A stretch of DNA of 64,000 nucleotides, taken from Octopus sinensis. Taxonomy: Eukaryota. Position numbers and translations under genes: made by a program. Positions within the stretch are counted from its first letter, which is position 1. Every line of letters begins with the position of its first letter. Below, one piece after another: positions 1 through 64,000 of the stretch. The DNA lies in NCBI RefSeq assembly GCF_006345805.1, contig NC_043008.1, positions 41,912,001 through 41,976,000 of the forward strand. The letters are read 5' to 3'. Below the pieces are notes generated by a model. That model was not told where the DNA came from. It was given only the letters and a program-made list of their open reading frames with translations, and did not search any database.

Positions 1-251
1 ACCATCGGTTGTCAAGCGATGTTGGGGGAACAAACACAGACACACAAACATATACACACACATACATATATATATACATGCATATATACGACGGGCTTTC
101 AGTTTCCTTCTACCAAATCCACTCACAAGGCTTTGGTCGGCCCGAGGCTATAGGAGACACTTACCCAAGGTGCCACGCAGTGGGAATGAAACCGGAATGA
201 ACCCATGTGGTTGATAAGCCAGCTACGTACCACACAACCACTCCTGCGCCT
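1..251 (-). mobile_element. SINE family A (tRNA-headed), cut by the window edge
   Basis: Reverse complement begins AGGCGCAGGAGTGGTTGTGTGGT with a B-box-like GGTTC and aligns to the full copy at 52928-53348. Confidence 0.85.
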
Positions 252-369
252 ATACTTAACGATAGCAGGAGTGAACCCTTAAACTGACCAGCCAGTTTTG
301 GCTTTTTCCGTAGCCATCGGCAGTAAGGACACCTCGTTTGGTTGATTCCGGGTTGCCTCACCTATCAGA

Positions 370-418
<49 letters not shown>

Positions 419-425
<7 letters not shown>

Positions 426-712
426 ATCACGTGACCGACCAGACCATCATATGTTGCTACACATCGCTGGTCACAATGCGTTCGCATTGTTTTAGTCTTC
501 GAATGACGCCACCCCGCTGGCTAAGCGAGCAGGCCAACAGAAGAAAGAGTGAGAGAAAGAGTACAGCAGGGATCACCACCCCCTGCGGGAGCCTCGTGGA
601 GCTTTAAGGTGTTTTCGCTCAATAAACACACACATTGCCCGGTCTGGGAATCGAAACCGCGATCCTACGACCGCGAGTTCGCTGCCCTAACCACTAGGCC
701 ATTGCGCCTCCA
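419..712 (-). mobile_element. SINE family B (tRNA-headed)
   Basis: Minus strand GGAGGCGCAATGGCCTAGTGGTTAGG...GGTTTCGATTCCC gives A and B boxes. Second copy at 62182-62423. Confidence 0.85.
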
Positions 713-735
713 CACACACACACACACACACACAT

Positions 736-780
<45 letters not shown>

Positions 781-863
781 CCATAGAAATGTATGGATAA
801 TTTAGCAGATCGCTAATGGGTATACAAACAATTAATAGAAACAGCTGTTTGCAATGTTATACC

Positions 864-1094
864 TATTTTATTACTACCCACAAGGGGTTAAACACAGAGA
901 GGACAAACAAGGACAGAGAAACGGATTAGGCCGATTACGTCGACCTCAGTGCGTAACTGGTACTTATTTAATCGACCCCGAAAGGATGAAAGGTAAAGTC
1001 GACCTCGGCGGAATTTGAACTCAGAACGTAGCGGCAGACGAAATACCGCTAAGCATTTCACCCGGCGTGCTAACGTGTCTGCCAGCTCGCCGCC
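864..1094 (-). mobile_element. SINE family C, full length with 17-bp TSD
   Basis: GTTTGCAATGTTATACC at both 847-863 and 1095-1111. Head GGCGGCGAGCTGGCAGA...GAGTTCAAATTCC. Central CCTTTCATCCTTTCGGGGTCGAT..AAGTACC resembles the Deu/Nin SINE domain (recalled). Confidence 0.9.
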
Positions 1095-1580
1095 GTTTGC
1101 AATGTTATACCGTAAATGAAAATTATAGTCATCAACTAAACTTGACTAAGGGCATGAATAACACCTATATTGCTATATATTGAATAACACCTATATATTG
1201 AATATTGAATAACACATATATGTGTGTGCGCGCGCGTGGGTATACTGCTTTGTAGGAGCATTATTGTTTTATGTTTGCGAGAGATTAGTTGTATTACTTT
1301 ATATAATACATAAGGATATATATTTATATGTATATATTTGTATGCGTGTGTGTGTTTTGAGAGAGAAAGGGAGAGAGGGAGAGAGAGGGAGAGGTGCTCG
1401 TTCCTGTGCTGATGCATACAAAGACAGTCATACTGCCCAATCTACGACTCGAAGAGGTAACGCACTCGATAGATTTTTGGGGTGCAATTCAATCTTGTAT
1501 TCGTATGGAAAATTCCGCTAACACAGAGTAAGCTAGCAGTTTCATTCCGTGCACATCTGTACGTAAGTGCGATACGTACG

Positions 1581-1611
<31 letters not shown>

Positions 1612-1925
1612 TTAGACATGTATATATATGTAAATATATATTGCATGTAATTATTTCATCTGTAATAGTTAAAGATAGGTTATCATATATACATTAATAA
1701 ATATATATTACATATTTGTATGTGTGTGCGCGTGTGGGTATATGTGGTTGATCGTATAGAATAGAATCACACATATTTACTGAAAACAAAGAATTAGGAA
1801 CTGCTACGTCAGTACAAGTGAGGTTATATTTATACTTCAAGTATTTTGCTCTTGTGTTCTCCATCTGACAATGGCTATTATTTATACAAAGGAAAGTACA
1901 CTAAAACAATACTTGTGCATGTCTT

Positions 1926-1983
<58 letters not shown>

Positions 1984-2295
1984 TATGTGTGTTGGTGTAC
2001 GTCCGTGTAAGTTGCGCTTAGTTTCGATGTTAATAATTATCTGTTTTTCTTTCAATAAGCTAATTACATTTGAAATGTTTATGAAAGCCTTTCAAACGCA
2101 CCGACACGTACGCAATGCCACACACATTCACACACATACACACACATACACACACATACACGTACAGACACGCATGCTCATAGATACATGTGCAATACAC
2201 ATGTATTTGAAGATAAAGATGTGCCTGTACATGCGGTTATCTACATGTGTGTACGCATACATGTGCGAATCTCCATGCATGTATGTATATGTATG

Positions 2296-2335
<40 letters not shown>

Positions 2336-2796
2336 AACATATATATGTATATGTATGTTTATATATATATTTCCATGTGTATGCATAATATATATATATA
2401 TATATGTATCAATGTGAATGCGTGTATACATACACACAGACACACACACGCACACACACACATATATAAATATATATACACATAGACACACACATACACA
2501 CAAACATACACACACACACACAAATGCACACATATACGCAAACAAACACTCACAGCATTTCAAAAACTTCTACATTTCATATAACATTTCCAGAGCTGTG
2601 GAGATTTCTCCTGGAGATATACGTGACAAATTGCTGTTCTCTATTTTGGCAACTAAAATTAAAACTATACTAAAACAACAACAACAACAACAACAACAAA
2701 GACTATAAAAGTTCATATATATATTTATTATTTGTTTCTTTTCTATTGTTTTGGTTTGTGTTTGTTTTGCGAGCAGATTATATTGTTATGATTCTT

Positions 2797-3016
<220 letters not shown>

Positions 3017-3557
3017 TAATTTTTCAGTATTAGCAAGTAATACACAATCGTGACACGAAAAATGAAATATAGTTTTCGAAAGAGAATAATAATTAACAAT
3101 GAGCTTTTGTTGGTTGTTTGAAAAGAATAAGGTGGGTGGTAGATTGAGGGGATGCGAAGAGAAAGTGGCGGTGAAGATAAAGGTGAGGGGGGAAAACCTA
3201 TAACAATTAAAACAAAAGTATCCGAACATAAAATCAAATGCTAAAAGTATTGCTCTTAATTTTCTTTTAAAAGCGTATAGAAAATTTCCCAACAGACCGT
3301 TATGAAAATTAAACTGTAGATTGCGAATTTACTAAAACGCTCTTATACACTAACAGAACTGTTTTCGAAAGTCAAATGTGAGATTCTTGATTCTCTCACA
3401 GCAGTCATCCCTGATCAATTACTTTGTATTACTCATATGTTTGATGCCATCCCTGCTCTAATTTGTGTTGCTGTTCCTGTTGTTGTTCCTGTTGTCGCCG
3501 TCGTTAGTAATTATCTTATATCTCACGAACTCTTGTGCTGTACTATGTTGCTTTCTT

Positions 3558-3585
3558 AACAGATAGAAAGATAGATGGATGGATT

Positions 3586-3672
<87 letters not shown>

Positions 3673-3681
3673 GGATGGATG

Positions 3682-3747
<66 letters not shown>

Positions 3748-3757
3748 TAAGTAGGTT

Positions 3758-3846
<89 letters not shown>

Positions 3847-3965
3847 GTAGACGGACGGATCGATGGATGGATGTATGATTGATAAATAGATAGATACATA
3901 CATACATACATACATACATACATACATACATACATACATACATACATACATACATACATACATGC
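3558..3965. repeat. Compound (TAGA)n/(CAGA)n/(TACA)n microsatellite
   Basis: Read directly. Confidence 0.95.
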
Positions 3966-4028
3966 ACATGTACCTTTGATTACAAGAACGTCACTGTCTC
4001 TCTTGTTCAGCGTTCAAAGTGTGATGTG

Positions 4029-5610
4029 TACTCATAATTTCTTTGTAGACGACCTGAAGATTTATGCTAAAAGTGCTAGCAATACCAAAAATAATTGGAA
4101 TTAATAGCATTTTCAGCTGATATAGACATGGAATTTGGCTAAAAGAAATATTCATATTTGGTTGTTATAGAACGAGGAAAGTCAGTCCCCTAAACCCAAT
4201 ACCTGTGCATCAACGGTCTCTCTATCTCCCCCATTCCACATAAATAATTTTGCAAATACCCAGGCATAGACGGAAATGTATCATATGAAGATACTGTGAA
4301 TAAAGATAGAGTGGCCCGAGAATATTACACCAGATTTAGGAAAATATGGCAGGGGGAACTCTCCTCTTACAACAAAACAATATCTCACAATGCATTTGCA
4401 GTACTAGTGCTGATCCCAACATCTGAGATACTTGATTGGTCTGTAGAGGAAATCCACTCCATAGATATCAAAACCCGCAAAATACTGACATCAACTGGGA
4501 ACTTCCACAGAAACAGTAATGTTGGCAGGCTCTACTTAAGAAGAAATTAAGGTGGTAGAGGTCTGATATCAGTGCAGATGGCCTTCGAATGCCGAAGAGT
4601 ATCAGTCAGTTTGCACCTTCTGGACATCAGCAGTAAAAATAAATATATTAAAGCAGTCCTGAATAGTGAAGTGAGCAACATTGTACGAGTTGGTAGTGAA
4701 CTCCTCAAGAAACACTCTCTCGTACACAGCCCCAAAACAGCTGGGACGGAAAGCACTCAGCTTACAAAAAAAACATGGATTGGTATGTTGTATGGAAGCT
4801 TGAGGAAGACGGTAGAATTGACAGGAAGCGCAGCCTCTTTTGGATACAAGACCACTATACTTTGAAGGCTATGCGTTTTAAATCCAGGAACAGAAGATTG
4901 CCACAAAGTACCTGGTGAAAAAGAGAGACAGTGACGCACTTGTAATCCCAAGATGCAGCCTCATATGTAGGCTATGTCATATTTCTGTGATATTACGCAT
5001 GTGATTAGCCGCTGTCCTAAAATGTCACTGTACTAACTCCCTATGCGGCACGATGTTGTTAAAACAAATTACAATGCCATCCACAAAAAAGACTGTCCTG
5101 AACTACATTCATAAACACCAACTCAAGGAATACCGGTGGAATATTCCCATCAAAATTCCTGTCAAATGTAAGCACAAGAGGCAGGATATTGTTGTTTGAG
5201 ACAGTGGGGCAGAGATATATACCATCATAGAGGTTAGCTGCTCTGTATATATAAATATCTCTTTGAAAATCAAAAGTAAAAGAGGATATCTATGGATAAA
5301 TGCTTCCAAATCTCCAGCTTCTATATCCAGACTATGAATTCATATTCATACCAATAATATTTGGAGCACTAGGAAATGCTTAAAGGAAAATCTGGATAAA
5401 CTGGGATTTTCAGAAAGAGAAATTGACCGGCCGATTCGTACATTACAATTGCAATCTGTGAGTGGAACAGTAGAAATATGCAAGACTTTTCTCAAGTTCC
5501 AAATGTGAATTTGTCTGTGTTAACTACATCCGAAAGATGGAGCCTTGTATCTTTTTTGGAAACTGGCTCCCTCCTCAAGGGAAGATTTATAATAATTAAA
5601 AAATAGAATA
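4029..5610 (+). mobile_element. Decayed R4/Dong-clade non-LTR retrotransposon, 3' half (RT, cysteine knuckle, restriction-like endonuclease)
   Basis: THNFFVDDLKIYA (RT core), HNAFAVLVLIP...DIKTRKILT...GRLYLRRN*GGRGL, HVISRCPK, RHD, and xxDIV...IIEVSC. Many stops and frameshifts, ending KICKTFLKFQM*. Confidence 0.85.
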
Positions 5611-6639
5611 GACGTACATACATATATATATACCACCTCTCTGAATTAACTGCAGATTTCACTACATATTCTATTCATAAATATCCTTCACTCGGTGGAA
5701 GCGTAGATCTGTCATGAAACCTTTTTCGAATATTGGCGTGTCGATGTGAAAGTAAGTCTTCATAAATATTCTTCATTCGTTGAAGCTGTAGATCAGACGA
5801 GAAATTTCTTGCGGAATAGGGCTGGACGGAAAGCAGCAGTAAATATTCTTCTTTCGGGGAAAGCTACAGACATGATATGAACGATTTTGGAGTAGAAGGG
5901 TTCTAAGGGAAAGAAAGAAAAATATATTGATCTAAGTATTGTCAACAATTATTGTATATCATTAATACGTATGATTAGAAACAGAGAGTATTATAATACG
6001 ATTTCTTCATATTGATAATAATGATTTTTTTACTACAATAATAATGATTTATAAATATATATCTCTTGTTATTTATCTTCTTACATTTTTATATCTATAT
6101 TGTGGTAGTTATCCAGAGAGATGTACGTACGGCGCCATCTTCTTTATAGCTGCCATTGTTATGAACAGCCATATACAACGTCATGAAATTAATTGAATTG
6201 TAAAGATTTTTTTCTCTTTGTTTGCTTACAATTTCGTTATGTTGGTGTTTACTTATATACTCACGTATTATTGAGGTCTATAAAGAATTTTTTTGTGTTC
6301 AATGGAGTTGCATCGTATTGCTAAGTGCGTAACGAGATGTATGACACCCGACTTGTTGAAAACACACAAACACCCGTTAACGTCTGACATTTTCCTTTTT
6401 CCGGACGATAAGGGCTGTGCACTTACTCTTTATTTTTTCAGGGCTCCTGAGACAGGCGGAAAGAAGAAAAAGAAGTTGTCCTATAATCCATGAACCAGGC
6501 CTGAATGTTTGCAACGAAGACAATCCTCTAACGGCAACTAAATTCTAAGGGGTGATGTTGAACAAGATTAAATCTAAAATCCAAGAACTCAAAACACAAA
6601 TGCCAGCCAAGAGGCATCTCATTCGACGATATATCAATT

Positions 6640-6800
6640 CTGCCAACCCACAGCCCTGGACTGGTACTTTCTTTCAATGACTCTGATAGGATGGAAGGCA
6701 AAGTTGACTTCTGTGGGATTTGAACTAAGAATGTAGGAAGCCAGAGGTAATACTTCGACATGTTCTCCTACGCTCCAACGATTCTGCCAATTCACGCTTC
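6640..6800 (-). mobile_element. SINE family C, diverged
   Basis: GGATGGAAGGCAAAGTTGACTTCTGTGGGATTTGAACT matches 864-1094. Confidence 0.7.
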
Positions 6801-7452
6801 GTGCTGTTAGCCCCCTCTCTCTTCCTCTCTCTGCCGCTCTCCCTCTCTTTCTCTCTCTCTCACCCTATTTATGTATCTGCCTATCTTACTTTCAATCTCA
6901 TTCTCTTTCTCTTTAATACTATAATGGCCTATGCTTCTCTGACCTAGCTAGTTCCATACTGTATCTACCCATCTTTGTGCCAATCAAAGCTCACCCACTA
7001 CACCTATCATTCTTTCTTTCATCAACCGTGTTACGACTCCCTTTCTTATATCCAGCTTTAACTATTTAATCTCAGTCTTTTCTCTCTCCTCCCCACCCCC
7101 TTGCAACCTTCTCTTACTCCCTTCTTTTATTCGAAATATTTCATTCAGACGTCAGCTTAAATATATTTGAATTGAGATTCAACCATACCCGTCACTTCTG
7201 TCTCGGAGCCCCTAAGGATGCCATATGCATATCTCTTATTCATCAGTTTCCCTGCTTGAGACAGTTGATATCCTTCACTTGAAATACATACTTCACATAC
7301 CCTTGTATTAAGCAGGAACTACACAGAATTCACATTCTTCGGCGCCCAGACTATGGTAGATTTCTTTAAACCGTCTCCGAATTTCAATAACTTCATGTTA
7401 TTTTAATCAATGCCAGAGTTGGATCCGGTTCATAGAAAATAGCACAAATGTA

Positions 7453-7685
7453 GCGGCGAGATGGCAGAAACGTAAGCACGCCGGACGAAATGCTTAGTGG
7501 TATTTCGTCTGTTTTTACGTTGAGTTCAAATTCCACCGAGGTCGACTTTGCTTTTCATCCTGTCGGGGTCGATAAATTAAGTACCAATCACGCACAGGGG
7601 TCGATGTAATCGACTTAATCCCTTTGTCTGTCCTTATGTATCCCCTCTGTGTTTATCCCCTTGTGAGCAATAAAGAAATAAGAAA
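7453..7685 (+). mobile_element. SINE family C, full length
   Basis: GCGGCGAGATGGCAGAAACG...GAGTTCAAATTCCACCGAGGTCGAC...GCAATAAAGAAATAAG. Confidence 0.88.
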
Positions 7686-7759
7686 GTAGCACAAAATTTC
7701 AGAAAGTAGTGAATAGTGTTAAAAAAAACAAAATTGGAACTTTGGTCGTGAATCATACA

Positions 7760-9445
7760 TACAAGGGGAAGTCAAAAGTTATCCACGATTTCGCCAAAAC
7801 TTTCTTTAGGTAGGCCGCACTCACTTCAACACTTGCATTGTAAAGGGTGATACTCTTGTGGTTCCAATTTGATCATTCCAGTTTTCTTTTTTGAGCCACA
7901 AATAAAATATAGCAGCTCTGCCAGCCAATGTGCACCAAAGAAGAACGGGCGTCAATGATCCGATTTCTTTGGTTTGAAAGTGTGCTAGAGACTGAAATTC
8001 ATCGCAGGCTGTTGATACTATATAACGACAGTGGTCTACCACGTAGGAGAGAGTATAAGAGAATGGTGAATGTATGAGAGAATCGGACAAGTGTGAAGTA
8101 CGAATAGAGAGAAGGATGCCAATGAATCACCAGATTCAGTAAGCTCGAGTGATGATTATGGTAAACTGACTAGTGACCATTGATGGAGGGCCATGTTCTC
8201 TGAAAATTTTTAGAGAACATGGATAATTTAAATTATTCACGGTTCTGCATAAAAAATCGTTTTTTCTTCGGTTTGAACGGCAGTTTTTTAAAATAATTTC
8301 CACGTAATTAAACACTTTTAAACTTCGTATACTGGTAGAATGTGTTTATAAAACATCTTTTTCTCTTTGCTTTATTGAGAAAATTCTATGGTTTGTAAGA
8401 TATTTGTTGTTGTTTTTTTCTTCAATTTCTGCAATTTCAACCAATCAATGACGTCTAATGAGGTAAAAAAACATTCTGTGCCGTATGAAAATGTCCCTCG
8501 TTTAAGAAACAGATTGGGTTTATTTACATTTGTGAAGAAAAAAAGATACCCCTCCCCCCCACCCCTAACCCTAACTATCCCTAACCCTAAAACAGATTGA
8601 AATGCAATAGATCGATACTAGGGTCATAATTATAGGTGACAATTTCATATGACACCGTTAGAAAAAACTGCCGTTCAAACCGAAAAGATCCAAAAATCAT
8701 CCATGACAAGCTTCACGTAAAATCTGTGAGAAATCGGTGACGAGAGCTTATGGAAGCACATAAACGCAATCGTGTGGAGATCTGTCAACTCTTACCAGAC
8801 TGCTACAACGATGAAGGTGAAGCTTTATTAGAGAGAATAGTTACAGGAGAGGAGAGCAGGGTCCATCACTTTGAGCCTGAATCCAAAAGAATATAGAGTC
8901 GAAACACTGAAATCTCTACCGAAAAGGAAATTCATGACTCAGCCTTCTGCAGGAACAAATGATACTAACCATTTTGTTGGGTGGGAAAGGACCTATACTG
9001 GAACATTACATGGAAAAGTGGTCTATGATCACCAATGTAGGCTACAGTGAAACGCTAGCCAAGAAAACGAAGCCAATAATTCGCACAAAACGCCAAGGTC
9101 TATTGTCAAAGCAGGTGTTATTCTTGTAAGATAATGCACGCCACACCGTTGATCCTATTGAAAATTGTATTGCTAGAATGCCCTGCTTATAGTCCAGATC
9201 TCGCCACTTCAGACTATCACCTCTTTGGACCGCTCGAAAATCATTTTATGAGGCGTTCGATTTGCTACGTTCGAAGAAGCGCAGCAAGCATACATATATG
9301 GCAGCGCGACCAGCTGAAAAACCTTCTTCTCCGATGGAATAAGCATCTTGTGAACCGCTGGAAGAAGTGTATCGTAGAGTGTAATGTAGAAAGAAATTAG
9401 ATATTAGATTTCAGTAATAAAATGCAGTAACACGTTCCCTTGATG
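7760..9445 (+). mobile_element. Decayed mariner transposon, interrupted at 8259-8691
   Basis: Starts TACAAGGGGAAGTCAAAAGTT. Transposase remnants HGSA*KIIHDKL, RIVTGEESRVHHFEPESKR and PAYSPDLATSDYHLFGPL...LVNRWKKCI. Confidence 0.85.
8259..8691. mobile_element. Non-autonomous TIR element (MITE-like) nested in the mariner
   Basis: 23-bp inverted repeat TTCGGTTTGAACGGCAGTTTTTT at 8267-8289 and 8662-8684. Flanking direct repeat AAAAATC at 8252-8258 and 8692-8698. Internal CCCTAA repeats near 8563-8590. Confidence 0.85.
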
Positions 9446-9613
9446 ATCCATTGCGGGTAAGTAAACAAGGGCACTAGGAACATCAATGCTTAGTTCCAAA
9501 CAACTGCAATCGAGCATCGCCTTGGGTCAAAGAAATCGATCCTCAGACTTATTCCGTCGATCTATTTTGCCTTGCGTTGGAATTAATAATTAATATCACT
9601 TATCTTAATATTT

Positions 9614-9633
9614 TCAGACAGACAGACAGACAG

Positions 9634-9664
<31 letters not shown>

Positions 9665-9743
9665 GACGGACACACAGACGGACAGACAGACAGATTGAGA
9701 GATAGCGAGAGAGAGAAAGAGAAAGACAGACAGACAGACAGAC

Positions 9744-9781
<38 letters not shown>

Positions 9782-9820
9782 TAGATAGATAGATAGATAG
9801 ATTAGATAGATGGATGGATG

Positions 9821-9910
<90 letters not shown>

Positions 9911-9912
9911 CA
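9614..9912. repeat. (CAGA)n/(CA)n/(TAGA)n microsatellite
   Basis: Read directly. Confidence 0.95.
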
Positions 9913-10149
9913 ATTTAGCTGCACCGAAAGTAATGCAAAAGTATACGTACCTTTTTTTAACTGACATAGTTTGTTTGAATTGCGCATGTACACACGAACC
10001 CACACAACATGACTTCCTTCATCACAAGCGGTGTTTTTGCGCCAAAGTTTAATCCATCTTTCGCAGCCTCCCTAAGAAAATTTAGGTCTGCACTCCTGTA
10101 TCTACTGTTCACAGCCACTTTCACTCTACCTGTCATCACATCTCTCTAA

Positions 10150-10790
10150 TGAAAGACAGTCTTCTGTATTTTATTGGAAAGAACAGATGGAAGTCACAAG
10201 ATGCTGTATCCAGGCTGTCCAGTACTCAAAGGACTGCTGACCAGCGCAATTACTAAATTGTGTGATTCGATGTTAAATAACGTGTTTGGTCACAAATTGT
10301 TATTGTGAATGTGGATCGTATTCAGATTTTTGTTCGGTTTTTCTCCACTTAAATAGCTTCTCTGAGCTTTTTGAATTTTCAGGGTAACCGATCGCTGTTT
10401 AAAATGCAGTTACATTTCGGGAAAAAGGGACAATGACGCCCTTTTCCTCCCAATAAGAGTTACCAAAACTTTCTGAACCGATCGCTGGCTCTTCAGAAAG
10501 AGGCGTGACAGAATCACAAGAGCCTCCGTTTCTGGATCATAAGTATGCGTACACGTTTCAGCATTTGTCACCAGAATAGAGAAAACATGTCTCGATTGGC
10601 GTTAAATGTTTCAAGCAGATCAAAGCAGATTTCCACACCTCCTTCCTTGGAATCGGCAACTACCAAGTTAACTCGGTTTGCACACACTTTCCGATTGCCC
10701 AAACTCATCCCAAATCTTCAGTAAATCCATTGACTACAGTCTAGTTGTGCTGCAAAAATAACATCGGAAAGTCCTAAAACATATCATAAT
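10150..10790 (-). mobile_element. Highly decayed mariner transposase fragment
   Basis: Minus-strand remnants IWDE.GNRKVCANRV, LVTNAETCTHTYDPET, QRSVQKVLVTL..EEKGVI and DTASCDFHLFFPIK. Confidence 0.7.
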
Positions 10791-11266
10791 CCACTAACTA
10801 TGACCCAATTTGGTTACCATGTGCCAGGGAACATTTGAAGAAGTATTGGAATGAGCGTGCTTAGGTAGACGTATACCGTATTTCTGAGCAATCTTAAATA
10901 TTCATTTTAAGTTACTAAATATTATGTCGATCAGTTGAGATTTTGTTACTTGCTGATTCGCTTCATATGCCTTAGACCTTAACACCTTGTCGTTCATAAT
11001 TTAGACCCATTGATTCGATAATAACAACCACATTTCTTTTCAGAAATGCCATATTATTATAGTTCAAAGAAATGAGTTTACGAATACTATCGTGTAACTG
11101 AATAATGGGTTTTTTTCACATTCGCTTCTATCGTATTCCGAGCAATAAACTTTTGTATTTCTCCCTTGGTCTTTGTATTTAAGTGTTGTGTGTGTCTGTG
11201 GAAGAAAGAGAGTGGCATAAAACAGATTTTGTTTGCTTTGTTTTTTATTAGACATTTTTTCGGTAA

Positions 11267-11298
<32 letters not shown>

Positions 11299-12023
11299 AA
11301 AGGTGTGTAGTATCGACCAGCGCAGTCACTAAGTTCAAAGAAATAATTTTTTTTTATTCTAAACATCAACAGAGATGTGGAAATATTGAAAGTACGAGTA
11401 GGTTGTACAACAAAAATTCTTCAAAGAATCACCATCTTATTAGTGCACCGAGTGACCGTAAAACTGAGAGAGAGATGTTACAGAAATAAAACTATGTGAG
11501 GAAAACTACAACATACGAATTACATGCAATACCTTTGAAGTGTGTTGTTTGAGACTAAAATACGTAAGATTTTTGCACCAACATAGAATATTATCTGTAT
11601 TTTATTCCTGTGTTTTATCCGCTGCTATTTTGGAATATCAACACGATCTTCACAGCGGCAATACTTTCGCGATAATACAGTGTGACTTCATCTATAAAAG
11701 CTTCACTGACCCTATTAATGACTATACAGTCTTTTTGAAAGTCACTACTTTTGTTTTACTTTTTCATGTGAGAGTATATAACGCATACATGTGTATGTGT
11801 ATCTGTGTATGTCTACCGGTATATGCATGCGTGTAGCTATAGTGCGTGTATATGGACAAAAAAAATTATTTTCATTCCACATTTTCCTAAATGAATTGAA
11901 TATGATTATCTCTCTGTGCCTATAGACGTTTGTGTGTACGCATTCTTCCGTGAATGTATAAACAATATGGACTTGATGATAAGAATAATTGAGTTTCTAA
12001 GCATAAACGCACAAGTACACACT

Positions 12024-12066
<43 letters not shown>

Positions 12067-12249
12067 ATCTGTGCCAATTTATGCATACATAATTGTCAGT
12101 ATGTGTGCATATATACATATGTATGTCTATGGACAGATATATATATATGTATATAAATATATTTTTGCTATGTGTATAAGACATATATATAATATATATG
12201 TGTGTGTGTATAAGACAATATATAGATATTATATATATATGTTGTATAA

Positions 12250-12345
<96 letters not shown>

Positions 12346-12537
12346 CTATATACCTATATATATATATATATATAATATATATATATACAAATACAAATAT
12401 TTTTAAAAAATTTAATTGTTTTCCATACTTAAAGTTGATAAAGGCTCAATGACTGAAACCGGTACTGAAATATTTTTTATAAAATTGTTTTAGCATTCTC
12501 TATCTTGACTTTTTTCCATATATATATATATATATAA

Positions 12538-12778
12538 ATCCGCCCTTTTAAAGCCTGGCCAGGCTCATGGGCCCGGTTTCCCGGTTTCTATGGCGTATGT
12601 GTTCCCCAGCTGGACGGGACGCCAGTCCATCGCAGCGTTACTCATTTTTGCCAGCTGAGTGGACTGGAGCAACGGGAAATGGAGTGTTTTGCTCAAGAAC
12701 ACAACGCGTCGCCGCCCGTCCAGGAATAGAACCACAATCTATGATCTCATACACTAACCACTAAAGCCCCCGCGCTCC
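12538..12778 (-). mobile_element. SINE family D (tRNA head plus CORE-like domain), tail type 1
   Basis: Minus strand GCGTTGTGTTCTTGAGCAAAACAC...GTTGCTCCAGTCCACTCAGCTGGCAAAAATGAGT, shared with 36800-37003 and 39483-39800. Confidence 0.82.
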
Positions 12779-12808
12779 ACACACCACACACACACACACC
12801 ACACATAT

Positions 12809-12904
<96 letters not shown>

Positions 12905-13205
12905 ATATATATAAAGGATTATACACATCAGTGTGTTGTCTGTGCGTTTCGTGTTGGAACAGTCATCCATGTGTCTGTGCTTATATATGCGTGCAGAACA
13001 TTTGCGTGCTTATATTTCTATGGAAATACATACTTTTTACCATGAAGCAAATGGTAATGAATTTGTGTACTTATATAATATAATAGTAAGTAAAAAGTGT
13101 CAGATGGCATGTGAAAAACATTTCCCTTTTACACTCTCCCTTTGTCTGCTTATGTGTGCGTGTTTATATGTGCGTGTGCGTGGATATATATATATATGTA
13201 TATGT

Positions 13206-13255
<50 letters not shown>

Positions 13256-13425
13256 CACATATATATATTTGAATGTATACACACGCCCACACACAATATG
13301 CATATGCTCATAACTGTGTATGTATCAAAAAACCGCACGATGGCCATATATAATATATATGTGTGTATTCATTTATATATATATATATATATATCTATAT
13401 ACATATATATATATATATATATATT

Positions 13426-13465
<40 letters not shown>

Positions 13466-14517
13466 TGTATATATATATATTATATATATATATATATAAT
13501 ATATATATGTACAGAGGAGAGAGAGAGAGGGAGAGAGAGATGTGTATGTATATATATACGTAACTGATATACATATACTTTGTATATATATATATATAAT
13601 TGATGTATATATATCGATAGATATATCGGTAGACAGAGAGACAGACAGAGAAAGAGGAGAGAGAGAGAGAGAGATAAGAGGGGTATATGTATATATCCTT
13701 CTTTGCCACCTTTTCAGTATCAAATAGCTATTTAATGAATTACTTGAATGCATTCATCAACTTGAGTAGATAAAATAGACAAATAACATTTATATTGGTG
13801 GCGTTTTGGCGCGAACGGGAATGAAGAAAAATGTCGAAATAAAAAAAAAACAATAAAAAATAACCAGAGATACAAAAGTGTAAAACATGTCGCAGAAATC
13901 ATAAAAAAAAGGCAACGCAAGACATACATTTGACTTTTCGTATTGACTGACGATGTATAGCAATAATCCCGTCATTTACACATGTGAAACGAAGTAGGTT
14001 GCAAAGTTTCATTTCAGTGACAACGAAGGTGTTGTGTTCGTTGTAGCCAGAATCAATGGAAGTTGACTTACTGCGTTTCATGCATTTCTACTGGGTGTCA
14101 AAAAGAATGTGTTTGCTTCACACTCACAGCACATAAACAGCCCGCACACACACACACAGACACAGACACACGCGTCCACACACACGCAAATATAAACATA
14201 CACACATACATGTATATATATTTTTTTTAAGTTTCAGCTAAGAGCTGCAGCCATATATACACATGTACGTATATATTTACATATATTAGTATATATTAAC
14301 ACGTATGTATATATACATATACATATATAAATATATGTAATATTGCCTATAATATATATATATATAATATATATTATATATATATATATATATTATATAT
14401 ATACATATATTTTACATATATACTTTATATATATATAAATTTATATACATGTATATATATATATTACATATATTTACGTATATATGTACATATATACATA
14501 TATTATATATATATCGG

Positions 14518-14575
<58 letters not shown>

Positions 14576-15350
14576 TATACATATATTACGTATATATCTT
14601 CATATATACATATATATATGTTTTTTTATTGTGATTTATCTGCTTTTTTTTTGCTCTTTTTGCAATATTTGATGTACTTTTATTTTATGTTTTCGCCTTT
14701 GATATGTTCTTTAAATATCTTTTTCTGTTTGTTATTGTTTCGGTTTCAATGGTTTTCTTTTATTCCGGACACACAGCCACAGACACACTCATACACAAAT
14801 ACACATATATAAGCGTCTGTTTGTGTGTGTCAGTGCGTGCACACGCCTGTCTGTGCGTGTCTGTGTGTGACATAACAAGTATATATTGCATGTGACACAT
14901 TAAAGAACTCTAGTAAAAGCAAAACAATTGCAAAAATTGAGAGCAAGACATTCAGTCATATTTCTCACACGCACATACACACACATGCACATACATATAC
15001 ACGCACATACACACACACGCACCTACACACAGATAGGTATCCATTTGCGGTTATATTTGTATTTCATATATCATACAGACGAGTATAATATAGATACACG
15101 CACACTGACATACATATGTATATATATATTATATACACACATACACTCATCTATATCTATATATCCATTTATATATACATATATATATATGTACATATAT
15201 ATGTGTGTACATGTATATTATATATCTGTGTGTATGTATGCTTACAAAGGACAAACCCTTTGGTCAATTTCTCTGCGTAAAGGTGGTTCTCCAGCATGGC
15301 CGCAATCACATGACCGATGCAAGTAAAACAATAAGAAACTATTCCATCTT

Positions 15351-15382
15351 AGTCCCGAGCAACGCTGGGTATCTCTGCTTGT
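15351..15382 (+). mobile_element. Helitron-like 3' terminus
   Basis: GC hairpin CCCGAGC-AAC-GCTGGG about 8 nt before CTTG|T (degenerate CTAG|T). Confidence 0.45.
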
Positions 15383-15490
15383 ATATATATATATATATAT
15401 ATATATAGTAGTAGTAGTAGTAGTAGTATAGTAGTAGTAGTAGTAGTAACAGAAAAGAGGAATTTCGATTGTCCCCACGTGGTGGGTTGT

Positions 15491-15825
15491 AATATATATA
15501 AGAAATTTAAAAAGGAACATACGCACACTTACATGGTTTTAATATACTTTTTAATATATCGACCGGTTTCGCCATCCCTATTCATGATATTATGTTTAAT
15601 TTATTTGAATATATATTTTTTCTTAAGAAGAAATTTGGTCTATGTTCACTCGTGAATTTCATCACACATAACATGGACCAAATTTCTTCTTAAGAAAAAA
15701 TATATATCCAAATAAATTAAACATAATATCATGAATAGCGATAGCGAAACCGGTCGATATATTAAAAAGTGTATTAAAACCATGTAAGTGTGCGTATTTT
15801 CCTTTTTTAACTTCTGATACATATT
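15491..15825. repeat. Long inverted repeat (arms about 155 bp), probable inverted Penelope-like terminal repeat
   Basis: 15491-15646 is the near reverse complement of 15670-15825. Each arm carries a hammerhead-like motif. Confidence 0.9.
15726..15760 (+). ncRNA. Hammerhead-ribozyme-like motif, A3-U8 core variant
   Basis: ATATC-ATGAATA-GC(GATA)GC-GAAA-CCGG-TC-GATAT: 5-bp stem I, 2-bp stem II, palindromic stem III ACCGGT, GUC site. Mirror copy at 15556-15590 (-). Confidence 0.6.
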
Positions 15826-16130
15826 GTTGTATCTATGGAGATTCATTACGCCAATATTATTAACAAACGCGGTGGTTCAAGTCCATCTCTTTCTTATTAG
15901 TAATTTGGTTAAATATGCAGCTAATAGATTGCATGTTTAATTTGGTTAAACAGTCAGTCATTTGTTTTGTTTTTGTTTTTCATTGCTACTTGCAATATTT
16001 TGAATGGCCTTCGAAAGTCATGTGTTAATAATATTAATGGCATAATGACTCTCCCTAGACACAACAAAATTTATTTCAACACACGAATTCACACAAAGAA
16101 TCTTGCAAACGAGATACAAAAACGAAGTGG

Positions 16131-16196
<66 letters not shown>

Positions 16197-16281
16197 GATG
16201 GATGGATGGATGGATGGATGGATGGATGGATGAATGGAAGGATGGGTGGATGGATGGATAGATAGATAGATAGATAGATGG

Positions 16282-16312
<31 letters not shown>

Positions 16313-16421
16313 GATGGATCGATGACTTTTTATATATATGTGTATATGTATGTACATACATACATAAATACATGCATACATACATACATACATACATACA
16401 TACATACATACATACATACAT
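16131..16421. repeat. (TAGA)n/(TGGA)n/(TACA)n microsatellite
   Basis: Read directly. Confidence 0.95.
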
Positions 16422-17367
16422 AGGCACAAGCAGTATCTCTGGGAAATTCTACACGCATCAAATTATTTCGTTGTACTTACAGAACCTTGTTGCTCGAATT
16501 CTTTTCGTTTACGACAGTTGGAATGAAAATTGGGGCCAAACCAATGTATCGACCTCGTTTCCTATTCTCATACGGAAACTTTTGTCACGAATATACCTGT
16601 TGGCATCAAAAGAAAAAAAAATACACAAGTGTTATATCTTCCTGTCTCTCACTTCCTTGTTATGCTTAAGGCTAGCTTCCTATTTTAGGAATGCCTTTTC
16701 TTTCCGATAATTTCTGTCATATTCTTCTTAGGGAAGGATCATAATTTTTTTTGGTTTCCCAAATCTACTAGTTCGTCTGCATCACTTATTCTCAAATAAC
16801 ATAATATTTAAATCTCCCTTTCTCTCTCTCACTCTCTCTCTCTCTCTCTCTCTCTCTTATCTCCCTCTCCGTCTCTCTCTTATCTATAAGATTCTACGAA
16901 AAATTAATTTACTTTGTTCCTTTCTTGAAATTACGTTGTTTTTTTTTTCGATAATTTTATTTATCTTCTAACGTAAACAGAGACAGAAATTAAATATATT
17001 GAACATTTGTCAAAGGTAATTAACCAAGCCGAAACATCTGGAATTTCAGTTGCCCACACAACACGTTTCATAGCACTTCTGAAGAAATAAACTATCACTT
17101 CCGTACACACAAACACATCTGTACATATTCTGTAAATAATAATTATAACCTTATAAGCGTTCACTACGTATTGTCTATAGAAAATAGTCAAATGTTGAGG
17201 CATACAAGCCATCGACAGAAACAAAATGGTCATTACTACGCCAGGAAGACGAAACCGTACCTCTTATTTTTCATTATAAATGTGCTGACTATTGCATCAA
17301 CTTAACCGTAGATTTTTGCAGTTAGATTTAAGAACTATAGTTTCATAGCGTTCTATAAATATATATG

Positions 17368-17503
17368 GGGGCAGGCAAGGCTGTAAGGTAAGAAGCTTGT
17401 TCCCACACTGTTCATAGTTCAATCCCCTGCGTGGCAGCTTGAGCACGTGTCTTCTATAATACATAATAATCACGGGCCCATCAAAACTGTGTGAGTGGAT
17501 TTG
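17368..17503 (+). mobile_element. SINE family A 5' fragment, diverged
   Basis: GGCTGTAAGGTAAGAAGCTTG...CTGCGTGGCAGCTTGAGCACGTGTCTTCTA...GTGAGTGGATTTG. Confidence 0.7.
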
Positions 17504-17504
17504 T

Positions 17505-18660
17505 CATTATTTTATTTGACTAATTTTCATTGAACTTCTAATTCAGAAAATAACAATGACAGGCCCTATGCTTACTAATGCTGTGTTTGTCGCTTTGAAG
17601 GTTAAATAAAGTGATTTAGAAATTTCTTGTTTTCTGAAAGTTGCAGGATCTTTTATCCACAAGATTCGATGTGAATTAGAGAAAGAAGATGGAAGCGTAT
17701 TACCTATATCAAGACATAAAAAGCATTCCAAATACTCTGGTTCTATCAGGACACCTAAATTTATTCATGAAGTTAAGATAAACATTGAAGACAATCCAGG
17801 AAAATCAAAGAGATCAATTGCAAAAAGAAGTTCGAAAAAACAATCAGAAATGTTGTGCATGATGACATCAGACACAAATTTTACGTGGTGAGGAGAGGTC
17901 AATTTATGCCAGAAAAATACAAAAGAAAACCGTTTAATCAGATCCAAATGACTTTTGAGCAAACTTAAAAATCCACCAGAAGGTGGTGTGATTTGGTTTT
18001 TCTCAGATGAAAAAATCTTTGATCAGGATCAGAAAACTAACAGAAGAAATAACAGATGGCTATGTGTAGACCCTTCTGAGGTTCCAAGAGTAATGCACAC
18101 AAAATTTCCTGCAAGTATCATGGTCTTGGGTGTTATTAGCAATGAAGGATATGTGATGCCTCCTCACTTTTCTCCTCAAGGTCTTCGGGTGAATGCTGCT
18201 GCGTATATTGAGGTTCTGGATAAAGTTGTTAGCCTTGGATCAAGAGTGTTTGCAATGGTAGGCCTTATGTCTTTCAACAAGATTCTGCACCATCACGCGA
18301 AGTTCAAATGACACAAGAATGGATAGCCAAAAATTTTCAGTATCACATCATCCCCAGAATTTGGCCTCCTAATTCTCCAGATCTCAATCCACTCGACTAC
18401 TATGTATGGGGAAGCGTTGAGAAAAATGTCAATGAACATCCCCATAGCACCGAAGATTCGTTGAAAGCCGCCACAGTTCGAGTCATGTTTAATATGAACA
18501 AGGAGCTTGTAAACAATTTTCACCCCGTGTAGAGGCAGTTATTGAAGCTCATGGTAGTTTTATTGAATGAAATTATTAAATTGATAATTTAGCTTTATGC
18601 TTATGTTATCTTTATAAAAATACAGTTTTTTTCTGTTATCGTATAAGCGTTTTTTTTAAA
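17505..18660 (+). mobile_element. Decayed Tc1/mariner-superfamily transposon with DD37D (maT-type) triad
   Basis: FFSDEKIF, then FQQDSAPS...WPPNSPDLNPLDYYVWG with 37 residues between the second and third Asp. Frameshifted across ORFs 17955-18311 and 18308-18532. Ends approximate. Confidence 0.88.
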
Positions 18661-18670
18661 ACTATATATA

Positions 18671-18713
<43 letters not shown>

Positions 18714-18716
<3 letters not shown>

Positions 18717-18906
18717 AGAGTTTACGAAAAAAACAAAAGACGAAGACAGGTGGTGTACAAAACAATCAGATGTATTAGTATAACGCTCAGGAATAGAAAA
18801 AGTATTTTACGTTTCGAGCCTACGCTCTTCTACAGAAAGGGACACAGAATAAACAAGGAGAGAACGAGGAGAGAAAAAATGTGTGTGGTGTTAACGATCT
18901 ATCATG
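18714..18906 (-). mobile_element. Penelope-like terminal-repeat fragment, family P1, with hammerhead-like motif at 18804-18839
   Basis: Near-identical to 35408-35636 and similar to 42250-42440. Minus strand CTTT-CTGTAGA-A-GAGCgtagGCTC-GAAA-CG-TA-AAA. Confidence 0.65.
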
Positions 18907-18982
<76 letters not shown>

Positions 18983-19519
18983 CCCTCACACACACACACA
19001 CAACCATATATATTTGTTTTATATATTTGTTTTATTTGTCTTGGTCCTTAGGCTGCGGCCATGCTGGGGCACCGCTTGAGGAATTGAAGTCAAACGAATT
19101 GACCTATGTGCTTATTTGAAACCTGGTACTTCACGGCTATCTTTGCACACTATATTCTTAGACCCTATATGCTTATACACCTTACTTTATCCTAAAGCCA
19201 ATCCTTAACTTCCCCCTCAATCTATCTACCTCTCTTTCTAGATATTTACTTTTCCTTCCTTTTACCACTTATATGCCACCTTTGCCATCATTCTATTATT
19301 GAACGTTGATATGTTCGCATCATTTTTCTGGATGTTTAACCCACATGGATCTACGCAGGATTACTCCTAAGGACTTATGCACTTATTTCTACAACATCGG
19401 AAATCTGAACTGTGAACTTTTATGCTTCTTTTTTTCTCTCTCTTCGTCTCCTTATTCCTTTACTCATGACCTCTATGTCGTCATTTCATTAATCGATACC
19501 CATCTCATTTTCTCCTATT

Positions 19520-19577
19520 TGTTTCTGATGATGGATTATCCCATACTCTGGGATATCCCAGAAACAGCTGTAAGACA
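19520..19577 (+). ncRNA. Type I hammerhead ribozyme, canonical core
   Basis: TGTTT-CTGATGA-[TGGATTATCCCA tactc TGGGATATCCCA]-GAAA-CAGCTG-TA-AGACA. Stem I is 5 bp with one GU, stem II is 10 of 12 bp, stem III is the palindrome ACAGCTGT. Predicted cleavage after 19572. Confidence 0.8.
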
Positions 19578-21384
19578 TTGAATTCTTTCCAATAATAACA
19601 ATGTAAATGACTTGAGATATTTGCCTTGCTTTAATGTTTTTTTGTCCTCTTTAACAATTACATATCCGCTGTATCGGAAATCTGCAATGGTTCCATAACT
19701 ACCGTCTCGGCTACAACCTTGGAGCCCCAGTAATCCGTTTAGCACTTACCTAGTGTACCTAATTGTTTAAATCACCTGTGAACTAAATCCCCATACTTTG
19801 TATAAAAATATGCATGTATGTATTGTGTATGTATGTATGTATGTATATATGTATGTGAACGTGTGTGTGTATGTATTATATATGTATATTCCATTGCCCA
19901 CACTAGTTTCATAGTGTTCCTTCTGTCGCTTGTTTGAAAATAATAGAAGACTTACCGTAACAAACCACTGGCAGTCTCCTTCGATTCTCTCTTATCTGAG
20001 ACATATCTATATATGTGTGTATGTGTATGTTTAAGTATATATACAGATGCATATACATACATATATATAATGTATTTAAACCTACATATATACATACGTA
20101 CATATGCACACACACACACACACGTGTATGTGTGTATGCATGTATATATTGTATGTTTCAAATATCCTCTTAAAGTAAAATTCTATTGAATTTAAATTCT
20201 TAAAAACTTATATTATAGTGCAAGTCTATTCAATTTAAATTCAATAGATTTGTACTATAAACAGATATTTGAAAACCACTCTATATGTACATAACGAAAA
20301 TTGTCTCCAAATATTCAAAAACAAAACGACCTTGACAGAATAAAGACGAAAACACGAAAAGAAACTAAAGACAAAAGAAAAGACTCGACAAAGGAATAGT
20401 GATGTAAATGAAAATACAAATTTAAAGGCAAAAAGAAGTGAATTGAAAAGGTACTGACTTTGGTTTATATAAATAGTTTGAAAAACAACTAGACAATAGG
20501 TTCGTATGTCCACAGATTTAGTTAAAAGCAAAGGAAAGAAAAAGATAAATTAAGAAAAATATCCCTGCTGTCTGTAAAATCTCAGAGATGATTCATAGTA
20601 AGTAGTTTTAGTGAACGTTTTTCGGTAGCCAGAATATAGAGATGCAACGATTCTCTTTTGTTGGTCCTGGAGGAAGGAGCAGTACCAGTGGTCTTTTTAT
20701 GCCCTCAACGTGCAGAGAGAAATTGGTATCGTTGACGTTCTTCTTCAACCGGTGATGCAGGACTGTTGCAGGAAAGATATAAGCAAGGAGAGAGTACTAG
20801 AAATCTGATGTTCTGTGATTGAAGGATAGGGCGTTGTTGTTGCTGGAGAGTTAAATACAACGTTAGTGTTATTTGAAGGAAAGATGGGTGAATCAAAAGT
20901 TTCGGAAAGTATGTGCCAAGAGACCAGCCAGTCCCGAAGAGCAGATGCCATTAATGTAAAGGTAAAAATAATAGAGGGAGATTTTATGTATGCAGATTAG
21001 AGACCGAAGTGTGTTTGTGAGTGCATTTTTTGCCAATCAGTTGGAGTTCTCTGGAAAACTTCTGAGGATGCCATATATGTTGTAGCAGCGCCCAGAAGTG
21101 AGAGCACAACTCCATTGATATCCTTGCCTGAGCATTGCAGTCTTGTTGGAGATTGAAGTGTTTTCTGGCCTTGGAGGAGCCACTCCCTGATTTGTGGTCG
21201 CAACAATATTTAGGCGGTACATTTGCCGCCAAATGCTACGCCTCGCATACATGATCGATGCACCATTTTTTGCCAATGGACTACTGCTGTAATGGCAAAT
21301 ATAAAAGAAAAATATTTTGTGTAGAAGGGTCGAAATATTTTCTAATTTTGAAATGCAGGTTTAGCAATGTAACGAAGTGGTTCG

Positions 21385-21712
21385 AGAGAGTGCCAAACAC
21401 CGACCTGTGGGAAAGGACCAGCCATGAGTCCATACAGGTTGAGATTAGACGAAGGAAATGGAGATGGATCGGACACACATTGTGGAAAGAACCCTCAAAT
21501 GTGACACGACAAGCACTTGACTGGAACCCGCAGGAGAAAAAGAAGCGAGGACGCCCGAAGCAGACATTGAAGCGGAGCATTTTGGACGAGCTCAGGACCG
21601 CCGGCTTGACATGGGAAGCAGCCAAGAAACACGCCAATCACAGCAAAAAGTGGAAAACAACTGTTGAGTCCCTATGCTCCACAGGGGACAAAAAGGATTA
21701 AGAATAAGAAGA
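21385..21712 (+). mobile_element. RTE-clade LINE, 5'-truncated 3' end
   Basis: NTDLWERT...EIRRRKWRWIGHTLWK...TRQALDWNPQEKKKRGRPKQT, followed by a short TAAGAA tail. Confidence 0.88.
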
Positions 21713-22129
21713 TACATGTGACGTTCGAAGAGAGATATACACAAAAATCATTCGATGTAGAATATGTGACAGCTTTGACTGGTCTAATGCTGTTTATAAA
21801 TGCAGTCAAGAAATATTTCATTCACGCTTGTAGTGCTTGTGCTTTTGTGTTAAACAATACTAGCTTGCTTTGTCTCGTAGGAGAATGATTTCAAGATTTA
21901 TATACATTTATAAAACAATACAATGCAAATCTTGTACAAGTTGCCAAGGTTACGTATTAATGAGGCTTGTGAGCAGAAGATTAAGAATGAGTAACTGTAA
22001 GCGACGACGTATATATAATGATGTATAAACAATTTCTAACAATGGTGTATCTTTCTCTCTGTCTCGATTTTCAACTTTTGTAAATACATATACTGATTGA
22101 TTTGATTGGTTCATAGATAAACTGATTGA

Positions 22130-22675
22130 TTGGTTGATAATTGAATTGATTGATTGATTGACTGACTGGTTGGTTGGTTAGTTGGTTGGTTGGTTGGCTG
22201 GCTGGTTGGTTAGTTGATTGGTTGGTTAGTTGGTTGGTTGGTTGGTTGGTTGGTTAGTTGGTTGGTTGGTTAGTTGGTTGGTTCGTTGGTTGATTGGTTG
22301 GTTGGTTGGTTGGCTGGTTGGTCGATTGGTTGGCTGGCTGGTTGGCTGGTTGATTGTTTGGTTGGTTGGTTGGTTGTTGGCTGGCTGGTTGGTTAGTTGA
22401 TTGGTTGGTTAGTTGGTTGGTTGGTTGGTTGGTTGGTTAGTTGGTTGGTTGGTTAGTTGGTTGGTTCGTTGGTTGATTGGTTGGTTGGTTGGTTGGCTGG
22501 TTGGTCGATTGGTTGGCTGGCTGGTTGGCTGGTTGATTGTTTGGTTGGTTGGTTGGTTGGTTGGTTGGTTGGTTGGTTGGTTGGTTGGTTGATTGTTTGG
22601 TTGGTTGCTTGGTTAGTTGGTTTGTTAGTTGGTTGCTTGCTTGCTTGCTTGAATGGTTGGTTGGTTAATGGGTCG
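22130..22675. repeat. (TGGT)n microsatellite with an internal duplication of about 183 bp
   Basis: The variant pattern (GGTTCGTT, GGTCGATT) occurs twice. Confidence 0.9.
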
Positions 22676-23663
22676 ATTAACAGACTGAATATCAATATTA
22701 TGAATACGAGTAAATCTTTTACAGGGGGCTTTGTACCCTCTCAAGTGACTGGAAATAGAGGTTTATCTCCTTTTACACCGGATTTTCTTCTCCAATATTC
22801 TCCGGTTGATTATTTAATAACAACAAAAAACTAATTAAATAAACCTCATTACACGTCAGGTACACAGTCCAACCTGTCGGCCTTACAACAATGAACTGTA
22901 CCTCCACACCTGGTTATATTAGCCTATAGGAGAATTATAGGAAAGGTAACAACTGTATTTGACAATGATACAGAATAGTACCAATGAATGGGATAGGATC
23001 CGTCGACTTTTTCATCATCTGTGACTCACAGACCGATTAAAACAAAGTAATAAAACTTTGAATGGTTGTTTATATTCCTAACCATTGTATAACAAATACC
23101 AAACGTTAAATCGCAGATTATAATTGTCTAAGACATAAAGATGTTATCTATAAATTGCCCATTACCTCGGTTTCGTATTTATGGTAGATTAACCGTATTA
23201 TTCTTTCTTCCTAAAAATATTCTATTTTTACAGGAAATCTTCCATTTGAAAATTTTGAAACGTTAGTTGATGTAGGTATTTATTTTTCTTTAATATCTTT
23301 TGTTTCTGATTATTTTATATTTTATTTTATTTTATCGTTTCTTTTTAATTTATTGTTTTTTTTTTTTGCTTTCTTTGGTGCAAAATAAAATCGCCCGTTT
23401 GCTCCAATGAGAAAAACTAAACAAATGACCGTTTTTTTTTATTTTTACTTTTTTATTAGTTCTTTTTCTTTTATGTCTTTGATGTGAATGAGTTTAGTGA
23501 CTTAGAAATAAACGGGCCTTGACCGATTCGTTATGCTTAACTGAGGTCAGAAGCCAATATGATTTCAAGTTGATAAAACCTCAACACAAAAATTATAAAG
23601 AAGAAAATATATATAAATAGCTAAATAAATAAATAATAAAATTCGGATTCAAGCAATAAACGA

Positions 23664-23747
23664 ATGGCAGTTGAGATGAAAAGTGCTGAAATAGCTTCTG
23701 CTGTACAAGAAAAAAAAACTTTAGATGAAATAAACACAGGGTTATTG
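23664..23747 (+). CDS. Candidate first coding exon of an unidentified host gene
   Basis: ATG in CGAATGG context, MAVEMKSAEIASAVQEKKTLDEINTGLL, then donor TTG|GTAAAT. Non-repetitive and protein-like, but no homology recognised. Confidence 0.4.
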
Positions 23748-23806
23748 GTAAATAGATTGCTTTTAAGCTCTACATGCATAGATACATGTATACATAGATG
23801 TGTATA

Positions 23807-23887
<81 letters not shown>

Positions 23888-24117
23888 GTATCTATGTATA
23901 TATGCCGTATGCATGTGTGTGTGTATGTATACATGCATTATAAACTCATACCTACATACATTTAGTCAATTACATGCACGTATATAGGGTATATATGTGT
24001 GTTTTGGATGTGTATATACATACGTATAATGCATATATACTTATATACATATATATGTGTGTGTATATACGCATGCATGTATTATATTCATGAAAAACTG
24101 TATATACGTATATATGC

Positions 24118-24222
<105 letters not shown>

Positions 24223-24739
24223 TATACAAATATATAGATATATATAGATAAATGCTTCAATTGATATATGGATATACACATATTAAGTTCCTTCAGATAT
24301 GTGCATGTGTGTATGTATATATGCACATATGTATTGGTCTATTTACGTGTGTGTTAGTGTACATGTGCGTATCATCCATTTAAATTTATATAAAGCGAAA
24401 GAGTAGGCAGTGGGTGGAAAACGTTCACATGTATAGCAGTTTATTTTAATATCAGCCATTTTTGAATTAGCAGTCTTTCGCTGGAGAAGACGCCATTAAA
24501 TGAAACGCGGTTACAGTTGGCGGGAGAACCGCTCTAAATATAAGAAATATCTGACAGGGCAATCGTTCGAGCCAGCAGAGATTTATATCCTAAAATTTTT
24601 CCTTTCCTCAAATTGAATATAGGAACCGAAAGCAATTTTGATTTCGCTGCAATTGATTATACGTTGCGAACTCAAATCTAGTTTTAAAAGCAACAAGAAC
24701 CATAATAATAGTAATTGTGATGATTTAAAATTTTGGCAC

Positions 24740-24913
24740 AGTGGCTAAGTCGCGTATATCAACCCCACTGTTCAGCTGGTACTTATTTTATCGACCCTGA
24801 AAGGATGAAAGGCAAATGCGGCCTTGGTGGAATTTGAAATCAGAACGTAAACACGGACGAAATACTGCTAAGCATTTTACCTGGCGCGGCAACGATTCTG
24901 CTAGTTCGCCTCC
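24740..24913 (-). mobile_element. SINE family C
   Basis: TACTTATTTTATCGACCCTGAAAGGATGAAAGGCAAA...GGAATTTGAA...CTAGTTCGCC. Confidence 0.8.
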
Positions 24914-25015
24914 TTAATAATAATTATTATTATAACTATTACTATTATTATTACTATTATTATTATTATTATTATTATCAATATTATTACTGTTGTTGTT
25001 ATTATTATTATTATT

Positions 25016-25336
25016 GAGTGAGAGAGCAGTGCATGCCATCAAAGTGACATTGGGGTAAAATATACGAAGCCCAGCATACCCATCAAGACTACCCGTCTGA
25101 TAAGGGTGCACTAGGCACATGCATCACAACCATATGTGCGCGACATGGTGATCTCATATCAAGATAAACAGCACATCACCTTGCAGGTGAGGCCCAGTTA
25201 GAATGTTCTTCTGGTCGCGTAACCCATCCCGCTCAAAAGGTCCCTGAATAAGGGTTGTTTAAGGATGTTGAACGAAATACCCATGTTTCCAGAGGTGAAA
25301 TATTCAAACCCCAAAGAATCCCTCTCAACACATGGC

Positions 25337-25339
<3 letters not shown>
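25016..25339 (-). mobile_element. Non-coding interspersed repeat family E (3' part), embedded in (ATT)n
   Basis: Reverse complement of about 26270-26597. Flanked on both sides by (ATT)n. Confidence 0.85.
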
Positions 25340-25380
<41 letters not shown>

Positions 25381-25420
25381 TATTATTATTATTATTTTAT
25401 TATTATTATTATTATTATTA

Positions 25421-25451
<31 letters not shown>

Positions 25452-25479
25452 GTTATTATTATTATTATTTTATTGCAAC

Positions 25480-26017
25480 GAACCTCTGTAGAATGTGTGG
25501 GAAGCGTGACTCACATTGTCAAGAGTACAACCCCAGACGACAAGGTAGCCCAAAACCTTCACTGGCTAATATGCCGGAAGTATGAGACGAGGTAACGGGT
25601 GCTTGGTATCAAAGTACACCGGAAAAGGTAATGGACGAAAAGGTGAAAGTAAAAATCCTCTGGGAGGAGGTCAAGATATTATCATGAAAGAAAGAGAAAA
25701 GATTAATAACTACGGAGATCTGAGAATTGTAATCGCCATGATGTGTCAGCTACGTGAGTCACACTTAGTTTGTCCCTGTTGTCATCGGAGCGTTGGATTC
25801 GATAACATCCAACCTACAAAAACATCTGAAAACTTTAGAAATTCCCTACACAGTTCTAGATGTCTTTCAAAAGTCGGCATTACTTGGAACTGCACACATA
25901 TTGCGTAAAGTAGTCTGTTTGAGGACGTTGTTTTGACTTGACTGACAGTAGAAACTCTCGCTAGACACAATATCTTCAATCAACAACATCACGATATTGG
26001 ATACTGAGCGGTGACTT
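25480..26017 (+). mobile_element. Decayed R4/Dong-clade 3' end (endonuclease region) ending in (TAA)n
   Basis: LCRMCG, VTHIV, DKVAQNLHWLICRKY, KEREKINNYGDLR, PVVIGAL, LLGTAHILRKV. Confidence 0.78.
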
Positions 26018-26042
26018 TAATAATATAATAATAATAATAATG

Positions 26043-26084
<42 letters not shown>

Positions 26085-26106
26085 TAATAATAATAATAAT
26101 AATTAT

Positions 26107-26597
26107 CGTGTACATTGTTTTGTCTTGGTATAAAAGATGGGCTCCAGCAAATATTCTGCTCAATACCACAGATTTGCTTGTCAGTTGTTTGACCTTAACC
26201 AGTTGAGCATGTCCCTTAGTGGTTGACGATATGTGCATCTCTGATCACGAGCAGAAGTAGTGGGGGAGCATCATGGCCATGTGTTGAGAGGGATTCTTTG
26301 GGGTTTGAATAATTCACCTCTGGAAACATGGGTGGTTCTTTCAACATCCTTAAACAACCCTTATTCAGGGACCTTTTGAGCGGGATGGGCTACTCGACCT
26401 GAAGAAAATTCTAACTGGGCCCCACCTGCAAGGTCATGCGCTGTTTACCTTGATATGAGATTACCATGTCGCGCACATATGGTTGTGATGCATGTGCCTG
26501 GTGTACCCTTATCAGACGGGTAGTCATGATGGGTATATTGGGCTTCGTATATTTGTACCCCAGTGTCACTTTGATGGCATGCACTGCTCTCTCACTC
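26107..26597 (+). mobile_element. Repeat family E, longest copy (about 490 bp)
   Basis: Matches 25016-25339 (inverted) and 32458-32712. Preceded and followed by (AAT)n. Confidence 0.85.
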
Positions 26598-26658
<61 letters not shown>

Positions 26659-26749
26659 GTGATGATGATGATGATGATGATGAGGAGGAGGAGGAGGAGG
26701 AGGAGGAGGAGGAGGAGGAGAGATTAGTAAACTTTTGATATGTAACAAA

Positions 26750-27345
26750 ATGTAGCACTCAAACGCAGACGTAGATCGTCTTTACTTTCTCAGAGCCGAA
26801 GGAGGTTAAGCGATGACCGAGTTTGAACTTGCTTGCAAAACAACTACAACTGTTTTAATATCTTGGAACAACTAATGAATGGATGCTAAAACTCGTTGAA
26901 AATCACAACAGGCGTAGGAAGCTCCTTTTTTTTATCTTGAAGGAAAGCAAAAGTATTTACTATTGATTTCACGAATCGTACCCAGGTTTAACAGCCTGAG
27001 GAAAGTGTGGCAACTGATATTGCAAAAAAAATCAAATAAGATTGATGGCAAAAATCTGCGCCTGGAAAATTGGCTGGTATAGATGGGAGCGAGATCTCTG
27101 CATGGCAAATACGTGGCCCTTAGCAAAGAAGTCGACGTTGACCAGAAACAAACCCTACAAAGCTCAGAGCTAAAGGCAGAGAGCGAAGCATTCGTTTAAC
27201 CTACTCAAGGTCAAAGCTTATTGACCCGTAACTACCAAGACAATGTGATAAAAGAAAAAGGGAGGAGATCTAATGAGCTGGTTCTGAAATGATGTGAGTG
27301 AAACAGTGGACCACCTAGTCTGTGGATGCAAATTTTTAGCATCTT
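26750..27345 (+). mobile_element. Decayed R4/Dong-clade internal fragment
   Basis: [58 protein letters not shown]. Confidence 0.75.
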
Positions 27346-27430
27346 CGGAATATGTCCCCTGCGTACAGCCCCAGAGCAACCAATGCCTTCTGAGGGAATC
27401 TGGTAGTCGGAAACTGTGTGTGTGAACGTC

Positions 27431-27501
<71 letters not shown>

Positions 27502-27521
27502 TGTATGTATGTATATATATA

Positions 27522-27555
<34 letters not shown>

Positions 27556-29324
27556 CATACATATATATGTATGTATATGTGTCTATGCATCTATGTATCT
27601 ATGTGTCTTTGATTTTGTATCTTTCTCTCCTCCACCTGCCAACCGGTAATGCTTTGTTTATATCCTCGTAACTTAGCGGATATAAACAAAAAAAAATACA
27701 AAAAATACAAAAAACTACAAAAGAAAAAAAATAGACACTGGTAGAATATGAACCAGTCGTTTAAAAAGTCTCTAGGGTCAATTTGTTCGACTAAACTATT
27801 TTAGGCGGTGCCGCAGCATAGCGGCAATTCGATGACTAAAAGAATGGAAAATGTAAAAGATAAAGCAGCATTGTCATTGTTTATTCCAAATAATCTGTTG
27901 TCAGCAAATATAAAAACCTAAAATATTATTGAAATATTTACTTTACTTACAATTTTTTGTTATTTAGCTGTAAACTGACATTTTTCTCCTCTGGCTTGAT
28001 TTCGCTTCACCATTTCCATCTCTTAACTTAACAACTCGTACATAAACTAGCGATTTGTGTCTTTCACTCACTCATGGCGTCCTTCATCATATTCCGTGAC
28101 TTCGTACATAAAACAAGATAAATTCTACTTCGTATTTTTCTAAGTTTCACGGTCCACGCTTTCAGTACAAGCAAAGTAAAATCGTTCTTTGATCACACTC
28201 AGAAGCATTATAGACACACACACACACACATAAATATATATAAGTATGTATGTATGTATGTATGTATGTATGTATGTATGTATGTATGTATGTATGCATG
28301 TATGTATGTATATGCATGCATGCAAAAATATATATATATGCATATATACAAACATATATATATGTATAAATATATAGAAACAAATATATATTATATATAT
28401 ATACATGTAAATATATAAATATATACATATATATATACATATAAATATATATATACTTATATATATACATATATGTATATATACATACATATATATATAT
28501 ATGTATATATATATATAGATACATTTATATATACATATACATATATATATACATATATATATATACACATATATATGTGTGTATATATATCATATATATA
28601 CATACAAAAATATACAAATATATAGGTGCATATATACATGCAAATATATATATATATATATATATATGTATATGTATATATACATGCATGTGTGTGCGCA
28701 TGTATATTCGCGTGTATACGTGTGTATTTGTGTTTCTGTGTGTAATGGACAATAGGCAAGTTGTTATGTTTATTTATATCTTTCCTCAAAGCATTCGTAG
28801 GTCGTGTGAAGTTAAATGGATTTTATAAAGCGAAAGAATACTTAAAAACAGAACAAAGAATTGCTGTGATTTGTATGCATTTCCCAATGGTAATAGCAGC
28901 GTAATTGAAATCAAACGGTTTTAACTGAGAAATTTTATCATGTCACGGTGTCCCATTGCTTCCGGGAGTCCACCTTTCACTAAAGAGCCAATGGCGGACA
29001 CTTCTAATTACTATAAAGATGGGAATCTAACCTTCCATCAAACCAGGTGTTGTTGATTTAAAACCAACAACTTAATATCTCTTTCACATCGATGACGGAT
29101 GGCCTGAAGAGCTGACAGAGAAATCGCCGTTATGCCCCCCTTTTCCTCTCCCCTTCAGACAAAGTGTAATCAAGGTGAATCACACGAACTACTCTCTACT
29201 CAAATGATAAGTGTTCCCAATCATACTTCAGATAGTCTGTTTAATGAGTCATCTTTGTAGGGACACATGAACAGGTAATTTTAGGGTACTTTCCTATTAC
29301 AGACAGCCAAATTTTACTTACTAA

Positions 29325-29518
29325 AGGATTAGTAACTGTGTGGTAAGAAGCTTGCAAACCGCATTGTCCTGAGTTCAGTCCCATTGCATGGCACCTTGGG
29401 CAAGTGCCTTTTATTTTAGCTTCCTGCCATCCGAAGCCTTGTGAATGGATTTGTTGGACGAAACTGAAAGAATCCTGTTGTGTATATATGTATATACATA
29501 TTTGTGTGTATGTGTGTA

Positions 29519-29549
<31 letters not shown>

Positions 29550-29725
29550 AGTGTGTGTGTCTTAGTTCTATGTTCTGTGTTAGTCCCCTACCACTGCTTT
29601 AACAACTAACGTTGGTGTGTTTACGTACCTGCAAGTTAGCAGTTCGGTAAAAGTGACCGATGCAATAAGTACCAGGCTTTAAAATAATAGATACTGGGGA
29701 TCGATTCGTTCGACTAAAAAAGTTC
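29325..29725 (+). mobile_element. SINE family A, diverged, near full length
   Basis: Head, internal (TG)n(AG)n and 3' half are collinear with 52928-53348. Confidence 0.8.
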
Positions 29726-29739
29726 TTATCGATCACATT

Positions 29740-29895
29740 CTCACCTGGAATCGAATTTTGTAAGTTTTTCAAAAATTAAAAACGCCCCGACACCGTCGGT
29801 ATCTACATATCAAATTTGAGCGCAATCGGATGGAGGATGCCCGAGATACTCGAAGACACACACACAAACAGACAGAAGGATTTTATATAATAGAT
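29740..29895 (-). mobile_element. Helitron-like non-autonomous element, 5' end
   Basis: Minus strand starts A|TCTATTATATAAAATCC followed by CTGTCTGTTTGTGTG, the usual TC 5' terminus plus microsatellite. Confidence 0.5.
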
Positions 29896-30044
29896 GTGTA
29901 TGTATGTCTCCATTGTGTCTCATCTTATATTGAAAATTTCATATTATCATTTAACATATACACACCCATATATATATATTATATATATATATAATATATA
30001 TATATATATAATTATATTTATTATATTAATATATATATTTTATC

Positions 30045-30077
<33 letters not shown>

Positions 30078-30186
30078 TATATATGAGTGTGTATATATAC
30101 ATAAGTATATATATATGTTTATATAATATATATTCCGTATATATAATATATAATATATACATATAATATATATATATATATATAAT

Positions 30187-30241
<55 letters not shown>

Positions 30242-30667
30242 TTGTATGTGCATACGTGTGTGTGTATGTTATGTCTGTATGTTCTATTGTCACGTGTACG
30301 TACACACTGTGTTTGTAATCTTGAGCTGCGAGTAAAGTAGGGTCCTCAATATGCATAGCAGCGTTGACGCATCTCTTTTTATTAAAGCTGACTGATAATT
30401 TAACGATTAACAAAATTTCGTGTCAACCAGGCTCGAAATTTTAAGCGATGGCTATAATAACTGTCAATTTTAATATACAAAGATAAATGCATATACACAT
30501 ACAAACACTCGTATGGAGATATATGCGCGTGTGTCTGTAAATATATATAAATATGTATATTTGCAAACACACCCACACACTTATATGTGTGTTTGTGTGT
30601 TCTCTCCATCCCACGTGCCTCTTCCAGTATATAAATATAAATATATATGTACACGAATATATATACA

Positions 30668-30701
<34 letters not shown>

Positions 30702-31397
30702 CATACATACATACATACGTACATACATACGTATATACGTACATACATACATACATACATAAGTACATACGTACATACATATACGTACTCGTTGATAATG
30801 TTCGGGATAAATATAAATATATATAGATATACACGTATATATATATACATACTTACATACATACATACATACTTACATACGTACGTACATACATACATAC
30901 ATACATACATACATACATACATACATACATACATACATACATACATACATACATACATACATACATACATACATACGGACGTGCATACATATAGGTACTC
31001 GTAGATGCTGTTCGGGCTAAATTTTGCAATTTGTACAAAAGAACAGAAGACCTAATACATCATCCTAAATTAGAAGTATTTTTACAAATCATATGATAGT
31101 ATCTAGATTATGGTTGAAAGATGACTGTTTAGTCAACGTAGCCACCACGCACTCAAGACGACTCTGAATTTCTCTGAATTTCGTCTGACGAGATAATTTT
31201 CGCTTTTAAGCATTTGTTGCTTATGGTTTCACGAGACATTCACCGCAGTTGAAGGTATTCTGGACAACACATCCATTCATGTTCGATATGCCAATCAATA
31301 TCTGCAACAAAGGTTGATTATTACGCTAATAGCTAATACATACATACATATATACATACATACATACACCCATACACACATAAATATATTCATAAAC

Positions 31398-31818
31398 CCG
31401 GCAACCCTGAGAAATCTGCAGTTACTCTATCCAGATTACAAGTTCAGGTTTATACCTATTGTTATTGGGGCCCCGGGCTATGTAACACACTGCCTAAATA
31501 CCAATCTTGAGGAATTAGGTGTCTCAAAATCAGAAAGGAGAAAGCTAATTCAAAGACTACAGATCCAATCCATCACTGAAACTGTAAAAATCTGTAAAAC
31601 TTTCCAGAAGTTTATCATTTAAAATTATATGAGCACGTCTATGCATGGAAATATATACACGTAGCAAAACATACAAATTTGCATATATGCATGCATGCAT
31701 GCATACAAAAATAACCTGTTGTTTAAGCTGAAATTCCAATGAAGGAGCCTTAGATCTAGGTTAGAAACCGGCTCTTTCTTTATTGGCAAGAAATCTTCAA
31801 ATAAAACAGAACAATGAC
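31398..31818 (+). mobile_element. R4/Dong-clade 3' end with 3' UTR, related to 4029-5610
   Basis: LRNLQLLYPDYKFRFIPIVIGAPG...LQIQSITETVKICKTFQKF parallels 5310-5508. Confidence 0.82.
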
Positions 31819-32341
31819 GTACATGCATACATACATACGTACATACAACACATACATACACACCACATACATACTACATACATACATACATACATACTAC
31901 ATACATACATACCATCATGCATGCATACATACATACATACATACATACATACATAACATACATACATACATATATATACATATATATATATATATATATC
32001 ATAATATATATATAATATATATATATATAGATATATATTATATATATATATATACACGAGTTACAGAATGTTGTAGATGAGATATGGGCTACATATGTTT
32101 CATAGCGAGCGGATACTCAGAAGTGGAAAATATCCAAGTGAGGTATATACTGCAGGCTACTCTTCGGGCCAAGGATATCTTGATTAAATGAAACGTTGAA
32201 CTTTCCAGGCATCAACGTGCACATCCTTGCGATAAATAAGTCGTGTTACTTAGTTCACTGGTAGTGAACAGCTAGCACCGTAGTATATCCCCAGTGTTAG
32301 AAGCTCTGCAAAGACAACGACAATAATAATAATAATAATAA

Positions 32342-32399
<58 letters not shown>

Positions 32400-32457
32400 T
32401 AATGATAATAATAATAATAATAATATAATAATAATAATAGAAAATAATAATAATAAT

Positions 32458-32712
32458 ACTTGTATAAAGATGGGGCTACAGCCACTATTCTGCTCAATAC
32501 CACAGATTTGCTGTCAGTTTTTGTTTGACCTTAAACATTGAGCATGTCCCTTAGTGGCTGACGATGTGTGCATCTCTGATCACACAAGAAGTAACGGGGG
32601 AGCATCATAGCCAGGTGTTGGAAGGGAATGTTTGGGTTTGAATAATTCACCTCTGGAAACATGGTGGGTCTTCTCAAACATCCTTAACAACCCTTATCAG
32701 GGACCTTTTGAG
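32458..32712 (+). mobile_element. Repeat family E, 5' half
   Basis: GTATAAAGATGGGGCTACAG...ATTCTGCTCAATACCACAGATTTG...GGGACCTTTTGAGC, following (AAT)n. Confidence 0.8.
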
Positions 32713-32803
32713 CCCCAGCATAGCCGAAGCCCAAGACTAACAATAAGTAAAAGATAAGAATGAATGTGCATACGTATGTTTGTGCTGTGTAGTATGTATC
32801 TCA

Positions 32804-33225
32804 TTTACTCTTTTACCTTTTACTTGTTTCAGTCATTTGACTGTGGCCGTGATGGAGCACCGCCTTAGTCAACAAATCGACCCAGGATTTATTCTTTGTA
32901 AGCCTAGTACTTATTATAGCGGTCACTTTTGTCGAACCGCTATTTTTACGGGACGTACACACCGCAGCCAGCATCGGTTGTCAAGCGATGCTGGGGGACC
33001 AAACAAAGACAACACAACTATACACACACACATGTATATCTAATATTATACATATATACATGACGCGGCTTCTTACAGTTTCCGTCCTACAAAATCCACT
33101 CACAAGGCTTTGGTCGACCGAAGCTATAGTAGAAGACACTTGCCAAAGGTGCCACGCAGTGGGACTGAACCCGAAACCATGTGGTTGGTAAGCAAGCTAC
33201 TTACCACACAGCCACTCCTACACCT
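32804..33225 (-). mobile_element. SINE family A, full length
   Basis: Reverse complement of 52928-53348 throughout. Confidence 0.88.
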
Positions 33226-33836
33226 AGGTGTACGTAAGTGTATGAATGTATGTACGTGTACATATGTCTATTCATGTATGTATGCATGCATGATGCATGT
33301 ATGCTTGCATGCATGTATGTATGTATGTATGTATGTATGTATGTATGTATGTATGTATGTATGTATGTTTGTATGTATGTATGTATAAACATTAGGCGCT
33401 ACTGAGGAAAATTGAAGAAACGGAGTAAAAGAAACCGAAATTACTGAGACATTCACACGTGAAATGTATTTCAATATAACACAAGTAAAATAAATATATT
33501 GAAATTTATGCAGATTAGATGCGTTTAGCAAGTCTTTTATAAAGACACCAACACTGATTGTAAAAGATCAGGTGTTTAGATTAAAAGAAATAACGGTCAT
33601 AAAACAGTGAAGTAAATTACCCTAATCTTTCTGTGTCTGTTCACCGATATACAACAACAAACGGTAATGAATCTGGCATACGTGTAGCCATTTACATTGT
33701 AAAAACACCCAGAACAGATGAGAGAGAGAGAGAGACTAACATTCAGACACATGACAAAGAGGAACACACGCAGACACACACACACATATATATATATATA
33801 ATCAACTGCGTGTGTATGCATACATATATATACATA

Positions 33837-33869
<33 letters not shown>

Positions 33870-33971
33870 CAATATCCATAGTATATAAAATGTGAATATA
33901 TGATTTATGCATGTGTTGTCTGTGTACGTATATGTATTATATAAAGTGTATTGTATACGAATATATATATT

Positions 33972-34004
<33 letters not shown>

Positions 34005-34137
34005 GCATGTTTATGTTCAAGGGCGCCATATAAACATTCAAACATTTATACACACAGAAAAATATATACGCACGCACACCACCTCACACCACACACACAC
34101 ACACAAACACATACACACGCACACAAATATTTAAAGA

Positions 34138-34169
<32 letters not shown>

Positions 34170-34739
34170 CATATTTAGATATAATTTTTTATACATATAT
34201 ACATATATGCACATATATATATACATATATACACAGGCATACTTATATCAGTATGATGTATATGTATGTATCCCTGTGTATGCGTGCACGCCTCTATATT
34301 TTTGTGGACGTGTGTGTTTCGGCAATATGCGTAGGTTTTTTCGTGGTTAGATGTAAACTTATATGGCAGGGGAGGAGTGATAGCCAGGAATATAAATGGT
34401 CTCATCAAAACACAGACTCAATAAATTTGAATAATACGTTTCTCTCCACATGTCATTCTGATATCAAGTGGTCTGTACTTACATTAAATTGTTGTATATA
34501 ATAGTTAATTTGATGCGTGTATTTCTATTTGTGTATAAGTATACGGACGTGAGTTTGAATGTTTGTGGGGTGTGTATTTGACTGTATGTGCGCCTTGGCT
34601 TACGGTTAAGAGAATTTACATTTTCTATCATATAATATAGATCTTAAAAGAAATTTGAAAGTAATTAGAACGTGGGAGACCACTTGTAGATACATGCACG
34701 TTTATATAAGTATATTATACACATATACCAAAATACACA

Positions 34740-34892
34740 TAGGCTCAATTGCGGCTGTGTGGTTCCCAAACACATGGTTTCTGATTCGGTCCCACTTGCT
34801 GGCGCCTTGGTCAAATGTCTTCAACTATACTTTGGGCCGACCAAAACCTTGTCAGTGCATTTGTTAGACGGAAACTGAAGGAATCCCGTCTC

Positions 34893-34893
<1 letters not shown>
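34740..34893 (+). mobile_element. SINE family A 5' half
   Basis: AGGCTCAATTGCGGCTGTGTGG...GACCAAAACCTTGT...GACGGAAACTGAAG, ending at (TA)n. Confidence 0.75.
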
Positions 34894-34936
<43 letters not shown>

Positions 34937-35032
34937 TTTAAATTTTGTATATTATATTAATTATTTTTATTTCTATGTTTTGGTTTATGTTCTTCACTGT
35001 TTGATTTGCTTAATAGTGGTTTTATCTCTAAT

Positions 35033-35146
<114 letters not shown>

Positions 35147-35407
35147 CATATATATTATTTATATTATATTTATATTTATATTTATATTTATATTTATATC
35201 TTGCTTAGGCATAGCAAGTCTGATAACGTGCTGCAGAACACTATATGCGTATGGTCCGGAACAAAATGTTATATGAGTATAAAGTGGTATTAGAAAATAA
35301 AAGAGATGACAGCTGTTCCTGCTACAGCTTTAAGCTAAAGAATTTCATTGCATAACATGTTTTTTTCCGATATCATGGCGTCATGTCCGTTTTATATATA
35401 TATATAA

Positions 35408-35635
35408 AGGGAGACTTCACGAAAAAAACAAAAGACGAAGACAGGTGGCGTAGAAAACAAACAGATGTATTAGTATAACGCTCGGGAATTGAAAAAGTCT
35501 TTTACGTTTCGAGCCTACGCTCTTCTACAGAAAGGGACACAGAAAAAAACAAGGAGAGCGAGAAAAGGGAGAGAAAGAAAAGGAGAGAGAAAAGGGGAGA
35601 AAAATGTGTGTAGAGGCTACCGATCTATCATGGCG

Positions 35636-35636
<1 letters not shown>
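35408..35636 (-). mobile_element. Penelope-like terminal-repeat fragment, family P1, with hammerhead-like motif at 35499-35534
   Basis: Minus strand CTTT-CTGTAGA-A-GAGCgtagGCTC-GAAA-CG-TA-AAAG with a perfect 4-bp stem I. Confidence 0.65.
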
Positions 35637-35692
<56 letters not shown>

Positions 35693-36219
35693 GGGGGGGA
35701 GAGAGAGAGGGAGAGAGACAGACAGACAGACAGACAAATAGATAGATAGACAGACAGATAGTCAGACAGAGATAGACAGAGCGAGGGACGTATATTATGT
35801 AGGTAGAGTAAAATCCCAGTTCTTTCCCCTTGTAGCACATCTTATTCCATTATTACGACCCAGTATGTAGTTGTTGTCATTGTTGTACATACTAGAGTTG
35901 AAAATCCTGGATATATTGTTTGTAGATATTTTATATAACAAAACATGAAGTTGGAAAATTTTTGTTATTATTCATTTACCATTACACATGTTTAGTCTGC
36001 TAATAGGAATTACATGTTAGACTGATGTGTAACGAATTTCCTAGGATTTCCATTCTGACTTAGTCTCGTCGAATACATCATTGGAGCATGGTTTTACAGC
36101 TTTTATTAACAAGTAAGACTAACTGAATAACCATAAATGCGTGTTTAAATGTACTTATATATATGTGTGAATTGTTTTGTATAAATGTACGTATATATAT
36201 GTATGTATTATTATATATT

Positions 36220-36281
<62 letters not shown>

Positions 36282-36334
36282 CATGTATGTATATGTACAT
36301 ATATGTATATATATATGTATATATATATATATGC

Positions 36335-36417
<83 letters not shown>

Positions 36418-36419
36418 GC

Positions 36420-36632
36420 AAGTGTGGGTATGCTTGTGTGATGTGTGTCTTTGTCCCTCCACGATCGCTTAACAACCGATGTTTACATCCCCGTAACTTA
36501 GAGGTTCGGCAAAAGAGACCAATAGGGTAGGTACTAGGCTTACAAAGAATAAGTCCTAGGTAGATATGCTCGACCAAATGCAGTGCTCTAGCATGACCGC
36601 AGTCAAATTACTGAAGCAAGTAAAAAGAGTAG
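36420..36632 (+). mobile_element. SINE family A 3' half
   Basis: ACAACCGATG...CCCGTAACTTAG.GGTTCGGCAAAAGAGACC...GCATGACCGCAGTC. Confidence 0.8.
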
Positions 36633-36799
36633 AGAAAAAGAAGACATACATACATACATACATACGTACGTACGTACGTACATACATACATACATACATA
36701 CATACATACACATACATACATACATACATACATACGTACATACATATATGTATGTATGTATGTATGTATGTATATGTAATGTGGAATCATAGGTCCTTC

Positions 36800-37003
36800 C
36801 CAAGATATATATATTCCAAGAACGGGACGCCGGTCTGTAGTAGGATTACACATTTTGGCCAACTGAGTGGACTGAACCTCTTACTGGACCAAAGTGAAAT
36901 GATGTTTTTGCTCAAGAACACTACGTATCACCCAGCCCGTGAATCGAAACCACAATCTTACGATCATGAGAGCAACATCCTTAGCCTTTGATCCACTCGC
37001 CTC
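36800..37003 (-). mobile_element. SINE family D, tail type 1, diverged
   Basis: GGGACGCCGGTC...CTGAGTGGACTG...TTTTGCTCAAGAACAC...GAATCGAAACCACAATCTTACGATCATGAG. Confidence 0.75.
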
Positions 37004-37025
37004 TAGATATACATATATATATATA

Positions 37026-37063
<38 letters not shown>

Positions 37064-37221
37064 GATATATATCTTTACATGTATGTATATACGTATGTAA
37101 GCCATATGTGTGTCTGTATGCAGTGTGTATTTATGTATGGATGCACGTACGTATATATGTGTATATATGTATGCACGTATCTATGTATGTTTATATGTAT
37201 GTATGCACGTATGTATGTATG

Positions 37222-37810
37222 ATGTAGGTAGGTAGGTAGGTAGGTAGGTAGGTAGGTAGATGGGTAGGTAGGTAGGTAGGCAGGTAGGTAGTAGGTTGTA
37301 GGTAGGTAGAGAGGTAGGTAGGTAGGTCGGTAGGTAGGTAGGTATGTAGGTAGGTAGTTAGGTAGGTAGGCAGGTAGGTAGGTAGGTAGATAGGTTGGTA
37401 GGTAGGTAGGTAGGTAGGTAGGTAGGTAGGTAGGTAGGTACGTAGGTACGTAGGTAGGTAAGTATGTAGGTTGGTAGGTAGGTATGTAGGTAGGTATGTA
37501 GGTATGTAGGTAGGTAAGTAGGTAGGTAGGTAGGTAGATAGGTAGGTAGGTAGGTAGGTAGGTATGTCTGTAGGTAGTTAGGTAGGTAGGTAAGTAGGAG
37601 GGTAGGTATGTAGGTAAGTAGGTAGGTATGTATTTAGGTAGGTAGGTAGGTAGGTAGGTAGGTAGGTATGCATGTATGTATGTATGTATGTATGTATGTA
37701 GGTAGGTAGGTAGGTAGGTAGGTAGGTAGGTAGGTAGGTAGGCAGGCAGGCAGGCAGGTAGGCAGGCAGGTAGGTAGGTAGGTAGGTAGATAGGTAGGTA
37801 GGTAGGTATC
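37222..37810. repeat. (TAGG)n microsatellite, about 590 bp
   Basis: Read directly. Source of the (PTYL)n ORF. Confidence 0.95.
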
Positions 37811-38348
37811 ATTTCTGTATTGCATTTGATGATTGCAACATGGTAAGAGTTGAAGTTCTAACTCTAGAGCCACTCTTAATGTTCTGCTGTCTATCAGGTA
37901 GAATTATATTGTATTGCGACATTTGTTACGAGTCTTGAAATTCTACGTTTTTTATGAATATAGCTCAGAAAAATGTTTTATTTTCGATGCGCACGATGTT
38001 AATGATGCATTCAGTTTTGCAAATAACATCTTTATTGGTAAATAATGACCATCAGATATAATTCAGATTATTTGTGTGAAAGACAGCTGAAGATATCTCA
38101 CATTTTAGACCGTACTAGAAAGATCTGCTTCAGGCTTACTGGAAGATGTCACTGACATGAATTATATCTGCGCCAATGCGTTGTACGGATATCAGACCTG
38201 GGTTTAACAAAGGGGGAAACAGAAAGTGACAGAGAGGGGGGAGAAGGAGAAGAGAGAGAGAGAGAAAGAGTGAAAGAAATCAACTGCAGTTCTCGATTGA
38301 TTCTCTCTGGAGACATATATACACGCTTGCTTACATAAATGCATCATA

Positions 38349-38398
<50 letters not shown>

Positions 38399-38815
38399 TA
38401 TATATACATATACATATACGTATACATATATATGTATGCATATACATATGTATACACATATGTATATGTATATACATATATACGTATATACATATATATA
38501 TATATATATATATACATATATGTATTTATATATATATATATACATATATATATTTACATATATATATATATATATATTTACATATATATATATATATATC
38601 CATACACATACATTAGTATAACTATATACATATAATATATACTTGACTTGCGTGTGAGTGTGTGTGTATGTGTGTGTGTGTGCGTGTGTGCGTGTGTGTG
38701 TGTATGTATATTGATAGAAATGGCAAGACAACAAAAGAATGAAAGAGACCTCGATATTATGTAAATAGAGGAATTTATCTGTAAATATAATATGTGACAA
38801 TTATTCGGTAGCCAT

Positions 38816-38868
38816 GATAAAACTCCGAGTTTCGGATGTAAACCCACGCCGGCATCTCTTCAGTTATC
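38816..38868 (-). ncRNA. Type I hammerhead ribozyme, canonical core
   Basis: Minus strand GATAA-CTGAAGA-GATG(14 nt)CATC-C-GAAA-CTCGGAG-TT-TTATC: perfect 5-bp stem I, 4-bp stem II, stem III ACTC/GAGT, GUU site. Confidence 0.78.
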
Positions 38869-38944
38869 GGGCCATCGATACGTGGTGCCCCCGATTCGTG
38901 GTGCATATATTTTCAAGTACTTGATTCTATCTTAATTCTTATTT

Positions 38945-39014
<70 letters not shown>

Positions 39015-39019
<5 letters not shown>

Positions 39020-39435
39020 TCTGTGGTAAAATGTCTGTTTTCCAATCACATGGTACCGGGTTTGTCTCACTGCGTGTCACCTTATCAGGTGTCTTCTACA
39101 GTAAGCCTCGGTAAGACCAAAGCCTTGAGGATGGACCTAGTAGACGGAAACTGAAAGAAGCTCGTTGAACATATATTTATATTTGATTGTGTGTCTGCGT
39201 GTGCGCGTGCACGCGCGTGCATATATATATATTTTTCCCCCACCCCCGCTTGATAACCGGTGTTTCTGTGTTTACGTCTCCGTAACTTATGATTTAGCAA
39301 AACTGATTGATATAAGTACTAGGCTTTAAAGGAGGCCATAAGTACTGGGGTCGATTAGTTCGACTAAAATTCCTCAAGGTGGAACCCCAGCATGGCCGCA
39401 GTCTAACGAAGAAAACAAGTGAAAGATTAAAGATA
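39015..39435 (+). mobile_element. SINE family A, near full length
   Basis: Collinear with 52928-53348. Confidence 0.82.
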
Positions 39436-39482
39436 AAACTTCTCTACAAGAGAGAGGTTTAGAACTTTATTGAAACTTCAGT

Positions 39483-39800
39483 GAGGGCGCGTGGCTTAGT
39501 GGTTTGGGCATTCGGCTCATGATCGTAAGGTTGTGAGTTCGATTCCCGGCGACGCGTTGTGTCCTTGAGCAAGACACTTATTTCACGTTGCTCCAGTCCA
39601 CTCAGCTGGCAAAAATGAGTTGTACTTGTATTTCAAGGGTCAGCCTTGTCACTCTCTGTGTCACGCTGATTATCCCCGAGAACTACGTTAAGGGTACACG
39701 TGTCTGTGGAATGCTCAGCCATTTGCACGTTAATTTCACGAGCAAGCTGTTCCGTTGATCGTATCAGCTGGGACCCTCGTCGTCGTAACCGGCGGAGTCT
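39483..39800 (+). mobile_element. SINE family D head/core with tail type 2, full length with 17-bp TSD
   Basis: TTTATTGAAACTTCAGT at both 39466-39482 and 39801-39817. A box TGGCTTAGTGG, B box GTTCGATTCC. Confidence 0.92.
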
Positions 39801-40037
39801 TTTATTGAAACTTCAGTTAACTCTAAGTTCTTGCAGACTATCCATGCATACATTCTATGTAGACGTTTGCAGAATATAATAAGTTATTTAATAAGATGCA
39901 AATGAAATAAAGTACAGCACGACGGGATTTTTACTTTTTCAACTGCAAAAGATGCATGCCTCAGTGAAGTATATTTTATATGAGATCATGTAATTCTCTT
40001 TCCAACGTGAAAAATTAATTAGTTAAATAGATAGAGT

Positions 40038-40078
<41 letters not shown>

Positions 40079-40085
40079 AGACGAC

Positions 40086-40131
<46 letters not shown>

Positions 40132-40463
40132 GAATAACATACGATGGTGCATACCTGGTGCATATATTTTCAAATACCTGGTTCTATCTACATCCTTTTA
40201 TATTATATATATATATATATTATAATACAAATATATATATTTATATATATTGATATAATTCATATAAATATAATATATGTATATTTTCTATAAATATATA
40301 TTATATAATATTATATATATATATATATATTATTTAATATTATATATATATATAATAATAATAATAATGATAATATATTTATAATATTTTATTTAAATAT
40401 ATATATAATTATATATATATATATATAGTATTTTATATAAATATACATATATATATATAATAT

Positions 40464-40495
<32 letters not shown>

Positions 40496-40611
40496 ATATT
40501 TTTTATAAATATATAATATATATATATATATAGTCAAATGAATAACAGCATACGATGGTGCATACGGGGTCCATATCTTTTCAAAACTTGATTCTATCTG
40601 AATCCTTATTT

Positions 40612-40648
<37 letters not shown>

Positions 40649-40988
40649 ACATAATGTAGAAATACATATGTGTATGTGTTTATCTGCATTATTATTATGA
40701 ACGTATATTTATACGTATGTCCGTGTAAACATGTCCGTATATTGGAATTATATAATATATATGGAGAAAGACAGACATAATGAGAGAGAGAGAGAATTGC
40801 TGCATGTTATATTTGCCTTGATGCTTTTCGATGACGAGGACAAAGATGATGATGATCATGATGATGATGGTGGTGGTGGTGGTGGTGGTAGTGGTGGTGG
40901 GGGTGGTATTTGGGATGAAAATGTGACGAAAGTGGTCGTGAAGGTGCTACTACTATTACAACCAAAAGTAGTGGTGGTGGTGGTGGTG

Positions 40989-41033
<45 letters not shown>

Positions 41034-42249
41034 ATCATATTTTCTTCCAACAATATATTTATTTCGAAATTGTTTTTGATGATTTCCAGCTGCGATAGTG
41101 AAATTACTTTTGGCGCCCTAACTGTGGTTATTATACCGTTAGATATTAACAAAATTTTCTTTCAGTTCAGTTTTTGTGAGTGCTTCCATTGTTATTTAGC
41201 TTTGTGAATATATTACCTAAACATAGGTAAGTAAGGACTAGAGTAACTAGTATTATGTAAAGATTGCTATTTGGCAGTTAGTTTAAATACTTTGATAAAA
41301 AGATAAAAAAAGAAAATTATGGAAAGACAGAAAACATCGACTTTTCATCTGATTTGACTTACTTTATATTTTTTTTTTTAAGCTCATTGTTTTTCCTCGA
41401 TGGTGAAATCATTTGAGCACCATATGACCTTTTCGCAGGAGAGGCAATACCTCAGCCAAAATAATATTTACATGGTCGTACGATCTGATAGAAATATCAG
41501 CTAATTTTTTCTTTATATTATAACCTACCGTTTTAAAAATAAAGAGGTACGTATTGGTTACAGTGCTATATACATAAGATCTCGAAAGAGAAGAAATAGT
41601 GAAGAATGATGAAGCGTGATGAAAGGATGAAAGAGGTGAAGGATGGTAAGTATTTGTTCGTAGGTTAGTTACTTTAAGATTAGTATTAAACTAGACGACA
41701 ACAGTAGTGATCAATCGACACGTCAGTGATATGTTCGTTATTACCAGGATTACGTTACTGTTTAATACAAAGCTGTAGTACCTACAGGTATAATTAACAA
41801 TAAAACTTTTAAAGAAAGTAGAGAGAAAGTGAGAGAAAGTTCAGGAGAGGGCGTTCTGTTGCGTAGCTAAAGTATATAGCACCCCAGAACAGGTCTTTCT
41901 TTTGATGTCCCCCACAGTCTATACAGTCTTAAGCAGCGGACTCAAAACTGTCGCCCTCATAATCGATGCAGGCGCAGCTCTCGCCTCTCCATATCCCTGG
42001 CTAGGATACTAAAGGCGTTAGACCTGCATATTACTACTTATAAATAGAAATATTAAATATATATATATATATATATATAATTTCTTATATGTATACTTGT
42101 TGTTCTTACATTTTTGGTGTCTATGTGTGCACCTAGCAGTTATCTTTCAAATGTATGTATGTGTGTATGTGTGTATGTATGTATGCATGTATGTATGTAT
42201 GTATGTATGTATGTATGTATGTATGTATGTATAAATATATGTATGTATG

Positions 42250-42440
42250 GTTAATCCCTACACCTTTTTCTATCTTCTTTTTTCGCCTCCTCTCCTTTTT
42301 TTATCTCTCAATCCTTTCTGTCGAAGAGCGTCGGCTCGAATCGTCAAAGACTTTTCCTTCTTCCCAAGCGTCAAACTATTACACCTGCTTGTCGTTCCTT
42401 ATTTGTCTTCGTCTGTTGTTTTCTGTTGACTGTTTGAACT
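42250..42440 (+). mobile_element. Penelope-like terminal-repeat fragment, family P1, with hammerhead-like motif at 42314-42349
   Basis: CTTT-CTGTCGA-A-GAGCgtcgGCTC-GAAT-CG-TC-AAAG. Confidence 0.6.
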
Positions 42441-43055
42441 ATATATACATACACATATACAACTTGATCCTTTACCGTAAGAACACACACACACTATAAT
42501 ATATAATATATATAATATTATATATACACGCACATACACATACACGCTCATACATACACACATATACACACACGCGGGCGCGCACTTAAAACATTACGAA
42601 CTTTGAGTAGCAAAACCAGCGACGAAGAACCCTCCTTCATGCACTACGAACTACGAGAGAAAAGTTCTTTCTCTCCATTTTCTCATTCTCTTTTTTAAAA
42701 CCTTCATCGTATTTAATTGCTAGTATAACTGAATATTATTGAACTTTGAATTATGTATGACTGTTAGGAAATTCACCAAACATTTGAACTTCTATTACTG
42801 TCTATCTCTGTGCAACTTATTGGAATTTCTGTTTGATCGTTTAAAAACTTTAATCTCTCCTAAACCCTTTTCTTATTTATTCATTTTGTTTTATTTTTAC
42901 CATTAATAAAAAAAATTGTCCAAGCCTGTTTGGTATCTGAATATACCTATTACAAAATTTTTTAAAACCGCTAGAGGTTTTGAAATTCAGATGCATTTTC
43001 AAACCCCAAAACAATCTCCTACGTTCTTTCTTGCGTTTTAATATACTTCTTCTTT

Positions 43056-43120
<65 letters not shown>

Positions 43121-43431
43121 TTGCCAGTCACTACACTCTGAAGTGGAGGCCGATATTCTTTATACGCATACACTACTAATTGTATATCCATGACTTTCCA
43201 CACACTCAAACTACCAACATTACAACTATTACGTAAGCCCGAGCCTCCAGAAACATCCGTCGAACCTGAAATACCATTCATCGCCCCTTACCTGTCTGTA
43301 TATTTTGTTCTTCATGTAAATTTTTTCTGTAAGTATATGAATATTTGTATGCTTCTGCATGAATATTCATCTTCTAATATTTTCAACTTTTGCTCCTCTT
43401 TTATGTATCCTGATATATGTATATATGTGTG

Positions 43432-43473
<42 letters not shown>

Positions 43474-43504
43474 TATGTGTGTGTGTGTGTGTGTGGTGTG
43501 TATA

Positions 43505-43623
43505 CTTTATTTAAAAGCAGCAGAAATTTAACAAAACCTGTTACTCGAGTTTCAAGTTCCCGTTCGTCGGACAGTGAACTCTGAGTAACAGGTTTTGTTA
43601 ATTTCTGCTGCTTTTAAATAAAG
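43505..43623. repeat. Inverted repeat (arms about 50 bp) with a hammerhead-like motif at 43538-43574 (-)
   Basis: CTTTATTTAAAAGCAGCAGAAATTTAACAAAACCTGTTACTC is mirrored. Minus strand CTGT-CCGACGA-ACGggaaCTT-GAAA-CTCGAG-TA-ACAG. Confidence 0.8.
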
Positions 43624-43734
43624 CCTATTACTCTACCCCTGGTATTTGAGTACTATTTTTTCCACCTTGTTTCACATTTATGTGTTTACTCAGTTATATA
43701 TATAATATATATATATAATATATATGTTCTTTTT

Positions 43735-44080
43735 TATTATTCTTGTTTAAGTCATTTGACTGCAGATATGCTAAAGAACCGCCTTAAGATGTTTTAATCG
43801 AACAAATAGACCCCAGGACATCTTTTAAGCCTGGTACTTATTTTATCAGTCTCTGCTGAAGCGCTAATTTACAGGGACGTAAACTCACCGGTTGTCAGGC
43901 GGTAATCGGGAACAAAAGCAGACGCATAGAAACACACATAAATATACACGATGGGCTTCTTTCAGTTTCCCTCTACCAAATCCACTAACAAGGCTTTGGT
44001 CTGAGAGAGACTACAGTAGAAGACACTTGCCTGGAACCATGTGGTTGGGAAGGAAGTTTCTTACCTCACAGCCACGCCTC
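43735..44080 (-). mobile_element. SINE family A, diverged
   Basis: GGGCTTCTTTCAGTTTCC..CTACCAAATCCAC..CAAGGCTTTGGTC...CACAGCCACGCCT. Confidence 0.8.
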
Positions 44081-44140
44081 CAATTTACATATAAAGCGAG
44101 TTTGTTTATCTGCATCGTAATATATATATATATATATATA

Positions 44141-44868
44141 TACACAGGTTGGACAAATAATGTAAATGCCTTAAAATTTCAAACAAATTAATTTTAATAT
44201 TGGGTAGGACGCCTATGACAGTAATTACAGCTTGAATTCTATGAAGTATGGACTTGTATAAAGTTTAAATTGTTTTCAATGGAATTTTTGTCCATTCTTC
44301 AGCTAAAACAGCCTCCAGTTCTTGTAGTGATGATGGTGGAGGATATCGACTCCTTACTTGTTTTTCTAAAATGCACCATAAATGTTCAATAATATTGAGA
44401 TCTGGGGACTGTGGTGGTTAGATAAGATATTCAACTTCACTAGAATGTTCCTCGTGCCATCCAGTAACAACTTTAACTGAGTGAATTGGTGCATTATCAT
44501 CCTGAAAGATTGCGTTTCCCTCCGGAAACAGTTCCGCAACAATAGGATGAATTTGATCAGATAAAATGTTTAGTCTTGACTATTAATTCTGCCATGAAAG
44601 GAAGCTATTGAGTCGGCAGATTTCCAAGACATAGCACCTCCTCCAGATCATCACAGATCCTTCTCCATATTTAACAGTTGTAAGAAGGCAGTCTGAGTTA
44701 AATACTTCTTTCGTCTGTCTCCACACGTATACTCGGCCAGTGCTCGGAAATAAAGTAAAGAATGGCTCGTTCGAGAAAATAACATTCTTCCACTGCTCTA
44801 GGGACCAGTTCTGTAGGTTTCTACTCCACTCTAAACGCTTTGCAACGTTTGTTTTTGAAAGTAGTGAT
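44141..44868 (-). mobile_element. Tc1-like transposon 3' half with DD36E spacing
   Basis: WKNVIFSNE...GRVYVWRQ...TVKYGEGSVMIW and IFQDDNAPIH...*PPQSPDLNIIEHLW with 36 residues from D to E. Terminus TA|CACAGGTTGGACAAA. Confidence 0.85.
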
Positions 44869-44890
44869 TTATATATCATTATTATTATTA

Positions 44891-44945
<55 letters not shown>

Positions 44946-45661
44946 ATTAACACATACATAGAAGTATAAGCGTATATTTTTCTAATAACATTTTCTCGTT
45001 CATTTCTACAAATTCCTACGTCTTCTCTGCTGTTTGCTTTATTCTTAACTTTTCAATTCTGTCTCAAACTAAATTTCGGTGTACATTTCTCATTCCAGCT
45101 AGTAATGAAAAAAAAAGTGTATTTTTGTCTCTTATTCATGTGCGTATTGTATATTGTGAATTCAATTATATATTCTCTTTTCAATTGTATACAATACATA
45201 TGATCATTTTTCTAACAATAATACAAGGCCACAATTATGTATATTACTGAATAAACCGGCCTCTATATTTGGCTGTTACACATTTCTTCAGCAAAGCCAG
45301 GACAACGTAAAATAAGTTTCAAGATATCAGCTCAGATTAATAAGGTAAACACATTCAGTTTTCCTTTGAAGAAAATTTTCTGTGCGGCGTCATGAAGCAC
45401 AACCGATGCCAAGAAACCCAGGCGCAAAAATTTTACCTCTACAAATAAATATTATCTCATTTTAACTAATTACTATTCTAGCTTAATTTTGTTAATTTTG
45501 GTACTTTGTATTGGCACGAAAATGGCTCTGTGATTAAGAATTTCGCTTTGCAACCACGTGGTCTCCTGTTCAGTTACAATGTACGACATCTTGAGTGTCT
45601 TCTACTCTGTCACGGAAGTAAACTTGGCAGACGGAAACTGTGGTTATTTCTGAGTTTCCTT

Positions 45662-47178
45662 AAAAAAAAATGTTTCAGCCCGAAGGCCGCGGCCATGCTG
45701 GGGCACCACCAGTTTGTTGATTTTTTTGTTGGTGTTGGTGCTAGTTGGTGACAGTTGGGATGTAGTGTATGGGTTTTTGAGGATGAGATATGAGTCCTTT
45801 TGGTTTTCTCTTCTTCCTTTTGGAGTTATTGTTGGTGACGGTGGTGATGGTGTTGTTTCTGTTCTTGGTGGCGCTGATGGTGGTGTCATTTGGTTTGGCT
45901 GCTTTGTTGGTTACTGATGTCCCTTAATTTGTTTCTAGAACTATTTTATCAATTGCGCATATGACGGTGTGAGTAGCAGTGCTGGTTTTTTCTAGGTTTT
46001 TTGTTTTCTTATTGTGGTTGTTGTTGTTGTTGTTGTTGTTGTTGTTATTGTTGTTGTTGATCTTGTTGTTGTGATTGCTGTTGCTGTTGCTTCTGTTTCT
46101 GTGCTAGCGGGCAATTAATTTTCAGGTGTGAAACGTAGCAACGTAGCCTTCGACGGCCACATGCAAGTTGTCTGCCAGTTCGATTTGACGTGGAATCCTT
46201 TCAATGTTGATTGGATCAACTTGAGCAAGGATTTCCACTCCTTGACTAATCCGGTTTTGCTGGTCCAGGACTTCCAAGATATGGATTGCCGCCTCGATAT
46301 CGTGACAAATGGCAGACAAAAGCCATTTTATTTCTATCTCAGGAGGCACATCTTTTATTTTTATTTTTGCCACACTACGACCAAGGTATATAGGGATCAT
46401 CATTAAGTTCTTGCATTCAAAAGACTTTGTGGGGAGGTCCTTGGCTCGTTCTTCACTGTCGAATCTAACTTCGATAGTGGCAATTATGTTTAACCCTGGT
46501 GATGTAGTCTTTAAAGGCCCATATGGGCCTTAAACATTTTTCTACTGTTTCTTGGGAGGCAGTTTCGTAAAGCTTTGTTTTTAGATTGAGTGTCTTGTAA
46601 ATAATTTCAGTGATTTTTTGAGGTGTTTGCAGTTGTATGGTGTGTTCGTCTTTTTTAAACATTGCCTTGTAAGCAAGCAGTTTCTTCCTTCGAAAAAGAC
46701 ATAATTCTTTTCTTCAGATTTAAAGCTGCGGCAAAATTGCTTTGAGTGCTCGTGTTGATTGTGGTGGCGATGGCGGTAGTGGTGGAGGCAGTGTTTATAA
46801 TAGTAAACGTTGTCTTTACTTCTTTGTTTGTATCTTCTAAGGCCAGACTGGCGATTTCTATGTGCGTTCAAGCGGAACGACTTTCTCTTCAGCTTCCTTC
46901 CCTCTGACTTTAGTAGAGGCGGGAAGTCGATAGCTTCCTGGTTTGATTTAGCCATTTTCGTTTAGAAGATGACAAGGAAACTGAGGAAAATGGTTTTTTT
47001 TTCAATTTTGGAAATTCAAGCACAGTGGTGGAATTTCCTATTAAAAGATTTACTGAGGTTGAAGGTGATGCAGTTAGACAACTCTTTCACAGAAAAATAT
47101 TCCAAAAACAAACATTTTTTCTTCACAAAAATCGCCAACTTACTTAGAGCCGATCTGTTTACAGTCCATTCACATCAG
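45662..47178 (-). mobile_element. Non-autonomous non-LTR element carrying only a decayed ORF1/gag-like frame
   Basis: Overlapping minus ORFs 46955-46581, 46662-46465 and 46403-46122 join by frameshift (PIYLGRSVAKIKIKDVPPEIEIKWL...HVAVEG). They lead into a Q/T-rich tail and a 3' end GGTGCCCCAGCATGGCCGC...CTGAAAC shared with SINE A. No RT seen. Confidence 0.6.
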
Positions 47179-47290
<112 letters not shown>

Positions 47291-47402
47291 GAATAAGAAG
47301 TAGAAGTCCTTTGTACAGAATTTTATATTTGAATTACCAGAAAAGCCATTTCTATTCAGTTTTTAAATGAATAAATAAATAAATAAATACGTGTGTGTGT
47401 GT

Positions 47403-47463
<61 letters not shown>

Positions 47464-48290
47464 TATGTGTGTGTGTGTGTGCTTATGTGTGCAAGCTCAA
47501 AATCGAACCTCGAGAAAAATTGAAAGTCGGCTGAGGCAGAAATTCCAGGTGCATTGCTTAAAAATTTCCAGATTGTTCTTTTATATTGTTTCCGTACCAC
47601 ACCCTTTCTAAAGTCCTTAGAGCTGAAAAAAAATTGAAATTTTACGTGATATTTGCGGGTTTCTGTTCTATAAACAACTACAAACATTTTGTAACTTTTG
47701 AGTTGAGGAGGAATTTCATAAAGAAGTGATACCGAAACAACTGTAACTAATAAAAAAAACGTCCTAGATTCATTCATCGAAGCTTATTTGTACTATATCT
47801 GTGTGTGTTTGTTTGTACTCATGTGGGGTACGGTATAAGTGTGTGTATCTACATATATGTGTGTGTGTGTCTGAGTGTGTGTGTGTTTGCATGCACATAT
47901 TTTTCTAATATAAGTGTACATATGTATGCATCAATGTATGCATGTATGCATGTACGTATGTATATATGTATGTAAATATAGTTATATGCATGTACGTATG
48001 TATATATGTATGTAAATATAGTTATATGCATATATATATATGGATGTATGCATGCATGTACTATGTGTAATCATGCATGTATGCATGTAAATATGTATGT
48101 ATGCATGTATGTATGTACGTATGTATGTATGTATTAGACAAGTAGAAACAAACAACTTCATTGATATTTCAACATCTTATTTCTTTCTTCAACCTTTTCG
48201 ACATAACCATAAACTTTGCAAAACTAAAAGGCCCAAAAGCCTACGTGGTAGTGGTAGAAATTTGTGATCTCACTTGCTGTAATTTTGCAG

Positions 48291-48430
48291 CGGACTCATA
48301 TTTCGATGAGCGTAAATATTGTGATAAATGTCGGGTAGATAAACACTTATCAAAAATTGATATCAATATTAGACCAGTCAACTTGGATAGGTTTAAAGAT
48401 AGAGGGGAAGTAATTTGGACATCGGACACG
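48291..48430 (+). CDS. Candidate internal coding exon (140 nt) of an unidentified gene
   Basis: Acceptor TTTTGCAG|, consensus donor ACG|GTAAGT, open frame DSYFDERKYCDKCRVDKHLSKIDINIRPVNLDRFKDRGEVIWTSDT. Confidence 0.55.
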
Positions 48431-48460
48431 GTAAGTACATATTTCATTTGAAACATAATA

Positions 48461-48560
48461 NNNNNNNNNNNNNNNNNNNNNNNNNNNNNNNNNNNNNNNN
48501 NNNNNNNNNNNNNNNNNNNNNNNNNNNNNNNNNNNNNNNNNNNNNNNNNNNNNNNNNNNN
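48461..48560. other. Assembly gap (100 N)
   Basis: Run of N. Confidence 1.
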
Positions 48561-48879
48561 GGCAACGCACAAAAGCCCTTTTCAGAGTTATATATACTTT
48601 GAATTCATATTATCTCATATCTCATTAGCCTGTTATTTATTACGTGACGTACTTCATGATTTTAGCATATATACATTATTAGTATTACCTCCTAAGTTCC
48701 ATATACTCTCGGAACGCGTTAAAGTACTTTCCGGGGCTATTGTATTTGAATTCTCACTATCGGGTAACTAATTCCATGTTATTGCATAACTGACTTCCCA
48801 ATTTGGGTATTCATAACTTATAGGAAATTCCTGAAAACAAGATCCTGTGTAAGACAGTTTTGAATTCTCTGTAAATCCA

Positions 48880-48998
48880 CAAAACCGTTTTAAGGGGGTG
48901 CATATTGTATTGTTGTTATTGAATTAGCGAAACAATTATGAAAACGCAACAAGGGATAAGTCCCGCTTTCCCGGGAATTACCAGGTACGTCAGCTAGT
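48880..48998 (+). mobile_element. Helitron-like 3' terminus
   Basis: Imperfect hairpin CCCGG-GAATTA-CCAGG followed about 8 nt later by CTAG|T at 48994-48998. Left boundary uncertain. Confidence 0.5.
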
Positions 48999-49101
48999 AT
49001 ATATATATATATATCTATATATATATATATATATATGTGTGTGTTGTGTGTGTGTGTGTTTGTGTGTGTGTGTATATGCATATGTATATATAGTATATTA
49101 T

Positions 49102-49151
<50 letters not shown>

Positions 49152-49152
<1 letters not shown>

Positions 49153-49350
49153 TAGGAAGACCCTTCCCATCGGAAGTGTAGCAGTGATGCCCTTCCTGAC
49201 ATCCGTCTTTTTTTCCTCATGCGCAAACCGAGATTTCTCAAGGAGCTGCACAATGCTTCTCCACATGCTTCGATCAATAGCTATGCCCTCTCATGTGTCA
49301 GGAGAGAAGCAAGCATCTCTTAAGGAACCCTTCAGCAGTCTTATACCTCT
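49152..49350 (-). mobile_element. RTE-clade LINE 3' fragment
   Basis: Minus strand RYK..LKGSLRDACFSPDT*EGIAIDRSMWRSIVQ, a typical RTE C-terminus. Confidence 0.62.
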
Positions 49351-49380
49351 TTTTGGGTTTCTGTATATATATGTATATAT

Positions 49381-49415
<35 letters not shown>

Positions 49416-49473
49416 TCTATTTACCATATCTAATCTATCTATATCTATCTATCTATCATCTATCTATCTATCT

Positions 49474-49510
<37 letters not shown>

Positions 49511-49953
49511 TTTCTATCTATCTATCTATCTATCTATCTATTTGTCTATCTATCTATATACATTCATGTATGATTATGAATAAATGTAGATCTGTCGCTG
49601 TATCCCTACCTAAATATATATGAATATGTATCAGCAGACAAACACTTATGCGGTTTAATATAGAATAGAGAAAGCAAATCCTATTCACGCACACATATTT
49701 CTGAACAACATCTTAATTTTATTCAATACTATATACCCACGCCTTTATACACGTACGTGTTTATATATAATTAGAACAGCTGTCATTGAAATATTATGTA
49801 TGCCTACGCAAACACCCTCTTCCACAATCACCTCTGCTCGAGCACACACACACACAAATATTTTTTTCAGATATATATTATATAGTTATATATTTTATAC
49901 ATACATACGAACACATACACACACAAACACACACATTCATACTACAACATATA

Positions 49954-50002
<49 letters not shown>

Positions 50003-50397
50003 TATATATATACGCATAGAATCATTACAAGCACGCACACACAACACACACATATATATATGTGTAGTTGTGTAATGTATCAAATACTTAGTTTCAAAAT
50101 ACATCTTTATGTCCAGTTTAATCAGCTTTTTTTTGTGAAGTTTTCTAAATCAATCTATCTGTTTCGTATTACAATAGTTTGAGATAACAAAAATAATGTT
50201 CATAAATAACGTAATGTTTGTAAGTCGTCTGGTAGAGACAGAAAACTAATTAAACAGGACTCTTATCAAAATATTTATACAGTTTTGCTTAATAATATTC
50301 ATTCATTATACACTCCCTATTAACAAGTGGAAGATTCGCTGAAAAAATATAATTGTAACTTGGTAAAAAGAAATGAGTGATCTTTATAAATAGAAGA

Positions 50398-50446
50398 TCT
50401 TACAGCTGTTTCCAGGATATTTATTATATCCTTTCATCGAGGACAG
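50398..50446 (-). ncRNA. Degenerate hammerhead motif, relative of 19520-19577
   Basis: Minus strand TCGATGA-AAGGATATaataaATATCCTG-GAAA-CAGCTG-TA-AGA. Confidence 0.55.
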
Positions 50447-50614
50447 TGTGAGAAAATGGTTAAGCAATAGTTAATTTAGATAAGATACGAAATAGTGAGT
50501 GAAGTGGAAGAATGAATATAGATGTGAGATATGCAGGGATATTGCATTTGTAGATCCATTATTTAGCCATAATGCTATACATATAAGATTCCAATACCTT
50601 GTAAGTAAAATCGA

Positions 50615-50766
50615 ATAGTATCTTAAATTGGTCATTCCAAGTATAGAGTTTATACACAGCGTTATTGAATCAAAGGTTATATTTAAATAAAATTTTAAAT
50701 AAAACCATTGATTCAGTAGCATTGTGTACAAACTCTATACTTGGAATGACCAATTTTATATACTAT
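50615..50766. repeat. Imperfect palindrome, arms about 73 bp
   Basis: AAATTGGTCATTCCAAGTATAGAGTTT is mirrored by AAACTCTATACTTGGAATGACCAATTT. Confidence 0.88.
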
Positions 50767-50859
50767 CCGTCTGTCTATCTGTCTACCTACCTATCAATCA
50801 ATCTATCAATCTATTTATCTATCTATCTGTCTATCTATATATGTATGTTCGTATGTGTT

Positions 50860-50924
<65 letters not shown>

Positions 50925-51881
50925 ATATATTGATATTATATGTATGTATGTATTTATGTATGTATATATACATGTATTTGCAGGTATGCATGTATGTATA
51001 AAATATGTGTAAATTATTTGTGCAACACGGGTGATTGAGACCCGTTTACGTTCTACACTCTTCCTCTGTTTCAATAATTAGATGGACTTAAAAGGACACG
51101 AATCACTGGTCTTCCGGCAAATTGACGCCAGATATTACTAATTTGGTTAACTAGCGTATATGTTGTTGCTGTTGTTGTTGGTATCATTATTAGCATCATT
51201 ATTTTTATTTTCATTTTTACTTTTGTTTTTATTTTCCTTTCTGTAGTATAATAAACGCTGGTCAAATTTAATTCTTCATATCTTTGATCAGAGTTTTCCG
51301 CTCGTATACATCATGTCATATTTCCATTATCTGTCCTTACAGTATCCAGTACGTCCATTATTTTCTCAAATGATAATGTGTTATTTGAAGGGATTTAGCA
51401 GTCATTTCTAGCGGCTACATAGTAGTCCTCTTGACGCTATCAGCTGTAGCTGATCGTTTTGTTGTCATGTAAAGTTAAGATAATCATTTTATTATATTCG
51501 CTTGATCGTACGATAGCATATTCTGGTGTGTATCTGTCTCAAACTGAGATATATTAAAACACTTTTGCATTATCTTTTGTTAAATGTCCCCGTCTACAAC
51601 ACACTGCGCTGTGAAAATCGAACCCACAATATTGTGCCGATTAAATAATTCAGGTCCCGCCCAACAAGCTAACCACTAAGTGATGGGACTTCAAAAGCAT
51701 ACATTTATAAAAGGACATGCGTGTATATGTAAGACTGATAGATAGGTATGTGGATGGGGAGAGAGAGAGGGAGGAAGAGACTGAGACACAGAGACAGAGA
51801 GACAGTCAGACAGATAGATAGGTAGAAAGATAGATAGATATATAGATAGATAATTTTAGACAGAAAGATAGACTGATAGAT

Positions 51882-51916
<35 letters not shown>

Positions 51917-52679
51917 AGAGACAGCTAGATTGATAGAGAGATAGATAATTTTAGACAGACAGATACAAACAAACACAGACAGACAGACAGATAGACACAG
52001 ACAGACAGTCATACACAGATAGACAGACTTACAGACAGACAGATAGATAGAGTGAGAGAGAGACAGATAGATACATAGATAGATATATAAATAAAGAGAG
52101 AGAGAAGAGGGAGAGAAAGAGAAAAGAGAAAGAGAGACAAACACACAGGGAGATAGAGATAGATAAGCATTCCGCAGTGAAGGGTAATGACCAATTACAA
52201 AGTAGAAACATCTTGTTAATTTACTGCGGACGCCATTTTCGCCGTTCAATGTTTCTGTCGTTTCGATGTAAGAAAGTCTGTTAATCACTTTAATAGATTC
52301 AACTTTAAACAACTCTCTTCATGTCAAAATGAACAAAGGATTTTATGTTGAAAGTCGCGGAGTCAAAGCGACGATGTTTTATTTGAGGAATTTCTGGTTT
52401 AGTGAGGTGCACCTAATAAAGCAATGAAACTCTAAAGTTAATATTGTTCTATATGTGAGTGATATGTCACTGTTAATAACTAACTCTAAGGCTGATGCCA
52501 CTTTAGAAGGTTGAAAATATTCACTAAGACGAATAATTCACTGTAAAGTTTAATGCACTATAAAGTTTAAGAGTAGCGTTTTAATTCGACATGGTACGCT
52601 TTATTAAGCGATGTGAAAGTAATAGAGTACTGTAAGTATTGATTTTAAATTTTGGCAGGAGGCCATCAAAGTGGGAGGA

Positions 52680-52852
52680 AGAAATAAATTGCTTACATCA
52701 TCCACAATAATCAAATGGTACTTACTTTATCAACCCCCGAAATGCAAAGTCGACCTCACCTCTTCGGAATTTGAACTTAGACCGTGAAGACGAACGATGT
52801 GTTGCTAAGCAAGTTGCCAGCCGTGCAAACGATTGTGCTCTCTCGCCGCCTT
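52680..52852 (-). mobile_element. SINE family C, diverged
   Basis: CAAAGTCGACCTC...GGAATTTGAACT...CTCGCCGCC. Confidence 0.72.
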
Positions 52853-52927
52853 CAAGTAATTAATTATTCAAACTGTCAACCCTCAACGTTTACAGAAATA
52901 ACACTAATCTATTTATTCTGAACAAGT

Positions 52928-53091
52928 AGGCGCAGGATTGGCTGTGTGGTAAGTAGCTTGTTTACCAACCACATGGTTCCGGGTTCAGTCCCACTGCGTG
53001 GCACCTTGGGCAAGTGTATTCTACTATAGTCTCGGGCCGACCAAAGTCTTGTGAGTGGATTTGGTAGACGGAAACTGAAAGAAGCCCGTCG

Positions 53092-53129
<38 letters not shown>

Positions 53130-53348
53130 TGTGTGTGTGTGTATCTGTGTTTGTCCCCCTAGCATTGCTTGACAACCGATGCTGGTGTGTTTATGTCCCC
53201 GTTACTTAGCGGTTCGGCAAAAGAGACCGATAGAATAAGTACTGGGCTTACAAAAGAATAAGTCCCGGTGTCGAGTTGCTCGATTAAAGGCGGTGCTCCA
53301 GCATGGCCGCAGTCAGATGACTGAAACAAGTAAAAGAGTAAAAGAGTA
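52928..53348 (+). mobile_element. SINE family A, full-length reference copy
   Basis: tRNA-like head (TGGCTGTGTGG; GGGTTCAGTCCC), internal (TA)n(TG)n, 3' stem-loop CAGTC-agat-GACTG, tail of AGTAAAAG repeats. Confidence 0.9.
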
Positions 53349-53779
53349 AGTAATGAACGATTTATTTCTCTTCCACGACGAATTCTGCCCAAATAGTCAC
53401 ATTTCACTTCTTCACAGTAAAATACCTGATTCCATTTTGTGAATTTCTTGTATTTACCATTTGACGCTCCATCTCAGCATTTGCTTATCTCAATTCGCCT
53501 TAGAAATAACAAACTTCTAGATATTTACTCTTATCTGGATGTGTAATGGATATTCAATAAGGATACGGCACCTGGTAAAGATCGAAAATGAAACTCATTC
53601 GAATGTAGTATCGATATAACTATCAAAATCTTTTATATTTCAATTTAAGATCGATATTTAAAGAATATATTTTTATTAACAACTTATGCCAGTTACTTAG
53701 AGTGTAATTTTTTATAAAATTACTCACTTTATACCTGTTAAGTGAGAACATAATTGCATTATTATTAAACTAGTGTGTC

Positions 53780-53985
53780 TAAGAATCGTTAGCACGCCGG
53801 ACAAAATGCTTAGCGATATTTCATCTCTGTCTTCATGTTCTAAGTTTATATGCCGCAGGGGTTGACTTGACATTTCGTCCATTTGGGGTCGATAAATTAA
53901 GTACCAGTTACACGCTGGGATCGATGTAATCAATTCATCCCCTACCCCAAAATTTCAGTCTTGTGCCTATAATAGAAATGATTAT
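53780..53985 (+). mobile_element. SINE family C
   Basis: GAATCGTTAGCACGCCGGACAAAATGCTTAGCG...GGGGTCGATAAATTAAGTACCAGT. Confidence 0.78.
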
Positions 53986-54431
53986 TATATCGTAGATACA
54001 TCCTATCTCGCCACTATTTCTTTTTTAAGTTACTAAAAGTGCCACGGGTTTGGAAATCTAGGAATTTTCTTGGTGAACTTAAACATATTTGAAAGTTTGA
54101 AAATTGCAATGACAGCATTGACCATAGATCGGAGAGCATTTATTAAGCTTTTACAAATTCAAACAATTTCAGTTGTAGACAAGAAATAAATCAATACGAA
54201 TGCATTTTATAAACCACTTTAGGACCTAAAGTAAAGAGCAACGCATGAAGTAGCCAACTGCACTGTGTTACATCTATTTGAAAACCAGTGTTTCACTAAA
54301 TGTCAATATGTCAATTAGCTTTTAACCACGTTTATACATAATTTTGAATGTTACTTCCAAATTTTATTTGCCAAACATAATTCCCATATCTAGTTAATGT
54401 AGATGCATGTAATACATACATACGTACATAT

Positions 54432-54501
<70 letters not shown>

Positions 54502-54733
54502 TATATGTTTGTATGTATGTATATATATATAATGTAATCTTGAAGCATTCTTGAAGGTGGCGATATAAGAAGTGTTAAGTTCCCCAGGTGCAAAAATCAG
54601 TAAATTTGTTTCGGAAATTCCATTCTTTAAAGGGGCTGTTTCAATCTACTTTAATTGAAAATGGTTTCTCATTCACTTCATCCAAACTTTCTCTCTTCCA
54701 TCTTTCGTTATCTTCTCTTCTCTTTGAAACAAG

Positions 54734-54897
54734 AGACACTGTCCACATGCTGTTGGCGAATGGAACGTAATTACAAACACAAAACCCAGAGCTTACATAA
54801 AAGACCCCAAGTTGTGAACGTTAACATCCCAACAACGAAACAACAGAAATATTATTACAATTACTGGGAACCTGGCGATTACGTTCCTATACGATGA
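54734..54897 (+). CDS. Candidate terminal coding exon of an unidentified gene
   Basis: Polypyrimidine tract of about 45 nt, then AAG|, reading TLSTCCWRMERNYKHKTQSLHKRPQVVNVNIPTTKQQKYYYNYWEPGDYVPIR*. Confidence 0.45.
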
Positions 54898-55159
54898 CAA
54901 CTGCCACATAACGACACAAATCAAATCTCATAAAGCATGCAGTTCAAACAAAAGAATAGAGGAAGCCATTAGTGACCGCTTCATCGACCACGTGATTGCA
55001 TAAATTTCATACTCACACAATCGAGGTTATTGCTTCTCATATCATAGGTCATAACTTTCAGTACGTCAAATTTTAGAGTGAATAGAGAGGTCAACATCCC
55101 ACTGGACATTGTAGTTAGCATCGCAAATAACACTGCAGTTAATATGATGGCCATGATTA

Positions 55160-55380
55160 AGATGGCGAGCTGGCTAAACCGTTAGCATGTCGGACAAAAT
55201 GATTAACGGTATTTCATCCGTCTTTATGTTCTGAGCGCAAATTCCTCCGAGATCGACTTTACCTTTCATATTTTCGGGGTCGACAAAATTATGTGACAGT
55301 TGAATATTGGGGTCAATTTAATTCACTTGTCCCCATTCCCTGAAATTGCAGGCCTTGTGCCAAAATATGAAACCGATATT
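55160..55380 (+). mobile_element. SINE family C
   Basis: GATGGCGAGCTGGC...TCGACTTTACCTTTCAT...GGGGTCGAC. Confidence 0.78.
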
Positions 55381-56197
55381 ATGGAGACGTTTGCAATTAT
55401 CATCACAGTCAACGGTGTACTCAATACATTGCAGTTAACATCATATGCAACAAAATAGCTAAACAACCCAATCTTGTAGTTAGAAGTGTTCTTCCTTTCA
55501 TTTATATCTGATACCATTCGAGGTAGTTTCTACGTTTTTGCTACATCTTCAAAAAAATAACAGGTAAAGGTCTCGCCAGTCTCTTTAGTAACGGAACACA
55601 CAGAAAAATAGAGTCCCATAACATAAAACAAGATGGTCACAATTTGAACTCCGTTGCTCGTTTATCGATCTTGATCGAAATTAACCTGGAGATAAGCAAC
55701 AATATAAAATGGTGACCTGAAGTTATATATTTTAGCTATTATTGGTTAAACGACCAGACATTGGTAGTTATGATTGGCTCGGACATATTTTGAGAAGAAT
55801 ATGGACTCAACTAGCTGACACTTTAAAATTCTGATCAACAAACCACTCAAACCGCAGTAATTGAACTACCTTGATTCCTAACACACGAGCAAGGTAACAT
55901 ATTTTGTGGGAGGTGTATCATCGATTGAAAGTATGTCATTAAAACAATTGATTTCAATTGAATCGAACGCATTAAGATGAAAGGAAAAGTTGACCTTGTG
56001 TGGGCCTTTGTACATGGAACGTTAAGAAGTGGAACTGAACACCGCAATGTAGTTTGTTTGATGCTCTACTGATTGCGCCTAAGTACTGAATGATATTTTT
56101 GCAACACTAGCTATTTATTAACTAGATACGCATCGATAATTTTATTGATCGAAACATATGGGTCAAAATCATTTCTTCAAATGAAAAAAAAACAAAT

Positions 56198-56432
56198 GGC
56201 ATAGGCGTATCTGTGTCGTGAGAAGCTTGCTTCCCAACGACACGGTGCCGGGTTCAGTCCGACTCCGTGAAATTGGATTAAATGTCTTCTAATATAGACT
56301 CGGACCGACCAAAGCCTTGTACGTGTATTTGAGAGACGGAAACTGGAAGCAAGTCATGAGTGTATATCTATATATACTCTTTTACACTTTTACTTGTTTC
56401 AGTCATTTGACTGAGTCCATGCTGGAGCACCA
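56198..56432. mobile_element. SINE family A 5' half (+, 56198-56360) and a separate tail fragment (-, 56376-56432)
   Basis: GGCATAGGCGTATCTGTGTCGTGAGAAGCTTGCTTCCC...GACCAAAGCCTTG, and TTTTACTTGTTTCAGTCATTTGACTG...CATGCTGGAGCACC. Confidence 0.72.
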
Positions 56433-56654
56433 TATATATATATATACATATATAGTTGAGGTGTATTCCGTGGAGAACGTATTAATGTACTAAGTAGAGC
56501 TCGTTCTCCCTTAGAATTACCAGATACTCGGCAGTATTATGGTATACTGCCAATTCATTCATACACACGTACATACATACATACATACATACATACATAC
56601 ATACATACATAGTATTAATTATATTCAAGCCAGGTGGTATTAGCTTTGAGTCTC

Positions 56655-56700
56655 TACATCCTGATGAAGGCTGGAGGGTATATCAGCAGAAACGTTGTGT
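56655..56700 (+). ncRNA. Hammerhead-like motif with canonical core and weak stem I
   Basis: CTGATGA-AG-GCTG(gagggtatat)CAGC-A-GAAA-CG-TT. Confidence 0.5.
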
Positions 56701-57322
56701 TGACAACAAACAAGATGAGGACAAATATCTCTTAAATGTAAATAATGTAAATAATGTACATAATTCCTCAACTCTTAAATATAAAACTGTTTTGCGATAT
56801 TTAGTTGAAACTTTTTACATTGCCAGTTCACATCCTGCCTAAGTCCACTTATTTTCAATGTTCCAAGTTGATAATAAAAGTACCACTCCATTACTGCATG
56901 CTTCACTTGATGTGGATGACCATAAGCGGCCTTCCTTATCCAACTCTCTGTGAATTGGTGATTTTGCATCTCTGTTAGGAATTATTTACGGTTTCGGATT
57001 TATGGGAAATAAAGAGAAGGGTCACCGCTAGAAACATTTGTCAGTAAAAATTATTGAACAAGGAAATAAATGGTAAAATCATTATCTTATGCGTTAACAT
57101 CGTTGTCATCGTCGTCGTCGTCTTTCTAATCATCGTTATGCTCATCTTCATTATCATCCTCATCATCATCAATCAACATTCGTCGTCATCGTCATCATTA
57201 TCATAATCATCAACAGCCTGAACATAGTCACTGTCATCCGTAATACTACGACTAAAACAAAAAAGTACAGCAACAACCTCTACGAAGAAGACTGGCCGAA
57301 AGGAAAGTCAGAGACTTAGTGA

Positions 57323-57324
<2 letters not shown>

Positions 57325-57353
<29 letters not shown>

Positions 57354-58420
57354 TGTATGTATGTATGTATGTATGTATGTATGTATGTAGGTATGTATGT
57401 ATGTATGTAGGTATGTATGTATGTATGCATGTATGTATGTATGCATGTATGTATATATGTATGTATGTATGTAGGTATGTATGTATGTATCTATGTATAT
57501 ATGTATGTATGTATGCATGTATGTATGTATGTATTTATGTATGTTTGTATGTATGTATGTATGTATATGTATGTATGTATGTATGCATGTATGTATGTAT
57601 GTATGTATGTATGTATGTATGTATGAATGTATGTATGTATGTATGTATCTATGTATATATGTATGTATGTATGTATGCATGTATGTATGTATGCATGTAT
57701 GTATGCATGTATGTATGTATGCATGTATGTATGTATGTATGTATGTATGTATGTATGTATGTATGTATTATGTATGTATATATGTTTGTTTGAATGTAGT
57801 TATGTATGTAGGCATGTTTGTATGTAGGTGTGCATGTATGCATGTATGTTTTATGTATAATTGAATTATGTATATATGTATATATGTATATATGTATGTA
57901 TTATGTATGCAGGAAGATAGGTATGTAGATATTATGTAAGTATAAATAAATGTATGTGTGTATGTATAATTGAATATATGTATGTATGAATGTATGAATG
58001 AATGAATGTATGCATGTATGTACGTATGTACGTATGTATGTATATATGTATGTATGTGAGTATGTATGAATGAATGAATGAATGAATGTATGCATGTATG
58101 TTTGTATAAATTAATGTATGTATGTTTATGTTTGTATGTATATATGTATGTATGTATGTATGACTGAATGTATGCATGCATCAATATATGCATGTATATG
58201 TTAAGTATGTATGAATGAATGTTTGTATGTATATATATATGTATGTGCAGATTTCTATGTTTAATGTACGTATTCCAGTGTATATAGTTTCCTATCTAGA
58301 CATGCTCAAATGTATGTACATAAGTATGTATCAATGTATGTATGTAAGTATTTATGTATGTATGCATGTATGTATGTATATATGTGTGTGTGAGTATATG
58401 TGTATGGGTGTATGTGTGTG
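57325..58420. repeat. (TATG)n microsatellite decaying into low complexity, about 1.1 kb
   Basis: Read directly. Confidence 0.95.
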
Positions 58421-58421
58421 T

Positions 58422-58570
58422 GTCATTTTTCAGTTTTATTTCAAGATTTCTTGCCAATAGAGAAAGAACCGGATTCTAATCCAGATCCAAGTTTCCTTCA
58501 TTGGAATTTCAACATCAACAACAGGCTATTTTTGTATGTATGTATGTATGTATGCATGTATGTACGTATG

Positions 58571-58604
<34 letters not shown>

Positions 58605-58850
58605 TCTATGTATGTATGTATGTATGTATGTTTGTTTGTATGTATGTATGTATGTATGTTTGTTTGTATGTATGTATTTATGTATGTATGTGTGTATGTG
58701 TGTTTTATGTATGTATCCTCATGCATATAGCTTCCTATCAAGAAATGTATATTGCGAATTTTTACAGTTCTAGTCATGGATCTGTAGTCTTCGAATTCAG
58801 GTACAAACCTGAACTTGCAATCTGGATAGATTAACTACAGATTTCTCAAT
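58422..58850 (-). mobile_element. R4/Dong-clade 3' end, same family as 31398-31818, with internal (TACA)n expansion
   Basis: 58422-58535 is the reverse complement of about 31700-31818, and 58800-58830 matches CTATCCAGATTACAAGTTCAGGTTT at 31427. Confidence 0.75.
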
Positions 58851-59121
58851 CTATGTATGAATGTATCTACGTATGAACGTATGGATATATATATATATAT
58901 ATATAAATTATATATATATACATGTGTTTGACTTGATTATGCGGAGCACTTAATGCTTCTGTAATCCAAGTTACCATGTTTTTTTATGAAATGATGTTTA
59001 TTCCCTGAACAATGTTTTTTCTTTGTTATCTCTGTCTCAATTACATTTGAGCACTTCTTTTTCCCACCCTTATAACCCCTTTTGGCTACATAAAAAAGAG
59101 ACAAAAAGTTATCTCTTGCCG

Positions 59122-59170
<49 letters not shown>

Positions 59171-59175
59171 CTATA

Positions 59176-59218
<43 letters not shown>

Positions 59219-59219
59219 C

Positions 59220-59273
<54 letters not shown>

Positions 59274-59324
59274 ACACACATATATATACATACATACATA
59301 TACATACATACATACATACATACA

Positions 59325-59358
<34 letters not shown>

Positions 59359-59911
59359 CATGTTGTTGTGTCTGCTTAGATCATTTAACATACTCATTGG
59401 AAAATTTTCCACTCATTTGCTTATTTATATTTCCTAAAATTTTAGTTGCGTCTTGCAACCTTTTCAATTGTCGTCATGCGATCTGCGTTCTTTTTGTTTG
59501 TTTGTGCGTATGTTTGTGAGTCAGAGTGTTTGCGCATTCACACGTAAGTATGTATCTGTGTATGCTTGTATGTATGTACGCATGTGCCTGTATACATATA
59601 TGTATGTGTGTATGTGCGTATGCATATATGTAAGTATGTGTCCATTTTTGTACTTACGTGTTCTGCATATTCATATGCGTGTATTAATGTATACTTGTAA
59701 TGCATAATGCAAGGGGGAGTGAGAGGTGAAGACAGATGTAGTTTATAATATTTACTCTTCACTGAAAAAAATTCTCGCTCGTATATTCCGGATTTGCATT
59801 TAAATGGTTACATCATAACTGCTTACTACGTAGTCTGATAGCCGATTCAGAATGTAGCGCTTACTGTGATAGCCGCATGATATATAGATAAACATATATA
59901 TGTTCACATAA

Positions 59912-60261
59912 TATATTAATAAATAAAATATATGCATATATATATATATATACATATATGTACATACCTACCTCTCCATGTATATATACACGCATATATG
60001 AGTACAGGACACCAAAAAAACGTCGAACACAATGAGAAACAAAAACATGGACACAAACCCAAGGAACTTGACATTTTTCTTAAACAACAAAAAAATAGAG
60101 TACAGGACAAATAACACAAGGAAAAAACCCCTTCTTCAGTCGCCATGGTTTCATCTACTCTACGTTTCGAAGCTGTACTCATATATGCGTGTATATATAC
60201 ATGTAGAGGTAGGTACGTACATATATGTATATATATATGCATATGTTTTATTTATTAATAT
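59912..60261. repeat. Element with inverted arms of about 95 bp, Penelope-like inverted terminal repeat
   Basis: 59912-60007 is mirrored at 60173-60261 (...ACGCATATATGAGTACAG / CTGTACTCATATATGCGT...). The inner minus strand keeps GAAA-CG-TA-GAGT, a hammerhead 3' half. Confidence 0.8.
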
Positions 60262-60757
60262 ATTATATGACGGAACGCACGCATCCCTTTCGAAATAAGA
60301 TTGTTCTTGATATATGTTCACATACTTATGTATGTAGAAAAAGGGGGAGAAGATCAAACAATGGGGTGGGGTATGAATGATCGATCATAATGACAAATTA
60401 GTTATGTGTGTGTGTGTGCGAGAGCGCGTATTTGTGTGCGCGCGGGAGAGATAGAGCGGGCGGATATATAGATGTATGGTTTATGTGCGCATGTACGTTC
60501 ATAGGAAGATAGATGCAAACGTGATTTTAACTACGTATTTTAAAAACACAAACTCGCAAACGTACACTACGGTGAATGTGTGTGCATACATACATACATA
60601 CATACACGCATACATATATATATGCATAGATACACACACAAGCATGCATATGTTGTGGATATGTGTACGGGTTTGTGTACGCGCACAAGCAAGTTGAGCC
60701 ATTGTATTATTTAAAGACAATATAGTCATTTCAATAATAAAATTATTTATAAAAATT

Positions 60758-61530
60758 AACAAGAGAGAGAGAGGCAGAGTCGAAAATTGGCCGAAAGAGA
60801 GAGCGGGGGGGTGAAAGAGGCAAGTGAAATAGAGCGTGTGTTTGTTAGAGAGAAGGGGAGGGAGGGGTATAGAGAGAGGGGGAGATGTATAGAGAGAGTG
60901 AAGAGGAGTAGAGAGAGAGCGAGAGAGAGGGAACGAAAGAAAGGGAAGGAGAGAGAGAGGGAATGAGGGAGAGGGAGCGAGAGAGTAGAAGCGAGAAAGA
61001 GAAAGAAGGTCAGAGAGGGAGAGAGCGCGGGAGAGTGGGAAAGAGGAAAGGCAAGGAGAGAGAGATGCAAAGTGAGAGTAAGACATAATCAGACATACAG
61101 TGAGAAGACTAGAGAGAGAGACTGTGTGTACTTTAAAGGTAAAGGGAGAGAGAGACAGAGAGACAGAGAGACACACAGACAGACAGAAAGAGAGAGAGAG
61201 TGAATGTGTTTGAGACAGAGAAAGAAAGAGAGAGAGAGTAACGAATGGTCTGACACGAAGTTAGCCAGATAGACTGTGTGTATTAGGGAGGGAGAGAGAG
61301 AGAAAAAGGATAGAGTAACAAAGACGCAACCACAGTGTGATAAGGAAAGAATGAGACAGAGGAAAGGGTGAGAGTGATGCATTGAAAGGCTGACTGAGAA
61401 AAAGAGAGAGAGTTTATGGCAAAGAGTGCGAAAGACAGTAAGCGAGAGATATGCTTTCTAGGAAATAAACAGGAAGCAAAAAGAAATTCGAAATAAAGGA
61501 AAGAATAAAGCAGAAGAATAGAAGAGAGAA
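60758..61530. repeat. Polypurine (GA-rich) low-complexity tract
   Basis: About 770 bp that is strongly G/A on the + strand. Confidence 0.9.
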
Positions 61531-61870
61531 CATGCAAAGATAGTAAAATAGAAAGTCGGGAATTGTAGAAAAATCGATTCTGATCAATCTGAAGGAGAAT
61601 AGAATATTTTTTTGTTTAGCATAGTCAGGATGGACTTTTGGTTTTCATGGAAACATATCGTAAATAGAGAACGAGAAGCGTAGGAAATAGAACCGCCACG
61701 AAGCGACGAACAGCAATAAGTGCTTGCTTATAGTCATATCTGCATATATATGCATACATACATACATACATACATACATACATTACATACATACATACAT
61801 ATATATATATATATATTATAATATATATATTATATATATATATATATATAATATATATATATATTATATA

Positions 61871-61910
<40 letters not shown>

Positions 61911-62181
61911 CATTTACATACGCTCACGAAAGTACACGTTACTCTCTTTCTCTCTCTCAGTCTCTCTCTTTCTCTGCATATATTATATGAATGTATGCCT
62001 GTATATCTATATACCCATACATACATCATAAGAGGAGGTAAGAGAGATAACTCAAAGTGGTCAGTGGCATGTAATGTATGTGAATAACGTAGACAAATAC
62101 AGGTATGTTCAATGCCATACAACATAAATTTTTCTACATGGCAACATAAAAATAATAAAGAAATATATATATTTATATATA

Positions 62182-62423
62182 TCACCGTGATCACCTGACC
62201 GACCAGGCTATCAGATGTTGTTATACATCGCCGGTCACAATGCACTTTGCATTGTTTTAGCCTTCAAATGATGCCACCCCACTGGCTATGCGACCAGGCC
62301 AACAGAAGAAAGAGTGAGAGAAAGTTGTGGCGAAAGAGTACAGCAGGGATCGCCACCACCCTCTGCCCGGTCTGGGAATCGAAACCGCGATCCTATGACC
62401 GCAAGTTCGACATTGCACCTCCA
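62182..62423 (-). mobile_element. SINE family B, internally deleted copy
   Basis: Aligns to 419-712 and lacks the segment at about 585-625 of that copy. Confidence 0.85.
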
Positions 62424-62430
62424 CATATAC

Positions 62431-62468
<38 letters not shown>

Positions 62469-62501
62469 ATATATACATAAATATATAAATATATATATAC
62501 A

Positions 62502-62545
<44 letters not shown>

Positions 62546-62720
62546 ACATACATATATGTATATATATATATAGAGAGAGAGGGAGAGTCGGGAGAGGGGG
62601 AGATAGACGGACGGAAACATAGATATAGTCTAACGTACATACTAATGTTGAGCGACATGCACCGATGTGATTGATGTGTTACATGTCAATCCGATACATA
62701 TATATATGTGTATATATATG

Positions 62721-62764
<44 letters not shown>

Positions 62765-63131
62765 TATCTGACGTAAAGGCTTCCAACAAAGGTTTCTCTA
62801 CACCAGTCAGTCAGGTGGCGGGGATTAAACGCATGACGTGTTAAAACTAACCGCGGAAGCCATTTCAAGTTATTTTCAGTCTATACAAACAATATACAAC
62901 TGTATATCATAAATGTTATGGTGTGCTGTGTTTCTATCTTTAGATCTGCCTGAGTACCCTCTTATATGAACCCCATCAATCAACATCTATACTAAGCAAG
63001 CCGTGATCGATATAGCAACCAAAATAAATGAAATAGGAAAAGGAAATTCATACATTTATTTGAAATTAATGTCCCCGTTTTTTAGTTACTTTCCAGTATT
63101 GATCGGACGTAAGTTTTCAAAACTGACCAAA

Positions 63132-63330
63132 TACGAGGCGGTGCCGAAATGTTCCTGGCTTTGGGCAAAGGAAAATACAGAAGGATCGCTTACTTATGCT
63201 TTTATTCAACAAATTCCTTTTGCAAAATCACAAATATGTTGCAGCGATCCTTCAGTTTTTCTTAGCCCTGTAAGAGAACTCGGAAGGATGGACATCCAAC
63301 AAGGCCTTTCACGATACTTTTCAACTCTCC
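63132..63330 (-). mobile_element. Mariner-type terminal fragment
   Basis: TA|CGAGGCGGTGCCGAAATGTTCC terminus, and TTTATTCAACAAATTCC, the reverse of the mariner C-terminal xEFVE*. Confidence 0.55.
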
Positions 63331-63560
63331 CTCATATACATATATATATATATGATCAAAATAGTCGACAGATTTTTTAGTTGTCCATCGCTCCCAAAGT
63401 CGTCCTCTTACAAGCTCGTTCACCACCTCAAGTACGCTTGCATGCAGTGTAACAGGGAAAATGTTTACGTTAGGTTCTACTGTCCACTTGATGGGACTTG
63501 TTTCTGACATAAATACATATGTATACACGCATACATACATACATACATACATACATACAT

Positions 63561-63617
<57 letters not shown>

Positions 63618-63748
63618 GAGAGAGAGAGTGAGATAGACAGGAGACAACTAGACACTCATACATATATTCACACAAACACATTCAAATATACATTTATACA
63701 AATATACATAGATACTCACAAACGCATATACACACACACACACACACG

Positions 63749-63784
<36 letters not shown>

Positions 63785-63903
63785 CGTTTTCATGATGGAA
63801 GTTAACTACAGAAGGATTTTACAGACACACACACACACATATGGCGTTGTTGCTTTGCATTTATAATAAATAAATATATACAAACTATAAAAATAACATA
63901 CAT

Positions 63904-63993
63904 TACAGTACTGTTTCTACTTCGCGGATTTCCACCTCTCGAGGCAGGTTTTGGAATGTAACACCCGAGATAGTCGAGGCATTAATGTGTATA
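63904..63993. mobile_element. Short degenerate MITE-like element
   Basis: TACAGTACTG..TCTACTTCGCGG pairs imperfectly with CCGAGATAGTCGAGGCATTAATGTGTA. Confidence 0.35.
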
Positions 63994-64000
63994 CTGCGCC

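What the first reader, a model, noticed from the sequence alone, without database searches (positions are those of the whole stretch)
15491..15825. Hairpin carrying two hammerheads with a compensatory A3-U8 core
Seen: both arms read ATGAATA where CTGANGA is expected, with perfect stem I (ATATC/GATAT), GAAA, ACCGGT and GUC. Established: positions 3 and 8 form a tertiary Watson-Crick pair. Inference: the double change C3A plus G8U preserves that pair, so this may be a natural, rarely described core variant and not decay. A transcript would also fold into about 155 bp of dsRNA.
Basis: partly seen in the sequence, partly recalled or inferred. Interest (0 to 1): 0.72.

Follow-up and report, generated by a model that had tools for sequence, protein, structure and literature searches.

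The report
Mirror-image Penelope ends, A-U hammerhead core
This inverted repeat is a head-to-head double insertion of the tail end of an abundant Penelope-type jumping gene, and the small hammerhead motif in each arm has an A-U pair where hammerheads normally have C-G; the swap is the rule in this element family and likely preserves the fold, but cutting is untested.

Summary
Arms 15491-15646 and 15670-15825 are 94% complementary, and each strand carries one ATGAATA...GAAACCGGTC motif.

The hairpin is two 5'-truncated 3' ends of a Penelope-like element (PLE: RT plus C-terminal GIY-YIG), joined head-to-head beside a (TA)n/(GTA)n microsatellite. Only one arm has the optional PLE "tail". This is the published PLE insertion pattern. 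Other inverted pairs of the family have different junctions, so they arose independently.

A3-U8 is not a private mutation:
- In this family, 95 of the first 100 listed exact-context copies (216 in all) have it.
- In a diverged sister family with a different stem I and loop II, 36 of 46 have it.
- Related PLE lineages with the same miniature architecture have U3-A8 (17 hits) or U3.G8 (4).
- C3-G8 was seen in none.

Stem I and one stem II pair also covary, and the free position N7 varies.

So this is a real hammerhead-type motif with a pair-preserving core swap. It is a modest extension of the known natural U3-A8 covariation. Cleavage is untested. Helix III can form only between two copies, helix II is 2 bp, and in this locus a read-through transcript is predicted to fold as a long duplex (-200.9 kcal/mol) that hides the motif. 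The scan noted the same A3-U8 reading earlier on other DNA (e1-9504346, e1-9599274).

The parts
15378..15446 (.). (TA)n then (GTA)n microsatellite next to the tail-bearing end. Family copies end in (CTA)n(TA)n or (TA)n.
15447..15494 (-). Optional ~48-nt PLE 'tail' extension, present on the left copy only.
   Evidence: the family has a short and a long 3' end. Six of 6 close inverted pairs have the tail on exactly one arm. Matches passages in PMC8557442 and PMC11167929.
15447..15646 (-). Left copy: a 5'-truncated 3' UTR of the PLE, minus strand, with its 3' end pointing left.
15556..15590 (-). Minus-strand minimal hammerhead motif with an A3-U8 core. Stem II is damaged (GGGATGGC). Predicted cleavage is between 15561 and 15560.
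15647..15669 (+). The 'loop'. It is not filler but the extra 5' sequence of the right copy, colinear with the parent element from about 15645.
   Evidence: single copies match query 155-335. (loose ends before 15645 read the parent's upstream sequence).
15645..15825 (+). Right copy: a 5'-truncated 3' UTR of the PLE, plus strand, with the short (tail-less) 3' end.
15726..15760 (+). Plus-strand minimal type I hammerhead motif. Stem I is 15726-15730 with 15756-15760. A3 is 15731 and U8 is 15736. Stem II is 15738-15745, GAAA 15746-15749, and the palindrome CCGG 15750-15753. C17 is 15755, and predicted cleavage is between 15755 and 15756.

Best explanation
The 335-bp hairpin is two 5'-truncated 3' ends of a Penelope-like retrotransposon inserted head-to-head, and each arm carries that family's minimal type I hammerhead motif, whose A3-U8 core pair is the family's normal state and is predicted, not shown, to keep the ribozyme fold.

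Shown:
- The arms are the 3' UTR of a PLE with an RT plus C-terminal GIY-YIG ORF.
- Copies are 5'-truncated at many points, end in (TA)n, and have an optional tail.
- Inverted pairs always have their 3' ends outward and have different junctions.
- The motif keeps every invariant hammerhead core base except positions 3 and 8, which are A and U.
- Related lineages have U-A or U.G at 3-8 and compensating changes in stem I and stem II.

Inferred:
- The element's endonuclease likely cut both strands of a microsatellite target.
- Both 3' OH ends likely primed reverse transcription on the element's RNA, at either of two start sites (with or without the tail).
- The two short cDNAs were then joined in the middle.
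- In productive, tandem or multi-copy transcripts, the motif would pair with a second copy through the palindrome ACCGGU to build helix III, and would cut after C17.
- In this dead, ORF-less locus the motifs are passengers. A read-through transcript would fold into a duplex of about 155 bp that hides them.
For: Identity as a PLE:
- The 635-aa ORF upstream of the same motif has RVT_1 at 28.6 bits (cut-off 29.6) and C-terminal GIY-YIG at 28.8 bits (cut-off 22.6).
- It has a C-x4-C-x2-C linker before GIY-YIG.
- The motif lies about 285 nt after the end of the protein match.
- The upstream part of the longer copies is a decayed EN coding region.
- The 5' ends of the 18 single loci fall at about nine different places, with a common 3' end.
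- The family has short and tailed 3' ends, and 6 of 6 close inverted pairs have one tail only.
- Six inverted loci have six different junctions.
- All 7 motif pairs within 3.3 kb that I read in the lists are in minus-then-plus order.
- Both arms here share at least 4 minority variants: 15769/15547, 15781/15535, 15716/15600, 15718/15598.
- These features match published PLE features: an inverted 5'-truncated copy, a tail at one end, (TA)n targets (PMC8557442 passages), both strands cleaved and extended, and two internal RT start sites (PMC11167929 passages).

Core variant:
- 216 exact-context hits, control 0; 95 of the first 100 listed are A3/U8.
- sister family, 36 of 46 are A3/U8, with N7 being A, U or G.
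- of 61 non-A3 hits, 17 are U3-A8, 4 are U3.G8 and 0 are C3-G8.
- the sister loci encode PLE ORFs 50-64% identical to this family's.
- 81.6% of cells are paired against 71.9 +/- 0.7 for shuffles (0 of 500 reach it). The covariation score is 0.280 against 0.124, and 0.024-0.125 when slid.
- GCGAAACCGGTC is the longest between-lineage conserved run in the 3' UTR.
- the two-copy fold has a 6-bp intermolecular helix III and -15.3 kcal/mol, against -3.6 for one copy.
- contigs labelled as three organisms show no variant of 10% or more at positions 3 or 8.
Against: - No cleavage data exist for this motif.
- Helix II is only 2 bp plus a tetraloop, stem I is 5 AU-rich bp, and there are no loop-loop contacts. 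Published PLE min-HHRs with longer helix II already cut poorly in vitro (PMC4209133).
- For an Anolis PLE, hammerhead cleavage was not needed for insertion in vitro, and no RNA-seq reads began or ended at the cleavage site (PMC11167929).
- Naiad PLEs thrive without canonical hammerheads (PMC8557442).
- A majority state in a young repeat family only reflects its master copy. The covariation rests on few independent events (three or four lineages).
- Many rows of alignment A1 were picked with patterns that fix parts of the motif. L096-L115 were picked with 3 bp of stem I fixed, and I picked A3 rows among them.
- RVT_1 is 1 bit below Pfam's cut-off.
- No full-length copy was seen.
Confidence: 0.8

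Rival explanations
1. The motif is a decayed or vestigial hammerhead. It is carried along in the 3' UTR because the block has another role (RT or endonuclease recognition, or the DNA palindrome ACCGGT), or none, and it no longer cuts.
For: HHR cleavage was dispensable for insertion in vitro, and no reads at the cut site were found for an Anolis PLE (PMC11167929 passages). The authors of PMC8557442 raise the possibility that HHRs merely parasitize PLEs. Helix II is minimal at 2 bp, and the monomer fold is weak at -3.6 kcal/mol. A second conserved island upstream in the UTR shows that non-ribozyme constraints exist.
Against: What is conserved is exactly the hammerhead core (U4 G5 A6, A9, G12 A13 A14, A15.1, U16.1, C17), and what varies is N7. 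Stem I, the 3-8 pair and the 10.2-11.2 pair change in a compensating way between lineages. A protein or DNA site would not predict this.
Confidence: 0.35
2. The hairpin is a foldback or MITE-type DNA transposon, or a hairpin-RNA (miRNA/siRNA) gene, and the hammerhead likeness is incidental.
For: It has a long, near-perfect inverted repeat. Sub-threshold hits to long plant and animal miRNA precursor models exist, for example MIR6217 at 84 bits against a gathering score of 110.
Against: Most family members are single arms colinear with a PLE ORF. Inverted loci have different junctions and arm lengths. The ends are retroelement-type, with 5' truncation and microsatellite tails. The miRNA hits are all below gathering and are given on both strands, as any long hairpin would give.
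Confidence: 0.04
3. The two arms come from a later local inverted duplication of a single insertion, not from one double-primed insertion event.
For: The arms share minority variants, which a duplication would also give.
Against: The same head-to-head, 3'-ends-outward layout recurs at independent loci with different junctions, and with the tail on exactly one arm in 6 of 6 close pairs. The asymmetric ends (tail against no tail) are not what a copy of one arm gives.
Confidence: 0.08

Closest known systems
Minimal hammerheads (min-HHR) in the pLTRs of metazoan Penelope-like elements (Cervera and de la Pena 2014, PMC4209133; main text parts 1-2 read, one supplement file searched)
   Same: Both are type I motifs in a PLE repeat region with a short helix I. 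Neither has a stable helix III; both have a palindrome at 15.2-16.2 that implies action as a dimer. Both have a G10.1-C11.1 pair. Both occur as mostly solitary, truncated copies, with some dual motifs on opposite strands 100-700 bp apart. A core 3-8 covariation is reported there too.
   Different: The reported covariation is U3-A8 (Schistosoma Cercyon); here it is A3-U8. Helix II here is 2 bp plus a 4-nt loop, against 6-8 bp there. There is no unpaired base between A9 and 10.1. The sequence is highly uniform within the family.
Natural U3-A8 hammerheads (Perreault et al. 2011, PMC3088659; passages read)
   Same: A Watson-Crick-preserving replacement of the C3-G8 tertiary pair is seen in nature. 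Covarying constructs are said there to be active in vitro (their reference 32, not held here).
   Different: Those are mostly bacterial or phage motifs with full helices. The orientation of the pair is the reverse of the one here.
PLE insertion architecture (Craig et al. 2021, PMC8557442; Frangieh et al. 2024, PMC11167929; passages read)
   Same: An inverted 5'-truncated copy sits next to another copy. A 30-40-bp tail is present at one end only. (TA)n is the target. A CX2-5CxxC linker is present. Both DNA strands are cleaved and extended in vitro, and there are two internal RT start sites.
   Different: Here both partners are very short (about 180 and 200 nt), so the result is a compact hairpin with no ORF. 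The tail is about 48 nt.
Animal non-LTR retrozymes (Cervera and de la Pena 2020, PMC7229834, search listing only; Li et al. 2026 preprint 10.64898/2026.07.22.740005, abstract read)
   Same: Both are type I hammerheads with a weak helix III linked to PLE machinery.
   Different: Retrozymes are non-coding tandem units with canonical cores. This motif sits in the 3' UTR of an ORF-bearing PLE, and no tandem array was seen.

Membership tests
Hammerhead ribozyme (type I, minimal PLE form) | Invariant core bases U4 G5 A6, A9, G12 A13 A14, the A15.1-U16.1 pair, and H17 at the cut site | tested here: met
   All are present in both arms. They are invariant in 69 of 69 aligned rows, though several of these columns were fixed by the search patterns.
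Hammerhead ribozyme (type I, minimal PLE form) | C3 and G8 (canonical CUGANGA box) | tested here: not met
   The box reads AUGAAUA. C3-G8 was seen in 0 of the first 100 listed hits, 0 of 61 and 0 of 46. The Watson-Crick pairing that these positions make is kept as A-U and covaries to U-A in sister lineages.
Hammerhead ribozyme (type I, minimal PLE form) | Three helices around the core, supported by covariation | tested here: inconclusive
   Helix I: each of its five inner pairs has 9-26 rows changed on both sides. Helix II: only 2 bp, and one pair covaries (CG 60, UA 4, UG 3). Helix III: never varies and can only form between two copies.
Hammerhead ribozyme (type I, minimal PLE form) | Site-specific self-cleavage after position 17 | not testable with these tools
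   Only assembled contigs of public runs were available, and these cannot show RNA ends.
Hammerhead ribozyme (Rfam models) | Match to an Rfam hammerhead covariance model | tested here: not met
   There were 0 matches at gathering score in the window. No hammerhead family was among the 20 matches at E up to 10 in 15400-15900. This is expected for a motif without helix III and with a changed core.
Penelope-like element, C-terminal EN+ type | A single ORF with RT followed by a C-terminal GIY-YIG endonuclease | tested here: met
   The 635-aa 5'-truncated ORF has GIY-YIG at 28.8 bits, over the cut-off, at residues 542-630. RVT_1 at 28.6 bits is 1 bit under the cut-off, at residues 151-319.
Penelope-like element, C-terminal EN+ type | Insertion signature: 5' truncation, inverted adjacent copy, optional tail at one end, microsatellite target | tested here: met
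   compared with passages of PMC8557442
Penelope-like element, C-terminal EN+ type | pLTR formed by partial tandem copies flanking a full-length ORF | not tested
   No full-length copy was recovered. L070 and L057 are 5'-truncated.

The most novel reading that the evidence does not exclude
A3-U8 is a working, selected alternative to the C3-G8 pair of the hammerhead active site. It is fixed in a whole clade of Penelope-like elements (at least two families, more than a thousand copies) whose sister clades use U3-A8. These would be the first natural A3-U8 hammerheads, and also among the smallest (2-bp helix II, helix III only in trans). That would show that geometry, not base identity, is what the core needs at 3-8. 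In addition, head-to-head PLE insertions would seed the genome with perfect long hairpins that could feed small-RNA silencing of the same family.
Probability: 0.35. Interest if true: 0.55.

Novelty: new variant of a known kind. Interest (0 to 1): 0.4.

Why it matters
If the A3-U8 motif cuts, descriptor searches that fix CUGANGA, and the Rfam models, miss a whole class of retrotransposon hammerheads. It would also give a natural test set (A-U, U-A and U.G in one architecture) for how the 3-8 tertiary pair contributes to catalysis.

The locus is also a clean, compact example of the two-strand priming that has been proposed for Penelope-like elements. As it stands, it is a modest extension of a known covariation inside a known kind of insertion.

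Tried and rejected
- **Rfam.** There were no matches at gathering score. At E up to 10 there were only generic long-hairpin miRNA models, all below gathering.
- **RNA evidence.** No RNA holder was listed. The four runs laid were contigs only, two of them merely guessed to be RNA, so neither expression nor RNA ends can be read.
- **A possible third family.** Loose ends at 15724 and 15757 suggested a family sharing only the motif. A first pattern for it found only 5 point mutants of the main family. The family (here called C) was then found through.
- **Full-length element.** Extending two loci gave only 5'-truncated copies. No full-length element or upstream pLTR was seen.
- **Double-hammerhead energy.** My hand-written double-hammerhead structure could not be scored, because it has crossing pairs. 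Only the predicted two-copy MFE is reported.
- **Target-site duplication.** I did not look for one.
- **Papers.** Lunse et al. 2016 (PMC5785218) and Przybilski and Hammann 2007 (PMC1986816) are not held. What they say about A3-U8 is therefore unseen.
- **Literature searches for a natural A3-U8 hammerhead.** 'A3-U8' gave 0 papers. 'G8U/C3A' gave nothing relevant. 'U3-A8' gave only PMC4209133. One of two supplement files of PMC4209133 could be searched and holds no core starting AUGA; the other file could not be searched.
- **EN tree.** The tree of 39 rows over 135 columns is rough, as the bootstrap had not settled. It places the one usable family C row (L088) inside the family A clade (82/90), with the U3-A8 lineages outside. 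I use it only as a hint.

Full report
**1. The observation**

The window holds an inverted repeat with arms 15491-15646 and 15670-15825. The arms are 156 nt long, 94% complementary, and 23 nt apart. As RNA the 335 nt fold into one long hairpin of -200.9 kcal/mol. The mean for 100 shuffles is -47.6 +/- 4.7, giving z = -32.75.

The plus strand reads ATATC ATGAATA GCGATAGC GAAA CCGG TC GATAT at 15726-15760. The minus strand reads the same in the left arm, except that stem II is GGGATGGC. The pattern TGANNAGNNNNNNCGAAACCGGTC occurs twice in the window and in none of 100 shuffles.

Two points need correcting:
- The two motifs are on opposite strands.
- The left copy's stem II has changes at 15577 and 15573 where most contigs of the family read otherwise.

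Rfam finds no hammerhead here, either at gathering score or at E up to 10. Only generic long-hairpin miRNA models hit, all below their thresholds.

**2. What the hairpin is**

The window lies in a 2.7-Gb genome. The 335-nt query has 1423 first-look candidates there, of which 40 were scored. Nearly all the best matches cover only query positions 155-335, that is the loop plus the right arm, at 92-96% identity. The unit is therefore one arm, and the loop is simply the extra 5' sequence of the right copy.

The 18 single loci share a common 3' end. Their 5' ends fall at about nine different places, which is the mark of a retroelement.

The longer copies continue upstream into a decayed GIY-YIG coding region. 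One copy (L070) has a 635-aa open frame with these features:
- RVT_1 at 28.6 bits, 1 bit under Pfam's cut-off.
- A C-terminal GIY-YIG domain at 28.8 bits, over the cut-off.
- A C-x4-C-x2-C linker before the endonuclease.
- The same ATGAATA motif in its 3' UTR, about 285 nt after the end of the protein match.
- An end in (TA)n.

GIY-YIG matches are very numerous in this genome: 5029 candidates, with open frames up to 883 aa. This is a canonical endonuclease-bearing Penelope-like element (PLE). No full-length copy was recovered.

**3. How the hairpin most likely arose**

Family copies end in two ways. The short end runs into (TA)n. The long end adds a "tail" of about 48 nt followed by (CTA)n(TA)n.

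In the six inverted pairs whose motifs lie 166-305 nt apart (window, L002, L003, L004, L006, L013), exactly one arm has the tail, 6 of 6. The six junctions are all different, so these are independent events and not copies of one hairpin.

Every motif pair within 3.3 kb that I could read in the lists is in minus-then-plus order, with 3' ends outward. There are four such pairs, two and one. One pair (C7:102735344 and 102736205) has the same A3-to-U change in both arms.

In the window, both arms share at least four minority variants (15769/15547, 15781/15535, 15716/15600, 15718/15598). Each arm also has private changes.

All this matches what is printed for PLEs:
- An inverted 5'-truncated copy next to another copy, a 30-40-bp tail often at one end only, and (TA)n targets (PMC8557442, passages).
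- An enzyme that cleaves and extends both DNA strands and starts reverse transcription at two internal sites that define the tail (PMC11167929, passages).

I infer that both nicked strands of a microsatellite target primed cDNA synthesis on the element's RNA, and that the two short cDNAs were joined head-to-head. This step is inferred, not shown.

**4. The core variant**

*This family.* With the 35-nt context fixed and positions 3, 7 and 8 free, the genome has 216 exact hits and the reversed control has 0. Of the first 100 listed:
- 94 read ATGAATA.
- 1 reads ATGACTA.
- 1 reads CTGAATA.
- 1 reads ATGAAAA.
- 3 read ATGAACA.

None has C3-G8. A subfamily found through the protein, with no constraint on the motif, has the same core with stem I changed from AUAUC/GAUAU to GUAUC/GAUAC.

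*Non-A3 variants.* A search for any non-A at position 3 in the same architecture gave 61 hits, control 0:
- 38 are single-base departures with U8 (C3 13, G3 16, U3 9).
- 17 are U3-A8.
- 4 are U3.G8.
- 1 is G3/G8 and 1 is U3/C8.
- None is C3-G8.

*Sister lineages.* The U3-A8 hits belong to related PLE lineages ("B"). Their ORFs are 50-64% identical to this family's. They have a quite different but still paired stem I, and stem II is either GC..GC or GU..AC (7 of 7 are U3-A8).

A second A3-U8 family ("C") has stem I UGUC/GACA and loop GAAA. It has 46 hits, of which 36 are A3/U8. N7 is A in 11, U in 24 and G in 1.

*Covariation counts.* On a gapless alignment of 69 distinct 51-mers, the hammerhead pairing gives these values:

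| Measure | Observed | Shuffled | Slid partners |
|---|---|---|---|
| Cells paired | 81.6% | 71.9 +/- 0.7 (0 of 500 reach it) | 22.9-40.2% |
| Covariation score | 0.280 | 0.124 | 0.024-0.125 |

The 3-8 pair counts are AU 48, UA 11, GU 2, UG 2 and unpaired 6.

Three caveats apply:
- Many rows were chosen with patterns that fix the core. L096-L115 were also chosen with 3 bp of stem I fixed, and I picked A3 rows among them.
- The rows not constrained in stem I are L060-L070 and L076-L095.
- The changes trace back to few lineages.

*Conservation across lineages.* In an alignment of the 3' UTRs of 11 copies (3 A, 3 C, 5 B), GCGAAACCGGTC is the longest run conserved between lineages. Stem I and positions 3 and 8 differ between them. 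A rough endonuclease tree puts the one usable C row inside the A clade and the U3-A8 lineages outside.

*Other organisms.* Contigs of runs labelled as three organisms hold the family. None shows a variant of 10% or more at positions 3 or 8. The organism B run covers the right-arm motif with a single contig.

**5. How it would work**

One copy cannot form helix III, because the ACCGGU palindrome leaves no loop. Two copies are predicted to pair through it (6 bp) with stems I and II in place. The fold energy is -15.3 kcal/mol, against -3.6 for one copy. This is the dimer logic described for PLE min-HHRs (PMC4209133).

In this locus the motifs are passengers, since there is no ORF. A transcript through the whole repeat would bury the sense motif in the long duplex.

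Whether the A3-U8 core cuts is untested. Several points argue for caution:
- Helix II is only 2 bp.
- Published min-HHRs cut poorly in vitro (PMC4209133).
- For an Anolis PLE, cleavage was not needed for insertion in vitro, and no reads began or ended at the cleavage site (PMC11167929).
- In that same element, however, the C3G/G8C double mutant partly restored cleavage, which shows that the pair matters.

**6. Comparison and novelty**

Natural U3-A8 covariation is in print for bacterial and phage hammerheads (PMC3088659) and for Schistosoma Cercyon PLEs, about 1300 hits (PMC4209133).

I found no paper naming a natural A3-U8 hammerhead. Two key papers are not held, and one supplement file could not be searched.

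Earlier notes of this scan reached the same A3-U8 reading on other DNA of this genome (e1-9504346) and of another genome (e1-9599274). They call the host octopus-type, which I did not test.

My verdict is that this is a known kind of insertion carrying a new, pair-preserving variant of a known ribozyme motif. Its interest is moderate.

Noticed in passing
L033, L034, L043, L047, L048, L049 (about 430-590 nt after the GIY-YIG match): Another abundant PLE family (open frames up to 883 aa) carries a min-HHR with core TTGATAA (U3-A8), a 5-bp helix II GGTTC/GAACC, and the palindrome CATG in place of CCGG.
   Followed up: partly
L025:+ near 33-85; L045:- near 766: Hammerhead-like motifs with U3.G8 (TTGATGA / TTGAAGA) and the same GAAACCGGT block lie close to copies of the A3-U8 family.
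   Followed up: partly
3' UTRs of L070, L060, L012, L088, L092, L094, L076, L079, L084, L085, about 130-190 nt upstream of the motif: A second island conserved between PLE lineages (TTA[TC]CTCCCTTAC ... AATTACCTCCC) has no obvious role. It may be a protein-binding or priming element.
   Followed up: no
G000:C7:102735344-102736229: A head-to-head pair whose two arms carry the same A3-to-U change, as if both were copied from one variant RNA.
   Followed up: no
window 15662-15775 as covered by one contig of run X7 (organism B): That contig has C10.2-to-U and C11.1-to-U, which turn both stem II pairs into G.U wobbles rather than mismatches. It is a single contig.
   Followed up: no
window 15404-15448 and tail-bearing copies: The number of CTA/GTA triplets between the tail and (TA)n varies from about 1 to 14 between copies. 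This may come from slippage at priming.
   Followed up: no
window 16130-16300 and 15000-15220: Dense microsatellites lie around the insertion: (GATA)n, (GGAT)n, (TA)n and (CA)n-like runs.
   Followed up: no
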